Below, piece after piece: positions 1-32,000 of a DNA stretch of 32,000 nucleotides. Each line of letters opens with the position of its first letter. Positions within the stretch are counted from its first letter, which is position 1. Made by a program: the position numbers and the translations under genes. The DNA is from Candidatus Hadarchaeota archaeon (GTDB lineage Archaea > Hadarchaeota > Hadarchaeia > Hadarchaeales > Hadarchaeaceae): assembly GCA_964514965.1 (NCBI GenBank), contig CAZETV010000001.1:360001-392000 (forward strand), in the 5' to 3' direction. Below the pieces are notes generated by a model. It did no database searches, was not told the origin of the DNA, and saw only the letters and a list, made by a program, of their open reading frames with translations.

Positions 1-1383
1 CCCGGTGTTATAAAAGAGTTTCTCGGGCAGGAGGATAACGCACTCGATCAGGTCATCTTTGAGAACCCCTTCTCTGATGCTCCTCTCCTTCCCCCCCCTG
101 AACAAACAGCCATTGTCTATGACCACCCCAACCCTACCATTCCCTCCATCCGCGGAGCTGAGCATGTGCTGAATCCAAGCCCAATCAGCGGACTGATTTG
201 GAGTAAATCCATAAGCATATCGCTGTTTCCAGAACTCTCCTTTCTTCAATACGTCTTCACCAAAGCCCTTTTGATTCCAAGGAGGATTTGCGATCACCAC
301 ATTGAATTTCTTCAAAAAGTTGCCCTCCCTGAATTTTGGGTACAGTAAAGTATCCCCTAAGGCTAGGTTAACGTCCCTGATACCATGGATGTAAAGGTTC
401 ATCTTACAAAGGCCGTATATTTCACGGTTGGCCTCTTGACCATAGATAAAAAGCTGCTTGGCCTTCTCCTTTCCGTATTTTTCTTTGACGTGGTTGTAAG
501 AGAGTATCAGCATGCCGCCCGAGCCAAAAGCAGGATCGTAAACGGATTCTCTAGGCGTGGGGTCCAAAATCTCGACAAGTAGTTTTATTACCTCTCGGGG
601 AGTGTAGACTTCCCCCTCCTTCGCCTTCTGCGGGGCGAAATATCGGAGAACCCACTCATATGCGTCGCCGAGTATGTCTGGGGAGACTCGGTGTAATTTT
701 CTGGAGCTGAAAAGTTCAACAAGCTGCCTCAATATCTCAAAATTCTCGGTGCTCCTAGTGAACTGGATAAAGTCAGCTCTATCGATAACGTCTCTGAGTT
801 CGGGGTTTCTCTCCGCCAAGACTTTTAAGCACTCCGCAAGCCTCGCGGGAAGCCTGTTGACATCCTTTCGTACGTTATCCCACAGAAATTCACTTGGTAA
901 ATCGAAATCGTGGTAAACGCTACTCTTGGCCTCCTCTCTAGCCTCCTCTTCGCTCAAACCATCCTTGAGGGCTTCTCTATAGGCGATTTCAAATTCGACC
1001 TCCCATTTATCGCTGATCCGTTTCAGAAAAAGGAGGATGAGGATGAACTTGTAGTCTACTCTTGTTCTTATCAGGTCGGCCGCCTTTTTCAATAATCCCT
1101 CAAGGTCCTGCCTGGTTAATGCGCCGGCCCTCGCGATGCCCTCTATCAGAAACTCCTTCATGCTCCTCAGCGTGTAAACACTTTTTCTCGCATCCGAGGG
1201 GTCCGACCGTGCTTTGAGCCTTCCAGCTTTTCTGAGTTCCGAGAGGATTACGTTCACGTTCCTTTCGTTCTCCTTCAGCTTCTGCCTGAGCGCAGCGACG
1301 GCATCAGAGCGTGTAAAGGGTCGGTCTTGAAATACGTTCCATAAACCCAAATATCGCTCCTCAAGCCATTTGCTAAGTGTCAT
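1..1383 (-). CDS. hsdM: Type I restriction-modification DNA methyltransferase subunit (HsdM), 3' end runs off the window; carries an extra N-terminal winged-helix-like segment
   Basis: My own reverse-strand translation is open for 461 codons from ATG at 1383-1381 to the window edge. It is missing from the ORF track because it is edge-truncated. AdoMet motif VYDPAFGSGGML, catalytic IANPPWNQ (NPPW at 277-288) and an HsdM_N-like segment DYKFILILLFLKRISDKWE are present. Confidence 0.85.
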   Translation of the reverse strand, partial: MTLSKWLEERYLGLWNVFQDRPFTRSDAVAALRQKLKENERNVNVILSELRKAGRLKARSDPSDARKSVYTLRSMKEFLIEGIARAGALTRQDLEGLLKKAADLIRTRVDYKFILILLFLKRISDKWEVEFEIAYREALKDGLSEEEAREEAKSSVYHDFDLPSEFLWDNVRKDVNRLPARLAECLKVLAERNPELRDVIDRADFIQFTRSTENFEILRQLVELFSSRKLHRVSPDILGDAYEWVLRYFAPQKAKEGEVYTPREVIKLLVEILDPTPRESVYDPAFGSGGMLILSYNHVKEKYGKEKAKQLFIYGQEANREIYGLCKMNLYIHGIRDVNLALGDTLLYPKFREGNFLKKFNVVIANPPWNQKGFGEDVLKKGEFWKQRYAYGFTPNQSADWAWIQHMLSSADGGNGRVGVVIDNGCLFRGGKERSIREGVLKDDLIECVILLPEKLFYNTG

Positions 1384-1459
1384 ACATCTCCAATTTTCCG
1401 GAAACTTTAAATTATATACGCTTTTTTGTTTTAGCTTACTAAATAAGCTTTATGATAAC

Positions 1460-1861
1460 CTAATGGATAATCCCGCGAGCCCTCAAGCTTGTGTAACCCT
1501 CGCCCCCAATTATCACATGATCCTGAATCCAAACACCTATCGTCTTGCCGATCCTGACTAGCTTTTTGGTGACTTCGATATCCGACTCGCTGGGCTCTGG
1601 ACTCCTACTTGGATGATTGTGGACGAGAATTATGGAAGCAGCAGAATTTTTGAGCGCACTCTCGAACACCTCCCGAGGGCGGAGCAGGGTTATGTCGGCG
1701 GCTCCACCTGATATTGTCTCACAATTTATCAGCCTGTTTTGGAGATCGAGGGAAATAAGCTTGATCACCTCGTGCTTGAGGACCCGGATCTCCTCTCTGA
1801 CCAACTCGAAGACATCTTCCGGCCTTGCAACATGAACCCGCTCGTTTTCAGCAGGCCTCAT
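1460..1861 (-). CDS. radC: RadC-like JAB/JAMM domain protein (stand-alone, no HhH N-domain)
   Basis: 133 aa with the JAMM signature ILVHNHPSRSPEPSESDIEVTKKL followed by DHVIIG. It lies 76 nt upstream of hsdM on the same strand. Confidence 0.85.
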   Translation of the reverse strand: MRPAENERVHVARPEDVFELVREEIRVLKHEVIKLISLDLQNRLINCETISGGAADITLLRPREVFESALKNSAASIILVHNHPSRSPEPSESDIEVTKKLVRIGKTIGVWIQDHVIIGGEGYTSLRARGIIH

Positions 1862-2174
1862 TATTCCCGCCGTGGCTTTGAGTGAAGGTTGTTTATATGG
1901 GGAAAATGTGGGGAGCCGATTTAACCAACATTATCTCAAAAATGATAACTTGGGTTAATCGAGTCAACTACCCCCATGAATGCTATTAGATTTCTTACCC
2001 TCCGTGACGCTCCAAAGGAATGCGCGATGAATCAGTCAACCCCTCAGCACCCGCCATGTCCTCACCGCTTCAGCGAGTGCCGGCCGCCCCTCAACAATTC
2101 TCCAGAATTTATGCGCAAGTCCCCTAGAGCGGAAAAGTTAAAACCATGTTTAGGACGAAGCTATAGGTTTAAAA

Positions 2175-3134
2175 ATGACCTGGAAGCACGCGATGATTCC
2201 GGTTGCAGCGTTGATCTTGGTTGTTTTGGCGATTTCCGTGATTTTTCAGGCAAATATGAAAGTTCCACATGAGGGAAGATGGGGCATCTATAGACTCAGC
2301 TTGGCTAACGAGAAAACCGAATTGATCTACAGCACCTCGAACAAGATCACTGGATTGGGACTGAGCGTTCATGGGGATATATTCACGTTTTCCGAACAGA
2401 TGGATGGGAGCGGGAATAATTACGAAGAGATAGTGACGCTGAATGTAGACGGGACGGGTTTGGCGAGACTCACAAACAACATATATTGGGACGTGTACCC
2501 AGTCTGGTCTCCCGATGGCACGGAGATAGCCTTCCTCAGCTTTCGCGAAAACAATATGGACATTTACGTGATGGACAACGATGGAACCGATGCCAGACTG
2601 TTGTTCGACTCCGGCTCCCATGACTCGGACATCAACTGGGTGGGGGACAGGATCGTTTTCACGTCGAATAGTGCCATATGGATAATGAACGACAACGGGA
2701 CTGGTCAGACTCAGGTAACCTTTCCGCCCCGCGCAGGGGAGTGGGGAAACTCAAACCTGCCGTTCGGCGATTACGACCCCAGGTTGAGCCCGAGCGGGAC
2801 AAAGATTGTTTTTGAGAGGCTGGAAAACGATGCCAGCCAGCACGGCAACTACAATATATATTCAGTCAATCCCGATGGGTCAGGGGAAACTCGGCTCACG
2901 AATACCGGGTACAGCCAGGGGCTCGCGTGGTGGTCCAACTCGGGAGACAAGCTGATATATATTGTTTCGGCGATCGATGGCGAGGGAAAGTACGACATTT
3001 ACATGATGGATTCGGACGGAACAAACAACCGGAACATCACGCCAGGTTATTTCCCGGCGGATTTCCTGATACATTCGGCGGTGTTCTCACCAGACGATTC
3101 GGAGATTTATTTCGTGGGCGAGTGGTGGGAATAA
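2175..3134 (+). CDS. TolB-like PD40/WD40-like beta-propeller protein with N-terminal membrane anchor
   Basis: N-terminal hydrophobic segment IPVAALILVVLAISVIF. Repeated PD40-type units: WSPDGTEIAFLS..DIYVMDNDGT, LSPSGTKIVFER..NIYSVNPDGS, WSNSGDKLIYIV..DIYMMDSDGT and FSPDDSEIYF. Confidence 0.75.
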   Translation: MTWKHAMIPVAALILVVLAISVIFQANMKVPHEGRWGIYRLSLANEKTELIYSTSNKITGLGLSVHGDIFTFSEQMDGSGNNYEEIVTLNVDGTGLARLTNNIYWDVYPVWSPDGTEIAFLSFRENNMDIYVMDNDGTDARLLFDSGSHDSDINWVGDRIVFTSNSAIWIMNDNGTGQTQVTFPPRAGEWGNSNLPFGDYDPRLSPSGTKIVFERLENDASQHGNYNIYSVNPDGSGETRLTNTGYSQGLAWWSNSGDKLIYIVSAIDGEGKYDIYMMDSDGTNNRNITPGYFPADFLIHSAVFSPDDSEIYFVGEWWE

Positions 3135-3161
3135 AAAAAGGTTTCATGTTCTGTTCACGGC

Positions 3162-4538
3162 ATGACCGAACCACATTTACGGGTAAAAACGAGGGTACGA
3201 CATCACACGGAAACTGGTAGCGGTTTTTTATTCACCAACGCACACCCAAACTTGGTTGAGAGCGTGACACTCGAGGAGAAGACCATCCACGACCCAGTGC
3301 ACGGGAGCATGCGCCTCAGCGGCCTTGTGCTCGATCTCGTAGACACTCCCGAAGTCCAGCGCCTCCGGGGCATACTGCAGCTCGGCCTGGCAAACCTCGC
3401 ATTTCCCGGAGCCAACCACTCGCGCTTCGAGCATGTCCTCGGCGTGGCGTACCTCGCAAAACGCATAGGCGATGAGCTAAGGCTGTCCAAGAATGAGCTC
3501 AACCTCCTGCTCGCCGCGGCGATGCTTCACGATATCGGCCACGCGCCCTACTCCCACACGCTCGAGTACCTGATGACCGAATACGCCGGCAAGAATCACA
3601 TGGAGATCACCGGCGACATCGTCAGGGGCAATTTGGGAGTCTGCTCGGGGGAAGAACTCGAAATGCTTCGGAAGCTGAAGGTGCCGAGCGTCCCGAAGGT
3701 CCTTGAGCGCCATGGGGTCGATTCCAAGGAGGTCGCCCTTCTACTGCTCGGGAGAAATCGAAAGCCTTACCTCGGGCAACTGATCCACGGCGACATCGAT
3801 GTCGACCAGATGGATTACCTGCTGCGCGACGCACACTTCACCGGTGTCGCCCTGGGGATGATAGACGCCGACCGCCTGATACGTACGCTCGTCGTCAACC
3901 GCAATCGCCTGGCAATCCTCAGCAAGGGAATCGAGGCCGTGGAGGGGCTACTCACCGCCCGCGCGCTGATGTACAGCTCGGTCTACTTCCATCACACGGT
4001 GCGGGTGGCCGAACTGATGCTCGCAAACGCCGTTGAGTTCGCGATTTTGCAAGATGGGCCGATCACCCGAGACAACTTTTACCTGATGACGGACGCCGAG
4101 CTGATGGAGCATCTTCACTCGATGGACGGATATCCGAGAGATATCGTCATGCGCCTCCGGTACCGGCAGCTTTTCAAGAGCGCCTACGTCGAACAGCGGA
4201 GGGAACTATCGAGGACGGGGAAGAGACAAATTTTAAAGAGGTACGGCGGATGGGGTCGTGTCCGAGAGATTCAAAACCAGATCGCTGACAAAGCCGGGGT
4301 CCCACGCGGTCATGTTATTTTGGATGTGCCTTTCGCCGATATCCTGATCTTCGAGCCCCGCTTGGAGAAGGTCGAGGTGCCGGTGCTCGCGGAGGGGAAG
4401 CTGGAAAAGTTATCCAATCTCTCGCCGATAGCATCTGCAATCAAGAAGCGGCAGGCCCCCCGCTACCTGCTACAGGTCGCCACCAAACCAGAATACGTGA
4501 GCCGAGTGAGGCGGGCGGCAAAAAAAATTCTAGGCTAG
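3162..4538 (+). CDS. HD-domain metal-dependent phosphohydrolase (COG1078 / SAMHD1-like dNTPase-type)
   Basis: Motifs IHDPVHG, HSRFEHVLGVAYL, MLHDIGHAPYSHTLE and DVDQMDYLLRDAHFTGV. The true start may be the in-frame TTG at 3252 or GTG at 3264, just before the conserved IHDPVHG segment. Confidence 0.85.
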   Translation: MTEPHLRVKTRVRHHTETGSGFLFTNAHPNLVESVTLEEKTIHDPVHGSMRLSGLVLDLVDTPEVQRLRGILQLGLANLAFPGANHSRFEHVLGVAYLAKRIGDELRLSKNELNLLLAAAMLHDIGHAPYSHTLEYLMTEYAGKNHMEITGDIVRGNLGVCSGEELEMLRKLKVPSVPKVLERHGVDSKEVALLLLGRNRKPYLGQLIHGDIDVDQMDYLLRDAHFTGVALGMIDADRLIRTLVVNRNRLAILSKGIEAVEGLLTARALMYSSVYFHHTVRVAELMLANAVEFAILQDGPITRDNFYLMTDAELMEHLHSMDGYPRDIVMRLRYRQLFKSAYVEQRRELSRTGKRQILKRYGGWGRVREIQNQIADKAGVPRGHVILDVPFADILIFEPRLEKVEVPVLAEGKLEKLSNLSPIASAIKKRQAPRYLLQVATKPEYVSRVRRAAKKILG

Positions 4539-5120
4539 GGCTTTCCGCCCTTGGTCGGTCAGCTTCAGGTGCGCGTCCAGATAACCGAGGGTTTGCAGTA
4601 TGGTGACATGCACCCTCGAAACCGACACGGGCACCCCCGCATCGCTGGCTGCCTTCTCCAAACGCACACCGCTTTCAAGACTTTGCAGGATACTCCTACC
4701 AATTTCACCCACGAGCAACTCGTCGGCGAACCTCCGTTTGGCTATGGGGTCCATCCCCGGCTGCGCGGCGAGAATGCGCTTGAGGAGTTCCGATCCTGGC
4801 TTAAGGCCATATTTATTGATGAGCACTCGCTGACAGGCGCTTGACCCCCCTATCGCACACCTGAGGCCCTCGAGGTCCTTAACCATTTCAAACAGATCCC
4901 CAAAACTTTCCGTCCTTTCCTTGGTTCCAACGCCTACGTTTCCGCGGAGCGCCTCGTTAGCATCCTGCAATCTTTGCATTTCCCTGCGCAGAGAATTGAT
5001 TTCCCCCAAAAGTCTGCGCCTTCGGATAATGCCGCCGCCGGAAAAGAGGATTATTCCCAAGAGCAGTAGGATGATGACTACTAACAAAGCGTCTACCCAC
5101 ATCCCGACCACTGCCACCAT
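4530..5120 (-). CDS. Hypothetical membrane-anchored protein: N-terminal TM, coiled coil and C-terminal HTH-like region
   Basis: A TM segment (WVDALLVVIILLLLGIILF) is followed by RRRR, then a heptad-like stretch (LGEINSLRREMQRLQDANEALR). The C-terminus GVPVSVSRVHVTILQTLGYLD..LTDQGRKAL resembles a winged-helix recognition region. No family recognised. Confidence 0.5.
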   Translation of the reverse strand: MVAVVGMWVDALLVVIILLLLGIILFSGGGIIRRRRLLGEINSLRREMQRLQDANEALRGNVGVGTKERTESFGDLFEMVKDLEGLRCAIGGSSACQRVLINKYGLKPGSELLKRILAAQPGMDPIAKRRFADELLVGEIGRSILQSLESGVRLEKAASDAGVPVSVSRVHVTILQTLGYLDAHLKLTDQGRKALA

Positions 5121-5202
5121 TTAAGCACTCCTAGACTTAAAAACAGGTGGTTGGGGTCTTGAAAGAGAGAAATGGCCTGAATAAGACGATTTCCGCGAAG
5201 TT

Positions 5203-5856
5203 TCACTTTACGAGCTTATCGACTTCCTCTTCGGAGAGCTCTTGGTAACCCTTTTCATCGATTTTGGCGACGACTATCTTTTCACCCGTCGCCACATCCC
5301 GCTCGATGGCTATTTTAATCGACTGCGCCACCAGCTTCACCCCGTCGTCGAGCGTCATCTCATCGCGATAGTTCTGCTCAAGCACGCCGTATGCTACCGT
5401 CGACCCCGTGCCCGCGCTCGCGAACTTCTCCTCCTCGAGTTTTCCCCCGACTGGGTCTAGGAAGTAAAGGCGCGACCCGTCAGCGTCGACGCCAGAAATC
5501 ACGCCGGCAACAATGTATGGAAACCCTCGCCGCCCATGAAGCACATTTGACGCCACTTGAGCTAGACTCTTCGTCGAGATCGGGCGCTCGTGATTCAAGC
5601 GGTAGAGGTTGGCCTCAGCTCGGAGCATGTTGACCAAGCTCTGAACATCGCCCGAGCTGCCCGAGACGGCTGCCCCGATGCGCTCCTCAAGCTTAAACAC
5701 TTTCCTGACGCGCTTGCTGAGCACAAGATAGTAGGCTGCGCCCCGAGTATCTGAAGCCAAGGCGACTCCATCCTTGCATCGCACTCCCACAATTGTACCG
5801 GTAAATCCGTACATCGTTATCAAATCTAATTTAAAGCACCGACTATAAAACTTCAT
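5203..5856 (-). CDS. psmB: 20S proteasome beta subunit
   Basis: Ntn-hydrolase beta-subunit pattern GTIVGVRCKDGVALASDTRG....KVFKL...AVSGSSGDVQ. The alternative start ATG at 5814 (MYGFTG...) gives a short propeptide. The ORF start at 5856 overlaps the upstream stop as ATGA. Confidence 0.85.
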   Translation of the reverse strand: MKFYSRCFKLDLITMYGFTGTIVGVRCKDGVALASDTRGAAYYLVLSKRVRKVFKLEERIGAAVSGSSGDVQSLVNMLRAEANLYRLNHERPISTKSLAQVASNVLHGRRGFPYIVAGVISGVDADGSRLYFLDPVGGKLEEEKFASAGTGSTVAYGVLEQNYRDEMTLDDGVKLVAQSIKIAIERDVATGEKIVVAKIDEKGYQELSEEEVDKLVK

Positions 5857-6263
5857 CGTCTAAGTATTGCAACAGATATCACTATTGCTGAAATAGCGAT
5901 TACCACAATCAAGATAATCAACGTGTAGTCAAAAGTCATCGGTGGAATCTCCTGAGGAGTTATGCTAGCCAAACGTGTTCCTTCCGTCATGAAGCTGCCG
6001 TAGGGGGTGTCATAAGTTACGAGCGCGGTTATGGTACTGTTTTCAACTCCCTGCCCGAGCCCGATGTCCTTAACGCTGATATCAAAGTCTACCATTTGAT
6101 TGTGATTGTATAACAGGTTATCAATAGTCTGCACGGCTGGCACCTCGAAGTAAGTTTGGTCTGCCTGTAGTTGCACTTGTATGTTCTCAATTGTTTGAGT
6201 ACCCCCTATTCTGAACTGCAGCGCGCCAGCTCCAGACTCCGTTTTGGATTTGTGATGTGACAT
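5853..6263 (-). CDS. C-terminal fragment of a surface protein (Ig/CARDB-like sandwich plus C-terminal TM anchor); probably continuous with 6187..7356 through a frameshift
   Basis: 136 aa ending in YTLIILIVVIAISAIVISVAILRR, a TM segment with a basic tail. It overlaps the upstream ORF by 77 nt in another frame. Confidence 0.55.
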   Translation of the reverse strand: MSHHKSKTESGAGALQFRIGGTQTIENIQVQLQADQTYFEVPAVQTIDNLLYNHNQMVDFDISVKDIGLGQGVENSTITALVTYDTPYGSFMTEGTRLASITPQEIPPMTFDYTLIILIVVIAISAIVISVAILRR

Positions 6264-7356
6264 CTAGGGTTACCTCCACCGCTACCTCGCGCACTATTGT
6301 TGACACGGTTCTGTCCACAGTTAAGTTGGGATCGGTAGACCCGGAGTATTGGTAGGATGGTCTACTACAGTCACCCGGTATCATTATTTGGCCATCTTTG
6401 ACGAGATTCGTGCCGTCGCTGGTCGTCAGCACTAGGTGGTCGGGGCTTAGTTTACAAAAATCCCATTCTTGACCGCCCCACAGCGTGTCGATCGGAACCC
6501 ATTCAACACCCGGCAGATACACGAACGCCCATGCGTGCCCCATCCGTGTAATATCAGTACCGTATTGAGGTTGATACGCGTAACCAGCCACATGTTTCGC
6601 TGGTATGCCAGCTGCGCGAGCGAGAGCGATAAACAAATTGGTGTACCCACTACAGTCCCCCATGCGATTTGTATACGCCCAGAGGGCGCTGTGCTCTTCG
6701 TTGTACACCACGTAAGTTAGATAATCTTGAACAAAATCGAATATCTGTTTTGCCTTGTAGTAGTAGTTAGAATAATTATCGGTCAGTTCTTGCGCTTTAC
6801 TGTAAATCTCCGAATCGTCACTTTCCCACAGGTGGGCAACAGGCTGTGTGTATTGGAGCTTCTCTGCTGGGATGTTGCCATACACCATGTCAGGAGTAAT
6901 CCCCGGGGCGACGTAATCAACTTTCAAAACTTGCGTTATGACAATCGTTTTTGATGCTCCAGCGGTAATTGTGCCCAACGACGCTTTCACGATGCGATTG
7001 TCATCTGTGCGGATGATTTCATAGCTATCAAGCGAGTCGCTCAACTGGATGTTCTCGCTCAACACTTGCTGGCTTGCCCAACCCGATTTATTATCGAAAA
7101 TGAAAAGGGGCTCAACAACCACGTTAGTCGCTGCGACAGACCCGTTGTTGGAAACCAGATATGTTTTCTGAATGCGATAAACCACAGAATTCGTTGACTC
7201 ATCTGCGCTCGCTAGGGGCTGGATAAGCAACACGAACAAGACCACTCCCAGCAGCAAGAACCTTCGTACGTAAATCCCCAACTCAACTGATCGGGCCACA
7301 TATAAAAAGTGTTCAAAAATTGATGCTTGATTTTCCCCTTTATAAGGAACTTTCAT
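6187..7356 (-). CDS. Secreted transglutaminase-like (Cys-His-Asp) protein
   Basis: Transglutaminase core GDCSGYTNLFIALARAAGIPAKHVAGY ... GHAWAFVYLPGVEWVPIDT. Signal-like segment VRRFLLLGVVLFVLLIQPLASA, where RRFLL is Tat-like. A more likely start is TTG at 7281 or GTG at 7299, about 18-25 nt downstream of a TTTTTATAT box. Confidence 0.75.
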   Translation of the reverse strand: MKVPYKGENQASIFEHFLYVARSVELGIYVRRFLLLGVVLFVLLIQPLASADESTNSVVYRIQKTYLVSNNGSVAATNVVVEPLFIFDNKSGWASQQVLSENIQLSDSLDSYEIIRTDDNRIVKASLGTITAGASKTIVITQVLKVDYVAPGITPDMVYGNIPAEKLQYTQPVAHLWESDDSEIYSKAQELTDNYSNYYYKAKQIFDFVQDYLTYVVYNEEHSALWAYTNRMGDCSGYTNLFIALARAAGIPAKHVAGYAYQPQYGTDITRMGHAWAFVYLPGVEWVPIDTLWGGQEWDFCKLSPDHLVLTTSDGTNLVKDGQIMIPGDCSRPSYQYSGSTDPNLTVDRTVSTIVREVAVEVTLDVTSQIQNGVWSWRAAVQNRGYSNN

Positions 7357-7377
7357 CCAAAACCTCGGCGGGATGCA

Positions 7378-8046
7378 ATGGATGAGAAATCTATGACGAA
7401 ACTGAGCCTGCTCTGCTCGCTGACGGGATTGACGGCGATTTACGCCGCGGCGATTCAGGCCAGCCCAACGATGACCCCCATCGCGAGCCTGAACGATGAA
7501 TTCGTCGGCCTACAGGTGGCGATTTCGGGGCAGGTTGTAGACCTCTATGAACATCCAGACGGGCACCTCTTCCTGAAGCTCAAGGACGGCTCAGGAGGCG
7601 TAGTGAGCGTCCCGGTGTTCGCTCGGGTGCGGAGTGAGCTGAGCGAGCCTATAGAGTTCCTAGATGTAGTTCAGGTGACAGGTGAGGTGAAGCTCTACGG
7701 AGGCCAGCGCGAAGTAATACCCGGGCGAGCGGGTGACTTGCGGGTGGTGCACACCGCGCCGGTCAAACTTTCGAGCCTGGGCCAGGAGAACGCGGACGTA
7801 CCGGTGAAGGTCCAGGGCACCATCGTAGAGCGCGAGATAGTGGGGGGCGGGAATCTACTCCTGACGCTGCGCGAGGACTGTGGCCAGCTGCTGGTATTCG
7901 TCCCTGCGTGGGTTGTCGAGGATGGCCTGCCCGAGCTCCATGTCGGCAACGTGGTGCGCGTCAACGGATGGCTTCAACTCTACAACGGCGAGCTCGAGCT
8001 GAAGCTCAAGAGTGCATCGCACTTGCAGGTCATCGAGGCGGCCTAG
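7378..8046 (+). CDS. Membrane-anchored protein with two OB-fold (tRNA_anti-like) domains
   Basis: The track ORF starts at TTG 7327 and overlaps the divergent gene. ATG 7378 or 7393 is more plausible because CTTTATAAGG lies upstream. TM segment LSLLCSLTGLTAIYAAAI. Two OB-like units: VAISGQVVDLYEHPDGHLFLKLKDGSG..VQVTGEVKLYGGQREV and VKVQGTIVEREIVGGGNLLLTLRED..VRVNGWLQLYNGELEL. Confidence 0.6.
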   Translation: MDEKSMTKLSLLCSLTGLTAIYAAAIQASPTMTPIASLNDEFVGLQVAISGQVVDLYEHPDGHLFLKLKDGSGGVVSVPVFARVRSELSEPIEFLDVVQVTGEVKLYGGQREVIPGRAGDLRVVHTAPVKLSSLGQENADVPVKVQGTIVEREIVGGGNLLLTLREDCGQLLVFVPAWVVEDGLPELHVGNVVRVNGWLQLYNGELELKLKSASHLQVIEAA

Positions 8047-9288
8047 ATGTTAGAAGTGCTCGCCTGCACGCTGCTGGGCGTGGGGCTGGGCACATTCACG
8101 GGCTTGATCCCGGGAGTGCACGTGAACAATCTCTGCCCGTTGTTAGTCGGTTTAGTCGCAGTTTCAGACCTACCGCCGATGAACCTAGTAGCAGTGATCG
8201 TGGCGATGACGACGACCCACACGTTCATCAGCTATATCCCGGCGACTTTTCTGGGGGCGCCCGAGGCCGGGACCGAGCTCTCGGTGCTACCTGCCCATCG
8301 CATGCTACTTGAAGGACGGGGCTACGAAGTCGTCCGCCTGACCGCCTTCGGCTGCTTGGGTGCACTAGTGCTGAGCGCCGCGCTCGCCCTACCCCTCTCG
8401 CTTGTGTTCGCCCCCGCCTACGAGTTCATCCAGCCCCAGATGCACTGGCTGCTGCTCGCGGTGATTGTGGTAATGATTGCGCTCGAGCGCTCACGTTCGG
8501 GTATCCTGTGGGCGACGACAATTTTCTTAATCTCGGGTTTACTGGGTCTGTTCACGTTGGACACAAACTTGGTGGAGGGTGATGTGGCTCTCATGCCATT
8601 GCTCAGCGGGCTCTTTGGAGTGAGCGTGCTTCTCCTTAGCGCAACCCACAAGAGCAGCCTTCCAAAACAGAACGTTGATAACCCAGAGCCGCTCGAACTT
8701 CGCGCAAATGTGAAAGCTCTGTGCGCGGGAACGGGAGCTGGTATCCTGACGGGCATCATCCCGGGCATAGGGCCTTCCCAGGGAACAGTGCTCGCCCAGC
8801 TAGCGACTCGTTCGAGCGGCACGCGTGACTTCATCGTTGGTGTGAGCGGGGTGAACACGGCGAAGGCACTCTTCTCATTCGTGGCGCTTTACGCGATTGC
8901 CCGCCCTCGGAGCGGAGCGGCGGTAGCGGTCGACCAGCTTGTAGATAAGGTCGGGTTCAACGAGTTGCTGTTCCTGATCGTGGTGGCGCTCGTCGCAGGC
9001 GGAATCGCAGCGGTGCTCCATCTGAGACTCGGCAAGCTCGCGGCTCGCCATATCAGGGGGCTGCCCTATCGGGAGATGTGCTTGGTGGTGATTGGGGGTA
9101 TGGTCGCGATGACACTCTGGTACGCGGGCATGATGGGTCTGCTCATTTTAGCAACAGCAACCGCAGTCGGGGTGCTTCCGGCTGTGACCAAGGTTAAACG
9201 AACCCACTGCATGGGTGTCATCATGATCCCTTGTATTCTCTATTTCGCTGGAGCAAAAGATGGCGTGCTGGCGGCGCTCGGACTATAG
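8047..9288 (+). CDS. TctA-family / DUF112 polytopic membrane protein
   Basis: 413 aa and highly hydrophobic, with repeated G-x-IPG motifs (TGLIPGVHVNN, TGIIPGIGPSQG). Its ATG directly abuts the upstream TAG (8044-8049). Confidence 0.6.
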   Translation: MLEVLACTLLGVGLGTFTGLIPGVHVNNLCPLLVGLVAVSDLPPMNLVAVIVAMTTTHTFISYIPATFLGAPEAGTELSVLPAHRMLLEGRGYEVVRLTAFGCLGALVLSAALALPLSLVFAPAYEFIQPQMHWLLLAVIVVMIALERSRSGILWATTIFLISGLLGLFTLDTNLVEGDVALMPLLSGLFGVSVLLLSATHKSSLPKQNVDNPEPLELRANVKALCAGTGAGILTGIIPGIGPSQGTVLAQLATRSSGTRDFIVGVSGVNTAKALFSFVALYAIARPRSGAAVAVDQLVDKVGFNELLFLIVVALVAGGIAAVLHLRLGKLAARHIRGLPYREMCLVVIGGMVAMTLWYAGMMGLLILATATAVGVLPAVTKVKRTHCMGVIMIPCILYFAGAKDGVLAALGL

Positions 9289-9294
9289 GCCGCC

Positions 9295-9663
9295 TTACTT
9301 TTTGACTGACCTAAACAAGATGAGCACGGCGACGATGGCGAGCACGAGCCCTGGAATCACTAGCGAGAGTCTTAGCGTAGCCGTCGCTAAGCCCGGTTGA
9401 ATCAACCCAAAAACCAATATTACTAACCCCAACACGAGCAGGAGCGGCATGAAAGTTATTTGCGGTGACGCCCGAAGCCAGCGCTCGATAGTGTCGCCAA
9501 TCAACCAGAAGTAACTGAGCGTAAGTACGGCCCCAACCGCGATGAACACTATATCGACTAACATGTCCTGCATCATGTAAGCTCCCTTGATCAAAAGACA
9601 GACCCCAATCACGAGGGCGACTATTGCAACGTAAGCTTTAACAGATTTCATCGTAAAGTTCAT
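9295..9663 (-). CDS. Small hypothetical integral membrane protein (about 4 TM)
   Basis: 122 aa, almost entirely hydrophobic helices. No recognisable family. Confidence 0.5.
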   Translation of the reverse strand: MNFTMKSVKAYVAIVALVIGVCLLIKGAYMMQDMLVDIVFIAVGAVLTLSYFWLIGDTIERWLRASPQITFMPLLLVLGLVILVFGLIQPGLATATLRLSLVIPGLVLAIVAVLILFRSVKK

Positions 9664-9717
9664 CCTCTTCCCGAAAATCGTTGGGGTTTAACTTATTTAA
9701 AGACATATCTCCTCCTG

Positions 9718-10395
9718 ATGGGAATGCGGGTAGCTGTTCTCTGTTCGGGAGGGAAAGACTCAAGCCTTGCGCTCTGGCTTGCGCAGCAGCGGGGGCATGA
9801 AATTGTGCATATAGTTGCGATGATTCCCAAGCGGGAGGACTCCTGGATGTTCCACTTCCCCAACATTCAGCTTATTGACCTGTTTGCCGAATGCGCAGGT
9901 TTGCTCCTCATCAAAACCGAGACGAGCGGCGAGCGCGAGCAGGAGCTTGAGGATTTGAAGCGAACTCTCAGCGAGCTCAAAATTGAAGGTGTGGTGAGCG
10001 GCGCAATTGCCTCGAACTATCAAAAAAGCCGCATCGACCGCATCTGCGAGGAACTCAATCTCAAATCGATAGCACCGCTTTGGGGCCGCGCGCCAATCGA
10101 GCTACTCAGCGATATGTTGAATGCTAAGTTTGACATCCTCATCACGAGCGTGGCCGCCGAAGGGTTTGACGAGAGTTGGCTGGGCAGAAAAATCGACGAA
10201 AGATGTCTAGAAGATTTGAAAAAGCTACACGCTAAGTTCAAGATAAACATCTCGGCAGAAGGAGGCGAATATGAGTCACTTGTGCTTGACGCTCCTTTTT
10301 TCAAAAAACGAATCGAAGTAGTGGAGGCCGAGCGCATCTGGCGGGGAATCAACGGATATCTGCGGATCAAAAATGCAAAGCTTGTTGAGAAGTGA
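9718..10395 (+). CDS. PP-loop ATPase of the MJ0570 / Dph6 family (diphthine-ammonia ligase-like)
   Basis: N-terminal PP-loop VAVLCSGGKDSSLA and C-terminal AEGGEYESLVLDAPFF, both typical of the MJ0570 family. Confidence 0.8.
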   Translation: MGMRVAVLCSGGKDSSLALWLAQQRGHEIVHIVAMIPKREDSWMFHFPNIQLIDLFAECAGLLLIKTETSGEREQELEDLKRTLSELKIEGVVSGAIASNYQKSRIDRICEELNLKSIAPLWGRAPIELLSDMLNAKFDILITSVAAEGFDESWLGRKIDERCLEDLKKLHAKFKINISAEGGEYESLVLDAPFFKKRIEVVEAERIWRGINGYLRIKNAKLVEK

Positions 10396-10399
10396 TGGG

Positions 10400-11425
10400 A
10401 TGACGACAACCCTCGTTTATTCAAAAAAATATCTAGAACACAAGCCAGAAGAGGGGCACCCAGAGCGACCCGAGCGTTTGAAGGCTATCGTGAACGCGCT
10501 GAAGCGGGAGAAACTCTGGGAAACACCGAAGGTAAAGGTGGTCGAGCCCAGACCCGCAAAACGTGAGGATATCGAGCTCGTTCACGATCCGAACCACATC
10601 GAACTCGTCGAACGCTTGAGCAAGTCTGAGACACCGCTCGATGGGGATACTCCCGTGCGCAAGAACACCTATGAGCTGGCGCTGCTAGCCGCAGGCGGGA
10701 CGATCGATGCAGGGCGCCTAGTACTATCTGGAGATACGAATGCATTTGCACTGATCAGGCCCCCAGGGCATCACGCTATGAAAGCGCGAGGTGGTGGGTT
10801 CTGTTATTTCAATAACCTCGCGGTGATGATCGAGCGCCTAAAGCGAGAGTTCAAGCTCAGGCGAATATTCGTCTTGGACTTCGACGCCCACCACGGCAAC
10901 GGGATACAGGATATTTTCTATAATGACCCGAGCGTACTCTACATGTCACTGCACCAAGACCCGCTGACAATTTACCCTGGAACTGGCTTCATCGAAGAAG
11001 TAGGCTCGGGCGAAGGGGAGGGCTACACAGTCAACGTGCCTCTACCACTCGGGAGCGGCGATGTTGAGTACATGGGTGCGATGAAGGAAATTTTCGTGCC
11101 GCTCACCGAGCAGTTCGAGCCGGAACTTTTTGCTGTTTCCGCCGGGTTCGATGCATATGTTGATGACCCACTCACACAGCTGCGGTTATCAACGCTCGCT
11201 TATGGGTGGCTTACACGCTTTGTCGTCGAGCAAGCTGAGGGGTTGTGTAAAGGTAGAGTGGTGTTTGCGCTTGAAGGTGGCTACATGCTTGATGGTTTGG
11301 TGGCGGGAGTAGTAAATGTCGTGAAAAATCTGACCGGCGAAAAAACCTCAATAGATACAGAACCTCGTTGCCCTAGCATTATCGATGAGCTCAAGAGTGT
11401 GCTCGCGAGCTATTGGAAAATTTAA
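10400..11425 (+). CDS. Histone deacetylase / acetoin-utilisation (AcuC) / acetylpolyamine amidohydrolase family protein
   Basis: Motifs IRPPGHHA, DFDAHHGNGIQDIFY, SLHQDP..YPGTG, GFDAY and LEGGY. The track ORF begins at 10373 inside the upstream gene, so ATG 10400 (MTTTLVY) is preferred. Confidence 0.85.
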   Translation: MTTTLVYSKKYLEHKPEEGHPERPERLKAIVNALKREKLWETPKVKVVEPRPAKREDIELVHDPNHIELVERLSKSETPLDGDTPVRKNTYELALLAAGGTIDAGRLVLSGDTNAFALIRPPGHHAMKARGGGFCYFNNLAVMIERLKREFKLRRIFVLDFDAHHGNGIQDIFYNDPSVLYMSLHQDPLTIYPGTGFIEEVGSGEGEGYTVNVPLPLGSGDVEYMGAMKEIFVPLTEQFEPELFAVSAGFDAYVDDPLTQLRLSTLAYGWLTRFVVEQAEGLCKGRVVFALEGGYMLDGLVAGVVNVVKNLTGEKTSIDTEPRCPSIIDELKSVLASYWKI

Positions 11426-11481
11426 AGCTCCACATTACTAAAGTCGCGCCTCTCGTGACTCCTACACCCGATCTATAAGTT

Positions 11482-11725
11482 GTGGCGGGCCCGGCGGTCG
11501 CGTGCAAAAATACCCGGGACCAAGCCCCGTCGCGCTCGGGGAGTATGAGGGCATTTGAACCCGCCCCTGCCACACATTCGCGTGCCAGCGCGATTCATTA
11601 CGCCGCCGTTGACCTTTCGCCACCATCTGTGCCTGCTGATGTGGTTTGATGGATACCCCCACCCAAAAGCTCGCGCCTTCTGGAAACCGCGCCAGTAGAT
11701 TGCGCGATCCCTTTGGATGAACCAC
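11482..11725. ncRNA. Candidate structured non-coding RNA (family unresolved)
   Basis: A G+C-rich block lies between A/T-rich flanks. The + strand has frequent stops, and the - strand has only two overlapping R/W/G/P-rich ORFs that do not look like protein. Nested complementary segments: 11482-11489/11566-11573, 11490-11494/11514-11518, 11525-11529/11537-11541, 11641-11648/11718-11725, and an extended hairpin at 11671-11707. Several pairs are G-U only when read on the + strand. Confidence 0.3.
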
Positions 11726-11829
11726 AAAAACATTTCCATGTACAATCATATAAATAACACGTTTGACACGGTTTAACTTTCTTAACGTGTCTTTATTATA
11801 TATTTACTAGGGAGCCCATAAATAGGAAA

Positions 11830-12000
11830 GTGCTGAGCAAAAAAGCCAAGAAACTAGTACACTGGCACGATAATTATGTCGTGTTTGTGACGCCTGAAGC
11901 CAAGGCGCTAAAGTGGGACGACAATACAATAGTGAAAGTTTTTGTTGTTGAAGAAAAAGGCAAACAAAAAATTGTCATCGAAAAGGGGATGGCGCTTTAA
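11830..12000 (+). CDS. Small (56 aa) AbrB/SpoVT-like swapped-hairpin candidate DNA-binding protein
   Basis: GTG-initiated ORF below the 60-aa track cutoff: VLSKKAKKLVHWHDNYVVFVTPEAKALKWDDNTIVKVFVVEEKGKQKIVIEKGMAL. A TTTATTATATATTT box at 11792-11805 sits about 30 nt upstream, which suits a leaderless or near-leaderless mRNA. Confidence 0.4.
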   Translation: MLSKKAKKLVHWHDNYVVFVTPEAKALKWDDNTIVKVFVVEEKGKQKIVIEKGMAL

Positions 12001-12148
12001 TTTCCATTTCCTTGGCTTGTCTGTCACGTGCGAGTGTAAAGTTGAAGGACAGAAGTAGACAAACGAGTGTCATGTACGCTATTATTCAATCTAAAATGAG
12101 AAAGCGCTAGACATTTAACGCCAGATATAAACTGGTGTTCGGGAGCAG

Positions 12149-13534
12149 ATGGACGAAATTTTAAAATTGGTTCTACGGCGAGTAAAACCGACCCTATCCG
12201 ACCGAAAGCGCCTCGCGCAGGTGGCGGCCGAACTCATCGGGCAGACAAATGCAGCCTGCTCGAAACTCAACATTGATGCAAAAGCGATACTCGTGGGCTC
12301 AGCTGCGCGCGACACTTGGCTTCGCTCCGAGCGTGACATCGATGTTTTCATCCTTTTTCCTGAAGAACTCCCGCGGAAGGAACTCGAGCGCCAAGGACTA
12401 GCGGTAGCGCGGAAGGTAGCCGGCGCCAAGGGAAAGGAGCAGTACGCCGAGCACCCTTACGTGACAACGAAGTTCAAGGAATTCGATGTCGACCTAGTGC
12501 CATGCTACGATGTCGCCAAACCGAGTGAAATCAAAAGTGCAGTCGATCGCTCGCCCCACCACCAGCGCTACATCACCGGACACTTGACCCCAGAACTTGC
12601 CGACGAGGTACTGCTGACGAAACAATTCATGCTCGGAGTTGGTTGCTATGGCTCGGAACTGAAGGTACAGGGCTTCTCAGGATACCTCTGCGAACTCCTC
12701 CTGTTACACTATGGATCATTTGAAAAGTTAGTGGAAGGCGCGAGCGGTTGGAAGCCAAACACGGTCATCAACCCCAAACACAGTTACCCAGACCCCTTGG
12801 AAGCCAAGAGGATGTTTGAGGAGCAACCGATCATCGTCATAGATCCAGTCGACGCAAGCCGGAACGTGGGCGCCGCGGTCTCGATGCAGAATTTCGCCAC
12901 TTTCGTCCGCGCCTGTCAAGATTTTACAATCAGGCCGAGCAAGCTATTTTTCTTCCCGAGACCGGTACGAATGCTGAGCACGCGGCAGATTCAGGCGACT
13001 TTGGAGAATAGGGGGACTGCCTTGTTCTGCGTCACTTTCTCCCCGCCCGATGTCGTTCCAGATGTGCTCTATCCTCAGCTCCGGAAAGCTGAGCGAACTC
13101 TTGTAACGCGGCTAGCGCGGACGGGGTTTGAGGTGATACGAAGCGATGTGTGGTCGAATTCTCGAGCTCTCATCCTGGTTGAGCTGACGACGAAGAAGCT
13201 TCCCAAGATTCGGACCCACATTGGACCACCGGTTTCGATTGAAGTCAAGGATTTCATCCAAACCCATTTTAAATCAAAACAAAAATTCGCTGGCCCATTC
13301 ACGAATGTGGCGGGAAGACTAGTCTTCGAACTCGAGCGCGAGTGGTCAAACGCGGAGGAAGTACTTGAGCAAGCGTTAAAGGAACGTGCAACCCTCGGCA
13401 GGCACGTGGGTGAAGCAATCGCAAAGGGATATCAGATTTACAAAGGAAAAAATATCATACAACTCTGTGAGGATGAAAAAGTTCGCGCGTTTATCTCCGA
13501 ATATTTAACGCGCTGCTTGCCTTGGTATCGGTAG
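12149..13534 (+). CDS. cca: Archaeal class I CCA-adding enzyme (tRNA nucleotidyltransferase)
   Basis: 461 aa with the class I nucleotidyltransferase motif VGSAARDTWLRSERDIDVFILFP, then DLVPCY, RSPHHQRY and GFSGYLCELL. Confidence 0.9.
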   Translation: MDEILKLVLRRVKPTLSDRKRLAQVAAELIGQTNAACSKLNIDAKAILVGSAARDTWLRSERDIDVFILFPEELPRKELERQGLAVARKVAGAKGKEQYAEHPYVTTKFKEFDVDLVPCYDVAKPSEIKSAVDRSPHHQRYITGHLTPELADEVLLTKQFMLGVGCYGSELKVQGFSGYLCELLLLHYGSFEKLVEGASGWKPNTVINPKHSYPDPLEAKRMFEEQPIIVIDPVDASRNVGAAVSMQNFATFVRACQDFTIRPSKLFFFPRPVRMLSTRQIQATLENRGTALFCVTFSPPDVVPDVLYPQLRKAERTLVTRLARTGFEVIRSDVWSNSRALILVELTTKKLPKIRTHIGPPVSIEVKDFIQTHFKSKQKFAGPFTNVAGRLVFELEREWSNAEEVLEQALKERATLGRHVGEAIAKGYQIYKGKNIIQLCEDEKVRAFISEYLTRCLPWYR

Positions 13535-13803
13535 CACAAAGAAATTAAGTCTATTCATTTTAGCACATTAACCCAGCATTTTAAAGCATGCAATCATCAA
13601 GTTTTTCGATACACAAAATCCACCGAATCATGAAAAACCCAGCATTAAATTTTGATGATGTCTTGTTTCTTTTAGAATGAACAATCGCGTAGCGACACAA
13701 GAATCGAATGTCTTCTAATTCCCAGTAAATTATAGCTTTTTAATCAGCAGTGCGGAAATTTTAATCCACCCTACCTATTTTTTGACGGAAATTAACACCC
13801 TGG

Positions 13804-14115
13804 GTGAGAATTGAGATGATTTTCAGCAAATCTTTCAAGCGTGCCGTTAAAAAAGCTACCAAGGTTGTCATCGTGTTGATTACCTTGATTTTTATCCAAG
13901 CAATTATATTTTGGTTGTTTGAGGGGGCGGAAAATCCCCTTGCCAGCGACCCTTTTGAAGCTTTCTGGTTTATGATCATCTATCTGGTGAGCGGGGCCGA
14001 GATAATACCCGCGACCACAGCAGGACGCATTATCTGCACGTTAGCCGTCGTGGAGGGACTAGCTATCCTCTCGATATTTATTGCTGCTGTTGTCAGTTAT
14101 ATCGTCAAAGGATGA
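13804..14115 (+). CDS. 2-TM pore module of an MthK-like channel with a non-canonical filter; ends at an in-frame TGA
   Basis: TM1 VVIVLITLIFIQAIIFWLF, pore helix PFEAFWFMIIY, then LVSGAE where TVGYGD is expected, then TM2 GRIICTLAVVEGLAILSIFIAAVV. The reading frame continues into RCK homology after the TGA at 14113-14115. Confidence 0.7.
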   Translation: MRIEMIFSKSFKRAVKKATKVVIVLITLIFIQAIIFWLFEGAENPLASDPFEAFWFMIIYLVSGAEIIPATTAGRIICTLAVVEGLAILSIFIAAVVSYIVKG

Positions 14116-14316
14116 ACCATCACGAAGGGTAAAAAATTTAAGAACCACATTATCATTTGCGGCCCGGCCGAAAAGGCAAGGCGGATAATCGCTCAACTAA
14201 AGTCTCCAGATATCAAGACCAAGCACCTGATAGTTTACCTCGCTAATGTCTCGAAAAATCCCCTCCCCGAAGAGGATATCGATTTTGTCTCGGGCGACCC
14301 GACCAAGGATGAAGAC

Positions 14317-14814
14317 ATGAAGAAAGCTGGTGTTATGTCGGCCTATGGGGCTATAATTTTGGCCGATGAAAAGTCAGATAATCCGGATGCTCAGGTCATT
14401 CTTACCACTCTAACCGTCGAGAGTTTGAACAGAGATGTCTATACCTGTGTGGAGGTACTCGACCCAGAAAACGAGCGGCATTTGAAGAAAGCAAAAGTCG
14501 ATGAGGTCATTTGCCCAGCTCGATTTGGAGAGTATTTGATTCTGCAGTCATCGGTCAGTCATGGTATGGCTAAGATGTTCTCCTCGCTTTTGACATTTGG
14601 AGAAGGGGACGAAATCTATAGGGTTCCTTTACCAGATGGATATATCAATAAAAATTTCAAAACTGCCTTTCTCGACTTAGGAAAGGAAAAAGACATCATT
14701 TTAGTAGCCGTAGAGAGGGAGGGAGGAATAAAGATTAACCCAAAGGGTGAATTTAAACTTAAGAAAAGCGATTTCCTTTTCGTCATCTCAGAAAAAGAGC
14801 CGATCTTTGAATAA
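14317..14814 (+). CDS. RCK / TrkA-N plus TrkA-C regulatory module (track ORF); homology extends upstream to 14116 in the same frame
   Basis: Translation of 14116-14316 in frame gives TITKGKKFKNHIIICGPAEKARRIIAQLKS...DFVSGDPTKDEDMKKAG, an RCK Rossmann N-terminus. The downstream part continues as in MthK (AIILADEKSD..VILTTLTVESLNRDVYTCVEVLDPEN..VDEVICP), and the C-terminus is TrkA-C-like. Confidence 0.75.
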   Translation: MKKAGVMSAYGAIILADEKSDNPDAQVILTTLTVESLNRDVYTCVEVLDPENERHLKKAKVDEVICPARFGEYLILQSSVSHGMAKMFSSLLTFGEGDEIYRVPLPDGYINKNFKTAFLDLGKEKDIILVAVEREGGIKINPKGEFKLKKSDFLFVISEKEPIFE

Positions 14815-14831
14815 CGCTTCAAATTTTTTGG

Positions 14832-15395
14832 TTAGAATTCTACCCGCGCAAGCGTACTGTAAATTGGCCCTCTTGGCGTTAGCTTACTTTGCTTTAATTC
14901 GACTGCTTGAGCACGCGTCATCCCAAACTCTGCATCGGCCATTTCTTTGACGAATGCCGCTAGCCGCTCCTTCTGTTTAGCTGTTTTGACCCGAGCAATT
15001 GTTAGGTGAGGAACGAAATCTTGCTCCGAACGGAACCCCAGTGGCCTCAACTCGCGGTCTATCCCTTGCTGGAAACCTATGACTCTATCACTTCCCTCGA
15101 CCACACCTGCCCACACGACCCGGATGTAGCGCAGGTTCGGGAAGACACCTATTCCCTTAACTCCGATATCGAATTGCCCTGTTCCAGCGGCGGCCTTTTT
15201 CAACGTCTCGGTTATCGCGCCAATCTTGTCTTCGGGAACCTCCCCGAGGAACTTCATCGTCACGTGGATGTTGGGTAGTTCTACGAGCTTAAGCTGCGCC
15301 CCCGTTGTCCAAAGTTGATCTTGGGCTACCGACAGTTTTTGTCTGACCGCCTCGTCGATATCAATTCCGATGAAAGCTCGCACCATTTGGACCAC
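14832..15395 (-). CDS. thpR: RNA 2',3'-cyclic phosphodiesterase (2H family, LigT/ThpR)
   Basis: Two H-x-T motifs, HVTMKFLG and PHLTIARV, in a protein of 187 aa. The GTG start directly abuts the upstream TAG. Confidence 0.85.
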   Translation of the reverse strand: MVQMVRAFIGIDIDEAVRQKLSVAQDQLWTTGAQLKLVELPNIHVTMKFLGEVPEDKIGAITETLKKAAAGTGQFDIGVKGIGVFPNLRYIRVVWAGVVEGSDRVIGFQQGIDRELRPLGFRSEQDFVPHLTIARVKTAKQKERLAAFVKEMADAEFGMTRAQAVELKQSKLTPRGPIYSTLARVEF

Positions 15396-15737
15396 CTAGC
15401 ATGTGACGTGAAATGCGCCGGCTACCCTGCGCCCCGCATCTGCAGCCTCGTTGTATTGTTTGAGAGCGTTGGGCGTGATGTCATCGATTATCTTAACCCC
15501 TTGTTTCACCGCTAACTCTGCAACTTCTTTGTCAACTCGGACGCAACCTGACTGACCAGTTCCAACTATGACCAACTCCGGCTTCCCCTTGAGCAGGAAG
15601 TCGAACTCGTTAAGCGTGAACTCATGGTTTCGATCCCGTCGTCTAATCGAACCATCAGCTAAAACCCAAACATCGTGAGAGTAGTGCTTGCCCTCCACGG
15701 TTATTCCCCCGAAGCTCGTCCCCTCAATGTGAACCAT
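15396..15737 (-). CDS. Mth938-domain (DUF498) protein
   Basis: 113 aa with ELVIVGTGQSG..V, T..A...YN and a C-terminal AGAFHVTC, the characteristic Mth938 pattern. Confidence 0.7.
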   Translation of the reverse strand: MVHIEGTSFGGITVEGKHYSHDVWVLADGSIRRRDRNHEFTLNEFDFLLKGKPELVIVGTGQSGCVRVDKEVAELAVKQGVKIIDDITPNALKQYNEAADAGRRVAGAFHVTC

Positions 15738-15747
15738 TCAACCCCCT

Positions 15748-16494
15748 TCATAACTTTTGATTTTCAAATTTAACAACTTTTGGCAGGCCACGAACGCTCT
15801 CGATGATAGCGTCTGGGCCGTACTTTTCTAATAGTTCCCGCCGCATCAGGCCCGTCAACACAGCGACTGTCCGTGCACCTATGATTTTTCCGTCCCTCAC
15901 ATCGTTCCAGTAATCACCCACGACCACACAGTCCCTAGGGTCAACTCCAAGCTTTTCGGCCGCGAGCTTCAATATCTCGACCTTGGAGAAGTGATGCTGC
16001 TCATCTAAATCTTTAATAGCGTCATCCCCAGTAACGATCGCCTTCACAAATTTGTCAAGCCCAAAACTCGCCAGCTCCTCTTTTATTTGGGTCGATGGGG
16101 CAACGCAACTTGTGATAACTGCAATGGGAACTCCCGCATCTTGAAGCTTTTGGAAAACTTCCCTCACGCCCGGAATCAGCTTGTTGCCTGGGTCGCCCGC
16201 TCGATATCTTCGCAAAAACTCGAGCCAGAATTCATGCAGCTTCCGTTCTCGTTCTTTATTGAACGCTGCAGTAATTACGTCATCAAGCGTGTCCGCAACA
16301 TAATATTTGAAGAACTCATCCCACCCCAGTGGTTTATCCCTACGCTCTCCGAGCAGTTGATTGAAGACATCATAAAATCGTTTGAGCGTGTCGACCAGTG
16401 TGCAATCGTAATCAAATATAACCGCTTTTGCTGTAATCATGAATTTTCCCCTTACAAGTACATCCTCTGCAGGCTTATCTTTTCTCGGCTTCAT
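15748..16494 (-). CDS. HAD-superfamily hydrolase (phosphoglycolate phosphatase-like)
   Basis: Motif I VIFDYDCTLVDT, motif II ITSC and motif IV VVGDYWNDVRDG. The likely true start is the internal ATG at 16440 (MITAKAVIFDYD). Confidence 0.8.
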   Translation of the reverse strand: MKPRKDKPAEDVLVRGKFMITAKAVIFDYDCTLVDTLKRFYDVFNQLLGERRDKPLGWDEFFKYYVADTLDDVITAAFNKERERKLHEFWLEFLRRYRAGDPGNKLIPGVREVFQKLQDAGVPIAVITSCVAPSTQIKEELASFGLDKFVKAIVTGDDAIKDLDEQHHFSKVEILKLAAEKLGVDPRDCVVVGDYWNDVRDGKIIGARTVAVLTGLMRRELLEKYGPDAIIESVRGLPKVVKFENQKL

Positions 16495-16673
16495 TTAAAA
16501 GACCCATGAAGATGTTTTTTAGATGATTGAAATTTGGATTCAACTTTTGCTGTGGAGTCACATTCTAACACTGCTTTAACCACACCAATCTGATCGAGCT
16601 TGAGTTTTCTTGAGACCTTATTATTGGAAATGTTGAATTTTTATCCGCAGCGCGCAAAGTAAAAAAAGAGAGA

Positions 16674-17330
16674 ATGAAAGCAGTTTGTTTGATTTCCGGC
16701 GGAATCGATAGCGCCACGGCGGCGGCGATAGCGAAGCGTGAAGGCTACGAACTTTATTGTCTTTCTTTCAACTACGGACAAATTGCGACCAATGAAATCG
16801 AAAGCGCCAAAAAAATCGCTGAGGCGCTGGGTGCCAAAGAGCACCGCGTTGTCGACATATCATTTCTGAAGCAGCTTTACGGTCCTGGTGCCACTGTGCT
16901 TCTCGATGCGCAAATGCCAATGCCTGAAAAGTTCGAGCAAAGTATAATCGTGCCATTTAGAAATGGTGTCCTGCTCTCCATTGCTGCCGGGTATGCAGCT
17001 ACTATAGGAGCAGAAGTAATTTTTTATGGCGCGCAAGGGAACGATGCACCATTTTATCCAGACTGCAGACAAGAGTTTGTCTCTGCCATCGCGCAGGCGA
17101 TATCGCTCGGCACCGAATCCAAGCTCACTGTAAGAACACCTCTAACAGACAAAAAAAAAGCCGAAGTGATAAAGCTGGCCGTTGAGTTTGGGATCCCTCT
17201 TGAAATTACATGGAGCTGCTACTTGAACCGCGAATTTCACTGTGGGCGCTGTGAGTCATGTCAGAACAGAAAGCGCGCGTTCGAAGAGGCGGGCATTAAA
17301 GACCCGACGATTTATGCCAAGGCTCCATAG
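16674..17330 (+). CDS. queC: 7-cyano-7-deazaguanine synthase
   Basis: PP-loop CLISGGIDSATAA and the C-terminal zinc cluster CYLNREFHCGRCESCQNRKRAF, in a protein of 218 aa. Confidence 0.9.
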   Translation: MKAVCLISGGIDSATAAAIAKREGYELYCLSFNYGQIATNEIESAKKIAEALGAKEHRVVDISFLKQLYGPGATVLLDAQMPMPEKFEQSIIVPFRNGVLLSIAAGYAATIGAEVIFYGAQGNDAPFYPDCRQEFVSAIAQAISLGTESKLTVRTPLTDKKKAEVIKLAVEFGIPLEITWSCYLNREFHCGRCESCQNRKRAFEEAGIKDPTIYAKAP

Positions 17331-17393
17331 GTAAAACAATCAACGTGACCATTAGGATATCCACAAGTATCTTATCGTCTTAGCGAGTTTATC

Positions 17394-17825
17394 CTATTTT
17401 TCAAACTCCCACAACGCCAAGCCAGTTGGTTGGTCGTATTCCCGTTCGAGTTTTTTACCAATCAATTCTTGAAGATGAAGTTCGGCCGCAAAAACCGTTG
17501 CATTTATCATGTGCCCTGCATAGGTCTTGCCTTTTTCGTCGGCGAGCACGGCATGAACATGCACAAATGGTTCGTCGCCCTTAAGGGATAGGTTACCGAA
17601 GCAACTCGCAATCTCCAAGGGCTTGTCGAGTTTAATTTGTTGGTACTCGTGCTTCACTTGGTCGTAGCAAGCCAGTTTCGCCTGCTTGACTGCACCGACC
17701 ACGGTAAAGACCGCCATCTTGACTCGTTTCTTCTTTACAAAATTTACGACCGACTGCACAAAAGCTGAATTATGCTCAAGCCTACACAAGAAAAACCTGC
17801 CTAGCTTATAGCTTTCTGATTGCAC
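17394..17825 (-). CDS. PPC / DUF296 domain protein
   Basis: 143 aa with the pattern GAV..A.L........Y..I.L..PLEI.S..GN.S......FVHVHAVL.D..G...AGH...A.V.AAE. Confidence 0.55.
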   Translation of the reverse strand: MQSESYKLGRFFLCRLEHNSAFVQSVVNFVKKKRVKMAVFTVVGAVKQAKLACYDQVKHEYQQIKLDKPLEIASCFGNLSLKGDEPFVHVHAVLADEKGKTYAGHMINATVFAAELHLQELIGKKLEREYDQPTGLALWEFEK

Positions 17826-17981
17826 ATTTACCCCAACCTATATCTGTGCAAAGACTTAAGTTATTTCCACATTCGAATAGACGCGCGCAAACGTTTTTCG
17901 ACTATATTTGGATTCTGCGCTCAGCACTTTGCCACACCAAAAATCTCTTTGGCTAATGTAGACAATTTCTTGCGGGATTAA

Positions 17982-19214
17982 ATGGCTGAGTTCGTCGCAA
18001 TCTCTAAGTCAGGCCCCCTCGCCGCAAACGAGGCGATGAATGCCCTCAAAGACGGAAAAAATGTGGTGCTCTTAGGCGGTGGTGTCGCGCTGGAGGAAGA
18101 AGTCGAGCTTAAGCAAGTTGCAGTTAAACGTGGACTCTTGCTCTTTGGCCCGAGATGCGACACTGCTATCGTCAATGGCACAAGTTACGGATTCTCCAAC
18201 GTGGTGCGCCAAGGTTCCATTGGCATTGTCGGCACCCTCGGAACTGGAATCCAAGAAGTTTCATGTTTAGTCGATAATGTTGGAATCTCACACATTTTTG
18301 GAGTGGGTACGCGCGACCTCTCGCAAAAAGTCGGCGGGATTGGGACGCTCTCGGCGTTGAAATTTCTGGAAGCTGACGAAGCAACAGAGGTCATCGTTCT
18401 GGTAAGTAGAGCCCCAGCGACTAGCATAACCCGCCTAGTTCTGAATGCAGTCAGCACCATTAGAAAGCCCGCAGTCGTGTGTTTTCTTGGAGACGACGCA
18501 AAGCTGATTTCCAAAGCTGGAGCAACACCCGCAGCCACGTTGGAGGACGCGGCGGCCAAGGCGGTTGCGCTGGCGCGGGGGGAAAAACCAAAAACAATCA
18601 GCTCCACGCTTCTTCCAAGTGAAGCCAAAGTGCTGGCCGAGCAGGAGTATTCAAAATTTGGCTATGGGCAAAAGTACATCAGGGGACTCTTTTCAGGAAG
18701 CGGATTGTGCATGGAAGCAATGTTGGTTTTGCAGAAGCTTGTGGGCGATGTTTACTCGAACGTCCCGCTTCGCCCAAAGATGCGATTACCAGACCCCCGC
18801 TCAAGCAAGCGCCATGTATGCGTCGATTTCGAGGCGGATGAATTTGCGCGAGGATTACCCAACCCTATTATCAATTTCGATCTCCGGTGTCAACGAATTC
18901 TGAAAGAGGCGCGAGACTGGGAGGTGGCCACGCTGTTATTCGATGTCGTTCTGGGGCAGGGCGCTCACTCCGACCCAGCATATGAGTTGACCAAAGCGGT
19001 CGAAGAAGCGAAGAGCATAACTGACCGGGAGGGAGGCTATCTCAGCGTGGTGGCATCCGTAATTGGAACTTCTCGAGACCCGCAAAATTTACCTGTACAA
19101 CGTGAGAAACTAGAAAAAGCCGGCATTATAGTCATGCCATCAAATGTTCAAGCGGCGCGGATGGCTGCGCTGATAGCCACTCATGGAGATGTATGGAAAA
19201 AAATGAGTTTGTGA
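17982..19214 (+). CDS. FdrA-family (succinyl-CoA-synthetase-alpha-like) protein, short at the N-terminus
   Basis: As I recall the E. coli FdrA sequence, this protein is collinear with it from about residue 135 onward. Examples are VELKQVAVKRGLLLFGPRCDTAIVNG, IGIVGTLGTGIQE, GVGTRDLSQKVGGIGTLSALKFLEADE, and the C-terminal LLFDVVLGQGAHSDPA...VIGTSRDPQN..EKAGIIV. A TAA lies immediately upstream of the ATG. Confidence 0.7.
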   Translation: MAEFVAISKSGPLAANEAMNALKDGKNVVLLGGGVALEEEVELKQVAVKRGLLLFGPRCDTAIVNGTSYGFSNVVRQGSIGIVGTLGTGIQEVSCLVDNVGISHIFGVGTRDLSQKVGGIGTLSALKFLEADEATEVIVLVSRAPATSITRLVLNAVSTIRKPAVVCFLGDDAKLISKAGATPAATLEDAAAKAVALARGEKPKTISSTLLPSEAKVLAEQEYSKFGYGQKYIRGLFSGSGLCMEAMLVLQKLVGDVYSNVPLRPKMRLPDPRSSKRHVCVDFEADEFARGLPNPIINFDLRCQRILKEARDWEVATLLFDVVLGQGAHSDPAYELTKAVEEAKSITDREGGYLSVVASVIGTSRDPQNLPVQREKLEKAGIIVMPSNVQAARMAALIATHGDVWKKMSL

Positions 19215-19262
19215 AAGGATAAATCGAACTAAGCTATTAATAAGACTTGGAGTACGAAACCG

Positions 19263-20186
19263 ATGCCACACGAACTAATCATTGTGGGCGGAGGACCTGC
19301 CGGCTTGAGCGCTGGAATATTCGGCGCCAGGAGCGGTCTGAAGACACTAATACTTGAGAAGGCGGTGGCAGGAGGACTAGCGGGAGAGGCTCCCTTGATC
19401 GAGAACTACCCCGGCCTAGATGCGATAAGGGGTATGGAACTCGTGAAGAAATTGAAGGAACACGCTGCAAAATACGTTGAGCTTAGAGAATTTGAACCCG
19501 TGAAGGACATAGAAGTCGGGGAGGATTTTTTGGTCCGCACGGAGAAAGGAGAGCACCTCACAAGAGCCCTGATACTCGCGACCGGCACGACCCACAGGAA
19601 ACTGGGCGTGAAAGGAGAAAATGAATTTTTTGGAAGGGGCGTATCCTATTGCGCCACCTGCGACGGTTTCCTCTTCAAGGGTAAGAAAATAGCGGTAGTC
19701 GGGGGCGGAAATTCTGCCGCGATGGAAGCTATTTACCTTGATAGTGTGGGATGTGATGTCACCTTAATTCACAGAAGAGACAAACTCAGGGCAGAGAATT
19801 ATCTTCAAAGAAATTTAGAGGAAAAAATTGACATCCGCTTGAATTCCGTAGTGGAGGGGATAACAGGTGATAATTTCGTGAAAAAGGTTAGAATAAACAA
19901 CACGAAGGAAAATACTAAAAAAGACCTCGAAGTAGCAGGAGTTTTCGTGTCAATAGGAGAGAACCCCAACAGCGAATTCGCGGCGAAAATCGGAATTTCC
20001 CTTGATGAGGAGGGCTATATCACAACCGACAAAACCCAGAGGACGAACATTCCCAGAGTTTATGCTGCGGGTGATGTAACGGGTGGAGTTAAACAGATTG
20101 TGGTGGCGTGTTCCAAGGGTGCGGTTGCTGCGTTATCGGCCTTCGAGGACCTCAGAAATCCCTACTGGGTAAAAAAAGTCCGTTAG
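19263..20186 (+). CDS. trxB: Thioredoxin-disulfide reductase
   Basis: FAD motif [12 protein letters not shown], redox-active CATCDG, NADPH motif [12 protein letters not shown] and C-terminal AAGDVTG. Confidence 0.9.
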
Positions 20187-20218
20187 TGAAACCAAATCTC
20201 CGCAACTTTTCATCCAAA

Positions 20219-20836
20219 TTACGAGCCAGATTTGGTTCGTCGTCCTCCCCTTACGAACAGAAGGGGAAAAACAATATCACTCACGCAGCATGGAATCCAC
20301 ACCGCTACGAAGAGTATCGGGAAAATGAGCGGCAATAGCGGGAGCCAGTCCGCCGGAGCTACAAATGTTGTTAAGTAAAAAAGCGACGCGTAAGTACTTG
20401 TCAACACATGCCCTGCGTGCGGGACCTTTGTTCTAGACCATGACAGTCCAATCGCGATGCCAGCAAGCGCTGAGAGAGTTATGAGCCATGTGTGTTCGAT
20501 GAGAGATATGTGAAGAGTTATGGGTAACCCCAGCAACACCCCTCCGATATAAGGAAAAAATATATCGCTTATCGAACCTATCGCGATCGATCCGACGAAA
20601 CCGATTCCCACTGCCATCGCAACACTACCACGATATCTTCGATACATGGCAGTAGTTACGAGCGCGCTCAATACAATGCGGAGAGGATGCAAAACGTAGA
20701 AAATTGTATCAGAGGTTTCGAACGTAATCCCAACAAAGATTATAATGTTCATAAGAACTCCTCCGGTAAGAGCTCCAAATGCCGTGAAGGGAGCGTGTCT
20801 CTTGAGTTCATAAATGATTTGCTGTAGTAAACTCAA
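20219..20836 (-). CDS. Hypothetical polytopic membrane protein, possible metal transporter
   Basis: 205 aa with about 6 TM segments carrying intramembrane His residues (HPLRIV, HISLIEH, HAGH). It lies 17 nt downstream of a DtxR/MntR-family regulator on the same strand. The function is inferred from context only. Confidence 0.45.
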   Translation of the reverse strand: MSLLQQIIYELKRHAPFTAFGALTGGVLMNIIIFVGITFETSDTIFYVLHPLRIVLSALVTTAMYRRYRGSVAMAVGIGFVGSIAIGSISDIFFPYIGGVLLGLPITLHISLIEHTWLITLSALAGIAIGLSWSRTKVPHAGHVLTSTYASLFYLTTFVAPADWLPLLPLIFPILFVAVWIPCCVSDIVFPLLFVRGGRRTKSGS

Positions 20837-20853
20837 GTTGTTTCACCTTCCAT

Positions 20854-21291
20854 TTATTTTTTCTTGCATTTTGAATCGCTGAAGATAACATTTTTGCATG
20901 GACAGATTTCTGGATGTCCGTAAGCCTTACAAATGGCGTTGATGAGTCCCCTCGAAGCACGGTAATCCAACTTAGAGGCCTCTTTGCAGGCCCTTTGGGT
21001 ATTGTACTTAAGGAAATCCGTAAAGAGAACCTCAAAAATCCTGTGCTTTCTCAGTAACTTCTGGGCTTCTGCGATACCCTCTTTCGTCAGCTCAACGCCA
21101 CGGTAGCGCCTATGTAAGATAAGTTTTTTATCGGAAAGATTTTGCATCACTTCAGTCACTGTGGCTGGTCGAACTCCAAGAGATTTTGCCACAACCGTAG
21201 TCCTGACCCTAGTGGATTGCTCGTACTGCCCTCTGTATATTAATTTTAAATATTTCGCTTCATTCTCAGTTATACTTAGCTCAGAACGCAT
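20854..21291 (-). CDS. DtxR/MntR-family metal-dependent transcriptional regulator (short form)
   Basis: N-terminal wHTH ENEAKYLKLIY....VRTTVVAKSLGVRPATVTEVMQNLSDKKLI and a dimerisation helix LTKEGIAEAQKLLRKHRIFEVLF. The tail is Cys-rich. Confidence 0.75.
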   Translation of the reverse strand: MRSELSITENEAKYLKLIYRGQYEQSTRVRTTVVAKSLGVRPATVTEVMQNLSDKKLILHRRYRGVELTKEGIAEAQKLLRKHRIFEVLFTDFLKYNTQRACKEASKLDYRASRGLINAICKAYGHPEICPCKNVIFSDSKCKKK

Positions 21292-21310
21292 AACATTCCC
21301 ACCATATTAT

Positions 21311-21358
21311 TTTAGGGTTCCTAAATTTAACGGTTTAGGGGTTTCCTAAATTTAACGG
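21311..21358. promoter_or_regulatory. Tandem 23/25-bp operator-like repeat, each unit an inverted repeat TTTAGG-N3/5-CCTAAA followed by TTTAACGG
   Basis: Read directly: TTTAGGGTTCCTAAATTTAACGG (21311-21333) and TTTAGGGGTTTCCTAAATTTAACGG (21334-21358). They lie in the divergent intergenic region between the DtxR-family gene and pdaD. Confidence 0.6.
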
Positions 21359-21441
21359 TTGAGGCTCTAATCCAAAGACACTGCAGTAACCAAAAGGTTA
21401 AAAATAAATATTTATAATTCAACCTAGAAGAAATCGAGGAG

Positions 21442-21993
21442 ATGAAAATGGACTTTCTGCCGAGATATCTATTCCTCACCCGCGGAGTCGGACACGACCG
21501 GGAAAAATTAAAATCATTCGAATACGCCTTGGAAAATGCGGGTGTCGCGAGGTTCAACTTAGTGTCGGTTTCAAGCATAATCCCTCCAGGGTGCAAAATG
21601 ATATCTCGGGAAAAGGGTTTGAGCCACCTGCGCGATGGACAAATTATTTTTGGTGTTTTCGGAAAATGCTGCAGCAACGAGCGGAGGAGGCTAATATCCG
21701 CAAGCATAGGTTGCGCTCTTCCAGCAGACAAAAACACTTACGGGTATATCAGCGAACACGATGCCTACGGGCAAACGGCGGAAGAAGCCGGCGATTACTC
21801 AGAAGACTTGGCGGCTTCTATGCTCGCGGGCGCTTTAGGTTTACCTTTTGACCCAGACAAAAGCTGGAACGAGAGAAAACAAATATGGAAGATTTCTCGA
21901 AAAATCGTAAGGACTACAAACATGACACAGACCGCCTTGGTGAAGGAAGGAATGTGGTCAACGGTCTTCGCCGGAGCGGTTTTTGTGCTATAG
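21442..21993 (+). CDS. pdaD: Pyruvoyl-dependent arginine decarboxylase
   Basis: Motifs TRGVG, KLKSFEYALENAGVARFNLVSVSSIIPPGC (self-cleavage VSS site) and C-terminal WSTVFAGAVFV. Confidence 0.85.
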   Translation: MKMDFLPRYLFLTRGVGHDREKLKSFEYALENAGVARFNLVSVSSIIPPGCKMISREKGLSHLRDGQIIFGVFGKCCSNERRRLISASIGCALPADKNTYGYISEHDAYGQTAEEAGDYSEDLAASMLAGALGLPFDPDKSWNERKQIWKISRKIVRTTNMTQTALVKEGMWSTVFAGAVFVL

Positions 21994-22029
21994 CGCGAGA
22001 AGTAAGCTACTATTTGCATTTGCCTATTT

Positions 22030-23205
22030 TCAGAGCTCATCCTCCGTGATTATGTGAAAGCCACTCCTCTTTAACAATGCAGCCGTAACTCCGTCTCCTT
22101 CGACCAACCTATCAGAAAATGTTCCACTATAAATTTTCCCACACCCGCAGGAAGGACTCCTCGCTTTCAATATAGCGTCCTTCACTCCTAGAAACTTCGC
22201 GATCTTCAAAACTTCTTCTGCACCTTTTACCAAATTTTCTGTCACGTCCTTACCGCTCCTGTTCACAACCATCGCCTTTCCATCCAAAACCTCCGAACCT
22301 CCTCCTTTGATTATCTCCATGGGCTCCCTAGGCGTTCCAAGCCCACCGAGTTGCTCAGGGCAGACAGGAATCAACATCTCTTTCGCGGCCAGCCACATTA
22401 CTTTCTCATCAAAGTTGTTTTGACAATTGTGCCTACAGTTAATTCCCAACAGGCATGCGCTCACGAGCCTCTTGGCTTGTTTCGATGCAACGCTGGCCGG
22501 CTGCTGTAAGCGTTCGAGCCCACTTATTGACACGGCTTCAACTTCCTTAGGGATTCCTATATCAGCTATTGTAACCGTACCCGTGTATTCCTTCGCTTCA
22601 AGAAAACCCCTCTTCATTTTATGGAAAGTTACGGTACAAGTTGCTTTAACCGCAAGCCCGTGCACCTCGCCAGTCGAAGGATTCAATCCTGTTGGCGAGT
22701 CTACTGAAACCACTGGGGTGCCTGACTCATTTATCAAGCGCACTACGGATGAAAATGGTTCCCTCAACGAGCCTCTCAAACCAGTCCCAAGCATGGCATC
22801 GACGATTACGTCTGCGTGCTTTTTGTAACGCTTTGCTTTCTCGAGGTCGGAAGGGCCTCTAATCACGTAGATTTTAATATTTCGTTCCATCTTCTGTATC
22901 AAGTTCCAATTCAGGCGCGCCTCCTCGGTGTGGATACCTCCAGGGTCTCCGATTAAGAAAAGATTGACTTTAGCTCCCTTGTTCGTTAAGTGTCTAGCGG
23001 CGACAAACCCATCTCCACCATTGTTCCCAGTCCCAGCGAAAACGATAATCTTTAATCTGTGGTTGAATTTCTCCATTATCGTTCGCGCAACTGCACCTCC
23101 AGCGTTTTCCATCAGTAAGAGACGTGAAATTCCAAATTCTACTGCTTTCTTATCTATCTCGGCCATTTCTTCTGCAGTAATTGTTCCAAGTTCAATTTTC
23201 GGCAT
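22030..23205 (-). CDS. Fusion protein: N-terminal YjeF_N (NAD(P)HX epimerase) domain and C-terminal DUF523 / TudS-like domain
   Basis: Residues 1 to about 225 carry VFAGTGNNGGDGFVAARHL and DAMLGTGL (YjeF_N). Residues about 246-391 carry LVSACLLG, IPVCPEQLGGLGTPREP and ARSPSCGCG (three DUF523 Cys). It is a single uninterrupted ORF. Confidence 0.75.
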   Translation of the reverse strand: MPKIELGTITAEEMAEIDKKAVEFGISRLLLMENAGGAVARTIMEKFNHRLKIIVFAGTGNNGGDGFVAARHLTNKGAKVNLFLIGDPGGIHTEEARLNWNLIQKMERNIKIYVIRGPSDLEKAKRYKKHADVIVDAMLGTGLRGSLREPFSSVVRLINESGTPVVSVDSPTGLNPSTGEVHGLAVKATCTVTFHKMKRGFLEAKEYTGTVTIADIGIPKEVEAVSISGLERLQQPASVASKQAKRLVSACLLGINCRHNCQNNFDEKVMWLAAKEMLIPVCPEQLGGLGTPREPMEIIKGGGSEVLDGKAMVVNRSGKDVTENLVKGAEEVLKIAKFLGVKDAILKARSPSCGCGKIYSGTFSDRLVEGDGVTAALLKRSGFHIITEDEL

Positions 23206-23277
23206 CCTTATGGCGCCTCAAAATTTATGATTACTTCTCATCAGATCCCATTCTTAAGCTACAAAGTATATTTTAGC

Positions 23278-25203
23278 TTAGGCCAAGACCAGCAGCCTGA
23301 ACGCGATGCCACCCAGAATGAGGGCAAACGCTATCTCGAACACAGTTATATAAACGGTCTTCTTCCACCCCAGTTCCTTAACCAACGCTGCGATGGTTGC
23401 GATGCAGGGGATGTAGTACATCACGACTATGGCAAAGACAATCATTTGAATCGGAGTTAATACTGTTGCAAAATTCGTCGTGTTCGTGAGGGCCGCGAGC
23501 ATGACTAACGTGAGTTCCTTCCTGAGAATCCCAAAGATGAGCAGGACGCCTGTAATCACGGGCAGCCCCAACCACTCAACCGTTATTGGGCTCAAGGTAT
23601 TCGCGATAGGTTCCAACAGGCCTCCAACCTTTAATCCAGTAAGCACAAAGCTACCAATGATAATCAACGGAAACGCGATGTAAACAAAATCCTTCACCTT
23701 CATCCAAGTCTCTTTCAACACTGAACGCAAGTGCGGCTTCCGGTAGGGTGGCATCTCCATGATCAGCCCCATAGGTTCACCCGGTATGGCCTTGAACGCG
23801 ACCCTCCCCAAGATGAAAATTATCGCCAAATTGAGCAGGTATAATGCCAGCGCCCAATGAATCCCCACAAATGCTCCGACTAAACCTAGAACCACAATCG
23901 TCACGGCGGCACACGGTACTAACGTCACAACAAACGCAGCAATTGTTCGTTCTCGCTCGGTCTCCATTATCCTACACCCCAAACACGCGGGGACATTGCA
24001 GCCGTAGCCGAGTATGAACGGAATGAATGCTTTGCCGTGAATTCCCATCTTATGCATCAGGCTATCAGTCATGAACGCAGCACGAGGCAGGTACCCCGAG
24101 CCTTCTAGGAGAGTTAGGATAAGGTAGAAGGGCAGGATGAACGGCAGCACTATGGCTATCCCCGCTATCAATCCACCTAAGACCCCTTCTCCAATCAACT
24201 CCCCTATCTCACCTCCAAATACACCTCTAATCGGCCCCATCACGTCTTCAAAAAACCCGCTCAGATATCCGCCGACGGTAAAAACTGTGAAGAGGACCAG
24301 AAGCATAATGCCTATCAGGATTGGATAGCCCATGACCGGGTGGGTTGTCACCGCGTCCAGTCTTTCCGTTAGAGATGGCCCCCGCAACGGCGTAATCTGC
24401 TGGCTGTCCCTAGCAATTTTGTTCGCGACGTTATAGCGCTCGGATGTTATTATAGTTGAACATGGCTCGCCGTGAATTTTTTCTAAGTTACTCGCGTGCC
24501 TCTCAGCGCTGGAAACTATTTTCTGATCAATCCTGCCGACAATCCTCTTTATTTCTTCATCACCTTCGAGGAGTTTGATCGCGATCCATCTCGGTGGATA
24601 TTTAATAGGAATCTTTTCCACGAGCTTTGTGACCTTACTAATCTTTTCTTCTATTTCCCTACCGTATCTAATCTTAGCTGGCTTCGCCTTCTTGCCCTTC
24701 GCAATCTTCACAGCTTTGCCCATCAACTTACCTAGGCCGGTCCCCCCTGCGGCAATAGTTGGGATTATAGGTATACCGAGGGATTTTTGCAGTTGGGGAA
24801 TATTGATGGTTATGCCTTTCCCCTTAGCCGCATCTATTTGGTTCAGCGCCATAACCATCGGCGTCTCCAGTTCAAGCAACTGGATGGTGAAAAAGAGGTT
24901 TCTTTCGAGTACTGCGGCGTCGACGATGTTTATGACGATGTCCGGTTTTTGAGTTGCGATGTAATCCCGGGAGACCCGCTCCTCAATCGAGAACGCGGAG
25001 AGTGAATAAATACCGGGCAGGTCGATGATATCTATCGTGCGCCCCTTGAAATGAAGCGTCCCCTCCGCCTTTTCAACCGTCTTGCCAGGCCAGTTCCCGA
25101 TGTGTTGGTGTAACCCAGTAAAATAATTGAAGATGACGCTCTTTCCGACGTTTGCATTGCCCGCTAAGGCAATGGTTAAATTTCTCTTCTCGGCTGTTGA
25201 CAT
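23278..25203 (-). CDS. feoB: Ferrous iron transporter B
   Basis: N-terminal G-domain (IALAGNANVGKSVIFN, DLPGIYSL, ALNQID) followed by a polytopic permease. 641 aa. Confidence 0.9.
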   Translation of the reverse strand: MSTAEKRNLTIALAGNANVGKSVIFNYFTGLHQHIGNWPGKTVEKAEGTLHFKGRTIDIIDLPGIYSLSAFSIEERVSRDYIATQKPDIVINIVDAAVLERNLFFTIQLLELETPMVMALNQIDAAKGKGITINIPQLQKSLGIPIIPTIAAGGTGLGKLMGKAVKIAKGKKAKPAKIRYGREIEEKISKVTKLVEKIPIKYPPRWIAIKLLEGDEEIKRIVGRIDQKIVSSAERHASNLEKIHGEPCSTIITSERYNVANKIARDSQQITPLRGPSLTERLDAVTTHPVMGYPILIGIMLLVLFTVFTVGGYLSGFFEDVMGPIRGVFGGEIGELIGEGVLGGLIAGIAIVLPFILPFYLILTLLEGSGYLPRAAFMTDSLMHKMGIHGKAFIPFILGYGCNVPACLGCRIMETERERTIAAFVVTLVPCAAVTIVVLGLVGAFVGIHWALALYLLNLAIIFILGRVAFKAIPGEPMGLIMEMPPYRKPHLRSVLKETWMKVKDFVYIAFPLIIIGSFVLTGLKVGGLLEPIANTLSPITVEWLGLPVITGVLLIFGILRKELTLVMLAALTNTTNFATVLTPIQMIVFAIVVMYYIPCIATIAALVKELGWKKTVYITVFEIAFALILGGIAFRLLVLA

Positions 25204-25206
25204 TTT

Positions 25207-25830
25207 TTATTTCACCCTCACAAAAACTTTGGCTGCAATACCACGACCAATCGCCAGCGTGGTGCCCCTCACGGAAACCATAAGTGGGCCGCGAAATAGG
25301 GCTGATTTGACTACCTTTATCTCTGTACGGGGTGTTAGCCCAAGGTCGGTGAGCCTTTGGGAAGTCCCCCGTCCGCCTCCGATGAACGATACAATACCTT
25401 TCTGCCCGTCCAAAAGGCTAGTTAGTGACACAATGTTGCTGGGGGCGCCTGGGGGCAGGAATCTACCCCCTTCAAATCTTTGGTGGATAACTCGCTCAAG
25501 GTCATCTGGAATGTGATGCTCCAGCTCACATGCATCTTTATGAATCCTAGATTTCGGCAGGCCAAGATTGCTCAAAAACTTTTCCATCACCCTATGTTTT
25601 CTCAGAACTTTTTTCCCGATTTTTTCACCTTCAGGCGTTAAAGTGACTCCTCGATAAGGAACATATTTCAGGTACCCTTGCTTGGCTAATTTTTTCAGCA
25701 TCTGGGTCGCACTTGCAGGGGCCACTTTAAGCTCCTTAGCTACGCTAGTAGTGGTGGCGGCTTCTCCTCGCTCGTACAGGCAGTAGATTGCCTCCAAATA
25801 CTCCTCGGTGCTTTCTGTTGGCATAGACAA
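25207..25830 (-). CDS. DtxR/IdeR-family iron-dependent regulator with a C-terminal FeoA/SH3-like domain
   Basis: EEYLEAIYCL....TTTSVAKELKVAPASATQMLKKLAKQGYL, then LTPEGEKIGKKVLRKHRVMEKFL and EHHIPDDL, then a FeoA-like tail LLDGQKGIVSFI....SQRLTDLGLTPRTEIKVV. The track start is TTG 25830, and ATG 25824 is more likely. The stop is 3 nt from the feoB ATG. Confidence 0.8.
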   Translation of the reverse strand: MSMPTESTEEYLEAIYCLYERGEAATTTSVAKELKVAPASATQMLKKLAKQGYLKYVPYRGVTLTPEGEKIGKKVLRKHRVMEKFLSNLGLPKSRIHKDACELEHHIPDDLERVIHQRFEGGRFLPPGAPSNIVSLTSLLDGQKGIVSFIGGGRGTSQRLTDLGLTPRTEIKVVKSALFRGPLMVSVRGTTLAIGRGIAAKVFVRVK

Positions 25831-25832
25831 AT

Positions 25833-25875
25833 TTTAGGAATGCCTAAATTTAAAGTTTTGGTTAGCCTAAATTTT
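25833..25875. promoter_or_regulatory. DtxR-type iron-box-like operators upstream of the dtxR-feoB operon
   Basis: TTTAGGAATGCCTAAA (25833-25848) has arms TTTAGG/CCTAAA. A second site at 25856-25875 contains GGTTAGCCTAA, which matches the core of the classical DtxR/IdeR box TTAGGTTAGCCTAACCTAA. Both overlap the A/T-rich TATA-like region next to the start codon. Confidence 0.6.
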
Positions 25876-26008
25876 GAAAATACTTGGGCCCAACCGCGAG
25901 TTTAGTGGTTTGATTTTCCATGCATGCAGTGCACGCTTTGGCTATGATTTATCCAGATAATTTTTTCAAATTTTTATCCAATATAAACAACCCACACCCA
26001 AATCCTCG

Positions 26009-26272
26009 GTGGGAGAGATGACCACTTTACCCTTTGTTGTCGTGCTAGCCATAGCCTGGCACATAAGCTTAGCTTTGCTCGAGCGCTCACGCCATCCCAA
26101 ACAGACTAGACCCCCGCTGGCGAAGCTCCTGCTTTCAGTCGAGGTGGATCTGCTCAGGACACTCAGGAGCGAACTCAAACGGCGTCTTCAACTCAGGCGA
26201 GAGCCTATGAGTGAGCGGAAACTGTCAGAAGTTGAGAAAAGGTTGGAGGAGCTGGGTGGAGATGAGAGATGA
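26009..26272 (+). CDS. Small hypothetical protein: N-terminal hydrophobic segment plus charged coiled coil (first gene of the ATPase operon)
   Basis: Probable ATG at 26018 (MTTLPFVVVLAIAWHISLALL), then RSELKRRLQLRREPMSERKLSEVEKRLEEL. A TTTTTATCCAATATAAAC box lies about 30-45 nt upstream. The 3' end overlaps the next start by 11 nt. Confidence 0.5.
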   Translation: MGEMTTLPFVVVLAIAWHISLALLERSRHPKQTRPPLAKLLLSVEVDLLRTLRSELKRRLQLRREPMSERKLSEVEKRLEELGGDER

Positions 26273-26864
26273 GTTGACATTTGAGTCATTCTTGGCCGCG
26301 GTTAACCGTTTTCTGGAATTGCCGCTCAAAGATGTGAGTTCAGCGGGTGGACTCTGGCCGAAACTAGATAACATGCTAGATTGGGCCCTCGGTGCAATCA
26401 AATTCGATACACCCCACCATTTGCGCTTGGCCAAGCTTGTATCCTCACTTAAAGCTGCGGCTACGAAATTTCTACAATCTCTGCTCAACGCGAAGCGTGG
26501 CGGCTACCTGCGCGATGATTGGACGCGCTTTGCCGAACTCGACTTCATCAAACTCAAAGACGAGGTTCTGGCCTTAAGAGAATTTTTGGTTGATGAAAAA
26601 GATTTTCTAAAGTTTTCTTTCTTGCGGGCGAGGTTGACAACTTTCAGCAAGGTTGACCCGGAGATATTGTTTAAAGAGCTGCATGAGGGGCAGGCGATAA
26701 GCGAGCGCACATGGGTACTCCTCATGACTCAGCCGAACGCGTGGCGAAAAGCGCTCAAAGACCGCAGGATTTCTGACGAGCTGACGCGCATATCGAGCTG
26801 GTTTCTCGATCTGCAGGAGACGAGGAGGGCACGAAAGTGTTTGGTGAGAAAGACGGCAAAGTAG
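26262..26864 (+). CDS. Hypothetical all-helical protein (about 200 aa), no recognised family
   Basis: The track ORF starts at 26211, but ATG 26262 (MRDELTFESF) gives typical stop/start coupling with the upstream gene. Composition is protein-like and there is no TM segment. Confidence 0.55.
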   Translation: MRDELTFESFLAAVNRFLELPLKDVSSAGGLWPKLDNMLDWALGAIKFDTPHHLRLAKLVSSLKAAATKFLQSLLNAKRGGYLRDDWTRFAELDFIKLKDEVLALREFLVDEKDFLKFSFLRARLTTFSKVDPEILFKELHEGQAISERTWVLLMTQPNAWRKALKDRRISDELTRISSWFLDLQETRRARKCLVRKTAK

Positions 26865-27115
26865 TACTTGCTGAGCACGGACGGTGGATAGCCAGCCTTC
26901 GGGACGACGCGCGGATGCTTGAGCAACGCCTCAGAGGTCTAGAGCGAAGGGTGGCGACGCTTGAGGCAAACCTCACGGAGCTGACGAAGCTTTACGGCAA
27001 GCTCGACCTATCACAGGCCCAGCTCGGAGATGAAATTGCTCGGCTGGCTTCTAGAGTCGATGTCTTGATTGGAAAACTTCACAGGAGTGTAAAGTCCGGG
27101 AGGCGGAAGGGATGA
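26837..27115 (+). CDS. Hypothetical coiled-coil protein (about 92 aa)
   Basis: Heptad-rich LEQRLRGLERRVATLEANLTELTKLYGKLDLSQAQLGDEIARLASRVDVLIGKL. The start is uncertain (GTG 26837 or ATG 26915). The stop overlaps the ATPase start as ATGA. Confidence 0.5.
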   Translation: MFGEKDGKVVLAEHGRWIASLRDDARMLEQRLRGLERRVATLEANLTELTKLYGKLDLSQAQLGDEIARLASRVDVLIGKLHRSVKSGRRKG

Positions 27116-29307
27116 ACTGCAAGCCAGCGATAGTCAGGCTGGGGGATGAACGGGTATTGAGGTTCAAGTGCGAGGGCTGCAAGCACGGCGCCTCAATCGA
27201 GGAATCAGAAGCCTGCATGCGCGAGGTCGTGCGTGCGCTCGCCGAGTATCCAGAGGTTAGTGCTGTACTTCTCTCAGACATCTACGAGCGCGAATACAAA
27301 GGCCCTAGCTTGGCTGAACTTGAAGAGATAGCAAAAATATTCAAGGCGTGCAAAAGCTGGCCATTCGCCCACCTCGCGCCGACCGATTGCAAACGTTGCG
27401 AGTCCGAGCGCAGGCAACAGCTCAAAGACGTACTCGATGTGATGCCGGGAGACCCTGCACGAGCGCGAGAAGAACTTGAGGTCATCGTTCGAGAATTGCG
27501 GGCGAGGTCCAAGCAGGGAGCAGAAAAGTGCAAGCGATGCAGAACGCTCTTCATCGAGCGCGCTTTAGCTCCAATGTTGTCACCACTGAAATGCGCGAAG
27601 CTAGCAAGCACCGGGCGGAAAAATCGCGAGGGATACGCTAAAATCCTACGAGCGCTCATCCGCCCGTGTTTCATGAGCTCCCGCCTCGTACTTGAACCAC
27701 CAACGGGAGCCGAGTTAGTCGACGCCTATCGGGTTGGAAATAGTGAGGTTCGAATTTACCGATTAGAAGGTACGCTTCAGCACCTCTACTTCCTAATTCT
27801 TCCCGAGCATAGACTCCCCCACAAACAGGTGCTGCTCTTGCGCCGGGCACGCCAAGTTCTTCTGGAGCAACGACCTGAGTTCGAACTCAACCCGCTTCGA
27901 GCGCGAGAGCAGCTCACGCACCTCGGTGGGAACCTCATGACCAAACTGGTGATTGATGAAAAACTGGATGTCACTAGGGAGGAGGTGGAGGAGCTAGCCC
28001 AACACCTAGCCAGATTTACTGCGGGCCTAGGAGTGCTCGAAGTTCTGCTAGCAGACGCCCGAGTACAGGATGTCTATATCGATGCACCAGTTGGGCGAAC
28101 GTCAATCCACATCTATCATCGAGATTTTGAGGAATGTCTCACGAACATCCACCTTGCGCCTGACGATGCTGAGTCGTTAATCTCTCGTTTCCGCGCCATC
28201 AGCGGAAGGCCGTTCTCTGAGGCCGACCCGGTGCTCGATCTGAATCTCGAGGGCGTGAGGATAGCGGCGATCGGGCATCCTCTGAGCCCGGAAGGGTTGG
28301 CGTTTGCGCTGCGCAGGCATAAGCCGACCCCATGGACTTTGTCCCAGTTCATCAAGGCAAAATTCCTGACTCCCTATGCTGCCGGCTTGCTCAGCCTGAT
28401 GGTCGACGCCCAGACATCATTGCTAGTGACGGGCAGCAGGGGGTCGGGTAAGACTTCCTTGCTCGGCGCCCTTATGCTTGAGCTCCTGCCGAAGTCTCGC
28501 GTTATCGTACTAGAGGATACTTCCGAGCTTCCCATCGAGCAACTCCGAATTCTAGGGTTCAAAATCCAATCGCTCCGCGTGCAGTCGGCCGTTTCGGGCA
28601 CTTCTGCTGAACTTCGAGCTGAGGACGCGCTTCGGGCTGCTCTTCGCTTGGGTGAGTCGATACTTGTGGTAGGTGAGGTCCGAGGCGAAGAGGCTCGCGT
28701 TCTCTACGAGGCGATGCGGGTAGGGGCTGCGGGCAACTCGGTCATGGGCACAATCCACGGCGCCACGACGCGAGATGTCTTCGAGCGCGTGGTCTATGAT
28801 TTGAACATCCCAGCCAGCTCCTTCAAAGCTACGGACGTTATCATCGCGGCAGCGCCCATTCGACCGCGAGGCAGCGTTGCTCGGATGCGCAGGGTAGTAC
28901 AGGTAACCGAGGTCCGCAAGGGCTGGCGAGAAGATCCAATGAGCGAGGAGGGCTTCGAAGATTTGATGAAATACAATCCAGCAGAGGACGAGCTCGAACC
29001 GACGCGAGCGCTCACTGAACTAAAGTCGCAACTAATCAAGGACATCGCCAGAAAGTGGGGCACTAAGCCGAGGGAGGTCTTGAGGAATCTCGAGCTTCGG
29101 GCGGAAGTCCAAGGAGCGCTTGTCGAAGCGGCTAATAGACTCAAAAAACCCGAGTTGCTTGAAGCTGAATTCTCGATGCGCTCGAACCTCGTGCTCCATA
29201 CTTTGCTAGAAAAACAATTGCGAAATAGACAGATTAATTATCGCTCAATTTTTGAATGCTGGCGCTCTTGGCTTCGGGATTCGGCTAGGAAATACACAAG
29301 GGTGTGA
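27112..29307 (+). CDS. Type II/IV secretion-family ATPase (archaeal FlaI/ArlI/PilB-like) with a roughly 290-aa Cys-rich N-terminal extension and a C-terminal helical extension
   Basis: VQDVYIDAP...FALRRH precedes the ATPase core. Walker A is VTGSRGSGKTS (28432-28455), the Asp box is VIVLEDTSEL, Walker B is ILVVGEVRGEEA and the His box is VMGTIHG. The N-terminus carries CEGC, CKRC and CKRC. Confidence 0.85.
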   Translation: MNCKPAIVRLGDERVLRFKCEGCKHGASIEESEACMREVVRALAEYPEVSAVLLSDIYEREYKGPSLAELEEIAKIFKACKSWPFAHLAPTDCKRCESERRQQLKDVLDVMPGDPARAREELEVIVRELRARSKQGAEKCKRCRTLFIERALAPMLSPLKCAKLASTGRKNREGYAKILRALIRPCFMSSRLVLEPPTGAELVDAYRVGNSEVRIYRLEGTLQHLYFLILPEHRLPHKQVLLLRRARQVLLEQRPEFELNPLRAREQLTHLGGNLMTKLVIDEKLDVTREEVEELAQHLARFTAGLGVLEVLLADARVQDVYIDAPVGRTSIHIYHRDFEECLTNIHLAPDDAESLISRFRAISGRPFSEADPVLDLNLEGVRIAAIGHPLSPEGLAFALRRHKPTPWTLSQFIKAKFLTPYAAGLLSLMVDAQTSLLVTGSRGSGKTSLLGALMLELLPKSRVIVLEDTSELPIEQLRILGFKIQSLRVQSAVSGTSAELRAEDALRAALRLGESILVVGEVRGEEARVLYEAMRVGAAGNSVMGTIHGATTRDVFERVVYDLNIPASSFKATDVIIAAAPIRPRGSVARMRRVVQVTEVRKGWREDPMSEEGFEDLMKYNPAEDELEPTRALTELKSQLIKDIARKWGTKPREVLRNLELRAEVQGALVEAANRLKKPELLEAEFSMRSNLVLHTLLEKQLRNRQINYRSIFECWRSWLRDSARKYTRV

Positions 29308-31083
29308 TTGAGCTTGCTCGAAAAGTTTTACACGGAGGCTTGCCATTTAGCAGGTAAATTAAGATGGTTCAGGCTGGAGCAGCAAGCAAACGACGAGTTA
29401 CGTGAAAATTTGGAATCCGCTGCGTTGGGGGTTCGGGCCGAGGAGGTCGTTGCACTGGCTTTACTCGCTAGTTTTCTTTGCGCGGTATTTGTAGCAGGAA
29501 CAGTAATCCTGTTTACAACGGCTGAATCCCCGCTAACAGCTCTCCCGATTGCACCGATGCCTTTGATAGCTTACGTGCTCGTTGGATGGTACCCAAAATG
29601 GCGCGCTGAGCAACAACGAATTCACGGCCTAGGAGAGGTTCCGCTGTTGATTAATTACATCACGATGTCAATGAAAGTCGTCCCAAACTTAGAGCGAGCC
29701 ACGGCCTTCGCTGCCGAAAACGTGGATGGTCTCCTTGGAATGGACCTTAAGGATGCTCTGCGTCGCACATACCTACGCGCCCATGCCGGGGTCGGGGAGG
29801 CTCTGACGGGATTCGCGAAGCACTGGGGAGAATGCTGTAAAGAACTCAATCGCTCAATCTATTTGCTTCGAAGCTCTGTGTCGGAAAGGACCGAAGTCGC
29901 CCGCTTGCGGACACTAGACCGCGCCCTTGAGCTGAGTCTTCGCGGCACGCGCGACCGGATGATAAACTTCGCGGCAGGGCTCCACCTCCCAACGCTCCTT
30001 ATCTACAGCGTAGGCGTGCTCTTGCCCTTAGTGTTGGTGGCCATCTTGCCAGTGCTCTCGGTTATCGATATCAGCATCAATGCCATCCAAGTCTTCTCAA
30101 TCTATTGCATCGCTCTCCCGCTTGGAGTATACGTGCTCAGCCGTTGGACGTTGGCGAAGCGTCCAGCCACATTCTCACCACCTAAGGTGTCGATTGAAAC
30201 GAGCCGAACCCGCGCCCTTATGCTTGCGGGACCACTTACGGCCGCACTAATGGTAATCGGACTCTTCTCACCTGTCGCAGACGATTTTCGCGCTATTTTG
30301 CTCCTTTGGGCCCTAACGCTTGGCATCACCACATACTTCCATTTGACCACAGCGCGGGCTTTCGAGAGACGTGGTCGCATCGAACAGATAGAGGGAGAGT
30401 TCTGCGACTCACTCGTTCAACTGGGCAACCGGATAAGCGAAGGGCGCCCGGCCGAGGATGCACTCAAACATGTCGCGGACACCATGCAAGGGAGCGAGCT
30501 TGCAGGTGTTTTCGCCCAAGCATCAACTAACATCCGACTGGGGAGCATGGGGCTTCGAGCCTCACTCTTCGACCCAGAGCGTGGGGCGCTCCAAGAAATC
30601 CCCTCGCGAACAATCCAAAGCGTACTCTGCCTGCTTGTAGAAGTTATTGAGCGAAACACTCGAGCGGCTGGAGCTGCGATCCTGAGAACGGCTGATCATC
30701 TCAATGAGCTGAAGCAGGTGAAGCTCGACATCCGACGCTCACTTGGGGAGGTCGTGACATCAATGCGTTCGGTCGCTCTCTTCTTTGCACCATTCATCGC
30801 CGCTATAGCCGCGCGTATGCAGAGTTTCCTCGCTTCGAAGACAGCCCCCGTTAGTCTCTGGGGCCCGGGAACCGGTGTCTCGTCGTCAACCTTCCTGTTC
30901 GTGCTCGGGTTCTATGTTGTGTTGCTAACCGCGACCCTGATGAGCTACGCGATCGAGATCGAAACCGGAGATGACCCAGTATCAAAGCGCGTGGCGCTCG
31001 CACGGGCCTTACCCATCGCACTTGGGGTTTTCACCTTGGGTTCGATCGTCGGGAAATACATGCTCACCGCAATCATCGGCTGA
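29308..31083 (+). CDS. FlaJ/ArlJ/TadC-like polytopic platform protein (T2SS-F family)
   Basis: 591 aa with a TTG start abutting the ATPase stop. About 9 TM helices are arranged as two membrane blocks separated by soluble helical regions, the usual size and position for the platform partner of FlaI/PilB-type ATPases. Confidence 0.7.
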   Translation: MSLLEKFYTEACHLAGKLRWFRLEQQANDELRENLESAALGVRAEEVVALALLASFLCAVFVAGTVILFTTAESPLTALPIAPMPLIAYVLVGWYPKWRAEQQRIHGLGEVPLLINYITMSMKVVPNLERATAFAAENVDGLLGMDLKDALRRTYLRAHAGVGEALTGFAKHWGECCKELNRSIYLLRSSVSERTEVARLRTLDRALELSLRGTRDRMINFAAGLHLPTLLIYSVGVLLPLVLVAILPVLSVIDISINAIQVFSIYCIALPLGVYVLSRWTLAKRPATFSPPKVSIETSRTRALMLAGPLTAALMVIGLFSPVADDFRAILLLWALTLGITTYFHLTTARAFERRGRIEQIEGEFCDSLVQLGNRISEGRPAEDALKHVADTMQGSELAGVFAQASTNIRLGSMGLRASLFDPERGALQEIPSRTIQSVLCLLVEVIERNTRAAGAAILRTADHLNELKQVKLDIRRSLGEVVTSMRSVALFFAPFIAAIAARMQSFLASKTAPVSLWGPGTGVSSSTFLFVLGFYVVLLTATLMSYAIEIETGDDPVSKRVALARALPIALGVFTLGSIVGKYMLTAIIG

Positions 31084-31442
31084 GCAAACGTTTAATTAAA
31101 TCACAGAAATTACCCCAAAATACACTTCTAAATCCATTATGTTAGTCATATTTGATGCCTATTACCTTAATATATAGATTATAGATGAAAAATTTTTGGC
31201 CAATACTCTACTTAAATTTTTAAAATGCTAAAAAATGAAAAAAATTAAATTTAAAAATATTAAAAAAATTTTTGGTGCGATATTAGTCAAAAAAAAAAAA
31301 AAAATAATTAAAAATAGAAAATTAACATTATTTTACCTTTAATCCTTTCTCCATCTTTATTATTTTAATAAAAATTAGTCCCAACTTTTTTAGACCAAAA
31401 ATTTATATCTAAGTAAAAATCGATTAAATTTGAGGAATTTAA
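31084..31442. other. Extremely A/T-rich intergenic tract with an A16 run and repeated AAATTTTTGG boxes; contains the lrp promoter
   Basis: A16 at 31289-31304. TGAAAAATTTTTGG at 31186-31199, AAAAAAATTTTTGG at 31262-31275, and the inverted copy CCAAAAATTT at 31395-31404 overlapping TTTATATC (31402-31409). Confidence 0.7.
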
Positions 31443-31871
31443 ATGGATGGAAAAGACTACAAAATAATTGAAGCTCTCCAAGAAGGTGCTAGAACACCTC
31501 TGCGGAAGATATCTAAGCGGGTGCATATGAGCGAGTCTGCGGTCCGGAAGCGAGTGAAACGGCTAGAGCACGCTGGAGTGATCGAGGGGTACACCGCCGT
31601 TGTCAATCCATCAAAGCTGGGATACAACACTATGGCTTTTGTCGACTTGGATGTTATACCGGACAAACACCGAGAGGTCATAGACGGGCTAATGAAGTTA
31701 AGGGAAGTAAGAAAGGTATTAACTTCGACTGGCGAGTATGGGGTAATGAGCATGGTCTGGGCACGTGACAACAGTGAACTGAATAATATTCTCCAAAAAA
31801 TTGGTGGAATTGAGGGTGTCAAAAAGACCAGCACAGTAATAATCCTTGAACGAATAAAAGACATGTGCTAA
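31443..31871 (+). CDS. lrp: Lrp/AsnC-family transcriptional regulator
   Basis: DYKIIEALQEGARTPLRKISKRVHMSESAVRKRVKRLEHAGVIEGYTAVVNP is the HTH_AsnC part, followed by a RAM/ACT-like domain (AFVDLDV...VLTSTGEYGVMSMVWARD). 142 aa. Confidence 0.9.
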   Translation: MDGKDYKIIEALQEGARTPLRKISKRVHMSESAVRKRVKRLEHAGVIEGYTAVVNPSKLGYNTMAFVDLDVIPDKHREVIDGLMKLREVRKVLTSTGEYGVMSMVWARDNSELNNILQKIGGIEGVKKTSTVIILERIKDMC

Positions 31872-32000
31872 TCGAGGTAGTGCTCAACCAAGTAGATAAA
31901 ACAAATCTATCACTCATAGCAGCAAAAATAAGAGGGTAAACCGTCATCGCAGCGGGGAAGCACACTTGCCGATTAGATTCCCTAGTTAGTAGAACTAGTG

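Follow-up and report, generated by a model that had tools for sequence, protein, structure and literature searches.

A conserved five-gene operon of Hadarchaeota as the probable motor of a type IV pilus whose pilins lie in a separate operon

An assembly ATPase and a platform protein encoded behind three small genes of unfamiliar kind, with no pilin gene beside them, raise the question of whether such a locus specifies a new machine or a known one whose substrates are encoded elsewhere. The locus considered here lies in a 32,000-nt stretch of a Hadarchaeota genome (the window). To our knowledge nothing is known of the cell-surface biology of these uncultured subsurface archaea, and nothing on pili in Hadarchaeota was found in the literature. 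We argue, at a probability of roughly 0.7, that the five genes, O1 to O5, form the cytoplasmic-membrane motor module of a Hadesarchaeon (Hadarchaeota) type IV pilus with pilins encoded in trans. Having its pilin genes in a separate operon of the same genome makes the system a lineage-specific variant of a known machine rather than a new kind.

Five coupled genes and their products

The genes occupy 26018-31083 of the forward strand and are closely coupled: the overlap is 11 nt between O1 and O2 and 28 nt between O2 and O3, an ATGA joins O3 to O4, and O5 begins directly after O4. The five same-strand frames of the initial annotation were all found in the window with their coordinates and junctions as given, and its proposal of a single transcription and translation unit is supported both by this coupling and by the order O1-O2-O3-O4-O5, which recurs wherever the locus is complete in a set of more than 50 independent Hadarchaeota contigs. 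This arrangement, O1-O3 included, persists down to about 35% O2 identity while the flanking genes vary between loci, and its recurrence far exceeds chance. SMC/ScpA/ScpB-like genes, recognized by sequence motifs directly upstream of O1 in one lineage, belong to an unrelated neighboring unit. Downstream, a very A/T-rich intergenic tract that contains runs of oligo-T and oligo-A (31084-31442, read from the sequence without strand assignment; GC 0.37 over 31001-32000) likely marks the end of the transcription unit, perhaps as a terminator, and includes the promoter region of an Lrp/AsnC gene (31443-31871) with matched AsnC domains.

O4 (27112-29307, forward strand; 731 aa) is a type II/IV secretion-superfamily ATPase of the archaeal FlaI/GspE2 type with the two-domain fold of that family, an N-domain joined to a RecA-like C-domain. 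It matches Pfam T2SSE (PF00437) at 8.8e-20, above the cut-off, and the four nucleotide-binding boxes previously read from the sequence, namely Walker A (G441..K447..S449), the Asp box (E468 D469 T470 E472), Walker B (G521-E527) and the His box (G546-G550), do not vary across 15 homologues (alignment A1). Its matches among PDB sequences are afGspE (9e-32), CpaF and FlaI, and its AlphaFold model (pLDDT 81) aligns in Foldseek with FlaI (4ihq, 1.3e-27) and afGspE (2oap, 2.1e-27) over about 530 columns, with target TM-scores of 0.67-0.76. The N-domain and ATPase core (residues ~180-600) are preceded by a cysteine-rich extension (residues 1-~180; invariant C20, C23, C35, C93, C96, C140 and C143), whose cysteines may bind metal, and followed by a helical C-terminal extension (residues ~630-731; invariant W649, W717 and W720).

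O5 (29308-31083, forward strand; 591 aa, TTG start) is a platform protein of the TadC/ArlJ/PilC type. The Pfam T2SSF profile (PF00482) matches at 9.5e-6, 26.0 bits against a gathering cut-off of 25.2, with one repeat detected and no second repeat found by sequence. Hydropathy indicates 8-9 hydrophobic/TM segments and two cytoplasmic domains, and in 60 of 78 related loci the gene directly after the ATPase is of the O5 type. The two profile matches, both over cut-off, support the earlier view that the ATPase and a platform of about nine TM segments form a type IV filament motor.

The three upstream products had been held to fit no known partner, which stands for O1 and O2. O1 (26009 from GTG or 26018 from ATG, to 26272, forward strand; 84 aa) begins at the ATG at 26018 according to an alignment of 45 homologues. 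Its hydropathy shows one N-terminal TM segment (residues 3-21, with a conserved LA..WH), followed by a basic stretch, RSRHPKQTR, and a conserved amphipathic/coiled-coil helix. The basic residues after the TM helix predict a cytoplasmic C-terminus and hence an N-out/C-in topology, the reverse of a pilin. The hydrophobic helix begins at once, with no [KR][GA] cleavage motif past the real start, and O1 does not show the class III pilin combination of basic leader, [KR][GA], helix and extracellular C-terminal domain. A class III-like pattern (K-A/AGE or K-A/K-S) that appears in extended O1 frames lies upstream of the conserved start, inside the TATA box and spacer, and was discarded; the window has no start codon between the stop at 25958-25960 and 26009. 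O1 has no Pfam, NCBIfam or PDB match, and no counterpart of it was found in DPANN or halobacterial loci.

O2 (26256-26864, forward strand) is 200 aa long from the ATG at 26262 and 202 aa in the database copy, which starts from the GTG at 26256. None of its 75 homologues is named or carries a Pfam domain, and the motifs DW.RFA..D...KDE..A.REF and AISERT of O2 are invariant (alignment A2). It has no TM segment by hydropathy, and its AlphaFold model (pLDDT 85) is all-helical with nine helices; there was no Pfam or NCBIfam match, no PDB sequence relative and no Foldseek match in the PDB below E 0.1. An exhaustive profile search of 1.84 billion proteins returned 55 representatives. When O1 and O2 were compared by hhalign with the neighbor families of DPANN-type loci and with halobacterial DUF7310 and DUF7311, probabilities stayed below 1%. 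The two are new, Hadarchaeota-specific families, found nowhere else. A 176-aa neighbor in the Hydrothermarchaeales locus L003 was compared with O2 and is not homologous; a MinD/ParA gene precedes that locus.

For O3 the earlier claim is not supported. This 92-aa protein (26837, GTG, to 27115, forward strand; 50 homologues) is a soluble coiled coil with no TM segment and a conserved N-terminal LAEHGRW motif. It resembles in kind the coiled-coil partners already noted in DPANN-type and subclade 4F loci: aligned with the ~136-aa coiled coil of DPANN-type loci it gave an hhalign probability of 77% (E 2e-5), against just 10% for halobacterial DUF7310. DUF7310, which we take to be the same family as arCOG07564, the intracellular coiled-coil partner of 4F, ranks first among Pfam families in 4 of the 10 O3 members compared (best E 3.4e-6, under the gathering cut-off). 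A motif scan agrees with the earlier statement that O1, O2 and O3 all lack a class III signal peptide.

A pilin operon in trans and a shared promoter

Searches of the window also agree that it holds no archaellin, pilin, A24 prepilin peptidase, Arl accessory or KaiC-like gene, and they found no tRNA in it; a frame at 9295-9663 on the reverse strand, flagged by the class III pattern, encodes a 4-TM protein beside TctA and is not a pilin. The label "pilin-less", however, is true of the window only. Hadarchaeota possess a conserved six-gene operon with products of about 128, 150, 141, 150, 226 and 700 aa, and in one locus (L137) all six show [KR]G followed by a hydrophobic N-terminus. The first product (P0281; 158 Hadarchaeota homologues at 63-100% identity) starts MEEKG/QLMGVPIKLVMALVIGTMAMG, and its family has the features of a class III signal peptide, a short basic leader with [KR]G at its end and then a hydrophobic helix of ~20 residues, with cleavage predicted at the slash. 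P0281, the window ATPase (P0001) and O2 (P0121) are all encoded on one contig of 1,030,738 nt. In L126 three class III genes lie 2.1 kb downstream of O5, and in L137 a distance of 8.8 kb separates a 593-aa T2SSF gene from the six-gene operon downstream of it, on the same contig that bears the O1-O5 operon as L114; the pilin operon is also conserved in L138-L140, and the distance from motor to pilin operon exceeds 8 kb in syntenic relatives of the window. The initial annotation had itself named pilins encoded just outside the window as evidence against a new machine, and a linked six-gene class III operon is what we find.

The pilin-operon proteins gave no significant match to described pilin families, with DUF7289, DUF7284 and T2SSI sub-threshold. 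Neither did they show significant similarity to DUF7283, DUF7284 and DUF7286, where the best-in-row pairs keep gene order at hhalign probabilities of at most 12%, for which reason we do not claim orthology. A 122-130-aa protein adjoining the pilin operon is homologous (4e-11) to a ~230-aa protein beside a DPANN-type ATPase. No prepilin peptidase was located in the Hadarchaeota sequences examined.

Motor and pilin operons share an extended promoter. Upstream of O1 (25969-26020, forward strand; profile match and alignment A3) a T-rich BRE-like stretch is followed by a TATA box, AATATAAAC (25980-25988), a conserved spacer, AACCCACACCCAAATCCTCGGTGGGAGAG, and the ATG at 26018; from the usual archaeal TATA-to-start distance, transcription would start at about 26009-26012 and leave a leader of at most 8 nt. 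This ~50-nt layout precedes O1 in all Hadarchaeota loci (mean column identity in A3, 70%). An nhmmer profile built solely from O1 upstream regions matches the window site at 8.7e-10 and finds all five pilin-operon promoters examined, with that of L140 scoring highest of all (56 bits) and that of L139 weakly (E 0.01), and just about nine further non-O1 sites in 540 kb. Among the 138 loci, the 14-mer CGACCAAAGCATCG occurs in one tRNA promoter and otherwise only in the promoters of O1 and of the pilin operon.

We propose the following arrangement. O4, a presumably hexameric assembly ATPase, would dock on the polytopic platform O5, and the pair would pull prepilins out of the membrane and polymerize them, the substrates being supplied in trans by the six-gene operon, whose extended promoter matches that of the motor operon. 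From architecture and co-occurrence, O1, O2 and O3 may build a membrane-tethered scaffold or regulator around O4, in which O1 would anchor a cytoplasmic accessory complex that possibly touches the cysteine-rich N-terminal domain of O4. Both these contacts and the pilus function as such are our inference.

The promoter also suggests a refinement that would add a function: the operons for motor and pilins could make up one regulon together with DNA-handling genes and serve a DNA-exchange or uptake pilus, by a logic like that of Ups/Ced in Sulfolobales or of bacterial competence pili. In the window, the ~33-nt TATA-to-start element precedes just three genes, O1, a RadC-like JAB gene (1460-1861, reverse strand) and an OB-fold gene (7378-8046) whose nucleic-acid-binding product has a hydrophobic N-terminus; a weak copy stands before radA in L005, and OB-fold genes recur near DPANN-type loci (cluster 6, nine loci). 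However, the RadC and OB-fold association comes from one genome, the radA match is weak (E 0.004), and no DNA translocase of the ComEC, Ced or HerA kind was seen. The element, found upstream of a UBA-like/coiled-coil gene as well, also stands before a tRNA gene and before two unrelated genes; it may therefore mark a promoter class, possibly simply a strong one, rather than a dedicated regulon. We consider a DNA pilus unlikely, and hold as similarly doubtful its fuller form, in which the shared element defines one regulon, the pilus is a DNA organelle and O1-O2-O3 act as a cytoplasmic control module, specific to the lineage, on the cysteine-rich N-domain of O4, possibly sensing metal or redox state.

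The ATPase clade and its neighbors

The initial annotation had also called for a phylogenetic placement of the ATPase. Proteins like O4, of about 730-770 aa, form a clade with members in Hadarchaeota, Hydrothermarchaeota, DPANN archaea, Thermoplasmata and ANME-2. In a neighbor-joining tree of 75 sequences, pre-selected for similarity to O4 and without bootstrap support, the closest outgroup is formed by the halobacterial ATPases of the cetZ2-adjacent pilB2/C2 loci, with FlaI, afGspE and CpaF branching more distantly. At their N-terminus these halobacterial relatives carry a similar C..C...C motif region.

Neighbors of the clade members bear on the idea of a pilin-independent machine, that is, an ATPase and platform re-purposed together with O1-O3 for protein secretion, uptake or membrane remodelling. 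Most lineages have no pilin in or directly beside the operon, DPANN-type relatives carry multi-TM and coiled-coil neighbors with no recognizable pilins, and for nanoarchaeal members, too, no pilins were found (PMC4858521). Against this, the six-gene class III operon occurs in the same genomes, 2-9 kb away in two lineages and under the same promoter, a Peptidase_A24 (prepilin peptidase) gene (1.4e-12) adjoins a close ATPase relative in Thermoplasmata, and the halobacterial outgroup loci contain pilin-like genes. Moreover, Euryarchaeota are known to have ATPase/TadC operons that draw their pilins from genes in trans (PMC4858521). Because of such documented systems and of the class III operon in trans, the want of pilins in the motor operon is no sign of a new machine, and we regard a pilin-independent one as quite improbable.

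That O4 and O5 are the remnant of an archaellum motor (ArlI/ArlJ) whose filament and stator genes were lost is very unlikely indeed. FlaI (NF058587) is the best NCBIfam model on O4 (2.4e-46) and the top structural match, but it scores 158.6 bits against an equivalog cut-off of 550, while afGspE and CpaF score equally. In the tree FlaI falls outside the whole clade. The window has no ArlB/C/D/E/F/G/H or KaiC-like gene, no archaellin, ArlF/G/H, ArlC/D/E or ArlX gene turned up either there or across the more than 50 related loci, and the trans-encoded substrates are not archaellin-like. Finally, that O1-O3 are spurious or non-functional, leaving only the ATPase and platform real, is scarcely credible: none of the three has a database annotation, but across about 50 contigs, where identity ranges from 35 to 100%, their order, length and specific motifs are kept, and to this are added invariant residues, translational coupling and a confident predicted fold for O2.

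Relation to known filament systems

With the motor operon, the six-gene pilin operon and their shared promoter, Hadarchaeota gain a complete-looking parts list for a type IV pilus, and two accessory families, O1 and O2, are newly defined; the general view of type IV filament systems stays as it was. The ~750-aa cysteine-rich ATPases emerge as a large clade in which the cytoplasmic coiled-coil or helical partners differ from lineage to lineage, a pattern that offers a handle on the scaffolding or regulation of archaeal pilus motors.

The archaellum motor ArlI/ArlJ has the same ATPase fold, the same platform type and cytoplasmic coiled-coil accessories, which are ArlC/D/E in Euryarchaeota and, in Crenarchaeota, ArlX, tethered to the membrane by an N-terminal TM helix much as O1 would be. 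The scaffold logic proposed for O1-O3 is that of ArlX/ArlCDE or of bacterial GspL/PilMN. In sequence, however, O1-O3 resemble neither ArlX nor ArlCDE, and archaellins and ArlF/G/H are absent here. In L014 the relative from cluster 3 scores above the cut-off of Pfam FlaC_arch. The Tad pilus (CpaF/TadA, TadB/TadC) and Archaeoglobus afGspE (2oap) provide the nearest solved ATPase structures and sequences and share the T2SSF platform; the Hadarchaeota system differs from the Tad pilus in being archaeal, with no outer-membrane parts and no TadZ.

The PilB3/PilC3 system of Haloferax volcanii (clade 2) likewise has a pilin-free motor operon, with PilA1-6 encoded elsewhere (PMC4858521), but its ATPase belongs to a different clade and has no cysteine-rich N-domain, accessory genes of the O1-O3 type are lacking, and its pilins are of the PilA family (DUF1628-type), unlike the Hadarchaeota set. 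Closer by phylogeny is the halobacterial cetZ2-adjacent pilB2/C2 regulon (PMC9856176), whose loci, as recovered here, comprise CetZ, DUF7310, DUF7311, ATPase, TadC, DUF7283, DUF7284 and DUF7286. In contrast, the window locus has no CetZ, DUF7311 or in-locus pilins and contains O1 and O2, which are absent from halobacterial and DPANN loci, and its ATPase stands on the separate ~730-770-aa branch, with a longer N-domain and the C-terminal helical extension.

The nearest description is that of subclade 4F by Makarova, Koonin and Albers (2016), which has an extra cysteine-rich ATPase N-domain, its own TadC and a coiled-coil partner and occurs in methanomicrobia and nanoarchaea, with no pilins found in the locus (PMC4858521). 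Its criteria include a PilA-family major pilin (arCOG02981), an S-layer-like protein and the coiled coil arCOG07564 (PMC4858521). O4 has the extra domain, with its seven invariant cysteines at residues 20-143, and as in 4F the cysteine-rich ATPase is followed by its own TadC and preceded immediately by a coiled coil. The ATPase/platform pair had earlier been suggested to belong to an uncharacterised clade; the cysteine-rich group that contains O4, with pilB2/C2 as its nearest outgroup, instead appears to fit the description of subclade 4F.

A conserved motor module

The five consecutive plus-strand ORFs at 26009-31083 (O1 to O5) interlock at every junction as the initial annotation had it, since the window's ORF coordinates place the O1 stop (26272) beyond the O2 start (26262, or GTG 26256 as in P0121, the database copy of O2), the O2 stop (26864) beyond the O3 start (26837), a common ATGA (27112-27115) between O3 and O4, and the end of O4 (29307) directly against the start of O5 (29308). 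Its recognition of an ATPase with four nucleotide-binding boxes and of a platform protein also holds: T2SSE is the Pfam match of O4 (731 aa; 8.8e-20), whose Walker A, Asp, Walker B and His boxes do not vary across 15 aligned homologues (43-100% identity), and O5 (591 aa; 8-9 hydrophobic segments) just passes the gathering score of T2SSF. FlaI, the best NCBIfam model for O4, scores 158 bits, short of its cut-off of 550. Together, O4 and O5 make up the ATPase/platform pair of a type IV filament system, and translational coupling links them to three small conserved proteins.

O4 is conserved over its whole length, including a helical C-terminal extension, and its AlphaFold model (pLDDT 81) superposes on FlaI and Archaeoglobus GspE over ~530 columns; the C-terminal helices and some 180 residues at the N-terminus lie outside the superposition. 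Seven cysteines are invariant (C20, C23, C35, C93, C96, C140 and C143), and their CxxC pairs suggest, from the sequence pattern, metal binding rather than the disulfides proposed in 2016. Some ATPase homologues (P0022 and P0063, 1224-1226 aa) carry intein and LAGLIDADG domains (PF14890, PF14528); the ATPase ORFs of 1965 and 1279 aa in the DPANN loci L082 and L070 may likewise bear inteins.

The window ATPase is 76-89% identical to proteins named Hadesarchaea or Hadarchaeota, and a genome with a 48%-identical ATPase has the same five genes (84, 197, 87, 723 and 591 aa) among different neighbours. Among the 53 loci from a metagenome scan seeded with O2, all contigs of sufficient length keep the order O1-O2-O3-O4-O5, even at about 35% O2 identity, and their flanks vary. 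This constant order amid changing flanks shows that the five genes form a conserved module and did not come together by chance; the arrangement first described in one genome is preserved in its relatives. The remainder of the window is of a housekeeping nature (among others FeoB, two DtxR-type repressors, CCA-adding enzyme, QueC, a proteasome subunit, TctA, HsdM and an Lrp/AsnC regulator) and holds no pilus-related genes. An extremely A/T-rich intergenic tract of 360 nt (31084-31442), with a long poly-A run near 31290-31305, separates the platform gene from the Lrp/AsnC regulator; such a regulator also follows O5 in the closest relatives (L084, L086, L089) and not in other lineages.

Of the three small proteins, only O1 has a transmembrane segment, a single one at its N-terminus. 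An alignment of 45 O1 sequences begins at a shared start, ATG 26018 in the window, which yields 84 aa; the sequences share the pattern M-x-S/T-hydrophobic(18)-RSR, a conserved LA..WH within the helix, and then a conserved amphipathic helix. The basic residues after the first helix predict a cytoplasmic C-terminus, a topology opposite to that of a pilin. The 75 close homologues of O2 are all unnamed and without Pfam domains, and a profile searched exhaustively against 1.84 billion representatives finds a family of only 55 members, all of 170-210 aa. AlphaFold models O2 as a bundle of nine helices (pLDDT 85), for which the PDB offers neither a significant structural neighbour nor a sequence relative. 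The coiled coil O3 carries LAEHGRW as an N-terminal motif, and DUF7310 is the best Pfam family for four of ten members, always below the gathering score (best E 3.4e-6).

A pilin operon in trans and its promoter

A simple class III signal peptide scan of all Hadarchaeota loci flags, in one related contig (L126, 9047-10309), three genes in tandem that lie 2.1 kb downstream of O5. The first has 158 homologues, all from Hadarchaeota-type sources and 63-100% identical, and is thereby far more conserved across the phylum than O2; among them is P0281, whose N-terminus reads MEEKG/QLMGVPIKLVMALVIG... P0281, the window ATPase and the window O2 are each recorded, from the same sources, on a single contig of 1,030,738 nt. 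On contig Ga0315282_10000023, which also bears the five-gene motor operon (L114), the homologous gene opens a six-gene operon (L137 10001-14531, +; products of 129, 157, 141, 150, 226 and 701 aa) that starts 8.8 kb downstream of the platform gene and is kept in three further contigs (L138, L139, L140). All six products have a short basic leader ending in K/R-G and then a hydrophobic helix, as in class III signal peptides; none significantly matches a described pilin family or Pfam. Convergent with this operon, on the opposite strand, lies a gene whose 122-130-aa protein product combines a UBA-like N-terminus with a coiled coil (L137 14514-14906, L140 8675-9043, L139 15056-15430, all minus). 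Because this protein is homologous (4e-11) to a ~230-aa UBA-like/coiled-coil neighbour of DPANN ATPases, the pilin operon is tied to the O4-type ATPase family independently of distance.

The 50 nt 5' of O1 are conserved in all Hadarchaeota loci and consist of a T-rich stretch, TTWTAAAC, a spacer of the type CCTYCACCCAAAGCCTCGGCGGGAGAG and the start codon. A conserved "signal peptide" before O1 in extended ORFs was rejected, as it appears only because the TATA box and spacer of the promoter are conserved there. When an nhmmer profile built solely from O1 upstream regions was searched against 540 kb of Hadarchaeota sequence, it found all five pilin-operon promoters (L140 with the top score of the whole search, L139 weakly, E 0.01), which we take as evidence for one promoter type shared by the motor and pilin operons. 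On the contig with both operons (L114 and L137), the two promoters are identical at 40 of 50 positions, with a 15-nt identical core (alignment A3). The profile also finds three of the four UBA-like/coiled-coil genes (L137, L138 and L140; no match in L139) and, in one lineage, a tRNA gene (Ala or Val) some 300-450 bp upstream of O1 (L106 6819-6867, L112 7351-7396, L113 74-118); other tRNA genes in these loci have no such extended promoter, and the window holds no tRNA genes. Among 138 loci, the 14-mer CGACCAAAGCATCG is confined to the O1, pilin and tRNA promoters. Judging from these upstream regions, the motor and pilin operons are probably co-expressed.

In the window, the profile also hits two O1-type TATA-to-start elements of ~33 nt, of which one precedes a RadC-like JAB gene (element 1865-1897, minus; gene 1460-1861, minus) and the other (7341-7373, plus) precedes an OB-fold (tRNA_anti-codon) protein with its true start at ATG 7378 and a hydrophobic N-terminal stretch, MDEKSMTKLSLLCSLTGLTAIYAAAI; allowing three mismatches, no further copies of the O1-type element occur in the window. 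A weak nhmmer site precedes radA in L005. The shared promoter might, with low probability, mark a dedicated regulon that includes DNA-handling genes.

A pilin-type operon is thus present in the same genome as the motor operon, under the same promoter type. The designation "pilin-less" is correct for the window and fails for the genome; in two related lineages, class III genes lie 2.1 kb (L126) or 8.8 kb (L137) downstream of the platform gene. Pilin-less ATPase/TadC operons that use pilins in trans are common in Euryarchaeota, as exemplified by PilB3/C3 with PilA1-6 (PMC4858521), and the pilin-less appearance comes from where the window ends and from this usual archaeal practice.

Placement among archaeal type IV pilus systems

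Relatives of O4 were sought in 185,579 species genomes. Full-length ones (residues about 7-727, 35-40% identity) occur in Woese-, Pace-, Nano-, Aenigm- and Nanohaloarchaeota, and further ones in Thermoplasmata, Hydrothermarchaeales and MAGs labelled Methanosarcinales/ANME-2; halobacterial matches are shorter. A neighbour-joining tree of the ATPase core, indicative as it carries no bootstrap support, groups Hadarchaeota with Hydrothermarchaeota, Thermoplasmata and ANME-2, with a large DPANN branch as sister, halobacterial sequences as the next outgroup, and FlaI, afGspE and CpaF outside.

The halobacterial loci, composed of CetZ, a DUF7310 coiled coil, DUF7311, the cysteine-rich ATPase, TadC, DUF7283, DUF7284 and a 1000-aa DUF7286 protein, are the pilB2/C2 regulon adjacent to cetZ2, a regulon of unknown biological role (PMC9856176). 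This regulon fits on four points the description of subclade 4F by Makarova, Koonin and Albers, in which the ATPase has an additional cysteine-rich N-terminal domain, a coiled-coil intracellular partner and an FtsZ-like gene nearby, and which includes nanoarchaeal members without identifiable pilins (PMC4858521). In the DPANN-type and Methanosarcinales-labelled loci (L006-L068, e.g. L007 6990-9850), a divergent set of genes is conserved that comprises a ~136-aa coiled coil, matching the O3 family in hhalign (probability 77%, E 2e-5); the ~230-aa protein, with a UBA-like N-terminus, linker and coiled coil, of which one passes the FlaC_arch cut-off; and two or three paralogous ~190-aa proteins with 4-5 transmembrane segments and no family assignment. 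No pilins were recognised in these loci; PRC-barrel, M50-like and OB-fold genes recur nearby. In Hydrothermarchaeales, the accessory genes are immediately preceded by a gene for a MinD/ParA-family ATPase (L003 7272-7991, +), reminiscent of TadZ/CpaE and of the FleN/MinD genes associated with euryarchaeal pili. These accessory genes, one for a 176-aa coiled-coil protein that is not homologous to O2 and one O3-like, come before the O4-type ATPase. In a Thermoplasmata MAG, a Peptidase_A24 (prepilin peptidase) gene (1.4e-12; L031 7872-8708, -) divergently adjoins the 732-aa ATPase.

Collectively, these neighbour sets imply a common core of ATPase, platform and coiled coil to which partners were added lineage by lineage. 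O1 and O2, without counterparts in DPANN-type loci or Halobacteria, are the Hadarchaeota additions and constitute two new accessory families. The system is best read as a Hadarchaeota-specific variant, marked by these families and by a separately located pilin operon, of an archaeal type IV pilus clade that is catalogued but uncharacterised. The proposal of a new kind of machine is not supported, with the clade already catalogued and the pilins in trans; of the initial annotation as a whole, the observation of the operon and motor stands, and its interpretation is supported in part, the novelty attached to the pilin-less state being the part that is not.

A possible mechanism

We envisage that hexamers of O4 would dock on O5 and polymerise a major pilin of the P0281 type and five minor, pilin-like proteins, once an A24 peptidase had cleaved the precursors; no such peptidase for the Hadarchaeota set was located in the sequences examined. 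O1 as membrane anchor, O2 as helical bundle and O3 as coiled coil could together make up a cytoplasmic scaffold or switch that is tethered to the membrane and acts on the ATPase, perhaps via its cysteine-rich domain, a role conceivably analogous to that of ArlX/ArlCDE or GspL/PilMN.
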